The notes beneath the pieces are model-generated. The model made no database searches, had not been told where the DNA came from, and saw only the letters and a list, made by a program, of their open reading frames with translations. A DNA stretch of 64,000 nt from Octopus vulgaris (lineage: Eukaryota). A program made the position numbers and the translations under genes. Of the stretch, positions 1 to 64,000 are shown one piece after another; position 1 is the stretch's first letter, and every line of letters begins with the position of its first letter. The stretch covers positions 31,310,001 through 31,374,000 of the forward strand of contig OX597828.1 in the NCBI GenBank assembly GCA_951406725.2, in the 5' to 3' direction.

Positions 1-303
1 TTTTAATTATTACATAAAATTGCATTATATTTAAAACTCATATTTCATCACTGAATAATCTGCTGCTGCTGCTTTTATATTGTGAGATTGTATATTACAT
101 TTTAGCCAAATTGAAATGTGGTGTAAGGTATTATTAAGAAAAATATATAGAATATGTTTCTAAATTCTCATTAGTAATCACCACCTGTTTCTTCTTCAAA
201 TCGAGTAAAATATTCTACGTTCTTGAGTATATATAATTAATTCGCAACTTTTAACAATGTGTGCTGGAAAAAAAACTTTTCCTCTCTATATTTCTTTCAA
301 CAG

Positions 304-398
304 GCTCCATTGATCAGATCAAGGAAATTAATCATATTCTCAATGAAACATCTTTTGAAACAAAAAATTCTCGAAACGCAAAAACTAAGAACATAAAA
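304..398 (+). CDS. Candidate isolated coding exon, product unknown
   Basis: Pyrimidine-rich acceptor cctctctatatttctttcaacag|, open frame (x)SIDQIKEINHILNETSFETKNSRNAKTKNIK, donor |gtaatg at 399. No family recognised. Confidence 0.3.
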
Positions 399-1390
399 GT
401 AATGTTTTCAAATTAACTTCGGAAGAATATTGAATTGTCGACTGATCGTGAAAGCATTGTGGTTTGAATTGGGATTAACTTCTTAGATAATTCTATTTAA
501 TATAATGATATGAATTATAAGAAAATCTCGAGAAAGGCACCTACATACAAGTTAGAGCTGTCAAAAATATTTGCCAAATTCAGACACACGGCACAGTAAG
601 AGTCGGAAACAATTTAAATTAAACAATTATTTGATGGAAACCGACTAAACTTTACAAGACAGTAAAAATAATTTATGATAGGAGACAATGCAACATTTTT
701 TAAGTGTTATGTCAAGCCTCGTCAGATTATTAAACGAAATATTCCGTATTTGCTTTACCTCTCAACTTGATAAGTTCTAGCCATTGCTTTAGAATTTATT
801 ATTAACATCAATTATTTAGGAACATGCATATAATATTATATGCAAGGGTAGCATAAATATTATCATGTAAATGAATGTTTCGGCATTATACAATTTATGA
901 GATTGATTTATGTCGTTTGCGTAGCATTTTATATTGTTCCCTGTTTAGGTTCAATGTGAATATATTGGAAATTATACTCAGTGCTAGCGATATCTACATC
1001 TGTTTCTACATCGAGTTTCTCATTGGCATACAATATTATTCAGTCCACATAAAATAATAACGTACTTTGACTAATTCGATTGCATTGACTCAACATTTCC
1101 TCACTCATATATTTTAATCGTAATCAAATTGTTTTTACTTGAGATGGAGTACCTTAAAGTGAAGAAGCTAGCTTTTAGAGGAACCACTACACGAGATGCA
1201 TCCAGTTCAACGAAACCTCCAATGACTTTGATTTGTTATATGGAATTAGAATTTGCATTATAAACTCCCCTTACAATTGATAAGATATCTTAATTAGACT
1301 TGTTCTATTGTACTCAGTGGTTTTTAAATTTTTTGATCACATTTAATCACACAAGCCTTTTTTTAATGAACCCCTAAGAAATAGTTTTTT

Positions 1391-1910
1391 CCTCAAGAGA
1401 AAGCACAATGTGTATCATGGTTTATTGAGATAAAATCGGATACGCACACTCAACGAAACTACAGAGCAAAGTATAGAAAAGAACCACCATCGCTTCCGTT
1501 AATTCATGCATGGCATAAGAGATTTATGAAGATACGGACAGTGTTACATAGAAAGAAGAGTGGGCTACTAAGAACATCTGAGGAAAACATTGATCACGTG
1601 AGAGAAACCTTTTCTTGCTCACCCACAAAGTTTATCCATACTGCTGTCAGACAAATAGAGCTACCACGTTCAACAGTTCAGACGTTCCTACACACGAAAC
1701 TTCTATTGCTCGCTTACAAAGTGCAACTCTTACGGGCAATCGAGCCAAATGATAAACCAAGTAGAAAATAGTTTGCAGTTTAAATGTTGCGACTAATTTC
1801 TGAAGATGAAGCATTCCTCAGGCGAGTTTGTTTTAGTAATGAGGCAACCTTTTACGTTTCAGTGAAACTGAACAAGTAGAACGTGAGAATCTGGGGGATC
1901 AGAAGAACCC
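1391..1910 (+). pseudogene. Decayed Tc1/mariner-superfamily (Tc3-like, DUF4817-type HTH) transposase
   Basis: Frame from 1391 reads PQEKAQCVSWFIEIKSDTHTQRNYRAKYRKEPPS...WHKRF, continues into ORF 1526-1771 (SEENIDHVRETFSCSPTK...AYKVQLLRAIEPNDK), then past stops to FLRRVCFSNEATFYVS...NVRIWG, the FSDEAxF...NxRIWG signature. Confidence 0.85.
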
Positions 1911-1994
1911 CAGTTATCTTATCAATTGTCTTTGAAATGAATTTTATAAATTATGGAAAGACTTTATGGACATCCTGTATTTCTGACGCCTCAA

Positions 1995-2026
<32 letters not shown>

Positions 2027-2217
2027 TTATGTGTTTGTGTGTGTGTGTGTATGTGTGTGTGTGTGAGTGTATGTATGTGTCTGTGTCTGTGTCTGTGTGT
2101 GTAATACATTGCTTTTTTTTCAAACACAAAGTTCAGTTATATTTTCTAATTCGAGAGTTTTAACTTTCCAAATGAATATTAGCATTGAAATATCCAGTGC
2201 TTTATGATTAATACTGA

Positions 2218-2306
2218 ATTAATACACGTAGATCATTTCAGTTGTCTACAATTAGAATCACAATAATGTTATTTGTAGACAACTGAACACATCTCTGTGT
2301 ATTAAT
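2218..2306. other. Compact hairpin with pre-miRNA-like dimensions
   Basis: ttcagttgtctacaa (2237-2251) is the exact reverse complement of ttgtagacaactgaa (2273-2287). The outer arms attaatacac/gtgtattaat and agat/atct also pair. Confidence 0.6.
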
Positions 2307-2461
2307 AGAGCATTATTCATAAAGTACGACGTAGTTCATTTGCTAAATTCAAATTCTTGAAATAGAAGACATAACTGGATTTTGATTTTGGAAAAGCTAT
2401 GTATCATATATGTATTTGAGGGGTCAGAATGATAATGCAAAGTATACCTTCAAATGATATA

Positions 2462-2686
2462 TCAAAATGATTTAATATTATCTTTAATAAACATTTGATG
2501 CAGCTCCTGTAGTGGAGTTCTTATTTTTCTTGCTATGGAAAATGCATCCATATCAAGATATAAAGCATATGTTAATTTGCTTTGAATGAAGAGTTGAATG
2601 TATTTCAGTTGCAAAAGATCATAAATTTCCTTTTGTGCTAAGCATGCGAATAGCTCGGATATTACATCACAAACCATGCGCTGCAG
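2462..2686 (-). CDS. Putative terminal coding exon of a Nexin_C-domain (SNX13/14/19/25-like) gene
   Basis: Strong acceptor ttttttctttttgttcccag| then phase-0 LQRMVCDVISELFACLAQKEIYDLL...KDNIKSF*. It joins in frame to exon 11528-11631. Confidence 0.5.
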   Translation of the reverse strand: MQRMVCDVISELFACLAQKEIYDLLQLKYIQLFIQSKLTYALYLDMDAFSIARKIRTPLQELHQMFIKDNIKSF

Positions 2687-3907
2687 CTGGGAACAAAAAG
2701 AAAAAACGTTTCTAATTGTATGCAGAATTATGTGAAGTACGTTCCACTTGTTCTGTTTTAGTTAACACATATTTGAGGCCATTCAATGTTTTTAGAATTA
2801 CAAGAAATTCCAAACAGTAAAGGCTTATTGTGTAAAAATTTAATATATGCGTGTTTAAATATACAATAATTATATTGAAATAACAATTAAAACACAATGT
2901 TATTTACTTCCAGTAACTAAATACTACGCGTTACACAGATTACTTAATGCTTTAGTATTGCAATAATTATTTTTTCCGCTTGAATTATTCGAACATTATC
3001 TTCAAAGAGACAATAAAAATTTAATAATATAGAACAAATTTGTTAATTCAACTCCATCGAAAAATAAACACAAGATAAACCATTTTTTAAAAAAAACGTG
3101 CTTAGATGGTGTTCGTATCGATTTACGTTCCATATTTAATTGAAAATTAATATTAATATCCTCGCTACATTGCTTTTCCAGACAGACTGAAAACATAAAT
3201 GTGTAAAATATACTCGCGGAGTATATTACCATGATTGACTAAATATCTCATCGCTGCAAAGTAAATAACACTCACAAACGATCATCCAACAGAGTTGGTT
3301 CGATTAAATATATAGATCGGCAAAAATAAATAAATAAATACAATCGGTTGAAATACATTTATATTGTTTGGTTTACGAAAATTCTTCATACTGTTCATCA
3401 ACTATATAGTCTGGAGCTGATCAATCAATGACAAATAAGGGCGTTCCAAGGCGCCTTTCAATTTCTTTATTTGGGGAAATTATTGCAATGATATTATGAT
3501 CGACTATCGTAAAGATAATTAGGAGTTATAGGAAGGACATATAAGTTGAAAATGTACGTGGACGATAGAACAAGTCGATTTCTCCGTACTCGGGCGAACG
3601 GATGCTTAAAGCAAGTGGTAGCTAACACACAAGATTGTAGCTACTAATGCATCATCGATAAAAGAAACCAAATTTCTTTTCTGACATCAAATATACCTCG
3701 ATCGTAAAGTAAAGTCAAATGAATGAAAATTCATTACTAACTCAGACATTGAAACCAGCTTAATGATCAAATAATATGTATATACTATTACTTTTAAGAA
3801 TTTGTTTTGCAAGGTACCTGATGTGAAATCTTGTGTTGCTTGATTGATTGATTGATTGATTCTAGTTTCAGCTTATGAGCTGTGGCCATGCTGGGGCAAA
3901 CAGATAT

Positions 3908-4320
3908 TTTTATATTTCAGGACTGTCATACTTTTGCGAAATAAACACACGCTCTGTATACTCGTTCTTCCCTTCCGCTTTCTTACTGTTCGTATTTTAA
4001 AGTCCCTTGTATAGAAATGTTTCGTCACACATCCTGTGGCCACTTAGCTGCCGCTCCATCTCACGTATTTCTTCCTGTCATGTTTTGTCCATTCTATCTT
4101 TCTATGGTGTGTGATCTTATCTAGGATCCACACTATAGGACAGAATAGATTAAATAGAACAGGAGGAAACTCACGGGATGGAGAGTAACCGAAGAGGTTA
4201 CAGGATGTGTGACGAGACGTTGGACGTAAAATAAGAACAATCATGAACAAGTGAACAACGAATATGTGGTGCGTGTACTTATTTGGCAAGAAACAATGAC
4301 CATCCCGAAATATAGCAATT
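3908..4320. mobile_element. Divergent inverted pair of decayed HHR-bearing (PLE pLTR-like) repeats
   Basis: About 3908-4090 is a diverged reverse complement of about 4150-4320 (shared cgtcacacatcctgt/acaggatgtgtgacg). Both carry a degenerate HHR core. Same family as 17360-17530. Confidence 0.7.
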
Positions 4321-4338
4321 CATATATATATTTAAAAT

Positions 4339-4568
4339 GCGGCGAGCTGGCAGAAACGTTAGCACGCCGGGCGACCTGCGTAGCCGTATTTCGTCTGTCG
4401 TTACGTTCCGAGTTCAAATTCCGCCGAGGTCGACTTTGCCTTTCATCCTTCCGGAGTCGATAACTTAAGTACCAGTTACGCACTGGGGTCGATGTAATCG
4501 ACTTAATCAGTTTGTCTGTCCTTGTTTGTCCCCTCTGTGTTTAGCCCCTTGTGGGTAGTAAAGAAATA
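4339..4568 (+). mobile_element. tRNA-derived SINE (octopus-type family A)
   Basis: Head ggcgagctggcagaaacgttagc, B-box-like gagttcaaattcc, body gtcgactttgcctttcatcc...gcactggggtcgat. Related copies at 31458, 46060 and 46808. Confidence 0.85.
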
Positions 4569-4743
4569 TATATTTAAAATTATTAATGCTAATCCTATCA
4601 ATTCACTGCTTCCCATTCCGTTATTTACCAAAATTCCTGGAATCATCACACATAGTTTAAAAGATCTCATCGAAAGTTCACATGCGTCATATTTTCACCT
4701 TTATACTTAGTCGATGTTTTCAAAATACCTCTTTAGTTAAATA

Positions 4744-5118
4744 CTAGTAGTATCGCCCGGCGTTGCTCGGGTTTTTAAGGGAAATAACTATAAAGTATTT
4801 TTAGAGAGTTATAGCCAAAAATTAGCAAAAATTAGGGTAAATATTTTTTTAAATCGTTGACTCATCGTAGACATTTTTAGAGAGTTACTTCCCTTATATT
4901 AAAAAAAAATGCCTTAAAATGGAAAAAAATGATGGTAAATTATTTTTTAAAATCATAGACTCATCGTAGACGCGCGCTAATACCCAGAAGGGCTTGATAT
5001 GAATCACGACTATAAGATACCCGGTTTTGGTTAAACTGCACTGCAAAATGTGAGAGTAGTTAGGAATCTAAATCGAAGGGGACAGACACTCACACAAATT
5101 CACTTTTATATATATAGA
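4744..5118 (-). mobile_element. Non-autonomous Helitron
   Basis: The minus strand starts A|TCtatatatataaaag and ends with the GC hairpin cccgagcaacgccggg followed by CTAG|T, i.e. inserted at an AT dinucleotide without a TSD. It has an internal tandem duplication (ttttagagagtta ... gactcatcgtagac twice). Confidence 0.8.
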
Positions 5119-5257
5119 TATTCATTGAGAATATTATATACTGAATTTATATTGAGTGCTCTATTGCATTAAATATTAATACTATTAAAGTATGTATGTA
5201 TTCAATACGAATGATAATATATATTTTATATAATATATTATTATTAATATAATAATA

Positions 5258-5307
<50 letters not shown>

Positions 5308-5443
5308 TGTATATATAAAGTAAGGTATTCAGAGATCTGGATGGTTTATTAACATGTATGTTTTTACAAATCACATATTTTCATCTACTCTATTAGAATC
5401 TTCAGATTTAAATTGTATGTATATAAACAAGTGATGTATATAT

Positions 5444-5852
5444 ACTCTTTACCCTTTTACTCTTTTACTTGCTTCAGTCATTTGACTGCGGCCATGCTGG
5501 AGCACCGCCTTTAGTCGAGCAACTCGACCCCGGGACTTATTCTTTTTGTAAGCCCAGTACTTATTCTATCGGTCACTTTTTGCCGAACCGCTAGGTGACG
5601 GGGACGTAAACACACCAGCATCAGTTCTTAAGCAATGCTAGGGGAACAAACACAGTACACAAACACAAACACATACATATATATATACATATATACGACA
5701 GGCTTCTTTCAGTTTCCGTCTACCAAATCCACTCACAAGGCATTGGTCGGCCCGGGGCTATAGCAGAAGACACCTGCCCAAGATGCCACGCAGTTGGACT
5801 GAACCCGGAACCATGTGGTTGGTTAGCAAGCTACTTACCACACAGCCACTCC
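5444..5852 (-). mobile_element. Full-length tRNA-derived SINE (octopus-type family B)
   Basis: Minus-strand head ggagtggctgtgtggtaag...ggttcagtcc (A and B boxes), internal microsatellite and an (agtaaa)-like tail. Near-identical to 43125-43534. Confidence 0.9.
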
Positions 5853-5894
5853 ATATATATATATATGTATGTGTGTGTGTGTGCGTGTGTGTGT

Positions 5895-6466
5895 ATACAG
5901 GGACAGAATTAAGAAAAATCAGATTTGTTTTGAAGGACTAAAGAATATATTAGAATCATAATAGTAGAAATATTATACAATATTCTATAACATAGATTTT
6001 TTTTCTTTCCAACACAATAAACGGTTTCGTAATCCCTTGTGAAATTATGAGTTTTTGGATGAATTTCTGAATTAGACATTTTCTTTGCTAACGGGGATAA
6101 TTATCAAAAAAAAAAAAAAAAAAGCAGGAATCAGCAATAAATTCATATTGAAATTTAATGATTTACCCCAACTATTGTAAGAATGTATAGACCAATAAAT
6201 AAAAAAAAAATACAGATTTACCTCCCATTTACTGTAAAATATCTTGGTTATCAATTATTCCCCCTAGCAAACAAAATGTCTAATTCAGTAATTCATCTAA
6301 AACTCATAATTTGAAGAGCGATAACGGAACCGGTTATTATGTTGAAAGAAAAAAATCTTACTTTGTATATTAATGTATAATACGGTTACCATTATGATTC
6401 TAAAATATTCTTTAGTCTTTTAAAAAAAATATTCTGTGTTTTTCATCTTATTACTTTCCGTATGTA
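5895..6466. mobile_element. Foldback/MITE-like element with ~200-bp inverted arms
   Basis: gactaaagaatatattagaatcataat pairs with attatgattctaaaatattctttagtc, and aattatgagtttttggatgaatttctgaattagacatttt pairs with aaaatgtctaattcagtaattcatctaaaactcataatt. Spacer about 6105-6250. Confidence 0.75.
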
Positions 6467-6520
6467 TTCAACCACGTGCAATCACCCACCATACTTTCTA
6501 CCTGATATATCTATCTATTA

Positions 6521-6555
<35 letters not shown>

Positions 6556-6596
6556 GATATGTATATATATATATAGATAGATATATATATATATAT

Positions 6597-6795
6597 TAGT
6601 TGAAATTTATAGAAAAACGAAATTGGAAGACAGCAGCATGCACAACAAGCTAGTGTATTAGTTTCACGCTCAGGAAAAATGAGAAAATATGTTACGTTTA
6701 GAGCTTAGGCTCTTCAAAAGAGGGAATAAGAGTAAATAAACAGAGAGAGAATGACAAAATAACTTGTAGAGGTCACCGGTCCAACATGGCGAATG
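6597..6795 (-). mobile_element. Decayed pLTR-like repeat with HHR remnant
   Basis: The reverse complement resembles 35155-35328 and 53650-53835 (gaagagcctaagctctaaacgtaa core; gagcg..aactaatacac). It abuts a (TA)n tract. Confidence 0.55.
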
Positions 6796-7288
6796 AGTGG
6801 TAAAAAAAGAGGTTGAAAGGGAGTTAGTAATCAAAGAAGGGATAGAATGAAAGGGAGATAAAAATTGTTAGTGATCCCAACATGAGAAGGTATCGTGCGC
6901 CTGTGTGTGTATGTGGGAATGGTGTGTTTGAGTATGTAAGTGTCTATGTGTGAATAGGGGCGAGTGACTCTGACGGGTGTGAGTGTGTACTTATGTAACG
7001 TGTGTTGTGTGTAACAGTTGATGTGTGCTTTTCAACGTGCTGTGTGAAAATGTATGTGTCTCTGACCAGTGTGCATGTGTATGGTGGATGTATGGGGGCG
7101 GAAGTTATCTTTGTATATGTTGCATATGTTAATGCGTGCTGTGTGTGCATGTATATGTTGTCTGTGTCCAGGTATTATGTGCGTGTAAGGTTATATGTGG
7201 GGGAGTATACATTGTCTGCGTTCAAGTTGTATATGCTTGTGTGGGTGTGTTACTCTACATGATAGAGTTTTACTGCGTGTGTGTGTGT

Positions 7289-7607
7289 GGGCGCAATGGC
7301 CCAGTAGTTAGGACAGTTGACTTGCGGTCGTAGGATCGCCATTTCGATTTCCCGACTGGGCGTTGTGAGTGTTTATTGAGCGAAAACATCTAACACTACA
7401 CGAGATAGGTAGTGGTGGTGAACCCTGCTGTATTTTCACTACATCTTTCCCTCATTCTTTCTGCCTGTTTCTGTTGTAGCCATTAATTCAGTGGGCCAGC
7501 TTTGTCACTCACTGTGTCCTGCCGAATTTCCCCGAGAAATACGTTAAGGGTACACGTGTCTGTGGAGTGCTCAGCCACTTGCACGTTCATTTCACGAGAG
7601 ACTGTTT
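7289..7607 (+). mobile_element. tRNA-derived SINE (family C) inserted in a TG-rich tract
   Basis: tRNA-like head gggcgcaatggcccagtagttaggacagttgacttgcggtcgtagg...ttcgattt followed by a non-tRNA body. Confidence 0.65.
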
Positions 7608-7741
7608 GTGAGGCTGCTTATATACCGGTATGTGTGGTGATGCTACTCAAGTTTGGACGATGGTGTGTGCTGTGGGTGCTGAGAAGTGGTCAGTGCTAGT
7701 GTGTGTTTGTATCAAATGAAGAGAAGAGGTGAGATTTGTGT

Positions 7742-8995
7742 CATATGAAGAGAGAAAGGGAATTGAGCCCATCTGCCGCAAAAAAAAAACGAAGAGAGAA
7801 GATTAATTCTTGTGCACAGATTAATTCTTGTGCACAGAGTAGACGTGAGTCTGGATGGCCCCTGTCGAAAGTCCGTAGACAGAGAGATGTTGAAGCCAAT
7901 GAGAAGTAGAGCGGAAATGGCACGAGTCTGAGGTGTCGATTGCGGGTCTAATGTTTCGCAGTTGCTCCGCGAATCGGTCAGCCAAGCGGCGTCCTATTTG
8001 ACCGAAGAACAGGGAAGGATACAGAGATCAGGGGTTGCAGTAAATGACGTTACTAAATCTGCAGATAAGAGCCCGGTGATGTAACAGGGACGATGATCAA
8101 TGCTTGTGAGGATGGTAGTATTCGAGAATTAGGGGCAGCTATGACAGCGTGAGATGAAGCAGGGGAACATGCCCGGGTGGGAGGTGGGGTTACGGATGAA
8201 ACCAATAACCAGGCGGTCAGGCATGTTATGGCTGGTTTGAAGAAAGGATAGGGTAGTTTGGGGAAGATGTGGAAAGTGGAGGGGTTGGGCTGGAGTCACC
8301 GGAATGCTCGGAGGATTGAGCGTTGAAGTGGCAGGGTTGTGGGATGGTAGATGAGGGGAAGAGGAGACGAGAAACGTAAGGACGGGTGAGAGGACAAGTA
8401 GCAGGGGCTCGGTCCACAGATCGGACCCTGGCAAGGGCAGTGTGGGTAGTGGTGAAGGGATATCCACGTAGGATGTAGTGGCGAGCAATGAGTAGAGAGT
8501 GAGACACAGTCAGGGTTGTCATTGAAGAGCCTGCGAAGACGGAGGAATTAGGAGTAGGGTACGGAGAATTTGGTGTCTGTTGGATGGAAGGCGGAGAAGT
8601 TCTGGTAAGAGTGTGGATGGATATAGTGAGAGTGGAGTGATGTTTACTGACAGAAATTTCGGGAAATTCGACGAAAGACTGAGAGATAGTGCAGAGGAGT
8701 TAAATGGCAGGATGGAAGGTTGGACAAAAGAGAGTAAGGAGAGTAGTTGTTCGCGGGAGAATGAGGCCGCACCGTTACAGTCATCGATATAACGATTGTA
8801 TAGTTCGGGAGTGGCACCAGTGAATTGTGATAATATTTGACCTTCAACGTAGACAACGAACTGGTTCGCATAGTTGGGGCCATTCTCAACCTTATGGAGA
8901 TTCTCGAGACTTGTTCATAACAAATCCCTATGAGGATGATGGTGTTGGAGAGGTAGGGGCCGGTGCGACCGCGTCGGAGGGAGCAGGTGATCTTT
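7742..8995 (-). pseudogene. Penelope-like retroelement remnant (RT plus GIY-YIG endonuclease)
   Basis: With frameshifts, the minus strand gives YEQVSRISIRLRM/GPNYANQFVVYVEGQILSQFTGATPELYNRYIDDC (PLE RT motifs) and downstream CRFSNVIYCNP*SLYPSLFFGQIGRRLADRFAEQLRN (GIY-YIG). An 18-bp tandem duplication lies near 7800-7837. Confidence 0.9.
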
Positions 8996-9362
8996 ATATA
9001 TGTATGTATGCACCAACACAGGAATATCTCTTCAGATTTTGTGGTCGGTCAATGCTCATCCATTGGAGACGAATGATTACTCTGTAGGGCATTTTACTAC
9101 ACATAGCATATCTACAAAGCCTGACATAGATACTGAGACTGCATTTGAAAAGATGACTTTTCAGGTCCACAGTGGGAGTGTCCCATATATACACATACCT
9201 ATATATATGTGTGTGTGTGCGTGTGTGCGTGTGTGTGTATAAATAGATATACGTATTCATACATATATATATATACATATACATATGCATGAATATATAT
9301 GTATATATATATATATATGAATATATGTGTGTATTTATATATACATATTTATACATACATAA

Positions 9363-9412
<50 letters not shown>

Positions 9413-9949
9413 GTTTATGAGAGAAAGAGAGGGGGTGGAAGGAGAGAGAAAGAAAGAGACGGAGAGAAGAAAATAAATATATACTTGCAGCTGATTATGT
9501 TTCCACAAAATTCAATGCAGTTATATACTTATATAAACAGACTTATTCTTGAAATATGATTTAAAACTATATCAGACAATACCGCTGAAGAGAAGTTCGG
9601 CAGTCTATAAAATAATAGAAACGTGCCATCAACGGTTATATTGTGTTGACTCCAATAGCAGAGGCAAATTTACGATGTAGTATAATTTATATAATATATA
9701 TTTTATTTAAACTTTATTGCTAAATTGATAAATAATACTTTTGATACAGAAAATATGGAACTACAACCATATCCTAATAAATGCAAACACACGATACATC
9801 GAATATTACAATTTCTGCTCTTATACATGTCTACATGTACATAAATATGTATATTTACTGTATACATGTATACAAGCTTATAAACATATATGTGCATGAG
9901 AGGTCTGTATAAACATATATGTGCTTGAGGTGTGTGTATAACTCTGTTA

Positions 9950-11180
9950 CTACTTTCTGATCGAGAGAAGCAACCACTTGAAACCTCCTCTGATACATCA
10001 TGTAGTGAATGAGGAGGTTTCATGCTGCGAGCCGTTTAAGTCTAAGCTGTTGCAGTGTCTGAACCTCTATTTCAAAGGTGACGTGGAGATCATTGGAGCT
10101 ATGTAGTGTGGCTTGCTGTGTTGATGGTGTAACTTTCAATGCCAAATATTGGATCAAGTTTGTAGGCGTTCAATTCAGGTGCTTCCAGATGTATATTATG
10201 GTATATACTTCCGACTAGAGAGTAGATTTTTAACTTTTTAATCCTTTCCCAGTAGCTTACGTGTTGCAATTGAGACGATGTATTATGTGTACCTTCACTG
10301 GATTGCTTCTAGTTTGACCTTTAATTTAAGAGTTTCTGGTGGCCATTGTTGAGGGCAGCAGTGTAAGCGACTGAAGACATATGTCCTCCAACAGACCATC
10401 ATGCTTCGTGTTCTCTCATTTTGAATGTTATAAGGATCGATCCCACAAGGTGTTTGCAACTTAGCTGTTTGCCAACATAGCCAAATTCAACTGAAGGAGG
10501 CATCATTACTCGTGTCAATGCCCAAGCAACGCGTTGATTTTGATTCAGGCGTTGCAATCTCTCCTCTAGCAGTTTGTCCTGTATACATTTCCTTCAATGT
10601 CGTCTACTGGGGGCTCTGGGCTTTGAGGTTTCAGCATTAAACTACATGATATTGCCCTCAGCCCAATCCCATATCGAGGGCAGCTACTGTTGTAGGCGTT
10701 CAATATCACCGCGTTCTGTATCTTTTGAGGGACGTTTTTTTATTATCTGCATAGATATGAAAGATGGCTATCTGAAGAGCTGAGGTCATGTGTGAGAAAG
10801 TAACTGTGAATAGTAGTGGCCCTAAGACAGTGCTGTGTGGAACACTAATTGCTAAATTGGTTTCCTTAGAATTGAATCCATGGGGCACCACTGCCTCCTG
10901 TCTTCTAAACAGTCGTGTAGCATATCTCCAAGGTTTCCGATTATCCTGTTATCACCACGCTTGTGACATACCATACTATTATCATCTTTATCGAAGGCTT
11001 TTGCCAAGTTGACATATATTACGTCCACATTAGAGCTGTTGAGCACCTCCTTTAACACCCAGTCGTATTGCTTGATTTGAAAACAACATGGCTGGTGTCA
11101 GGCACAAAGTTATTATATTCAGCAAATATCAATATCTGGTATTGTGAAGCATTTGGGCCAATCCTGTTTGAGAAACACAT
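9950..11180 (-). pseudogene. CR1-type LINE reverse transcriptase remnant
   Basis: VDVIYVNLAKAFDK, then SVPHSTVLGPLLF and IFHIYADNKK (degenerate GVPQGSVLGPLLF and YADD) in shifted frames. Boundaries approximate. Confidence 0.9.
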
Positions 11181-11527
11181 CATGAATTCATACAGACACA
11201 CGCACACGCACAGGCATATACACACACATATATACATATACACACACATATATACATATACACACACATATATACATATACACACACGCGAACGAGTGTT
11301 TGTGTGTATGTATACGTATATAGGCCAAACTTGAAATAAGATTGGCCAAAGATGCCCTCTCTTCCTGCCCCTCTCTCTCTCTGTATATGAATATATGTGA
11401 TACAGTGTTATCTACATATGTAGACATGCCGGGGAATATATGCATGCATGTGTGTACACAAAAGCGGACACGGACTCACGTACACACACATATATAATTG
11501 AGTATGTGTATTAGGTTCAGTACATAC

Positions 11528-11631
11528 AATTTTCTGATTAACATAGATTTTCTGCAGAATGTTACAATATAGAACGGCGTCAGTATGAAATATTGTATCA
11601 AATTTCAGTAGAGTCTCGCTTAAGTTTTGCA
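11528..11631 (-). CDS. Putative penultimate exon of the Nexin_C-like gene
   Basis: Acceptor ttgctgcag| (weak tract), 104 nt open as xQNLSETLLKFDTIFHTDAVLYCNILQKIYVNQKI, and donor |gtatgt in phase 0, matching exon 2462-2686. Confidence 0.45.
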
Positions 11632-12494
11632 CTGCAGCAATGATGTATAAATACATTTTGAAATATCTCTACATAAACATGTGAGCTGAATTACTGAGAA
11701 ATTATTTCAATATGAGATTGCATCATTCATGGTTTTGAAGTTGCCATTTCAAACAGAACGACTATTTTACATGAATAAATGAATTAACAACAAATTGCGT
11801 GATTTATATGTGGCTCCAGCACACTAAACTGCCATACATATTTTACTGAATTATGTGTTCAAATATGTACATATGTTACAGATCAAAATGCTGTCGTAGA
11901 TATAACTGATTTACGACTTTAGTGAAGCTTATAAAAAAGAAAATCTAATAACGCTTACTTCCTTTTCAATATCTGTTTGCATTTACATAGATATATGGAA
12001 AATAGCGTAAATGTCAGCAGAATTCACCATATTCCATCTATTAGTTGAGCAGCATTTCTACATTACCCAGAAACATTTTGTAATGTATTCTGTGACGGGG
12101 AAATACACACTTATGATATATTGTATATAAATATAGAATGAGCAAATATGAAGGTACTCTATTATCGAAATTATTACTAACTTCTTACTGCCAAACATAG
12201 TGCGAGCGAGTTTCACAGGAACCAAAACGATGTTTCCATGATAAGAGTGAATCCATTGAGCATATTAGGTACATGAAAACCTACAGATTTTAAATGACTC
12301 TATTCATAGGCATGCGCAGAGACTTTATTCTGGATTCCTTCATCTCTTTCATACTATTTCGCTTTTAGCAAATACATTGATGACAAATATAGAGTATTCT
12401 GAACAAATTCTGTAATATGGGAAAAGAGTAATATTTCTATATGTGTATGGCTCATTAAACACTGAAACCGCTCAGAGAAGAAAGGAAAACTTAC

Positions 12495-12615
12495 AATTAT
12501 TTGACACCCTACAAGACAGATAAAATTCATAGCAGTAACGTTCCACTGAAGTTGATTCAAGTGACTGGTAGTAGAAGAATCATGTGTACTGATGTAATTC
12601 GACAATGTTGATGTT
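12495..12615 (-). CDS. Candidate upstream exon (unassigned)
   Basis: T-rich acceptor ttttggtttttttttcaaag|, one open frame TSTLSNYISTHDSSTTSHLNQLQWNVTAMNFICLVGCQII, perfect donor |gtaagt. Its phase does not join 11631 directly. Confidence 0.25.
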
Positions 12616-14782
12616 CTTTGAAAAAAAAACCAAAAAAAAAACTAACAGTCAATATTTGTGAGAGCGATAGCTTCTGGTTAGCAAAATACATTTGACGAGA
12701 CACTGAAACAGGAGTGGGAGAGATAGGTGAGGAGAGACAGAGACGAGAGTTTGTGAGTGACAGCAGTAGAGAGGAGCCAATGCTTATGTGGAGCATTCTA
12801 TGAATATGCTTCTCGGTGAGATCATGAAGAGTTGTCGAGTAGACTGTACTTTGTTAGTATTTAAAAGACCTGTGTATTTAGCAGCAATGGCAATGTAAAA
12901 TGTATGTGAGCAGTACTGTATTATGGATAATATGTCATCTAGTGTTCGTGGCCAGGTGGAATTTACTGCCTCTGAAGGTAATGATTAAATTTTACATGCA
13001 ATATTTTCTATTGTCAAGGCATACTTTATCCCCTTAAGATCCTCATTGATAGCGACGAGTAGTATTTTAACCGATCATGGGGTATCTGGCAGTGTGGAGT
13101 CTATGTTGAAACTAGTTGACACGTGATCAAATTTTCATACGCGCAATGATTTATTTTCTTTCTTTTTTCACCTGATGAGTACAAAAGTTCCACGACCTCA
13201 TCGGATATATTTTCCTATAAAAAAGAACAAAAAAATATATAAACTGCGTTATATCATTGCTCGTTATGACTGACTAAAAAAATCACTTAGAAGTATTTCG
13301 GTACAGTATCAAAGTACACAACTCGCGAAAACCTAATTGGAGGTATTGTAAGTGAAAACTCTGTTATTAATAACGAACATTAGTAAAACCTATTTGCTAA
13401 TACAGACATAACTTCTAAGAAATACACGACAGAGTTATTTTTCATTGACGTTCAGAAATTTGAGTCAATTTTAGACTAAATAACGTTGCATTTCTTTCTG
13501 CTCACACAATTTAACTGTGAATATATAATTTAGAATATATGTTGCACCACCATTGCTGGTAATAACAACTAAAATTCTGTTCTCATAAATTCTTTCTGTC
13601 TTGAAATTAATAGTCATTGGGTAATGTATAATGTTAATGCATCTAAGATAAAGTTCGAAACGTCTCAGTTACTACGACTTTGTCCTTAGTAGAAGCCTAG
13701 CAGAGACGATATTAAGGGCTATAAAACGAAGAAGAATAGCAACATTTCATATAATGACCCTTTTACAGGAAGGCGTTCAATGTAAGAGTACACATTAATT
13801 GTATTACCTAAGGTTAAACTTGTTATTTGTGTTGTGATTATTTTAATCGATGTTCGCAATGTAAATTGTTTCTGTCATTGAATAAAATATTTTTCTAGCT
13901 ATGATCTATTTTCTTTTCCACTAATTGGCATTATAGATGAAACAAATGTGTAGAAAATCACATAAAGGAGACACAAATATTCAATCATTCTAAATGTGAT
14001 TTAGAGCAAGCATCATTCATTACAGAATTGCAATAAACGTTTAAATGTATTTATTGTGTATTATTGTAAAAAATAAAACAACAACATTTTCAGATTCCTT
14101 TCACTTATGATGGTATAATTATTTGGGAGTCAGCAAATGAATTATTGATAATAGTGAATCATTTCTTTTTCATTGTTTTCTTTTCTATTTCATATTTGTA
14201 AATAAGGATGAGACAAATGATTTTACCACGAAGATGCCATATTAATCTAGTGAGAAGAAAAAACGTTTTGTTTACATATTATCTTCATTTAAAAAAAAAT
14301 CCATAACTTTGAAAAACAAAAATGAAAAGAACTAAATGACAAATAGCAGTCGATAATTATTGATATTCTTTTGTTTTAAAGGCGTTTAGGTTTCTCTGTT
14401 CGTTTCTCTTTTTTCACAGTTAATTTTCATGTAGCAAAGGGACACATTTTATCGATTTCCGTTGTTGTTGAGATTTAATTACGTGAACAATATATTATTT
14501 TTAAATTTGAAAATAAAAAAAGGAAAAGAAAAATGGAAATGTATTGTAAATAGACAATAGTGCATTTGACATTATGCTTTCTTCGCCTGAAGAATTGTCC
14601 CTTTGTTATGCATTGCATTCTTTTCTAAAAAGATGCTAATTTCACGCCTACTAAAAAATAGGGATATTATTTCCCCAAATACATACATATATCACATATA
14701 CATTTATGCATACAGATATATATATACATATACATATGTATATATACATATATTTATGCAAGTACACAAATATATACATTTA

Positions 14783-14820
<38 letters not shown>

Positions 14821-14987
14821 TACACAAATATACGCATTTATACAGACACACGCATATATATTCACATATATAATATTATTATTACAAATTTGGAATATTT
14901 ACCATTAGATAAACTCCTATTTCAGGATAACCTTATGATATGGTATACGCAAAGAAAATTTAATGAAATAAAATAACATAATATAAT

Positions 14988-15086
14988 ATTATAGAAGACA
15001 TCTGCCGAAGGTTCCACGCAGTAGGTCAGAACCTGTAACCATGTGGTTCGGAAGCATGTTTCTTACCACACAGCCACGCCGGCGCT
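14988..15086 (-). mobile_element. SINE family B head fragment
   Basis: Matches the tRNA-like head of 5444-5852 (accatgtggtt...cttaccacacagccac). Confidence 0.75.
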
Positions 15087-16414
15087 TATACGTTTGCATA
15101 TTTCTATGTATGTATACTCATGTACCTTTTCAGGAGTCTACCATTACATGATTTCGTGTCGTTTGATCAGTGTCCTGTATTGTAATCATAATGCAAGACA
15201 TCCCGACAGTATCTGGAAGAATATGAATTCAACATTCTCCGTTAAATTAATTAAAACAATCTATGATTAATACTAAATTCTGTAAACTCTATGCATTAAA
15301 CAATAGATTTCTGGAAATATTGCACGTATAATGATATAATTCACACAGGTATGATTGTCTGTAAATAGATTTTCTCAATAACTCAGCTAATGTCTTTTGA
15401 CAATTTTCGTGTAATGCTAAATTTTTGATGCACACCATAATGCTATCAATATGGGGAGTTTTAAGTTTTGAAAATGATTTGATAATTCGAACCTTATGGC
15501 AACAATGCAGACCACATTGCAGGACTGACTTCCCAATTTTCCAAGAAAAGCTAAGTTATTCATTTTTAGAAACACTTTTTCTTTTAATTACAAAGCAAAC
15601 AATGTTATTATTAATATTTCACTTATACAGCGATGAATAATATATGGAGGTTTATATAGTAATATTTACATAAAATATTCTTATACTGGTGTATCAGCAC
15701 AAGCAGTAGTTATATGTGAAATATCATTTGTATAATGAAGTGAGATTTATAAGATGAAGCTGATTTCATTAGCTGAATAGAATTAAAATCCCCTTAACGA
15801 AATTATCTTTCGTGAATAATTATATAATACTATAAATATTTCAACAAGTTATAACAATTAGGATAATATATCTTGTCATTATTAGATTAGATAAGAATTT
15901 TAAAATAATGATAATGTAATATAAATTAGTAATGAGGAATATTTTCGGAATACACTTTCGTATAAAATAGTCGACCCTCGTATTTAATATTATTATTTAT
16001 ATTTTGATTATACATGTTTGAATGGAATGTATTTCAATATAGAATTATCAGAAAATGAATATTAAAAGAAGCATCAAAGTAAGTGTCGTAACATCACACA
16101 AATTTGGAGATCAAGGAAGATTATTTTCAGTGATATTAGTTGCTAAAACTGCAGCCTAGCTCGTCATCATCGGAACATTTCTCCTCATATTTCCTCTAGC
16201 GTCCTTTTTTCGCTTATCGTTTCTTTACTTCAGTTATCGCATTGCAGACGTACTGAGGCACCATATATAATTGTTTAGTGAAACACATGAACACAGAGTA
16301 CATAATCGTAAACAAACCCCCACCGTTTGGAAAGCGCTAGCGGGATAACTACAAGCACTTAAATACTCATAAGCATCCATCTACAGACCACACACTTACA
16401 CAACATATACACAC

Positions 16415-16483
<69 letters not shown>

Positions 16484-16495
16484 AACACATTCACA

Positions 16496-16663
16496 CGGAT
16501 GTTTTGCACACAGGTTCAGTTTACCTACATCTCTCACAAGAAATATACCGAATCGGATCTATGGTAGTTGAAAACACTTGCTGAAGGTACTGCGCAATGT
16601 TTCTGAACCCGAAAACACGGGTCTGCAATGCAGCATTCTTAGCGGCACTCCCATACCTGCACC
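16496..16663 (-). mobile_element. Diverged SINE family B 5' half
   Basis: Colinear similarity to 5700-5852 (ctcacaag...acacttgc...ctgaacccgaaa). Confidence 0.6.
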
Positions 16664-17068
16664 TACACAATACTGCCTATGGCTATGCGAAGAAGTAGGG
16701 CAACAAAATTGACAGATGAAACGCAGTGCTACAGTGAATATTTTAGCTATTAGTTAGTGGAGGTTCAAGTAAGTCTAGAAACACTTTTCTGCAATGTCAG
16801 AGGGAAAATACATCGATAATAAGGAGGAATTCTGTTCATTATTTACATTGGACGGATATGTTCACTTATCTTGTTTGTTGTTACCATAACTTTTCGGCTG
16901 ATTTACTCTCCAGCCTCCATCAGTTGTCCGGGTAGAATTTTGAAACCGTCTCTGGGATCTCATTACTAAGGTTTCTTTTTTTGCTGATGTTGTTGTTGTT
17001 GTTATTATTATTATTAATATTATTATTATTATCATTATTATTATTATTCAGTAGTTTTATTTTTATAG

Positions 17069-17105
<37 letters not shown>

Positions 17106-17194
17106 TATTCAAGGCATTACCGGGAATTGAAGTCGGATTAGTAGCTCGCGCTCTACTAACCCCAATATTTCGAGTTCAATTCCAGGCTGTGTCT

Positions 17195-17247
<53 letters not shown>

Positions 17248-17259
17248 TATAATAATAAT

Positions 17260-17300
<41 letters not shown>

Positions 17301-17475
17301 GTTTAAATATTTGTTGTGCAAGATTTTTTATGTGAAGTCGTGTGTTGAAACAGATATTGTTATAGTTCGGAATGGTCATATTGCCAGTTTAGCCAATAAA
17401 AACACACGCACTATATATTTGGTGTTATTTTGCTTCAGTGATATTTATTTTTTACATTAATCTTAATCTTATTTC

Positions 17476-17520
17476 GGCCAAAGTTCTTTCGTCACACTCC
17501 TGTGACCGCATCAGTGGTCC
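17476..17520 (-). ncRNA. Near-complete type I hammerhead motif (core A9>C)
   Basis: GGACCA-CUGAUGC-G-GUCACA(GGAG)UGUGAC-GAAA-G(AA)C-UU-UGGCC. Stems I, II and III all pair; there is one core substitution. Confidence 0.65.
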
Positions 17521-17847
17521 TTTGTTTTCTTCTCACTTACTTGTGTCTCTCCTTACTAACCGTCAGTCATTTTGTATTTCTATTGTATGTCTTCATTTGC
17601 GCATGCTTATATCTCTATGTGCGTCTATGTTTATTTAGTGTGTGTGTGGGGGGATGCTTGTAATATTTGTATCTTCTGGTTATATACATTCTTGTAATTT
17701 GTATTTTGTTTTTGTTGTTGTTGCTTTTGTTCTAATTTTGTTCATGTGTTTACATCCACCCATTATTATCATTACATATGCTTGTATGTATGTATAACAA
17801 CAATATTAGTAATAATAATAATAAATCTAATCGAAAAAAAAAAATTA

Positions 17848-17912
<65 letters not shown>

Positions 17913-18041
17913 TAATAATAATTATGATGATGATGATGATGATAATAATAATCATAATAATAATAATAATAATAATAATATCAGCAAAAAGCAAATAACT
18001 TAGGGATGAGAACCTAGGGTAGGGTTCAAAATTCTACCCGG

Positions 18042-18084
18042 ACACCTGATGAAGACTGGAGAGTAAATCAGCCGAAACGTTGTA
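18042..18084 (+). ncRNA. Type I hammerhead motif, partly decayed
   Basis: ACAC-CUGAUGA-A-GACUG(GAGAGUAAAU)CAGCC-GAAA-CG-UU-GU. The core is intact, stem II has one mismatch (GGCUG in the inverted copy at 16891-16925) and stem I is only 2 bp. Confidence 0.6.
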
Positions 18085-19471
18085 GGAAAAACAAATTAGA
18101 TGACAACACATATCCGCCCAATGTAAATAATGTAAATATAAAAGATGGATGTAAGAATTTGCTTTACGTTGGGGCAATGCAAGGTCTCTCAAAAACTAGC
18201 ATTAGATATTATATTTTCATAAATAAATCAATTATATATTAAACCGACTTGTCTCTTGATCGGTCAGAATTTTATGCTTAATACTTCTATAACAGTTAAT
18301 AATTAATAATACCTAATAGGTATCATATAAATATTTAATATAATATTATATATAAATATTAAAATATTGATACTTCACCTTATCTACGAGGACGGTAACT
18401 GATTTTTCCTGCATTCACGCATATCTATGGTATCCAAAAGACTACCAACAGAAACATATTATTATTATAAATAATTAATTACATGTTAAAACTACTTGAA
18501 ATTTAAATATGATGATACTTCGCGTTTTCTTTCACTTGCATCTGTAAATATAAGCATCAAAGAATTCTTCCCAGATGTAATATTGATATAAAATATGAAA
18601 TAGTAAAGATGTACATAAAATTTCTTAGATAGGTGACAGGATCATTATAACTGCTTTCTATTAAGCATGTTTCGTGAATATAAAGATGATATTTTATAAT
18701 TTAATTTATTAAACTACGTTAGAGTTAAACCCGTTGGTTTATATTGAATGCAGTTTTAGTAATATTATTAATATTAAAAATATGAATTGCATTTGGTAAC
18801 TTGTAAGTCTTCCTTTGTTTACATATTTGCAATGACTGCAAGTATTGCACACAAATATGGATGAGGTAATATTGTAATATTAATGATTAGCAGTTTTTGA
18901 TCCGTCATATTTTTCTTGGTTTCCATATTTTAACAAATGCACACGCAATTACATGATGGATATTACCGCTCTCTCTATTCCACTCTATCTCAACGTATCT
19001 CTATCATTCTATCTTCTTCAAACTGTCTATCTGTATATATATATATATAAACACCTAGTTCTCACTAACTGCAACAACACCACCGATAGCAATTATTATG
19101 TATAACAGAGGCAAGCGCACAACTATGTCATATATATTTGTTTGTGAGTATATATAAATATACTTATAAAGGATTTTTTAAAATACAAACATTACCAAAA
19201 GGCACGCATCTTTGTCAAGACTCGACCAACACGTTGGAATGCAGCTCCTTTCTAGAAATTATCCACTATGGTATATTCAACAACCCAGTTTCAATATGGA
19301 AACGGCTGTAGGGATAGGTATTTCACATATTTATTTGAATATCTTTGAATATACTGATGTCTATACGGCAATTTGTCCATTACCTTCTTTTTCCTGATTC
19401 ATAAATACTTTAAATATTAATATACATCAATGCAAAGCTAAAGTATTTAGTTTTCATTGAACACTGAGATG

Positions 19472-19589
<118 letters not shown>

Positions 19590-19593
19590 AAAT

Positions 19594-19692
19594 AGGCACC
19601 GGAGTGGCTCTGTGATATGTAGCTTGCTTACTAACCACATTGATCCGGGTTCAGTCCTTCTACGTGGCAACTTCGTGTTTTCTACTCTTGAC
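19594..19692 (+). mobile_element. SINE family B head fragment
   Basis: ggagtggctctgtgatatgtagcttgcttactaaccacattgatccgggttcagtcc, the tRNA-like head. Confidence 0.8.
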
Positions 19693-20169
19693 TCCGATAA
19701 ATAGATAGCTGGATATTTAGATAGTATAAAAGAGAGAGGGAGAGAAATAATGTATCAGAGCTTGCTGTCAATGGGAGATACTTTGGCTTTGTTTAAGCAT
19801 CTCTGTTAGAAAAAATACTCCAAATTAATACTTACGATGACACTTACATCCGAAGATGCAGGTTACATCTATTCAAAGCAGAGGAATTACGTTGTTCGTA
19901 GAGTTTCATCGCACACTGCACGATGTTCTTGTCTCATAAAAAAAAAATACCTGAACCACCATTAGCGCTTGATATTTAACATTTCTCTTTATATCGGATA
20001 TTATTGCAGGCCACAGCTAAAGAAGGTAGAATATTGAAAGAAATATACTACTTTAGAGCCTGATAGCAAGCGTGACACTGAAAGGTATAGTAAAACAGTA
20101 TAATTCGGTACGTACCCAGAATAACTTAGCCTGCACCATCCTATCATCTTGGAGCTCCGAGCATGTTCA

Positions 20170-22500
20170 GACCTTTGAATATTACTTGCTGGAATGTTCA
20201 CGTCTTATCAAATCATGACTCATTTACGAAAAAGAAAATCACCGCTTCCAGAAGGAGCTACTGTACTATACCATAAATGTGAGGTCCTTATCTGTAACGT
20301 GACTTTTTGAAAAGAGTCACTTCACTGAACAATCTACACTCTAGTAGCAATACATTCTATTAATGTACGACAGTAGAGGTATGCAATATCAAGTTTGCTG
20401 TCGTGTTTGCTGTCAATAATTACATAGGTTTAGCTGGAAGAACATCTGTGACGATTTTCTGTTCCACTGAATAAGAAAGCCATTTGCCAAATAATAGATT
20501 CGTTACCCCTGTGAATATCTACGCGACAACTGTGCAGTCCTCTGAAGATAAAAAAATAGCATTTTATGTTTAATTAAAAAAGGCCTAGTCCATGAGAATC
20601 CTTGTGTTGTGAAACTCGTCATATTCGGTATCCCCGTGGCTAGATCTGACAAGCCTTACTAAAACCAAGAAATAAATTGAAAAACACCATGCCACGGAAG
20701 AAAGATACAAAAAAATTCTTGGATGCCTCAAATCAAGATTCTCAGGCATATGATTGATTTTGTCCTCGTTCGTAAGCATGACATTCGTATTGAATACAGT
20801 ATAGTGTTTACGTAGAGTGATGTATATAGGAATAATGATCGTCTTGTTCCTATGAAAGTCTAGTGAAGTTTGTTACAGGTGGATTCTCTGCTTAGGTCTT
20901 GAAAGTTGGGAATGCAAACTTGCTTATACTGTGTAACTAACTTAATCCAAAAGCGTTTGAATTGATCAGGGTGTATCAAATGATTGGGAAAGTAGATATA
21001 TGAAGTGAATGTGGTTGTCTATGATGAGAAAGCTAAGAAGAATAGCTATATGAATTACGGGGTAAGAAAATGTTCTTCTCTGTTATAGGCAAGATATATT
21101 GTAGGATGATTCTGAATAGCCCTCTCAGATAACATCCCAGATATGGTGTTTCTCAGAAATGGCAGGGGTACAATAGATACGAAACTTAGGCAAGTACACA
21201 ATATTGAGTAACAGATGCACCTGTATCAATTCATGGTTGATCCGCTTATTACCTCTGATACTTAGTATGGTTATGCTTTATAGGACAGATTGAAGAAGAT
21301 TGGGCGTCGTGACTAGATTGTCTTTATGCTTCAGCATATTTTTGTCGGAATGAAAACTTGTTTGTCCTCTCTGTGTTTACCCCCCTTGAGAGCTTCAAAC
21401 TCCTTGGAAATGGATGGGTAAACCTCCCTGTATCTGATCCAATGTTTTGGCAAATGATGCTAAGCAATGAAATATAGCAACGTTAAATTTGTTTCTGCTG
21501 TACTTTATTATGTATTTCGCTGCATCTTTGAGTTGCTTCCATGGAATCTACATGAGAATCTATTCGTTGCATCTGAGAGTTGCTTCAATGGAATCTACAT
21601 GAGATACAATAGGTAAGTTGTTAGAAGAAAGTTATTGTGAAAACTAATACATGGACTCTCTCTATGCATTTGTTTATGATTGATTTAGGTTTCCTTTCCC
21701 AAGCGAATGCAATGCTTTGGGTCTAATAATCCTTAAAAAGGTCGTAATGTAACAGTCGGCACTAAGCAGGGCATTCTTTGAGATAAACGTGCATGTGTAT
21801 AAATGAAAATTCCAGATTGTTGATAAATTGTGTATTTAAGCATTACTATGAATATGACAAATAGATTTGATGATGAAATCGATAAAACCAGTCACGCATT
21901 TAGAAAATTGGATAGACATTTAATGGTCTCGTCGTGGAATTTGAATTGACATTATGTTGCAGTGCAAGGATATTTGCATTTTATTTTTGATTCTATTTAT
22001 ATTTAAGACCTGCGTTACTTACCGGAGACATATGAATAGATGGAACGGCTTTAACCACTTTATAATGTATATCATTATCCACTTTATGATGTATATCGGA
22101 AGACAAATGTAGGTAGGCGGCGTTGAAACCTGCAAACACATTCAGTCTACGAACATAGAGTCAGTGCGTCATACATCAGCAGCGATTACGATGGCATTGT
22201 TTTGTGCTCAGGTAAGATGACGATCGGATGCCCAGGTACAATCTCTCTGCCAAATAAAGGTAAAATCTTAAGCTGAAATTAATAAATAAGGACATCGTTA
22301 AATAAATCCTTGAGAGCTTCAAAATCATTGGAAATGGATGGGTAAACGTCACAGTAAACAGGAAGAAAGCAGTGTATAACAGAAACAGCCGAGGAAAATT
22401 GTATCGAACCAAAAAAAAAAAAGAAAACACTAAAGACATGACTGTAAGGGGCTTGATATTAATTTGCGTGATGATTTTTCTGTTCTCAAAAAGTCAATAG
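20170..22500 (+). pseudogene. Heavily decayed RTE-clade LINE (APE endonuclease to RT C-terminus)
   Basis: Fragments NITCWNVH (xTWNVR), VNIYATT (SAYAPT), DDEIDK..HAFRKL and QQRLRWHCFVLR*DDDRMPR (RLRWLGHVxRMDDxRIPK). Boundaries approximate. Confidence 0.75.
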
Positions 22501-23119
22501 ATAATACGTTAACAAAGCGAATGTATTAAATATGTTCTACGCACAGCGTCTGTAATTTCAGGGATCCCGGAAACGAATGTGTACCAGAACGCAGAATGGA
22601 ACACCATATTAAAGTTCACTTAAATAATACTGAAACGCCTCCTGGGAAAGGCACTCATCTTTGTCACACTACAACAGAACAATGTGAATTTGAAGCAATG
22701 CTGACAAGATAGGTTCACAATCATCATGATTAAAACTAAAACATAGAGACAGAAATATCGAAACGGTGTAACTTTACTTGAATTTACAAAATATTACAGG
22801 TTCTTACAGTAATCTATCACGGTTGTGCTAAGAGGAATCAAATTGAGTATTGGCAGTGTAATTGAGATTCTATCAAGATTATCTGCATTATATTATTATA
22901 GCCTATATAATAAAATATTCGTTGGGGATCCGCGAGAATTTGAAATAAGAATGCACAGAACCGAAAACCATACCAGAATCTATCTTTTCAGTAAAAATTT
23001 CGAGAGCTTGACTTTGATATATACGCACAGACACAGACGCACAGACACACATATGACACAAACACACACACACACATACATATATATATACATATACACA
23101 GACTTATATGTTTGTATGC

Positions 23120-23164
<45 letters not shown>

Positions 23165-23770
23165 TACACACATATATATATATATATATATATAGATAGA
23201 TTATATATATATATATTTGTGTTTGTGTTTACATGTGTTTATCTCTCTCATATATAATATATATATATATTATATATGCTCCAGCATACATGTATACAGT
23301 GTACACCCATATATAATAATATTCCTATGTGTATTTGTGAGTTTGTGTGTGTAAATGTGTATTTTCACATTCATTCTTGTCTGGGAAAAGAATATTAAAT
23401 AGATACTGGCAGTTGTGTGTTTGTGTGCGTGTAGTTGTACTCATTCCGTTTTAAATATATATATATATTGATAGATAGATAGATAGATAGATAGATAACT
23501 ATATTTTCGTTTAAAAAATATGACATTGCATGAGTGTTTCAATAATTGAATCTATTTAGTTCTTTAACTAGGAATATAATTTTCTTTTAAATGCAATTTA
23601 CAAAAAAATATTTGAACGCTGTGTATCTAATAGTTTATTAAAACTGAATCATTTTATTTAAGAGCTACTTAATACAGACGATTCCCATTACATTTAAGTT
23701 TATATGCATATGCAAATGTATATGTCTGTATTTATGTATATATGTACATACGTACGTATATATACATGTA

Positions 23771-23843
<73 letters not shown>

Positions 23844-24014
23844 GCTATATGTATATACCTCTATGTATAAATTAAACACATTCACACATAGACTAAGATT
23901 TATGGTAATGTGTATATGACTCGAGCAATATTTTTATTGGTAGCGTGTCTGGTTCAGAATCAAAATTAAATAAATTTAAATCGATAGAGTTATTTAGAAA
24001 CAAATATATATATG

Positions 24015-24070
<56 letters not shown>

Positions 24071-27061
24071 CGTGTGTGTGTGAGTGTATGTGTATGTGTG
24101 TGTGTGTGTGTATAAAATTAAACTAATTTTTACATGAACTGATATAATTCACGTTTAAAGTTAGAGTTTCAAATATCTACATCTTTATTTTCATTTTTCA
24201 TTTGAAGAGATTTATTATCCTATATACGATCTATTTGTCGAACAGGGAAACTGTGAATAAGACAATTTATTTCTTTTTACATTTCTGTTTCCGCTTATTA
24301 TTTAGATTTTAGCCAAATTTGATTTTACTTGATTAAACTTTAAATAAGGATATATGCTATTATAGACACACACACATATATGTGTATGTGCGTTTATGTG
24401 TGTGTGTGTGTGTGTGTGTGTGTGACCTCTTTGTTGCTTATGCTTTGGGTATGATCAATGCACTTGTGTAGACGAATTAGCAATATCAAAAAGACCTCGG
24501 GATAAACTTGAGAATTTCCTAAATGTGTATTAAACTCTACTTAAATATTTAAATACTGATGGAAATCGTATCATTCCTCTCTTACGTAATTATCTGATAT
24601 GAATAATACGCATATATTTTGAAATAACAACAGAAAATCATATCAGATATAATACATCGCAAATTTATAGTAAATTAATTTCAATTCAATTGCAAAGAAA
24701 TTCTCGTTAAAAGCACTCTTATTAAATTCCCGTTTATTTAATATACAACCATTCTTAAAACATATTATACATAACGATTCATATAAAATTTAGTGTACTA
24801 CATTGAGCAATATCATAAATCTTTGCAAATTTTGTCAATGAAACATAATATGTAGTATTAGCAATACATTAGTATATCAATTTCGCCAAACTCTCTAAAC
24901 GTTAATAAAAGTATTTGGCTAATAAAAAATAGACACTATTAAATCTTTTGGGCTTAATTTAGCCAGACACTCATAATACAGTACTTCGAAAATAATATGA
25001 TGAACAATCATGAATGTCTTTTTATATAAAATAATGTATTGCTAATTGAGAATCATATTGATACGCATTGCTATATTTGCTTGTGCGTTTGTTTATTTGT
25101 GTGTATTTGTGTGTGTTTGAGCGTGTGTGTGTATGTTGTATGTGTGTGTGTGGGATGTGTGTTTATGTGTGTGTGTGGGCTTTATTTGCATTTTTAATTA
25201 CAGATTAATTGGGAAGAATGTTCCTTTTGGGTCTTGAATTCAATTATGTCTGACCTGCAAAGGCGAGTTTTGACGATAGAATAATTAACCGAAAAATACA
25301 TGGCTATGGTACAGATGTTCCGTTTGTATCAAGTGTTCCTGATTTCAATTTATTGAGTACTTTTCTTTGCATACTGACTTGAATGTATGCAAGTGTAGGT
25401 ACAGCATTGTACAAATATTATTCATCCTGGAGCTTTGTACAATGTTAAAAATTACGCAACATGGTGACGAATTCGATTTTGACTTTCAGGGTAGATAAAA
25501 TTAGTGCCAGTTGAGCACTGGGATCGACGTCTGTCTCTGAGCCCTAATGTGTCCCAAGAGTTATAGTTTTAAGTCACGTGAAGTAATGACTAACGGGCGG
25601 GCTGTGCTGCTTTAAGTAATACACAGTAGTGTTTATCTTATGGAAGCGGTAGCATTGATGATTAACAATCTAATTAAACTAAATATAACACAGCTGCTTA
25701 TATTGGCTCTCTGCACTTTAAGATATCGGAAGTTATATATCACCCATTTTAGTCCTTCTCTCTTAGGGCTGACCTAAATAGATTCCACAATTCAGACCCA
25801 GTCTACTCTCCAGAAATAACTTTTAACTTGCCTCCCGGAAATGTTACATTCCTTAAATGTACCATTTGCTCTCTGCCATCTCTCTTCCGGCTAACATTTC
25901 AAGATTAAGATAGTTGCCAAATGTATTATCATTCTAAAGAAAAGGTTACACTTTTGCGGATTTTGAAATATCAAAGTATACCCTTTTTAAGAGAAACTAG
26001 AGCCAACTTTTAATGGTAGATGTAGGGGTAAATGTTCCGTGGGAAGTTGATGAAATTAATGGAAGTGGCATGGCCAGAATATAATGCTTTGTTTCTTGAA
26101 GGCACAGAGGGATCATATTGAGTTTAGCACATATGTGAAAACAGAGTGAACTGTCACAAATGAAAAGGAAAACTTTTTGAATGTAGTTATGCAATGCTTG
26201 TTTGAATCCATCACAGTTGAATGTTGTTTAAGCAGCAACTGTGGTGGATTTCTCCACAGAAGCATTGCGTACAAGAACTGGAGTATTATACTTAAAATAT
26301 TTGAATTACAATTTTTATAAAATATCCAAAGTTAACAAATATGGATTACATTCTATATCTTAAGTTCCTGCAGAAATTTAGAGATTAGAACAATCCAACA
26401 AAATTGTCGTTGGCCATCACCAGGTTTGGTAAGCCATGTCATTTGCCTGAAGTAACTAAATCATATTGATGCTCGGAAGAGGAATCCCTTCACTGTGTTT
26501 AGCGAGAGAAGTGAAGAACACGTACTAGCAGGTGTTGTGGTCTTACAACTGCCGTACATGCGAGTACTCATGTCTTGAAGTGCCATATTATTTATCTATC
26601 ACTCACCACCTAAAAGATTGTATTTATAATGCGTCATAGATAGGTATATAACTACAAATGCATATAAGATGCTTTTTTTTCAAAGCCATTTGGTTTTCCG
26701 AGTGAAAATTATAAATTGTCGACCTTCCATGATTAGCGGTTGAATCTTCTACAAATATCGCCTAAGAAAGAACACATCATAGATTATGTATTCGTTGATG
26801 ATATATCTCTGACCGAAATATACAATGTTTAAACAAACAAAAAATGGATTGTAGATTGTAAAACTCATTTGTTTTCTCAATGATATATATCTTGTAAAAA
26901 ATGTAAAAACAAAACTATGTACACCAACATGTATGTAATTTGGTCTGCTTTATCATTCCTTCACATGCACAGATACACAACTGTAGTGTGATTGCAATGC
27001 ATCTGGGAGTGCGAATGAGTAACTGCAATATGAGTGTGTATATTTTCATTCTCCTCTGAAA

Positions 27062-27368
<307 letters not shown>

Positions 27369-28289
27369 CCATGTGTGTATTTCTCCCTCTTTCTCAAAAC
27401 ACACACACAAGTTGACAATGCTACAATTGCTTCAATTACCAAATATTAAATAATATTATATCTGACAAAACTCATACATTTTCACTCAATTTTATGAAAT
27501 CTATTTAAATGATTAAAATATATCTAAGAAATATACTAGTTCCAATTCAAGAACGATTCAAAGTAGAATAAGCAGCTATGAGGAAAGGAAATTACTTATC
27601 TCTGAATTGCAGTTGACTATATTGATTACGAAGCTTTAAAATTTAACACTAAATGTGCGAAACAAAGTTACAGTTATGAGCAAATGAAATTCTCTAGTAA
27701 GTAATAGATTTTAGTTATTGAATTGAAATATTGCCAGAATCGCTATGTTTGGTACTAGCAATGTCTTCAATAATTAACATATTGACTGGAGGGATAAAAA
27801 TGTACACTATATGAAAGAAACAATATTAGGTTAAATTGTGTGTCTTGTATTTAGTCAAAACAACATTAAAAATTTCAAATTGAATTCGCAAGATGTGCAA
27901 CATAGCACAAAAGATTGTAAGTACAGGAAACATTCCGAAAATATGGACATATTTATTATGCGTTCGCCACATTTATCACTGAAATATATGTACATGTGTG
28001 TGTGCGCGTGTGGATGTCTCTATGTACATGTGCGTGTATGTGTGAGTCTGCCTGTATGTATACGTGTATGTATGCATTTATATATATATATGCGGGGACC
28101 TATTTATGCCACAATAAGTTTTCGATGAACTAAAGGCCTAGCTCTCTTTACATTAATTTGTTAATACAAAATTCTTTTGTATCTTGCTCGGCATATATAT
28201 GAATATATACGTAGCGCCTTCAATAGCGATATTATTATTGCATGATAAACGTGGCAAAATGGATAAATAAATATATTTCACTTCTCATA

Positions 28290-28792
28290 CCTGCCACTCA
28301 GCAAACGCTACTCTGAAAGACCAAAATCTCATCAAACCAATATAGATTCATATTATGTAAGCGTCCAAAAGATGTCGCAAACAAATGACGTGATTGGTTA
28401 TTGGCATCCTTTTGATTCGGGAGACAATGGAGTTGCGCATAAAATACCTGAAGTGTTCTCTTCAGTTTTACGCAGGCCTGGGCTCTATGTAAGAAAATCC
28501 TAGGTAGCCCAATGGTCAGGATTCCTCTCTCGACCTTGCTGACGTAGTGCAAAGTAGTGCAGAGCATTACGTTTGGCACAAGCTTGGTTGCAAAAGCTGC
28601 AGAAAGAGTGCCGAGTCGAACACTAAACCGCCTACGGGGCTCCACTCCGGATTTCTTTGAAGCTTATCTCCTTTCCGTAACCCTTGATAGGCGCCCAGAC
28701 CGGGTACTGTCAGCCGGAGCCGGAGGGGGCCGGGATTTTTGTCAGTCAGGGTCGTCACTCCCTGAAGTAGTGAAGAAAATCGCTACCCAAAC
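28290..28792 (-). mobile_element. Probable 5' region of an RTE-type LINE
   Basis: GC-rich leader (aaatccggagtggagcccc), then RGILTIGLPRIF and GLSE*RL resembling the ALSETRL endonuclease motif. Family assignment is from memory. Confidence 0.45.
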
Positions 28793-31457
28793 ACGGTGCT
28801 GAAGAAATTTATCTCCAAATATAATCTCTGCTATTTTTCACTTTACTTCTATACAAGAATCTTTTTCATGTAGATTACTGCAATTAATGTCTTTCAATTC
28901 GGAACAAATCCTGCTTTTTCCTTGAACACGTAATACACACACACACACACACACACACATGTGCGTTTCGGTATAGATATTGTGGAGTTTTACAATTGTT
29001 TAGCTTCCTACATATTTCGTATCAGCAAAGCTTGTATTTTCAAAATAAAACTCTACAATTTCCATTTTTTTATTTCTCTCTAAAAATCGATCAGCTGATA
29101 TGAAAATGCTTACTCGTGTTTACATATAGAGAAAGTTGTATCTCAAGGTGCACCTGTTGGCGTGCGAGAGTTTCTGGGCATTATTGGAACTTCTTATTTA
29201 TTGCATTCACTGAAAATATCTGTTAAATTCGCACGAGGCATTAGATTTTAAACTTCTTTATTCATATCACCTACATGCGCCGGAGCTGAGAACGAAAGCG
29301 TCATTTTTAGGTATACTCTTAATCACCTGTGGCAGTAGATAAGTGTCATACATATATTTCTGTTATTTATCTTTATAAATATTTCAATTATGTTCATCTT
29401 CGCTCAACGCCGTCTAATGACTTATTGACAATTTTTTTTCGGAAATGACTGCAAGTTCATTTTCTCTGCAAGTCTTCCATTTCGTATTGGGGGAATACTT
29501 GGATATCGATGTTTCTGTTGTTTTAAGACCGATGGATTCCTTGCAGTTTGCAAAAAACCTCTGTCATCTGTAACCAATATGTAGCCAAGTTTTCATCAAA
29601 AATCAGATAAATATGATCTCCAGGAATACACGACACTTGGTTTGCGAAAAGATTAGTACCCATACATATACGCATTTTTACAATGTAACTTTGCGTGACT
29701 TTCGGGATTTAATTTCATTTGAGAACACTGGAATGGTGTCTCGGAAGCTATTTTGCCTTAATCACTGTCAAACACCGGTAAACCTGTTAAGAAATGGTCC
29801 GGTTACAAAACGCTTGGTAAAACTACAATAATGGCGGTTACACCAGAGGAAACAACTGACATATCTGTACCTTAGATTTGATAAAAATTTACCAAGTGAT
29901 ATTCAGGTTAACAAGGATTGTCTTACTAATCCTAACCTCAGAATTTTTGCTTCATTGTGATTGACACTAACTATTAAAGTATAAACATTATACAGTGTCT
30001 TCTTTAAAAAAACTCATTTTACATTATTGATTTTATTACGATATATTTAAGCAAGCAGTTTTAAAATACGGTGTTATATGTATATTTGAACTTGATGTGA
30101 CAACGTTATTAAAATGATAATTCGTGTAATCTATATTATAATAATCCTGCTTGACAATCCGTTACTTATCCCGTCAGTAACGCTTTCATGTGATTAGAGA
30201 ACAAGACGGAGAAAGAAAAGAGTGAAAGAGAAGCGTATCTGACGTGAGATAGAGGGAATGTGATTGTAAAGCTTTCACGTAATTAGTTGAAAGGAAAGAG
30301 ATGAGAAAGTAAAACAGACAAAAAAGAGGATAAAATGATGAGTGAGAGACAAACAGGGAGAAATAAAGAGGGAGAGCGAAAAAGAAAGAAAGAGGAAGAG
30401 AGTGAAGAAGGTTGAGAGAGGTGGAGAGGGTGTGTGGGGGTAGTGGCGATTACATTGTGAAAAGTGTATTTTTTTTACTGAACTTTTTTTAAATCACCTA
30501 TAACTTTACGCGTGCGCATAAGTGCAATTCCGTGAAATATTCATGCTTATGTACGTGACAAATATATGCAATTAAACTAAAGCTTGTATCATATGTACGA
30601 GTTATATATATATATATTTTTTTTTTGGAAAAAATGGAAAAATAAGACTGAATGTTCATTTTATGAGTGTTGTATATTAAAGTCCATAAAATTGTGCAAA
30701 AAGTATATAGTGTATATATAAACTGCATTAAGTAACCATTGTATTCCAATTCCCTTCCCTTTTGAATGAGTAGCAGGTGAGCGACTATCTTTCCATACAG
30801 ATACAACACAGGCTACGCTTTCAGGGGTTTTTGGATAAAATGTTCAAACATAACATGAAAAAGACTAAAAATATGATCATGTCATTATCCTTGACTTTTC
30901 AGTCCACTGCACATAGATAGTGGCTTCGCATGGTGACAGAAAGGCAGCAGATTTAGAGATCGGGGTAAAGTCGGTCACATGGACCAGAGTGTTTGACTGG
31001 TACTGAATTTATCGATTCCGATGACACAGCTCTGTTACATTTCCTTCCAAGTTTTAAACGTCACTACATGGATTGTATTTTTATTCATACTATCATCAGA
31101 ATTTATTTGGGGTGTATTACGCTGACCAGTTGTACGTTAATGTACGTTAATGCACGACAGTAAAATTCGGTAATCCCTGTCTTATTTATGACAAAGTGCA
31201 AACTAGATATTTTTGTCATTTTTCAACCAAGACAAAGAACATTCTTCTTTGCATAAATGGAGCTGTAAAAAGAAGTATCATACGGCAATTTAATTTTATT
31301 TTTTCACGTGTCTCCTTCAAGACATATTATTTGACCCCGAAGAACTCGATGTACACGAGGAAATATTTATATTGTGCGCTATGGCTAATTTACTTTGATA
31401 ATGTAACATGCAAAGATAAAATCAGGAGGAAAGTAAAGATTATGAGGAAACATGTTA

Positions 31458-31592
31458 ACTTCAAACTTTGGCACAAGGCCAGTAATTTCGGGAAAGAGTT
31501 TGAGTCAATTACATCAACTGGTACTTATGTTATCGACCGTGAAATGATGAAGAACCTCGGTAGTATTTGAAATCAGAACGTAAAGACGGACG
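31458..31592 (-). mobile_element. Diverged SINE family A fragment
   Basis: Reverse-complement similarity to 4400-4500 and 46808-46985 (actggtactta...atcgacc...tttgaaatcagaacgtaa). Confidence 0.6.
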
Positions 31593-32842
31593 GCTTACGA
31601 CTTTGTAGTAAAATTTCATAACAAAATAAAACGATACTTTGCGTATTTGCTAGAAAGTGAAGCAAGCTAGAGAAGTGTACAATTTTGTCGTAAATCTGTA
31701 AGGTTATATCGAGAAGTGTTGTTATCTTTAAAATGTATTTAGAAACTGCTTATTTTAAACAGCGAAATCCGAAAGTACTATGACCGAAGACAAATTGATG
31801 CTTTCTTATCTAAATGTTACCATGTTTATATCATCCTCTTATAGTAAGCAATGGGTTTCGGTATCGAGGAGGAAAATTCTATATAATAATATATCATCAA
31901 CACACTAATATAAATTCTACTTAATTATATATTCTCCCATAAAAAAGGAATATAAATGAGTTACTACTAAAAGCTTACATTTAAAATCAGATAAACGGCC
32001 ACTGTTGAAGTCAGATTTTTAAAATATATATTTAAAATAAGAAAATAAACAATACAACATTGCTAGATATCTAATCGTTGAGAAGTTATCTATTATTCAA
32101 TATAAGTAGATTAACATGGTTGTCTGTATGTATTTTCAATTTTATATTTCTCATTTAGCAAGAGAATTAGCATGATTCACTTCACCACTGTTAATTCATC
32201 AAAAGGAAAAAAACAGAAATAATAAGTAAAACTCGCAAATGACATTTCATTACTGTAAATGTTTTCCTTTATATATCATCTAATAATAAAGTAAGTATGT
32301 TTATAATTCAATTGTTAATCATGATACGTTCGGTACAACTTTTCAATTTCTTATTCTAAATTTAAGCGCTCACCAGCATTCTTCTTTCTGTTTCGCGTTT
32401 AACGTTGAATTTGTACTTTCTTATAATGAATTCGAGGTCTTTTGAAGGAATACATTGCTTTCCGTTCCTTTTCTTTTTCCTCGTGTTACTTAAGCATATT
32501 ACAGAAACAAAATGACGTATCATTAGTTAAAAGGATACCGCATGTTTTTCTATATTTTATATATATTCAAGTGTTTTATTCTTTTTTTTTATATATATCT
32601 TATTTTCAATGGAGGGAAATTATAGTGGTATCCCAAAAATATAATTTCCCAATTTTACCTATTTCTACCGAAAACTATCAATAAATTTGAATGGGATTAT
32701 TTCAAAGCCTCAAAGAAAATAAAACGTTAAAACATTCAGCCCCTACATACGGGAATAATCGTTTTATAAATTAGGATTATCCAAAATTGTTTCTTAAATA
32801 GAGACAGATAAAATGTTAATGCAATTGAACGTGCATGAATTT

Positions 32843-33233
32843 ACCTTTTACTTTTTAGCTGATTCAATCATTATATTGCGGCCAATCTGGGGCACCACCT
32901 TCAAGAGATATTTTTGTCGAACGAATCAATCCCAGTACATATTCTTCTTATGCTTGGTAGTTATTCAGAACCACCAAGATGCAGGGATGTAGACACACCA
33001 ACACTGGTTTCCAAGTGGTAATGCGGAGGATGGGAATCACAGACACAGACGCAAAGAGACCCAGACCCTAACAAACACACATATACGACCGACGTACCAA
33101 ATCCACTAACAAGGCTTTAGTCGGCTGGAGACTATAGTGGAATGAACCTGCCCAAGTTGCCCGTAAGTGGATCTGAACCCGGATCCATGTTTCCTGGGAA
33201 ACGAACTTCTTACCGCACACGCACGGCTACTTC
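32843..33233 (-). mobile_element. Diverged SINE family B copy
   Basis: Colinear with 5444-5852 (taccaaatccact.acaaggc...ctgaacccgga.ccatg). Confidence 0.75.
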
Positions 33234-35121
33234 TATAAAGTCTAATTTTAAGGTGGTATGCGTGAAGATGTTTTACCGTTCGTTCTACCCGAAACTAGTA
33301 CCTGTAACGAATGTGGTCTCTAATTTAGGTATTAGGTAAATAGTTATGAATGATGAAAGAATAATGGACATCATCGATCTTAGTATTAAAGTTGTAATTT
33401 ATTTTATTGACCCGTAAATTATAATATGCATAGCTGACCTCAAAGTTCAGTATGTTAGGAGACGGAACAAGTATACCCGAGCACAAATGAACTCGTTTCG
33501 ATCTTCTAACCGATTGCTATCTTACACATATGATACAATAATAATTTTTTACCTTAAAAAAATTACCTATTTTTATCAAACCGAAAATGTACTTCAAAAC
33601 ATCATAGTAATTAGGACATTGTACGAAATAGAAGTGATTTGATAGAAGGTTGATATATATCGAGATATATTTTCATCGATCTACTAAAAGCAATTAAACT
33701 TAGAGTATAAATAAATACAGTAGAATATCCTGTGTTCACTTATATGTAAGCGGCGACTGAGAGAATCTATATTGTGAAGTATTTCTTATTCGAATATAAT
33801 ACATCGTTGTTTTTAATTATAATTTTCTCATAAAATCCAGGCAAATAATTTTATTTTAAAACAATATTCCAATGAAAAGATGCCTGTGCATATTTATTTG
33901 TTTCATTTATGCCATCGGTGGTGAGTATCGCTTGCTCTTTTCTTATTGGCTATTTACTTAATTCATGCGTTCAATTTCTTTTCTGTTTTAAATTCTTTTC
34001 TATGTCGACGCTGATTTAAAAAATAGATTTCCGATAGAATAGCGTCGGTGGTATTGCATTATATTAATAATGAATGCACAGGCGCATACATACATTTATA
34101 TCAAAGTGTGTGTGTCCACAGTTACAAGCGTGTATATGCAGTCGTGTGTGATCTTTTATTAGAGTTGTTTGTGCATTGTGTAGAACGACAGTACGAAGGT
34201 GCATGAAATCCAATCACAGCGGCAAGAAACTCATTCATACAGAAAAGTTCATCAATTTAAAGGTAGTAATAAATTTATATATAAACATATGCAGATTAGA
34301 ATATTAAAAAAACATAGACTTCATTTTGGAAACAAAACCAATAAATTGATTCTAGAATAAGAGACTCGAGTCGAATTAATATTAAAATCAAAATACAAAT
34401 TGAAAATTAAAATCAGTTAACAATAAAAAAAGATTAAATTGTAAATACATTTAAAATATCCATTCTTAGTAAAAGAATAAAACAAAAACTAAACTAATAT
34501 ATTTACTGATGTTTTATTCCATTCCGTAATACGAAAAGGTCAGAAAGAAAGTTGATGAGTTCTTTTCAAATTATGTCGAAACATTAATTTTTATATTTCC
34601 AATTTTTCATGAAATTTACATTAAAAATAAAAGCACGTGATTTGAGTCAAGTTCAAAATATAATTGCATACTTGTCATGTGATGTCAAAAGATATTTTCC
34701 TAATAGTTTTTGTCGATGTTCTAAATATTAAAACGGGAATTAAACGATGCATGGTATCTGGAGCAGTATCCTCTAAGTCTGGAAAATAACATTGAATACG
34801 ATTATATATTATATCGTTTACCCTATCCTCCTTTCTGTTACTCTCTTCCTCCCTCACTCTCTGCATATATATCTATGTGTATGTATATATATATATAAAA
34901 GTGAGTATGTGTATGAATATACGTATTTAAGTAGCTTTTGTATTTTATCGCTTTAAATGTTTTACTAATTTCTGAACTTACTCTATCGGTCTTCTTTGAG
35001 GCAGTGCTATGTTAAACCGACGTAAACAAAAACTGACTGCCGAGGAATGGGGGTACAAACACAAAGCTTGATCACACATGTATATATTTCTATATATTCT
35101 CCCCCCCCTCTCTCTCTCTCT

Positions 35122-35153
<32 letters not shown>

Positions 35154-35154
35154 T

Positions 35155-35326
35155 GAACCGTTAGCTCCTACACGCATTTTTCTCTCTCCTTGTTTCTTTT
35201 ATGTGTATCTTTCTGTCGAAGAGCGTAGGCTCGTAAAATACTTGTTTTATTTCTATACCTGAGCGCCATACTAATACAATTGTTTGTTTGTACTCCACTT
35301 GCCTTCGTCTTTCGTAAATCTTCCCG

Positions 35327-35328
<2 letters not shown>
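35155..35328 (+). mobile_element. pLTR-like repeat with decayed HHR, embedded in (TA)n
   Basis: ctttctgtcgaagagcgtaggctcgtaaaa (GAAAC segment missing). Homologous to 53650-53835. Confidence 0.65.
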
Positions 35329-35363
<35 letters not shown>

Positions 35364-36071
35364 CACGCACACACGACGCACGCACACATTCACACATACG
35401 CACATACATACAGACACATATATAGACAGATAACCAGGAGCTAGTGTATAAATACACCAAAATATTTGACTAAGTTGACGCGCAGAGGAGATTAACCTGA
35501 AAATATATAGTAAGATTACGATTTTCGTAATAGCATAACCTTTCAAAAAAATAAATATTCATGGGATTTTGACAGTCATCCATACTCTTACGAACATATT
35601 TCGGCCCCGTGCACAAATATTTTACTGTACATACGATGAAAAGACGGATGCTCTGTTACTGCACTGATTTCTACGCATACTACTTGATTCATTAATCCTG
35701 TCAGTATTGCAATAAACCTCATTACTTATTGCTCTGCACCATCCTTTCCTCTTCCCTCTATATCTCCTCTCATAATAGTCTGATGTCATACAAATACATT
35801 ATTTGACGTACTATTCTATCACCTCTGTTATTTTAATCTTTCTGCTACAGTAGAATCATCTATATCAGGGAAAAAATTCATTAAATGAATGCTACAAAAT
35901 ATATTATAAATTATCTTTAAAATCGACGAATCGGTTGCATGAACATAAAATACTCAAACTTCTAAATAAGAGAGAAAAATACAGGACAGGATCAGGCAAC
36001 CGAATCGGTCTTGGCGCAAAATAGAACATGGTGTCTATTTTCCATTGCCTGCCAAACTGTACATACGTGTG

Positions 36072-36188
<117 letters not shown>

Positions 36189-36279
36189 ATATTAATTAGA
36201 GACAAAACCACTATTTTGCAAAACAAACAAGGAAAGACTTAATCAATACATACATTTTTTATAAAAAGTAAAAAAACCG

Positions 36280-36322
36280 CCACTACAATTGTTTCATGTC
36301 TTGAACGACAATCTTCAGGTGG
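36280..36322 (-). ncRNA. Complete minimal type I hammerhead ribozyme
   Basis: CCAC-CUGAAGA-U-UGUC(GUUCAA)GACA-U-GAAA-C(AAUU)G-UA^GUGG. Stem I is CCAC/GUGG, stem III is the palindrome ACAAUUGU, and the cleavage triplet is GUA. Confidence 0.85.
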
Positions 36323-37559
36323 ATTTCCGACCTAAAATATCAATATTTTAAAATATAAGTATAAAAAATAATTTTAAAATAATTAAAGTATCAATGAAAA
36401 AATATAAATATATAATCTATATTATTTAATATTTTACTATAAATTGATTTAATCCTATCTAAAATTGGATTTATCTAAATTATTTTATCTATATTATTTA
36501 ATATTTTATATAAATTATTTTAAATTATTTTTAATTTATTTATTTAATATTTATATATATGTATATATATAAAATTTGAAGAGATCATAATGAGCAATAA
36601 AGAATTACACTTCTACAAAATGTATTTAGTAACGTATTTTCTTCATATTCAATTATGTGATTAATATTCAATCAATTAAAACATATCCAAATCTAAATGT
36701 TGACAATCCTATACGACTCTGATCGTGGTGTTACCTGTACAGGTGGGTGAAGCGAACTGAATATTTATGTATTAAATATTCATTATGAAAATATACTTTT
36801 GGTGAGAGGACATGAAATATCAGTTTAAAGAACATTGGAGATATTAGTGACATTTGATATGCCCATAATTCTGGTTTCATTTAATATTCGAATGACATTA
36901 TTATACATAAAGGGAATAGATTAGTTTATTAATTGTTGTAAATTGCATATGCACTATACCAGAATGTATTCACACATTTGGGCGCATGTATTAAAGATAT
37001 AATTTGCGAACGATATAACATATTATATGAGTGGATAGAATTATTGGAAAACGAAACATAGAAAATTTGTATTTTTTCACATGAATAATTTATCTTGTCC
37101 ATACCCATACAATTTTAGATTTTCTAAATATTAAGTTTCAAATGTGTAGTAAATTGTATAAAGTAAAGGAAAAACCCAACATTAATTTTCATTTAGTTGG
37201 AAAGAATATTATGGTGATGATATCCGTGCAGTTGGGGTTTTAGACCATTGTAAGTAGGGTACAATTTGTTTTATATTTATATATGTAAGTTTTTGACTTC
37301 GTTAACTAATATGCCCTTTTATTTAGGTTACATCAAATTAAACTTACTAATTTGGAAAATATTTAAATATAATTTAAAACGTATCCATAAAGATAAACAC
37401 ATTTCATTGCTATTTAATTTTTGCGTTTAGATTTAAGGATATCGAATGTTTCTTCCAAGCAGAGCTGACATTTGCTATTCTCATGACATTATCGTGATAT
37501 ACCAACAATAATTGACCTTTTTAATGTCACACAGTTAGCGTACCTCCTATACCAAAGTG

Positions 37560-39480
37560 TGGGACAAATCCCTTCAAGATCTTCCACATGTATATTACGA
37601 CGTATCTTTCTCGCCTGTGCTCCAGGGAACAGTGTCACATTTTCTTGAGTCTTTCCCAGTAGTGTGTATGCTGTATAGAGGCTGTCTTCTTCGTGTAGCT
37701 TCGTCGGATTGCCTCAAGATCTGCAATTAATTTTACAATGTTGGGGACCATAGCTGAGAGCAATAGTCAAAACGGTTTAGGACAATTGTTCCCCAGAAGA
37801 CCGTCATGCTTTGATGATCTCCCTTTCTAAACGTTCTGGGAATCTATCCGGTCAGCCTCATGCATTCCCATGCCAACTTAGCAACATGCACGTGGAAGGA
37901 TGCATGATTACCCGTGTAAATGCCAGGGTATGGCACTGACTGTGTCTCTGGGATTGCAATCCCTCCAGGTCCAGTGTATTTAATTGGTATTGCATTTAGC
38001 TTTGCATGCTAATAGCACAAGGCCTGAAACTTTTCAGTGTTAACCTGCACGCTATTCTTCTTAGCCCACTTGTATATTTCATCTAATTCACATTGCAGGT
38101 GCATAGCCTCCTCAAGAAGGTGTACAACCTGTGAGACTTTAGCAGAATCTGCATAACTTGTGATAGTGGCTCTGTTATGAACAGTAGCAATTCCAGAAAA
38201 GTGCCTTGCGGACACAACTCACTATTTGCGTGTTTTTAGAGGTGACCCCATTGGTTACTACTGCTTGACGTCTATTTTCCAGAAAGCCATGCAGCCATTC
38301 TCCCAATTTCCAGACTATGCCTAAATCACGTAGTTTGTGACTTAAAATTCCATGTTCGTCTTTACTGAAAGCCTCTGCAAAGTCGAGATATATCACATCC
38401 AAATTTCAATGGTTTAGGAGCTGTTTCAATACGAAGTCATTTCAGTGAGAGATGAGTCAGGCAGCCTCTTCCTGGTCGGAAACGATGTTGTGTGTCAGAC
38501 AGCAAGTCCTTTTTCTTAAGGAAGGTGATTAGTTTTCTTCTGTATGCCCCCATTAGTTTCCTTCTGACTATTCGTTCCATGACTTTGGTGACATGCGTGG
38601 GCAGACCGATAGGTCTGTAGTGTGTGGCATCTTCTCTGCAACCACCTTCATGGATGGGGCATATTTTCCTTTCCTTCGCATTCCTTGGATGTTTGCCAGT
38701 TGCAAGGAAGCTCTGAAAGAGAGACTGCAGTGGTATTACTAGGACTCACTTACATACTGCTATCCAAACTGTTATCCGAGAGGCTCTTCCACACTGTTAT
38801 CCGAGAGCAGCATCGGTGTCACTTTCACGTTATGCAAAAGAACCATATTATTTGTGAAGCAGTGATACAATATATTAGCTGCCCTGGTTGATTGGAGTAT
38901 TATTTGTTCCATGTAAAATGTGTTGAGGAGATTCACCTGTCCTTCACCTGCCCTTGTTCGCAACATTCCATTCCTGCATTCCTGAGAAATAAAAGCCCTC
39001 AGGCAATCAGACGCTGTGCAGATTGAAATCTCCCGTAAGAAATACACTTATGTGTTGTTCTAATGTAACTAGAATTTCGATTTCTGTAAGGCAGGCTCCA
39101 GACTTGTCTGCGTGATTCGGAGCATCTGGAGGACGATATATATTACATATAGCTACATCGAGTAGTCTTATACGTGCAATTAGTGTCACATACTGAATTT
39201 GAGTGTGACAAAAGGGCCTGGACTGTAAGGTCTTCGCCGATGTACATAGAAACTATACTGTAACTCCTTTCTTTTCTTTCGGTCCGTAATGCAACATAAT
39301 GTAGTATGTGTATTTCTGCATTTCCTAGATCTGTTTTTAGGTGTGTTCCCGTAACTGGTATGCATAATGCTTGATTGCAGGCAACAAGGTCTCTCACTAA
39401 GTGTTAATCCTCCGATGTTCAGTAAGCGCACTCGTGGGATGTGTGAGTTCCCTAACAGTTCGGTTGGGAACAGTACCGAG
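37560..39480 (-). pseudogene. CR1-type LINE ORF2 remnant (endonuclease plus RT)
   Basis: Endonuclease motifs NIYRPPDAP and VFLTGDFNLH; RT motifs DVIYLDFAEAFSK, WLHGFLENRRQAVVTNG and SYADSAKVS. Multiple frameshifts. Confidence 0.92.
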
Positions 39481-39522
39481 TGCGCGAGTGTGTATATGTA
39501 TTTGTATATATACATATATAGC

Positions 39523-39596
<74 letters not shown>

Positions 39597-39619
39597 GGTG
39601 TGTGTGTATGTATGTATGC

Positions 39620-39705
<86 letters not shown>

Positions 39706-40536
39706 TGCTTCCATATATACCTTTCGTATATTCGGACACGTAATTTAATTTTTCGATAGCATTTCAATAGAAAAGTACAAATCTGCAAGCAAGCAAAAAT
39801 ATTTTGCATTCACACTCTCATGCACTTGCACCACACTGCTATAAAACTGTCTATATATATATTTTATGTAAATAAATATCTATCTATCTATATCTCTATA
39901 TAATCATATATGTATATATGTAGATATATATATATATATGTGCGTGTGTGTGATGTGTGTGTGTGTGTGTGTATATTTGTATATGTATATTTACATATTT
40001 CTGCTGTAATATTGAGCATTCATCATTAAGTCTTTATTCAATCTGGCCATACGACTCGAGGCAAAAAAATTTATCTTGACATACTCATTAGGAGAACACC
40101 GAATTCAAATACTATACAATGATGCTTATTTCTTTATCTTGCGTTGTTAAACTGCTGGTTTCATTAGTATATGGAAAATATATACCTTTGCTGATTTCTT
40201 TTGGATAGAGAAGATAATTTTTTATTAATATTTTCTTGTCAATTTTCTATGAATTTCTACATTTTGTTGTACATATTTACTGATTGTTTTCGGCTCACTC
40301 CGAAAGATGTTGTTTGGTAACGTTATTCGTTTTGTTACTATATTTTTCGCCGTACATTCTTGTTAAATATTCTAAAGTTGTTGTTTCTTCTTTCCGAGAC
40401 ACAAACTTCTTTCATGATATCTTGACTCTCAGCTGGACTTCATAATTATCATGTAACTTCCAGCATGTACGACATGGCTTCTTATATTGTAGTACACATA
40501 CATTGATTCATATATTAGTGTGTGTAAGGTATCCTG

Positions 40537-40586
<50 letters not shown>

Positions 40587-41099
40587 TACACACATATATA
40601 CAAACTTACATATATGTTTGTGTCTGTGTCTGTGTTTGTGTCTGTGCGTATGTATGAATGTATGTGTGTCTATCTGAGTATGTATGTATATATGTATATA
40701 TACAACACAATGTAGTTTGATCGATGATAGAGCGACATAGGACTATATGCACGCATATACACACATGCTTACGTGCGAGTGGGAACACGCACACGCACAC
40801 ATACACGCACACACACGCGCATATATATATATATATAACATAAAAATAAAGCCTAAAATAAAGCCTAGATAAAGATTAGAAGGACAACACTTCGAAATCC
40901 CCATGAACTTTTCTTGTTTACACATAAAATATTTGCACATTAGCAAACGCCTTTTTGTAAATCATTGATTTAATGTCTACCTAATTATCTATCTATCTAT
41001 TTATATGTAGATATATATGCATATATATATGTATATATATGTCTGTGTGTTTATGTCTATCTATATATCTATATATGTATATATATGTCTATGGATCTA

Positions 41100-41147
<48 letters not shown>

Positions 41148-41337
41148 TATATATACATATCTATATATATATGTCTGCATAATAAATTAATAAATAAAAC
41201 ATATGCATATATACATACATATATGTACGTACCTACCTCTACATGTATATATACACGCATTTATGGGTACAAGTCACCAAAACAAAAGTCGAGCACAATG
41301 AGAATCGAAGGCATATGTATATACATATCTATATGTC

Positions 41338-41373
<36 letters not shown>

Positions 41374-42061
41374 GAGAGAGAGTGAGAGAGAGTGGGTGTT
41401 AGATATAGATAGATATGAATAGATATATATCTTTATAAATAAATATATATGTATAAATTTGCACATATTTATATATAAACCCACTCAAACAAACACGCAA
41501 AGACTCATAGACACACATATATTTAACGTAAGAACGTATACTATATAGTCATTCAAACAACAACAAAAAAACTGTTTATGATGCGTTATTGTAAAAGTGC
41601 AAATAATTGTTTTGAGATTTTTGCATATTTATATATCTGGCATAGTTCAACACATCTTTTACTAACGTCAGCTCTTTACATATATTTTCATATTATGTTG
41701 TAGCTTTTATTAAAACTTGATGATGTTTTTACTCAGGCTGTAACCGATATATGTTAATTATAAACATATTCCATGAGATAAATACTAAGCGACACACTCA
41801 TATATCCATATATTTGCATTGATAATATGCTTTAGAGATGAAAAAAATAATATCGTGCTTCGTCTTTTGAACGCATCAAACGTGTTGTCTTTTTATTCAG
41901 TGATACATTTAGTAATGCATATTTGTGTCACGACATCAAAGCCAATGACTCAGAATGCGTTTTCGCTCTTTTTTTCACATGTATAAACTGTCAAATCACA
42001 CACACAGACGCACACACACACACACGCGGACACACACACATACACACACACGCATACACGC

Positions 42062-42099
<38 letters not shown>

Positions 42100-42102
42100 T
42101 TA

Positions 42103-42153
<51 letters not shown>

Positions 42154-43124
42154 CTTGACTCATATAATATATATATATCGTTTTATAGATTTATAACTGA
42201 ATTAATATTGTATATTATATCTATCTATCGATCGATCGATCTATCTAACTATCTATCTATCTCTCTATATATATATTTATATATATGTGTCGTCAACAAT
42301 GAATATATATGTATGCGTACGCTGATGTATGCATGAATATATGGGTGTGGTTGTGTCTCTGTGCATGCGTGTCTGAGTGTATGTGTGTGATGTGTTGTGT
42401 GTGTTTATGTGTGTGTAAATGTCTATTGATCGGTCCCTGTAGAATTAATGCTTTATAACGACAGCCAGACTTCCATCGTAGGAAACTGATCTTCTTTTAA
42501 GTTTCGTTTCTGCCTCCCTCATACATCCTAAATTCTCTCACTGACTATACCAATCACATCCCTGCTACAAGTTGTTCCTCTGACGAGAGACTATACGTTG
42601 ATTGCCATTCTGAAGATTCCCGTGTGAGCTACAATACTGATCTGCTCTTCTTTGCTTTTTCGATATGACGTTACTTCGTTTTTTTTCGCCAATGTTTGGA
42701 CAATCTTTATACATACCGGAGTATAAACTACTGATGTATATACTATCATCGAACTTCAGTTATTTATTTTATTTCAGTGGATATTTCTTCAACTGTTTGT
42801 ATTGGTAAACTGTTTAACCAGACACTTGTATTATACACACAATATCTCCATAATGTTAAATACGTCAGGCCTGTCATGGCTCTGTTAATATACAAGGTTA
42901 TATTTGAGTAAAGGTTTTATATTAATGTTTCCTCTATATATTTATTGCTTTATAAGCAAATTGATTAGTGTACATGGGTTTAAAGGTTCCTGTTTTGTAA
43001 AAGTAGAGTTTGGTTGCTGTTGTTTATTAAATTTCTTCTTTTCTAGATATATGCTAAACTGGATGTGATATAGAAGGTGTGTATTTATCCATGTATACAA
43101 TGAAAATATAATATACTCTCTCTC

Positions 43125-43534
43125 TCTTTTACTCATTTACTTGTTTCAGTCAATTGACTGTGGCCATTTTGGATCAGCGCCTTTAGTCAAGCAAATCGAC
43201 CCCAAGACTTATTCTTTGTAAGCCTATTACTTATTCTATCGGGTTCTTTTTGCCAAACCGCTACGTTACGGGGACGTAGACCCACAAGCATCGGTTGTCA
43301 AGCGATGTTGGGGGAGACAAACAGAGACACACAAACATATACACACACACACATATATATATACATATACACGACGGGGTTCTTTCAATTTCCGTCTACC
43401 AAATCCACTCACAAGGCTTTCGTCGGCCCGAGGCTATAGTAGAAGACACTTGCCCAAGGTGCCACGCAGTGGGACTGAACCAGGAACCATGTGGGTGGTA
43501 AGCTAGCTACATACTGCACACCCACTCCTGCGCC
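43125..43534 (-). mobile_element. Full-length SINE family B
   Basis: High identity to 5444-5852 over the whole length. Confidence 0.9.
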
Positions 43535-43579
43535 TATAATATAATTATAAAAAAATATACAAAAATATACAAAAGAATT

Positions 43580-44440
43580 CTTTCAGTTTTCTTGCGTACA
43601 AGGATACATGTTATGTGTGAAAACGTAGGTTTGTGTTGTTAGATTAAAAGAATCTATTGTTAGGAGTTTAGTTGAATGTAGGGAGGCTTCTATATAACTT
43701 CTACTGTTATTGTTTAGTGTAAAATTGTAAAGCCGTAAGAGTCTTTTGTTTGTTTCATATTCTGAGGATGTTATATGGTGCATATGGTGTAGTTTGAGAG
43801 AAGAGCGTTGGTTAGATATTAACAAACTTATTGTTTTGAAGAGTTTTAATGTTTTTGTTAGTTTGTGCTTGCATGAAGAAACGACGGAAATTTTGTTGTT
43901 AATGTGTGTACTCTATCGTCTATTTTAATCTTAGCTGATAGTTCTTTGACAGTGGTCTTTATATCTTTTAAAGCAGCAAATGCTCTTTGTTGTTCAGTAT
44001 TGCGATACAACGAAAGAGATTATAACAGGTTTTACCTATCTGGTAAAGGTTATTTGTTTTGTCCGATTTTACAGATATATTGGGACTTGTTTTCATGTGG
44101 TTCATTTTCTGTTTTAGGTCTTTCTGTAATTTGTTGGTCCGTTTGTTGAATATTATTTTTCCGATCAATCTTCGAAAGATTTAGCTTTGTGTTGGGAGAT
44201 CGAAGTTTAACCATCTGTATTCCATACTTGTTGTCAGGCTGTTTCCCCTTTTCTTCATTTCCTGACGGTAACGTTTCAACCTGAAGCCTTTTATAACGTT
44301 TTCTCTCTTTTGTAGTAATGTTTTTAGGTAATGCTTTTTGGTAGGTATCGGCAAGTTTTTCATACAAGAATATATACTCGTACACAAGTAAACTGAAAGA
44401 AGTCTTTCTTTTAGGTTTTCCTTTTTATTTTGTATTCTCA
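43580..44440 (-). pseudogene. Penelope-like element, N-terminal RT remnant (second lineage)
   Basis: VKSDKTNNLYQIGKTCYNL (KADKTxNxY motif) and KELSAKIKIDDRVHTL (KIAxKLKIDDRV), typical of PLE ORFs. Many stops and frameshifts. Confidence 0.65.
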
Positions 44441-45951
44441 TTTTTATACCTGAATGTATACATACCTTCGCTATCAGGCACCTTTAACGTACATCTAGTA
44501 CAGAAAAAAACAAGGAGAGAAAGAAATGTGTGTAGCAGTTAACGATCTATCACGGCGTCCTGACTTCATATATGAAGGCTTAATTTTTTATTAATCCTAG
44601 AGTACAGATGCATTGCGGAATGGATTGTTTTTGCGTCTACGGTACTATTTAGAATCCACACAGACCGAGGCCAATCCAAAAGATATACCTCCTACAAACA
44701 ATTTTCACAACGATATTTTACACTCAACATTCATCTGTCCATCACTTTTGATCATTGAGTAATCAGGGATATCCAACCTACTACAGCGACGTCGGATATC
44801 CCTTGTTAGACAAGTGCCGCAACAGCTTAATGGGTGAAGCTTCATTTCAACTTGTAATCCTTTGATTTCAATTTTATACCATTACAAAGATCAGGGGAAA
44901 GGGGTTCAGGTTACAAAGGACGGTGTCCTGTACTTTCAGTTGTTTAAACACCATGAGAAGCGACAAGAGCAAATGCGTGACGGGGTTGAGTAGAATTGAT
45001 AATGTCTTCTAACTTTACTCTTTCGAATAATTTGTTGATCCTCTAAAGTCATCCAGTATAAATATGCTACGTTGTTAGGAAGGTAAATATATATTTTTAA
45101 AGCAATCATCATAAATATCCTACTTTTTAATGCATTTAATGTGAAGAAAATATTCACTGATTATATTGTATTTTCCTCATCCGAAAATTGTTCCTAATTT
45201 AATGCAATAAGATTCGTTGTTCGCACTGAATCACTTACGCTGCTATAATGCAACTTTTACTTTTCGTGTACATGTCATTTTGGATTATGAGACATTATAA
45301 TATATGTTTACGAATATAGAGCGCGATCGAAGTGTTTCTCCAAAATTGACACACGAAGATTGCACCACATATTTCACCTTCCATTGACTGTGAGTACGAT
45401 CAGAGTCAAAATAGAACGTAGATTATATTATAAAAATATAAAAATCAAAACATGCTGTCGCTTTTATAAATATTGGTTAGATAATGTTAAATCATTAGTT
45501 CACTAATAAATATATTTTGAATTTACTATGTCAACACAACCTCATACTTATTACAAGAAAACTGAGTCGCTATCCAAATTAAAAATTTAGTTATATTGCT
45601 CTCATTATGTTTTATGTTTTGATGATCAAAAAAATTAACACAAATATCTGTCAGTGATGTTTCCTATTAAATATGTATTTTTATCGCGTACTGGATTAAT
45701 TTATTGTGCATCTAATTAGTGGATCTATGGACGCATTAAAATCATGTTTAGAAAAGTTATATCTCGCAATGCAGCAGCATAATGCCGAAATATGTATAAT
45801 TATTCTATTAAATTTACTGAAAGAAATAGATCATGAAGATATAATTTATCGCTTCCGGCCCAACGGAATTATGTATACTTAGCGTGTTCACGTGCATCGC
45901 ACTAATATTCATACGCAGATACACACCAATATATAGCATGTGCATATACAA

Positions 45952-46010
<59 letters not shown>

Positions 46011-46059
46011 CATGTTGCTGGGGTCATAATTTGAGTAACGCTGTAAATAATACATTATC

Positions 46060-46295
46060 ACAGTGAATAATAATACTTTCTAATACGAGCACAATACTCG
46101 AAATTCCGGTGGGGATAGTATTAGTCGATTACGTTCATTCCGCTGCTCGTCTGACACTTAAGTTATCAACCACGAAAGGATGAAAGGTAAAAATCGACAC
46201 CAGCGGAATTTGAACTCAGAACGTATTGAGTCGGACGGAATGCTTTCAAGCATTTTGTCTGGTTTGATAACAATTCTTTGAAACCCGCCATCTTC
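46060..46295 (-). mobile_element. SINE family A
   Basis: Reverse-complement match to 4339-4500 (aaaggatgaaagg...ggaatttgaactcagaacgta). Confidence 0.8.
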
Positions 46296-46742
46296 ATTGC
46301 CATAGAGGATGATAACAAGAAATATAGCCTTTGTACAATAGGTATAATTTAATCAAATTCCAAGCTGCTTAGGCAAGATGATGCAATGACAAGTGATTTT
46401 TATAAGACAAGTAGTAGCTACTTTGAAATAAAATAGAAAATATCTATCAATCGTATAATGCTCCTACCTCATATTTAATCTGACATTTACTTTCAATCTC
46501 CTCTGGGTCTTCCTCTTCCTCATCCCCTTCCTCCTACTCCTACTCCTACTTCTATAACCAGATCTGACTTCTGCCTTTACTCTCATCCTCTTACGTTATC
46601 ATATTTGTCTTTCTTTTAATCTCTCCTCCCCTCACAATATATGATTTAAAATGTGAATGGATAAGTCGCACAAGAACCCAACCAAACAGACGACCAATAT
46701 GTACATCGACTGTTTAGCTTCGAAAAGTATCGTTACCGCACC

Positions 46743-46807
<65 letters not shown>

Positions 46808-46985
46808 GATGCTTAGGTGTATTCCTTCCGACTTTACGTTCTGAGTTTAAATGAGGCCAGATACATCTTTGCTTTCATCCTTTCGGACTCGATAAAATAA
46901 GTACGAGTTGAGAACTGGGGTCGATTTAATTGACTTAACTTTTCACCTAAAATTGCTGGCCTTGCGCCAAACTTTTAAATCAATA
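46808..46985 (+). mobile_element. SINE family A, 5'-truncated, following (CA)n
   Basis: ttacgttctgagtttaaat...ctttcatcctttcgg...actggggtcgat. Confidence 0.8.
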
Positions 46986-49900
46986 TGTATATCGACTATT
47001 CATACATAGAGACAGCTTAATACCGAAACAATCTATATAATTCTAATATCTGATAAGATGTCTCGTTTCACGTAAATATTTATGAATGCGTTAACTTATT
47101 TTTCTAAGTACTAATAATTTCTAAGAAAATATATTGAACACGCAATATCACATATTAGTGCTTCATGAAATAATGCTGCGGAATATTGGAAATGTCCATA
47201 AATTATAGCTGCTAATTCTTTTGTAATAAGGGAACGGATTTTTTCGTTTTCAATGCTCCATCAATGTCTGATTATGACAGTGAATTGCCTATTTAATATT
47301 TGTTGATAATCGCTGATCGATCACAATGCTCAAAATCATCCTTGAATGCTGTGCCAATATTTTCTATAAGAAATTATAATCAGCAGCCATTTTGAAATGA
47401 CAGGTTCTCATACGTAATAATATCATATTAGCACGTTCCCTGCAGCAAAGGAAATTCATATGTTGGCTTCAGATGTAAAATGAAAACCGTTATAGCACAG
47501 ATGCATATTAATTTCCGGTAGTGGATCAGTATTCCATAGATATTGAGAAACCAGCAATCAGGATTGTCTTCAGACTAAATGGGTTAATTCTATTTTGAGT
47601 TAGCTCTGTTGTTTTAAAATGTTTAGTTCTCTTCTCTCACAAGCCACAATAGTGTTAGGAGGAATAAGGCAAAGGAAATATTCGTTCATTTGACTTTGGG
47701 TAGAAACGTTTTCGAAAAAAATAATTTTTAATGTTAAATATCGATTTATTTTCCAATAAACGCAAACAACCAATATTTTATGGGAATGGAAAATTGATAT
47801 TGTCATGTTTATACTTTTTCTAAAAACATTTGTCGCATGAAAATTTACATCTTCTCCACTTCATCAGTGTTTTAAAATTTCATTTGACTCGCTCACAGGT
47901 TACTTTCTAAGTAATCAGTCACTATTTAATTTAACCAAGACTGATATTCAATATGAGTTATGAATTTGAAGTTTCGATATATGCTGATCTGACTAATTAT
48001 TTACTCCGGTCAAAGCGTACATTTGCCTCTAAATGTAACAATCCCTTCTTTAGAGACATCACCTCATAATTTCTAAGTATTGATTTTCCATACAACAGAA
48101 AATTTTAAAGATTTTAGTCGATTGAATCGAAAGGTGTGGTGAAATAATGTTAATTGTATTCAGAGCTGTTTTAAGAATAGTAGAATTAACCCTGTCCGGA
48201 TTTGATCCTAAAAATTATTGAACTAACGCTAACATATAATGTTTTGTTATCTACACCTACTATATTTTTATCACCCAATATTTGTTTTAATCAGCAGTCT
48301 ATACTCTTCGCTTCTAGTAGTCTCCTGTGTGAACTATTCTAACATAGCTATGATAAAATTCTTTACAGTTAAAATTATTTCCTCATTTATTTAGAGAACG
48401 GCAGAAAACGAAAAAGAGAAATAGAAATTGAGAATTAAAGCGAAAGGAACAAAGACCGCATGCGTGTGTGTGTGTTTGTGTGTGCTTGTGTCGTGTGTTT
48501 GTGTGTGTTTGCGTGTGTATGTTAGTGTGTGCGTGCAGCGATTATTACACAAGGAATAATTTGTTGAGATACCTAGGAGGTGAAGCATCGGAATACAATT
48601 GTCGTCGTTCGATCGAGAACTAGATGTTTGATGCAGTCAGAGCTATTCATCTACTTTTAGCGAATATATTCTCTACCGTGGTTTTAAAGTCAAATATATT
48701 TTTGCCGAAGTTTTAATGTAAACGTTCCAAACGAGAAACTAGTCGTAGCCACGTGCTTAGTCAAAAGATGTGTCATTGAATTCAGTGAACGTAGAATCGT
48801 TAGGAAATATCTAAATATATGCTAAATTAACAAGTCATTATACTGAGATGAATCAACGGCAAGATCTGTGAAACACCCAACAGGACACGCTTTGATGTAA
48901 GTCACGTTAGTATTAGATCGTGGAAAGTATTATATTCGATATTGTTATATCGTTAGCAATAGTTGCATGAATTCAACTGTTACTGTGAACAGTGTTTTCT
49001 TCAATATTACCAAACCAATCACTCTGTAACTGCCACTGTAGAACACAAAGTAGTTGAAAGTATCTTAAGCCTTTTCAATCCTGGGATTTATGAGTTACCT
49101 TTAAGTAATGAAGTTAAAACTGTGACTGCCAGCTCAGATAAATGAACTTGCATTAAATCGATAAAGCCGTGAAAAGAAAACAAGTGTTAGTGAAACTCTT
49201 ATGTTAACAAACTTGTCACTCCGCATCATACTTTCTCACCCACTTCTCTCTCATTGATATTTTTTTTCTTTTTTCATTGGTTAATCTCTTAATGGAGCTG
49301 CAGTTTTCTGGTGCCGGAAGAAGTTATGGCACTAATGGTAATATTATAAGTGATCTGATTAAAATGAAATTCGTACTAATTCATTTAGTTTTTGACATGA
49401 ACACTTCCCATCACCCTCTGCTTTTTACAGCTCCTTTTCCACCCAATACGTCTTTGGCTGCTTACAGAATTGGTTTCTACGTAATGCTGCCTCCACCGGT
49501 ATTCTTAATTCTAATTGTTCTCTTCTTCATTGCAGAAATATTTAGTATTAGAAATTTTATATATTTTGCATTAACTTTTTGTTTCTTTTGCTTTTAATTA
49601 ATATTTGATGCCATTAATTTTCATTTTCTTTTTCCTCTTTCATTTCATTTTCCAATTTTTCTTTCTCTTTTCTAGTATTTAAATACTTGTGTTATGCGTT
49701 TCTCTTTTTAATGAAATGTAATGTGAATGGGGAAATTAATTCTCTGATTAATGAAAGGAATGCTTTCAATACAAGCAGTGATTTCAACGAGCGTATATTT
49801 GTTGTGATAAGATTTCCTGGTAAAACACATTCAATGAGTATTGATTTACATTCGCAGTTTATATATGTACCGCTAGATCTGTTAATCCCTTATGCGTTTA

Positions 49901-52900
49901 TTTAATAATTTCAAGCACTTAAAATAGAAAAAAACATTTTAAATACGTAAGTATATGTAAGTTTATATAAGTAGATTTCCGAATTATTTAAAACTTGTAT
50001 TTTCTTCTGGGTAAATGTATCAAATCACTAGACACTTGTATACACTCCATCGGCAACTTGTCATTAAATGTATATTTTACACTCAGATATCCATTGTCTT
50101 CTTTCAGTTGAAATTAATGGAAACGTTCATAAATTTTGGAAAATATATATTTCAAAATAATTTCTTTATTAATTAATGCAAAATTTCATGATGTTTAAGA
50201 TTAGAAACTCCACCTCATAAATAATTAAAATTAGATATTTGAACGAAAGCTGTCGATGATTTCGCAAGGACATTATTACAAGATACGTTGAATCAGATAT
50301 ACAGCTCCTCTGATAAGAACACACAAAAATGTCACTGTTGTGTTGCAATTGAGCCCCAAATAATATATTATTCCAAGAACTATTATACATGAGGATCGAA
50401 TATAGTTTTAGTTGATTTCATATCCATTGATCCAAACAAAACGGTACTTCACTGTGAAGGAACGTAAGATATATTGTCCTTTTTATCATATCAGGTTTTT
50501 GTCAATATAAATATAAAAACAATTGTGAGAAATACTAACAGTCATTATAGTAAATGCTGGTGAATGATAGTAAATGTGGGATTTCTAAGCTGAGTTGAGA
50601 GTAATAGATGAGTGGCATTCGATACTGAGATTATACAAGTAGACAATAGATTGAGACTTTCAATGTACATGATTTAGAACGTTGGATGGTTTGCAGGAAA
50701 GATGGCTGATGAACGAAGTGAGCTCTAGAATGGTATGGATTGAAAAAGTATTCAAATAGACACGAAATAAGAAATATAAGTTCATATAAAGAAAATTACT
50801 GTATCAAGCGGAAGGTTGCAGTTTCGCACAGAATGCAATCGGTGTGTTCAAATATGAGAATGTGCCCCCCTCTCCCAAGTACTCCACTGTTGAATTATTC
50901 GGTAAAACCTCTCACAAAACTGAGCATTAATTTCTGTTCGCTGAGAAGGCTGCTAGTATTAGCGCGGTGTTGCCGGAGAAGCTAAAAAAATGGCAACTCT
51001 GGGAACTTCAAAGTAAATAACGGAACTTGTAACAGGCAGAAAGTTTGGCGTTCACGATCAGCAGATGATATCCGAAGCGGTCACCTATTTTCTGAAGTGC
51101 TTCCCTTATGTATTGGAGTCTAATTGGCCAGTTTTTCCCCAAGTCTCCAGCCGAAAAATATATTACGATTGAATTAGGTAGATGTAAACTGTGTGGATAT
51201 ATGTTTATATATACATATATGTGTGTATGAGCATGTGCGTCGTGTGTGCCTGTATGCGTTTTTGACATGCACGTGTGTGTATGTTTCCTTTTATTTGTGC
51301 GGTTCTCCATCACTTTACAACTTGAGTTGATTTTCCAATTCCCGCAACGTAATGCTTCAACAATTGAAATCAATAGACTAAGTAACAAACGTTAAAAGTA
51401 AGACGTGATGACGATTTGTGAAGCTATAGCCCTGGAAACGGGAGCCTTCCATGGTTCTGGTCAAATCAATGAAGCAAGACAGAGATTAAAATGTTTTAAA
51501 AAGTCAATGATGCGCTAATTTGAAGGAAGTAGATGTTGAAATAGTATACCGTTATAATAGGAATATTGAAGATGCAGTATAAAAGAAGCAACCCTATGTA
51601 CATACACAAAATAAGAGAAGGGTAAAGTGTTGAATGTTAATTACTTAAATTTCTGTATCGCATGCTTAAAATAAAGAATACATACCGATAATACATTATA
51701 GTTCAAATGTTGAACACAAGCTGTTTGCTGCGGCGGTGTATTTCGATATGAGATAAAGACAGAAAACGCTCGGAGCTTGAACGCATTTTGGAATTCGATA
51801 CTCATTTAGCAAAATGTATATTTAAGTCTTATGGCACCAAAAGATATGCATACGATATTTCGATAGTAAATTAAGCGGAAAACGATTATAAGATTAACTA
51901 CACGAATCTTTATTCCTAGAGGCAATCGGAGTTATAAATTATATTTTTGCCAATTTGTTTAAATTGCAATATATATACGCATGGAGCTATCATATTAATT
52001 GATATGGAGATTACTCAGAATAAATTAGGATTTTCTTAGTGCAAAATCGAGGCAAAACAATGAACATTATTGCACTCAGTGAAATAAATGGGAGGTAACG
52101 GATTGGAAATGCTGTCTAATTTAATGCAAATATTCATTAAACATTTTTCATTGAAGGCAATATTGTTCTAAAGAATATATTGTTATCGTCTACACGTGAA
52201 GTATGGCGTAGTTATAGATAACTATTATATTAACTTTCAGAGATATCCATGGCTATAACTATTTTATATTGTTATGTGTATTACAGCTAAGAAAGCAAGC
52301 TCATTTCTTACAGAGACGTCAATGAATAGTGACCTCGTATGGACATCAGTTACCGCTCCCAATTTGAAAAATTACTGAATAGATGAAAATTAAATTATAT
52401 AAGCTTATACATTTGAAATTACCTAATTCTTTGCAACAGTCCATTTTACGAGATATCATAAATATCTATGTGCATAAAATGCAAATGTTATGTCAGAATG
52501 AGTGAAATAACGCCGATAAATTTTGCTAATCTGAATATAAATGCTTTTCTGTAATCTGAGCTGTATTTATAATAGTTGTGCATATGATATTGTGTCTCTC
52601 CTATGTGGGTTAAATACATTCCTCTTATTCAGATAAGTCGATCCTTCGGTTAACCTTCGTGAGCATATAGCCACATGACAAATGCTAGTTCAATGCTTGA
52701 ATACAATGTTTAGCATTTCTCAGTTACTTGAAAATCTTTGCATTTTATAATTCATGATTGATTTTTCTTGAACGTATACTGTTATAGAAAATAATTAGCT
52801 CATTAGAATTTTCAGTGTAATCTAATATTATATAGAACAACATACATCTATCACATTCATTCTCTGTATCTACATCATGTTATGTTGACTTTTTCTCCTG

Positions 52901-53589
52901 TAGGAAAATGGCCCTTTCTCATTTATCTTAATCGAAAGTATATGGCCTCACATCTAGTACAGGAAAATTTCTTACGCATGACACTGGCGTTTGTAATTCC
53001 TATGAGAATAAAATCACTAAACTGAATTACATATTTACTCTCCAAATTTCGCAATTCCAAAGTTCACAATGCCAAACCTGTGGATGTTAAACCCGAATTT
53101 AATCTCTAACTAATTTGACAGTGATATAAAGTACAAATATTCAAGCTTTCCATTCCTTACAAAACTAAATTCGTTACGGGACAAGAAAAGTCAGTATACA
53201 GACCGTAACACAATGTAAATCTGTGAACCTCGTATCACACTTACTCCTAACATTTCTGGAGAAAAAAATAGACAAAATATTATTACAAGAAATTTATTAA
53301 TGCCAAAACTTATTCATCAGTATCAAATTACACGTAATTATTTTAGTGTCTAAAACAAGAAAACATTTCCGTGTCAAGTATGGACAATACAATATACTGG
53401 AAAATATACTACAGAGTAAATTAAAGTTGGTTATAATGTCTTCTAAAATAAATTAGCATCGAAACATTACTTTGATAAATACAATGTAATTTGATAAGCA
53501 GACCCACAGATTTGTGGATAGCATTACAGAAAGCTACTACACGCCTGAGTTGTAAGTGGAGAAGAATTTTGACAGCATGTATTGAAACA

Positions 53590-53929
<340 letters not shown>

Positions 53930-53959
53930 ATGTAGTTATATTATTATTATTATTATTGA

Positions 53960-54345
53960 TAAAAAACGGATAAGAAAAGGCAAGAACAAAGCAACAACGT
54001 GAGAACGTGATACATGCAAAGTATTAATAAGGCGCTCAGAGAGGGAATGAAAAGGTTGTTGTTTCACGTTTAGAGCAAAAACCTTCTTTGGAATCAGGGG
54101 ATATAAGAAAGTCAAAAACAAAAGGAAGAAGGAGGAAATATATCGAAAATGTAACTACACGTGAACAGTTGCTGATTTTTTCCTCCTCCGTGTTGGACTT
54201 TCCTGTCCTCTATTTCCGAAGATGAGCTTTGCTCGAAACGAGAAACGGCCATCCTTTCTTTCCTTCTCGGAGCGTGTTATTAATACTTTGCACGTACCAT
54301 GTTCTCGCGTTGTTGATTTTTTCTTGTATTTTTTATCCGTTTATT
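53960..54345. mobile_element. Divergent inverted pair of pLTR-like repeats with degenerate HHR
   Basis: 53960-54140 is a diverged reverse complement of 54172-54345 (tgcaaagtattaataa/ttattaatactttgca; aaacggataa/ttatccgttt). Core ccgaagatgagctttgctcgaaacg at 54216-54240. Confidence 0.75.
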
Positions 54346-54508
54346 CCATTAACTTTCTACCGCACGCTCACCCAGACACCCTTCCTGCCCACTGGCTTTT
54401 CAGTACCTAATTTGCGAAGTGCTTTCTACCATTGGATTACATCACGTTACTCATTCGGAGTACGCCGTATTTGCACCTTGATTATATATGTATATATATA
54501 TATATATA

Positions 54509-55026
54509 TTTAAAATTGAGGATAAAATCTTTATAAGAAATTATCAGTAGTTATCGTGAAAAACCTCGTAAGGGAAAAAATCCGTAAATGTTTCCACTTT
54601 GAAAATATTTATTTATATTATAAAGAGGGTACTACTATTCATAGATACCGCACGCTAGGAGGGACCCTTGTGGTTAAAACTACTAAAATAAACAAAATTG
54701 TACCGAATGCAAAACTTCAAAGCAATTCACTAAAAAAAAGAATTTAGTTACATATCACCTGTGATTTCGCAATTAATGCAGAATATGCATTCTATGCTCA
54801 TCAGTGCAATAAACTCAAGACATATAAGAAAAAACATAACATTACAAACCCGACAGCCAACCGTAGAATTCGTCGTAGCATGTACGAATGTTTATCTTTA
54901 CATATCTATGAAAATGGCGGGCTTATTCGCAATGCATTTCGGTAACCAAATTGCTTACTCGGAACAAAAATTCAGTATTGATCTATTTCGGTGAAAAATA
55001 TAAATTTAAAATTGAGAATAAAATCT
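54509..55026 (-). mobile_element. Retrozyme-like ~496-bp unit with terminal redundancy
   Basis: tttaaaattgag(g/a)ataaaatct occurs at 54509-54530 and again at 55005-55026 (period 496). One complete HHR lies inside, and the unit starts in a (TA)n tract. Confidence 0.75.
54740..54816 (-). ncRNA. Complete type I hammerhead ribozyme
   Basis: GAGUUUA-UUGCA-CUGAUGA-GCA-UAG-AAUGCA(UAUUC)UGCAUU-AAU-UGC-GAAA-UCAC(AG)GUGA-UA^UGUAA-C-UAAAUUC. All three stems pair; the triplet is AUA. Confidence 0.88.
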
Positions 55027-55361
55027 CAAGATAAACATTCGTAAATATTTTAAGGTATCTTTGGTCCGATGAGTAGCTAGCGTATTATCCCACGTTTGGA
55101 TATTTACTACTTCTGAGTTTCTTTCTATTTTACTCAACTCCCGAAATTTGAATTTCTATTCACATGCGCAGAAGATCCTGCTGCTAAATGTAATCTATAA
55201 AATATTTTTTCAGCTTATCGAACTTCGATACGGGAAAAAACCTACAACCTTCTACATCAATAAACCACGTTGGCTGCTGAAAGTTGTCTTTCAAACGTCC
55301 TTCGGTCTGCTCGAAGTTTACTATCTTCCTACACATTGACCCTCGTATCTTACCTTTACTG

Positions 55362-55424
<63 letters not shown>

Positions 55425-55431
55425 GATATTA

Positions 55432-55768
55432 TCTTTCATCGTTTCAGTCATCCGCGGCCATGTTGGAGCTTTGCCTAGAAGAGATTTTGTCGAACAAATC
55501 GTCGCCTGGAATTTTTTAAATCCTGATACTTATTCTACCAGAGGTGTCAAGTGTTGTCGGGGATACACACATTCACAGCAAGCAAGAACGCACGCACCCG
55601 CGCACACAAATTCATAGGACGTAATTATTTCAGTTTCCTTCTGCCATATCCACTCAAGAATTTGATCGCGCCGAGGCCATAGAGGAACACACATGCCCAA
55701 GTTGCCACGCAGTGGGACTGAACCCGAAATCATATGGTTAGAAAGCAAGCTTCTTACCACATAGCCAC
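55432..55768 (-). mobile_element. Diverged SINE family B copy
   Basis: tgccacgcagtgggactgaacccgaaa...cttaccaca head, with tail similarity to 5444-5852. Confidence 0.8.
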
Positions 55769-56172
55769 GTGTGTCTCTGTGTATTTATGCATACAGGCTT
55801 TTATGTAGTTTAAACAAATTACATTAAATATATAGGAATAAAGAACATGAAAAAAATATTTGTTCATATTCGGGGAAGTATTCTCTAAAGTCAACTTGAG
55901 TTTTAAATAGTTATATGATTTAATTTTTACTTACTTGAAATAGAATTTATTGCTATTAAAGTGAAATAAATTATTGCCTACAATCTCACTGAATGACAGA
56001 AGTGCAAGATCTAAATGCTTCTTAATTCAAAATGATAGTTATTATGTATATGAAATGTTGAAAATACGCAGAATTTGAAATATGGCTCGCAAAATTGTGT
56101 TAATAGTTTTATTTATATATCAAACTATGAAGGACAATCAACTATATCCTGTTAAGTTGCTGATGTGTCACT

Positions 56173-56383
56173 CACGAGGGAATGCTGAAATGCTCCCGGC
56201 ATCGAGGAAAGCCTGATTGGGGGTCCAACATTCCGAATTATTTTGTAGGGTTTCGAAAAAGTGACGGACCGCTGCAATACGTGTGTGAATCTAAGAGGGT
56301 AATATGTTGAATAAAATTATATCTAATTCATTCTCCTGTATATCTTTTTAATCAAAGATAGGAAATTTCCAGCACTCCCCCAT
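56173..56383 (+). mobile_element. Internally deleted mariner (MITE-like)
   Basis: Imperfect TIRs acgagggaatgctgaaatg and atttccagcactcccccata. Internal FEKVTDRCNTCVNLRG*YVE* matches the mariner transposase C-terminus (RWxKCVxxxGxYVE*). Confidence 0.75.
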
Positions 56384-56889
56384 AGTATATTGGTAGAGTT
56401 AAGGAACATCCTATACGACCTTAATACTGTAGATCCAATACTAAAATCTCTTCTAATACGATTTCACTGCTAAAGTCAGAACAGATAATACCTATTAAAG
56501 AACAGCTTACATTGTGTACTCATTTGGCTGGTAACATAAAACCTTGAAATTTTCATGCATAGTTTAAACATACAAATTAGCTTTTGTGTTCAACGCGTAT
56601 TTTGGAAATAGATTCCATTGCATATTGTCACCATTCTCTGAGTTTCTTTTCCACTGTAGTTAAACGCAACAAGTTATCAGTGTGACACTGAGACTTGTAA
56701 GGATATGTTGCATCTATATTCGTTAAAGAAATATAGCGATTAAAGCAAGTAGGAAACATTTACATACCTAAACGATCTCATACGCTAAACGAAATGCATC
56801 AGACATTATTTTCTTTGACGTAAATGCAAATATTAAACATTCCATATAAAATTCGAGAGGGACTATTAACATAGTCCTTGTAGTGGGGA

Positions 56890-57032
56890 CACTCTCCTAC
56901 CCTGATGTAATCTCCAGGGATACAGGCGTCCAGCAACAGGACCTCCCTAATATCATGATGGACCGTGAAGTCTGGCGTAGCATGGTAAATTCCATTATCT
57001 CGACCACGGTCGAACAATGATGATGATGATGA
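56890..57032 (+). mobile_element. 5'-truncated RTE-type LINE 3' end with target-site duplication
   Basis: SYPDVISRDTGVQQQDLPNIMMDREVWRSMVNSIISTTVEQ* then a (TGA)n tail, flanked by a perfect 11-bp TSD tgtagtgggga (56879-56889 and 57033-57043). Confidence 0.9.
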
Positions 57033-58065
57033 TGTAGTGGGGATCAGATATTTTGTTGATGCTTAGTTCTATGGCAGACCGTTAACTACAGGCATATTTG
57101 CATGATCATTTCATGTTATTGCGCCATATAAAATCCTGCTTTTAGTGTGAGTATCCTACGGATTGGAAGACGCTTTTGTGAGATTTCCTAGGAATGCGCT
57201 GCTATTTCTATCGGAATGAAGGCCCTTTCATCGCGTATGCATGCTGACTGCATGTATTGTTAGAGACACGGATCACACGTATTTATTAATATTAAATTAT
57301 ATTACGTATCTGAGAAAGAATTCTAACAAGCAATTTGTAATTAACTGCCTTATATATACCATGTAAGTACAATTGTAAGCATGACACATCGAGCTCTATA
57401 TTTTATATACTCAGATAATTCCAATTGCAAGCTTGGCAAGATTGTTGTATATGCTGACGATTAATTGCACATTGTCGTGATCGATGCCTATTTAAATTTT
57501 GTTTTCGATAGTCTTAAAACAACACCGCATAATCTTTATTTAGTATCATCACAGAAACTTGCTATAAATTACATTCCAGTCATATTTTTCGTTTTTTGTC
57601 TGTTTGCTGTACATTGAGTGTTTCCTAAATTGCTTCATATACATTATTATTATTATTTTTTTTTTTTTGCTAAGAAAACTGAAAATCGATTTAGTGACTT
57701 CTGCTTGTAATCACTATAGAGTTTTTAGTTGAACCTACGTTATTCTAATTTTCTTATAGAAAAATCACAAGTACTTAATTCAGCACTATAGCTTCACTCG
57801 ACCCTCGAATGTACTGCTATTGTTTCATATATATATAAGTTATCTTTTATTCGTTTCTGTCATTAGACTGCTTATGGAAATTACTTACTTAGGTATTGTT
57901 TCGTTTTCGTCAGAGGAAATATAATTAGGCGTGGATAATGCATAGATATGGGACTCTAGCTTTGGGATTTCCTGTGGCATATGAGTGTTTATGCGCATAC
58001 TCTCACACATATATATATATATATATGTACGTACATATAAACAACACACACACACACACACACAC

Positions 58066-58119
<54 letters not shown>

Positions 58120-58777
58120 GTGTGTGTAGTGCTAGAGAGGGTGAGAGAGAGAAATACACACACAAAAACTTAATCCATATCCACGGTTTTTATGCATTTG
58201 GTACTTCACACACACATACACATACAGACACACACACAATGCGTACAAACACCAACACTGCCACCCAAACACATACCCACGCAAACACACAAAGACGCAC
58301 TTATTCACCGGTCTGGTTTCTGTTGGCAATCACACATTTATATTCCATCAGGTTCCTGTCTAGCCATGCAGAGAAATTCCACACACATACACACATACAT
58401 ACATACATACATACATACATACATACATGCATACATATATACATGCATACATATATACAAACATGCATTCCTACATACATGCATACATACATACATACAT
58501 ATCATGGATTGACTGTTACTTTCTCCGATGCAGCACGGAATTTTGTCAGTGAACAGATCGTGGTTTCATAGTGACGAAATTATTTTCACAAATTCAATTT
58601 AAATTGAAGTGAATCTAACGGTTTAAAGTGGCTTATAAACATCTTCCACGCTGGAATTGTTGCTTCAGCACACGATCTCAGATCACGACACTTACTATGC
58701 AAGTACATCTCCATATGTATGTATGAGTGTATTTATTTATATATATATATAAAAATAAATACATACACACACAGATA

Positions 58778-58848
<71 letters not shown>

Positions 58849-60152
58849 ATGGGAACTACGGCCGGAGAAAACCTAATGCTGATAATGTTAATATGAAAAA
58901 AGACGTATATATAAATAATTGAGAAACTACACCATGAACATTATATCGTATGATCATCACATTTTCCACAGCTACTAATATTCCTCGGAAATTCTATGTT
59001 CCATTGGGTAAATAGTTCCCACCTTTGAAGTATGTATGGGAAATTCTTTAATCTCCATACAATAAAGTTTTCGTATTAAATACCAAGAAATTTAGTTGAA
59101 ATTATAGCAGCGCATACCACAGTTAATATTATGTAGTATATGAACTTTGTACGCACGTGTAGCACCGTTAGTAGGAATTGTAAAATTAACTAATATGATA
59201 ATTTTACTGAACTAGATTTTGATAGAATACTAAGCCCATAGTAATTCCGACTGTGATAATATCTTTGAGATAACACATGGTAATAATATTAATTACAATA
59301 CTGATAATAATCCTTTATTAACACCGTCTTCTGAGACGTGAATTCATATTAATTCCTGTAACCATGAGTACCACACAGATATGAATACATACCTTGTAAT
59401 TCCAATAGTATAATCACCTTCCTCTTAGAAAATCAGTGTTTAAGGGAAAATATAGGGAACATATAGTGTATCAATGCAAGGTCGTAGATATTATCACTTA
59501 GTTTCGTCTGATACATTTTGGAAATTTAGATTACATAATCATTCTCAAGCATTTAAATATTAGAGAAAATGTAATATTTGGACATGTTTATGTGATATCA
59601 AAGTCAGGAGCTTTAACTATGCGTTATAGTGGTCCGTTCTTATTTACACACAATCATAAAACACTGAGTTTTTCCATGTGAGTTTTGCTTTGAGGAAATA
59701 TATAATATAATTACTTATAAGTTGGTAATATTGAATTGGAAAGATAATTTTACATTGAAATGTTCTCGCTAATAATAGAAATTATTTCAACACTAAGTAA
59801 CCCATTAATTATAATTCCTTTCCATAGATCAAAACTATTCAGTAAATTTAATAGAGAGATAACTAATTGCCATGTGGTAGAATTTCTATGTTTATTTATC
59901 ATTCTTTCGTTATCTTCTGACGTCGTCAAATGTTACTACATACTAACTTTCCTTAGAACATTAAATCTCTTCTTAGCGTACTTTTTGTATTCGTTCATTT
60001 ATCAGAGATATTTAAATTTAACCAATTTTGGATTACTTTATTAATTTTGTTGGCATATACTAATTTGTCTGGTATTTTATAATTGCTTTTCTGTATCTAA
60101 AATACGTTGGAACAATAAAAACAACCGTTGGAAATGTAAGTATTCGTGTGTC

Positions 60153-60196
<44 letters not shown>

Positions 60197-60418
60197 TCAA
60201 TATAGGGTGGCAAAAAAAATTTTGTAGAATTCTTTTGCCACCAGCGGCCTAGTAGGAAAAAATTAAAATAGTCATAGACCATTTTTAAGTTCAACATCAA
60301 CAATAAAGGAACGGCCATAATAGGCCATTCACCCACTAGAAATAACAGCCGAAGCTTCAACCGCAAATAAAAGTTAATTCAGTAAACCAGGAGAAAATTT
60401 AAAAACATTTACCCTGTA

Positions 60419-60525
60419 ATTTCTTATACGATATACCGTTTCATCTGCTGATTAATGGTAAACTAACCTGATTAAATTAAATCAAGCCAATCTTCCACAG
60501 GCCCTCAGATTCTTCAGTAAGAAAT
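60419..60525 (-). ncRNA. Complete type I hammerhead ribozyme (left copy)
   Basis: Reverse complement of 61054-61160, with one difference inside the stem II extension. Confidence 0.9.
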
Positions 60526-61053
60526 AGCCCAAGACGGAACAGATATTTTCACGAGGCATTTCCGACGTTGCCAAGTTTATATCTGACCTAAAATTTTCAA
60601 ATCGTCGCACTCGCGCCAAATTTATCGGCAGCAAATAAATATAAGCCGTCGATTCCATTACGGAATTAACCAGAAAATTCATAATTAATCAATATAGGGT
60701 GGCAAAAAAAATTTTGTAGAATTCTTTTGCCACCAGCGGCCTAGTAGGAAAAAAATGAATGGCCTATTATGGCCGTTCCTTTATTGTTGATGTTGAACTT
60801 AAAAATGGTCTATGACTATTTTAATTTTTTCCTACTAGGCCGCTGGTGGCAAAAGAATTCTACAAAATTTTTTTTGCCACCCTATATTGATTAATTATGA
60901 ATTTTCTGGTTAATTCCGTAATGGAATCGACGGCTTATATTTATTTGCTGCCGATAAATTTGGCGCGAGTGCGACGATTTGAAAATTTTAGGTCAGATAT
61001 AAACTTGGCAACGTCGGAAATGCCTCGTGAAAATATCTGTTCCGTCTTGGGCT

Positions 61054-61160
61054 ATTTCTTACTGAAGAATCTGAGGGCCTGTGGAAGATTGGCTTCATTT
61101 AATTTAATCAGGTTAGTTTACCATTAATCAGCAGATGAAACGGTATATCGTATAAGAAAT
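61054..61160 (+). ncRNA. Complete type I hammerhead ribozyme (right copy) with extended stem II
   Basis: AUUUCUUA-CUGAAGA-AUCUG-[58 nt]-CAGAU-GAAA-CGGUAUAUCG-UA^UAAGAAAU. 8-bp stem I, 5-bp stem II base, near-palindromic stem III, GUA triplet; predicted cut after 61152. Confidence 0.9.
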
Positions 61161-61279
61161 TACAGGGTAAATGTTTTAAAATTTTCTCCTGGTTTACTGA
61201 ATTAACTTTTATTTGCGGTTGAAGCTTCGGCTGTTATTTCTAGTGGGTGAATGGCCTATTATGGCCGTTCCTTTATTGT

Positions 61280-61341
<62 letters not shown>

Positions 61342-61363
61342 ATTTATGTGCTATCTGCGTATA

Positions 61364-61420
61364 TTCCACTGATGAAGGCAAGGCATTTCTTATGCAGTGA
61401 CAGAAATCCGGGATCTGGAA
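61364..61420 (+). ncRNA. Type I hammerhead ribozyme of an older neighbouring element
   Basis: UUCCA-CUGAUGA-A-GGCA-AG-GCAU(UUCUU)AUGC-AG-UGAC-A-GAAA-UCCGGGA-UC^UGGAA. Stem I is UUCCA/UGGAA, the triplet is AUC, and the stem II base has one mismatch. Confidence 0.75.
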
Positions 61421-61646
61421 TTAACCAGTAAATTTTTGGCTAGTTTATTTTGTTTCTTTGTCTTCTCTTCTGGTTCTGTATGAACATTTAATGTGGTTTT
61501 TGAGTCAAGTGTTGGCTGTTATATCTAGCATGTTGATATCTCTTAGATACCCTTAATTATAATTCTAATAATGATTATTACCTCTTATTCCCAAGCTGGC
61601 CATCTGATAAGATCGGTATTTTAAATAACGAAATTATCCACAGAAT

Positions 61647-61831
61647 ATCTGACGTTAAGAGCGTAAAAGTGGATAAAAGAGAAACTTGGCGAGCAAAGGT
61701 CAAAGAGGGAGAGAGAGGGGGAAAGAGGAAGACAGGAAGGAAAGTAATGGGAGAGAGAAATCTATCTATCTATCTGTCTATCTATATATACATATATATA
61801 TATGTATTTATTATTTATATAATACATATAC

Positions 61832-61894
<63 letters not shown>

Positions 61895-62757
61895 CATACA
61901 TACATATATACATACATACATGTATATTGGTAGTTATACACATAGTTGTCTTATATTGTCATTTATGTTGCAGGGTATATAATATTTCTAGAAACCCCAT
62001 GCATGCATTTCCTTAAAATTGCTGTGGTTGAAATCTGACATCCAGAGCTTAACAGGATTATAACAAAGAACAATTGTAACTTATTAAAGGAATAACAGAG
62101 TTTTATATTTCACTATGCATACACCGACTTTTTTTTTATTAAATTATAATCATATAGCATTCTAGATGCATATCTTTCGGATGAAAATGAGGGTGTTTAC
62201 AATACTTCTAAATGATAGTGAAAATAAATCGACTCCATTCATGTGGCATCCAGTTTAGAAATTTATCACAGCTGCACGCTAACGTCATTTATTATCGTAT
62301 CTCACTACATCAGTATTCACCAATGATATTTCCCACATTACTTTATTTCATCCAGGATGCGAAACGTGAAGATGAGAAATTCACTGAGAGTGAAATAGAG
62401 AGTTACTATTTGAAAATAATGATCAAAGAGGATTGCAAAATATCGCGGGCTTTCGCACTGAAATGGAAGACATATCTCTTGATATTGATGACAAATAATT
62501 CCGATGCTTCCAGAGCAACCATGAATCGAGCAATCTATAATCATCTTAATGCATTTCTCCGCAAAAAATTATCCCTTGCATCATCTTTTCCAACTTTTAA
62601 GCATAAAAGCACAGCCGGACATATACACAAGACAACCATGCAGGTAAACACACGCACACACACAAGCACACATACAAACACACACATACACACACAAATG
62701 CATGCACACGCACACACCTATACAAACACCCATACACGCATGCATACATACACAGGT

Positions 62758-62789
<32 letters not shown>

Positions 62790-63345
62790 CCCGCTTAACA
62801 ATCTAACATAAACTACGCAAAGTAGTATATACCAAATCACTAACAAAATGTGATTAACTTCATTGTACGCCATTTAATTCCGAGCGACACAGAATTTCGA
62901 TATGGGTAGACGTACATAATCCACCACACATACGCGCAAGCGTCATGTTGTTGCCAATAGGCTGTGATACGGAGTATTATGGATTATTCTCTGGAAGCGC
63001 CTGTTGTTAAAACACCTGAAAGACATGAGCAGGGGAGACAACTCAGCCCAAATTCCATTCAGTGGTGAGGGACATTTCATCCAATATACTCAGAATAAAC
63101 TGACGAGCTACTAATAGATTTCGGGGCTGGAGACACGCGTTTAGGCCTTTGTCTTTAAGACGTGTTGTGTCTCCATCCAACTTCAGTTTCTCAACAACTT
63201 TTTACAAAGATTCAAGAGCCAAAAAACCTAAATAAACTCGTGCCTTTGATGCAAGGAATTATTTGTAGCTCATATATTTATACTTTTTTACATTAAAACA
63301 TGTATCTCTCACTGACTGGAGTGCTTGTTGACCGTGTCCTAACAG

Positions 63346-63421
<76 letters not shown>

Positions 63422-63768
63422 ATCTCCCTATTTCTCTCTCTCCCTGTCTTTTTATGGCACCAATAATGGATCTTAATTTCCAATGTGAAAATTTTCTTGT
63501 CATCCGCATGTTAGCATTTCTAGTTTCTACTTTGAACATCAACGATTCTGGTACCAAATACTTCATGTCTTACATTTTCACTGCTTCTTGTCGATTCATT
63601 CCACGTGCACAAGGCCTCTATAAGTTCTTCACTCTCCAGAGAAGACTTAATATCTTACGTTAAGAATGGAAGATTGGATAAAAGAGACACTTGGGGAGCA
63701 AAGGTCAAACAGAGGGAGATAGAGGGGGTAAGAGGAGGACAGGAAGGAGAGTGATGGGAGAGCGAAAT
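61647..63768 (+). repeat. Pair of diverged ~115-bp purine-rich direct repeats (61647-61760 and 63652-63768)
   Basis: Shared acgttaaga...tggataaaagaga.acttgg.gagcaaaggtcaaa...gacaggaagga.agt.atgggagag.gaaat. Confidence 0.8.
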
Positions 63769-64000
63769 GGTAGTTTGTTGTGAGTCAGGAGAGAAGAGGC
63801 GAGGAGGGAGAAAGGAGAAATACGGAAGACAAAGCTGCGAAATTAAATGTACTGTGAAGGAGGAGTTTGAGGTAAAGAGGTGTGTGGAGAGAGAGCGAGA
63901 GAGAGAGAGAGAGAGAAAGGGAGAGAGAGAGAGAAGCACGCTTTGGGAAATCTACAAATATTTAGAATTATAATTGATCGCAATAAGCCCCTGAGCGAAA

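Follow-up and report, generated by a model that had tools for sequence, protein, structure and literature searches.

The 64,000-nucleotide stretch of the Octopus vulgaris genome analysed here (the window) carries, at 60189-61283 between two (TA)n tracts, an insert of a young non-LTR retrozyme of a known kind: it consists of tandem units with one complete type I hammerhead each, lacks coding capacity, has a low GC content (36%) and is dispersed as a mobile family, of which hundreds of near-identical tandem and head-to-head non-coding copies are found genome-wide. The value of this family lies in its mechanistic read-out, not in its class. Given its youth (copies are 99% identical), the reaction that produced the copies can be read from the products, which reveal start sites that are fixed and paired, a class of arms running off at the ribozyme cut, and haplotypes that extend over whole loci. 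On the strength of these sequences, we postulate that the unit is probably inserted into (TA)n by a Penelope-like reverse transcriptase (RT)-endonuclease, which would prime on both strands and copy cut linear RNA as well as circular monomers.

The reference unit U (60756-61247) is 492 nt long and has its ribozyme sense on the plus strand; its start point is arbitrary, and the predicted RNA monomer runs from U398 round to U397. The left arm (60189-60754, minus strand; 1.15 turns) is the reverse complement of the unit from U70, at the inner junction, round to U143, the distal fixed 3' site, which lies against the left (TA)n tract (60154-60188; the tract runs to 60191, its last bases being common to the element end). 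The right arm (60756-61283, plus strand; 1.07 turns) starts at U1 at the inner junction, on the complement of 60331, comprises a single turn plus an exact 36-nt repeat of its own start, and ends at the proximal fixed site, U36, against the right tract (61284-61337; tract from 61282). The arms differ from each other at 60483/61096 and 60401/61178, with an additional junction base at 60755. No stop-to-stop frame in the insert exceeds 78 aa, the longest found, and a 61-codon frame in the unit is disrupted by length changes in a T run. Sequence comparison thus agrees with the first-pass annotation, which had described a 492-nt unit, a left arm of more than one turn, a reverse-complementary right arm starting at 60331 and finishing 36 bp past a full turn, about two differences between the arms, one complete type I hammerhead per turn, no credible protein and a (TA)n setting. 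Its remark that described monomers are mostly shorter does not hold, as the published retrozyme consensus lengths range from 51 to 972 bp and 492 nt is therefore not unusual. The 107 nt between the two fixed 3' ends (U37-143; 60792-60898, plus strand) contain hairpins at U47-67 and U90-126, and the ~107-nt spacing of U36 and U143 represents the 'tail' already described for Penelope elements. A motif common to sister families (61205-61243, plus strand) lies upstream of the proximal end and is a candidate binding site of the helper enzyme. The unit as a whole folds better than 100 of 100 shuffled sequences (z -4.29).

The hammerhead of the right arm (61054-61160, plus strand) is composed of an 8-bp stem I, a CUGAAGA core, a 5-bp stem II with a long arm, GAAAC, a short stem III and a GUA ending at 61152 (U397), after which the cut is predicted; one of the pairs predicted for its stem II arm is lost through a private change, G to C, at 61096. 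Its counterpart in the left arm (60419-60525, minus strand) agrees with the family majority. Hammerhead numbering at the level of the unit (N7) follows the usual scheme. The search of Rfam left the hammerhead unmatched and returned only microsatellite-driven and chance matches, hence the call rests on motif and pairing. The active fold is predicted to lie 1.7 kcal/mol above the lowest-energy fold, and a self-complementary decamer in the stem III/loop region (61141-61150, plus strand) is predicted to allow a dimer fold of two hammerheads (-10.2 kcal/mol). Only 2 single changes were found in the core among 427 monomer pieces, and propagated changes affect none of 11 core sites where about one would be expected; this conservation is not significant, and the changes are too few to speak for or against purifying selection on the core.

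The genome searched comprises 2.8 Gb in 227 contigs. The right arm as query yielded 826 candidates (39 scored), while a 35-mer from stem II has 770 exact matches, or 804 when A/G alternatives are allowed, which corresponds to a family of ~800 units. We mapped 83 loci, a sample of several hundred: 39 from the right-arm search, another 18 (40 scored of 1481 candidates) and 26 motif-based loci that came, all on contig C1, out of the first 100 among 1175 motif matches. Long copies are overrepresented in the first two sets, whereas the third comes close to a census of those copies that carry the exact motif. As L050 and L051 have their junction and flanks in common, they were counted as one event. 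Divergence per turn in the first set is 0.27% within arms, 0.32% between arms and 0.60% between loci. Tandem arrays reach 21 turns with no ORF between the hammerheads, and no adjoining Penelope ORF was found at the 83 mapped loci, which bears on the earlier question whether the unit is ever attached to one. The view of a recently active, non-autonomous element is supported, and ~800 units, a divergence of 0.6% between loci and paralogous flanks that lack the insert mark a dispersed, mobile family. Individual copies have peculiarities of their own: the 21-turn array (C13, ~51.751-51.761 Mb; L069-L070) has an opposite arm of 96 nt, the T run at U113 becomes longer from turn to turn in an 8-turn arm at L079, gaining as much as 14 nt, and at L049 (3323-3504) the insertion is broken by ~180 nt of other sequence with a (GAT)n tract.

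In the window, the target was the internal (TA)n of an older dispersed repeat with a hammerhead-like core (61338-61639, plus strand; other side at ~60135-60153). This repeat (87-91% identity, 2370 candidates) also forms tandem and inverted pairs, and three of seven paralogues (L295-L297) have the same flanks round the tract and no insert. The anticipated empty (TA)n site is thus seen at paralogues, which are a proxy for the empty allele only. Only L047 is inserted outside TA, and there the duplicated target measures at least 8 bp. Elsewhere in the window, 61644-61761 and 63649-63768 are copies of a purine-rich repeat, 83-90% alike and ~2 kb apart.

Our mapping showed that the outer 3' ends of the 83 loci fall at U28-38 or U132-143, unlike the inner 5' ends, which are variable. 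Sixty of the 67 two-armed loci carry one end of each type and none carries a like pair; six have one off-site end, and one is cut by the fetch edge. Most single-armed loci (14/16) end at the proximal site, and 142 of 144 on-site outer ends abut (TA)n. These counts rule out free permutation of both ends. The first-pass annotation had taken the differently permuted arms for the footprint of a circle and had pointed to the permutation points as a check; this part of it is not supported, since variation is confined to the inner 5' ends and the outer ends keep to U36 and U143. Its idea of an insertion into (TA)n from both sides of a break is supported. Against the circle footprint also stands a coding Penelope-like element that keeps the same two-end rule: in a family of this genome encoding a 1312-aa protein, 14 of the 15 two-armed loci (among 39 examined) have unlike end pairs, the two ends lie 56 nt apart and (TA)n is also the target. 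The window family has the inverted, 5'-truncated arm, the two fixed 3' ends and the microsatellite target by which a Penelope-mobilised element is recognised. Inner junctions with short templated or repeated A/T-rich fills occur at L061, L086, L198-L200, L204 and L213. Such short templated fills are as in polymerase-theta-type end joining. Published work on Poseidon-Ac describes two internal start sites of the Penelope RT, the spacing of which equals the tail, together with cleavage of both strands and a predicted dimeric state of the enzyme (PMC11167929); the tail is often present at one end only (PMC8557442, PMC3846280).

The coding family (L119-L128) has intact Penelope-like ORFs of 1310-1312 aa in partial tandems, with a long Asn/Ser-rich insert in the N-terminal half, and its pLTR has an atypical hammerhead-like core. 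Pfam gave no match on the full 1312-aa protein and a sub-threshold RVT_1 on a fragment, and PDB returned nothing useful for it; the assignment to Penelope is based on visible motifs and on Atlas neighbours with GIY-YIG, RVT_1 and HTH_animal. A second family (L236, L241) has a 781-aa open frame with a C-terminal GIY-YIG and ends in (TA)n, and a simple scan of its 3' region detected no hammerhead. Our helper search covered the 1312-aa family (40 loci) and GIY-YIG loci (30, the 781-aa family included), and in neither set does the pLTR resemble U. Searches by motif returned only sister non-coding families, further U copies and apparent chance matches. Among the sisters, family B (L129-L153, L090:290-850) is built of tandem 559-nt units that align distantly with U but contain another hammerhead, and it has fixed ends ~97 nt apart at positions aligning roughly with those of U; of 21 loci, 8 have unlike pairs, none has a like pair and 13 have an off-site end, more than in U. 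Families C and D are non-coding, with units of ~550-560 nt, and the motif of 61205-61243 is found in B as well. Upstream of their proximal end, further non-coding families of ~550-560 nt (L260-L289, e.g., L267, L277 and L281) have in common a motif of 16 nt, the pattern of which has 579 matches. Possibly the ~550-560-nt families form one superfamily using one helper. The common motif was also considered as a coding remnant with a free third codon position, an idea that found no support, with 1175 A/G matches and only 6 with C/T against 2 in the control. A minus-strand hammerhead beside a U copy (L036:4690-4800) apparently belongs to a further Penelope-like family, and hammerhead and Penelope-like elements are seen at this locus to nest in one another's TA tracts.

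The inner 5' ends hold information on the templates, as they accumulate at U398-425, the stretch that immediately follows the predicted cut. Of the 46 arms in the census of contig C1, 20 end in this interval, compared with 3 at U370-397 and 3 at U426-453. Cut-site stops account for 18 of 39 arms on the first pass and for 16 of 161 on later passes (2/17 within the census), the background being 2.9% per 28 nt. A cut linear monomer predicts arms of at most 131 and at most 238 nt, and this is what we observe. These data suggest that many arms were copied from cut linear monomers; alternatively, the pile-up could mark places where the RT stalled, at stem I or a U/A tract, with no cleavage involved. 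As indirect evidence on self-cleavage, the step in 5' ends at this site hints at germline cutting by the animal hammerheads of such elements. Likely, the templates were of two types, cut linear and circular.

The multi-turn copies carry the case for the circles. Variants fixed within a locus number 33 in 35 loci (141 monomers; eight or fewer homopolymer-edge sites left out), compared with a shuffle mean of 0.8 (maximum 5 in 500), and their presence in every turn of both arms favours one monomer copied repeatedly. All but one of 235 cut-site crossings are free of indels, the exception being a true indel. In 48 of 52 cases the same inherited allele is found in both arms; of 202 scorable variants, 58 are fixed in both arms, 9 of them private, and 49 loci resolve into 23 partly nested haplotypes. 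Hence, the variants common to every turn of both arms and the seamless crossings would favour a circle, and a passage through one monomer followed by re-expansion would most simply be accounted for by RT moving round it. Length alone is no such sign: the first-pass annotation had read more-than-unit arms as a circle footprint, and linear multimers could also yield them. Indeed, all templates may have been linear, the insertions being driven by a Penelope-like enzyme from cut monomers and from partly cut or uncut multimers, with the arrays homogenised and lengthened at the DNA level. In line with this, later-pass stops at the cut site are 3.6-fold above background (16/86 stops, p 5e-5) and a second pile-up of 5' ends lies at the U90-126 hairpin (12/87), which suggests that folded linear multimers fit these stops better than a circle; a non-fixed variant is common to both arms at L039, L042, L054 and L055, the template of which was therefore not a single monomer; variants recur in non-adjacent turns of the 21-turn array, which probably reflects DNA-level exchange; C122G is non-fixed in 5 loci of one haplotype; the longest arrays are among the two commonest haplotypes; and Li et al. 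favour local tandem expansion (10.64898/2026.07.22.740005). Taken together, the later-pass stops, the hairpin pile-up, the four loci and the repeats of the 21-turn array imply that linear multimers and DNA-level exchange probably contribute. However, without circles the 23 haplotypes and the 9 private alleles found in both arms would need many separately homogenised masters, most non-fixed variants are confined to a single turn (79 single-turn and 13 intermediate, next to 34 fixed), and equal cutting everywhere predicts ~46% stops on each pass rather than the 10% seen. We therefore consider the mixed model, with circles, the probable one, and purely linear templating unlikely, though a serious contender.

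Other explanations fare worse. Tandems could in principle be made by template switching, the RT leaving one cut monomer at its 5' end and resuming on another at the 3' end, as cut monomers were apparently common templates and short templated jumps are seen at inner junctions, but such jumps are hardly credible next to the indel-free crossings, and a mixed pool would give mosaics instead of arms that agree. That a coding Penelope-like element has this unit as its pLTR, the copies being 5'-truncated stubs, is very improbable: the geometry of the ends is identical to that of the coding family, and the 83 loci were mapped out of several hundred, yet arrays of up to 21 turns have no ORF between hammerheads, no Penelope ORF adjoins at any of the 83 and the 61-codon frame is disrupted by the length of the T run. 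For the multi-turn copies this reading is already refuted. Finally, assembly is difficult where long inverted repeats adjoin (TA)n, but an assembly or chimera artefact has a negligible chance, because the layout recurs in 60 loci with different inner junctions; besides, the arms in the window differ at two sites, both carry the private T473C, and paralogous flanks lack the insert.

Under the mixed model, tandem copies would be transcribed and the RNA cut after U397, probably as hammerhead dimers, as the 5'-end pile-up suggests, and part of the monomer pool would be ligated into circles. A helper enzyme, possibly a dimer, would then nick both (TA)n strands and prime one cDNA from U36 and the other from U143, which matches the fixed, paired ends observed. 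On cut monomers the RT would run off near U398-425, giving the observed length classes of 100-240-nt arms, and on circles or uncut multimers it would go on for up to several turns. The two cDNAs meet head to head, the point of joining differing between loci and often bearing a short templated scar. The stem II 35-mer, in addition, shows A>G in 34 units (11 sites) versus T>C in 8 units (17 sites), a count in which units within arrays are not independent; at the locus level the ratio is 4 to 0 (p 0.04, post hoc). Over the whole unit an A-to-G excess was rejected (9 vs. 7, not significant). Such a bias would be expected from A-to-I editing and equally from selection for G-U pairs, and either implies passage through ribozyme-sense RNA. 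We tentatively extend the mixed model, with somewhat more doubt than conviction, to a Penelope RT dimer that would hold a single circular ribozyme RNA at two fixed sites 107 nt apart, prime from both strands of the cut TA tract and roll round the circle, the RNA sometimes being A-to-I-edited; all turns in the two arms would then derive from one RNA molecule. If so, rolling-circle reverse transcription, hammerhead cleavage in vivo and the asymmetric use of the two Penelope start sites would be recorded in these loci on the scale of a population. The 492-nt substrate, with its exact predicted starts and stops, would allow the Penelope tail, the inverted arm and copying round a circle to be examined in vitro.

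In L1 twin priming, both target strands prime and an inverted 5' arm results, the second priming site being variable; here, the second site is fixed and both arms can exceed one unit. The plant-type LTR retrozyme has a type III hammerhead, two LTRs and a 4-bp duplication, in contrast to the type I hammerhead and tandem units found here and to the duplication at L047. An autonomous Penelope, with an ORF for RT and GIY-YIG between pLTRs, was not seen at the 83 loci. Insertion of animal retrozymes by Penelope-like enzymes, and circles as their template, have both been proposed in print, a direct demonstration of either being absent from the accessible literature that we searched. This literature, in which few subscription journals are covered, yielded no description of a cephalopod retrozyme and no mapping of retrozyme insertion ends; the available texts of the metazoan retrozyme papers (PMC7229834; 10.64898/2026.07.22.740005) report no head-to-head geometry or end mapping, and that of PMC7229834 mentions octopus, cephalopod and 'inverted' zero times each.

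The window family resembles the metazoan non-LTR retrozymes in its non-coding tandem units with one type I hammerhead each, its GC content below 45%, its 492-nt length inside the 51-972-bp range and the co-occurrence of Penelope-like elements. It differs in a stem II arm of ~60 nt and a motif that Rfam misses, and its circles are predicted, whereas theirs were shown by northern blot. With regard to cleavage, 8 of 9 Xenopus retrozymes did not cleave in vitro (10.64898/2026.07.22.740005), and uncut RNA was the main substrate of anole Poseidon in vitro (PMC11167929). Chlamys elements such as MRC1 (PMC8557442) are likewise non-autonomous Penelope derivatives with multicopy head-to-tail insertions; unlike unit U, most are without canonical hammerheads, and they resemble an autonomous partner at the 3' end, while we found none such here. 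In insertion geometry the family resembles the EN+ Penelope-like elements (PMC8557442, PMC3846280, PMC11167929), with which it has in common the head-to-head arms, the variable 5' ends, the two fixed 3' ends, the tail on one side and the microsatellite targeting. It differs from them in having no ORF and in a tail of ~107 nt, compared with the published 30-40 nt and the 56 nt of the local coding family. Moreover, the pairing of the ends is strict in the octopus genome, whereas Poseidon-Ac showed no strand difference in start site in vitro (PMC11167929).
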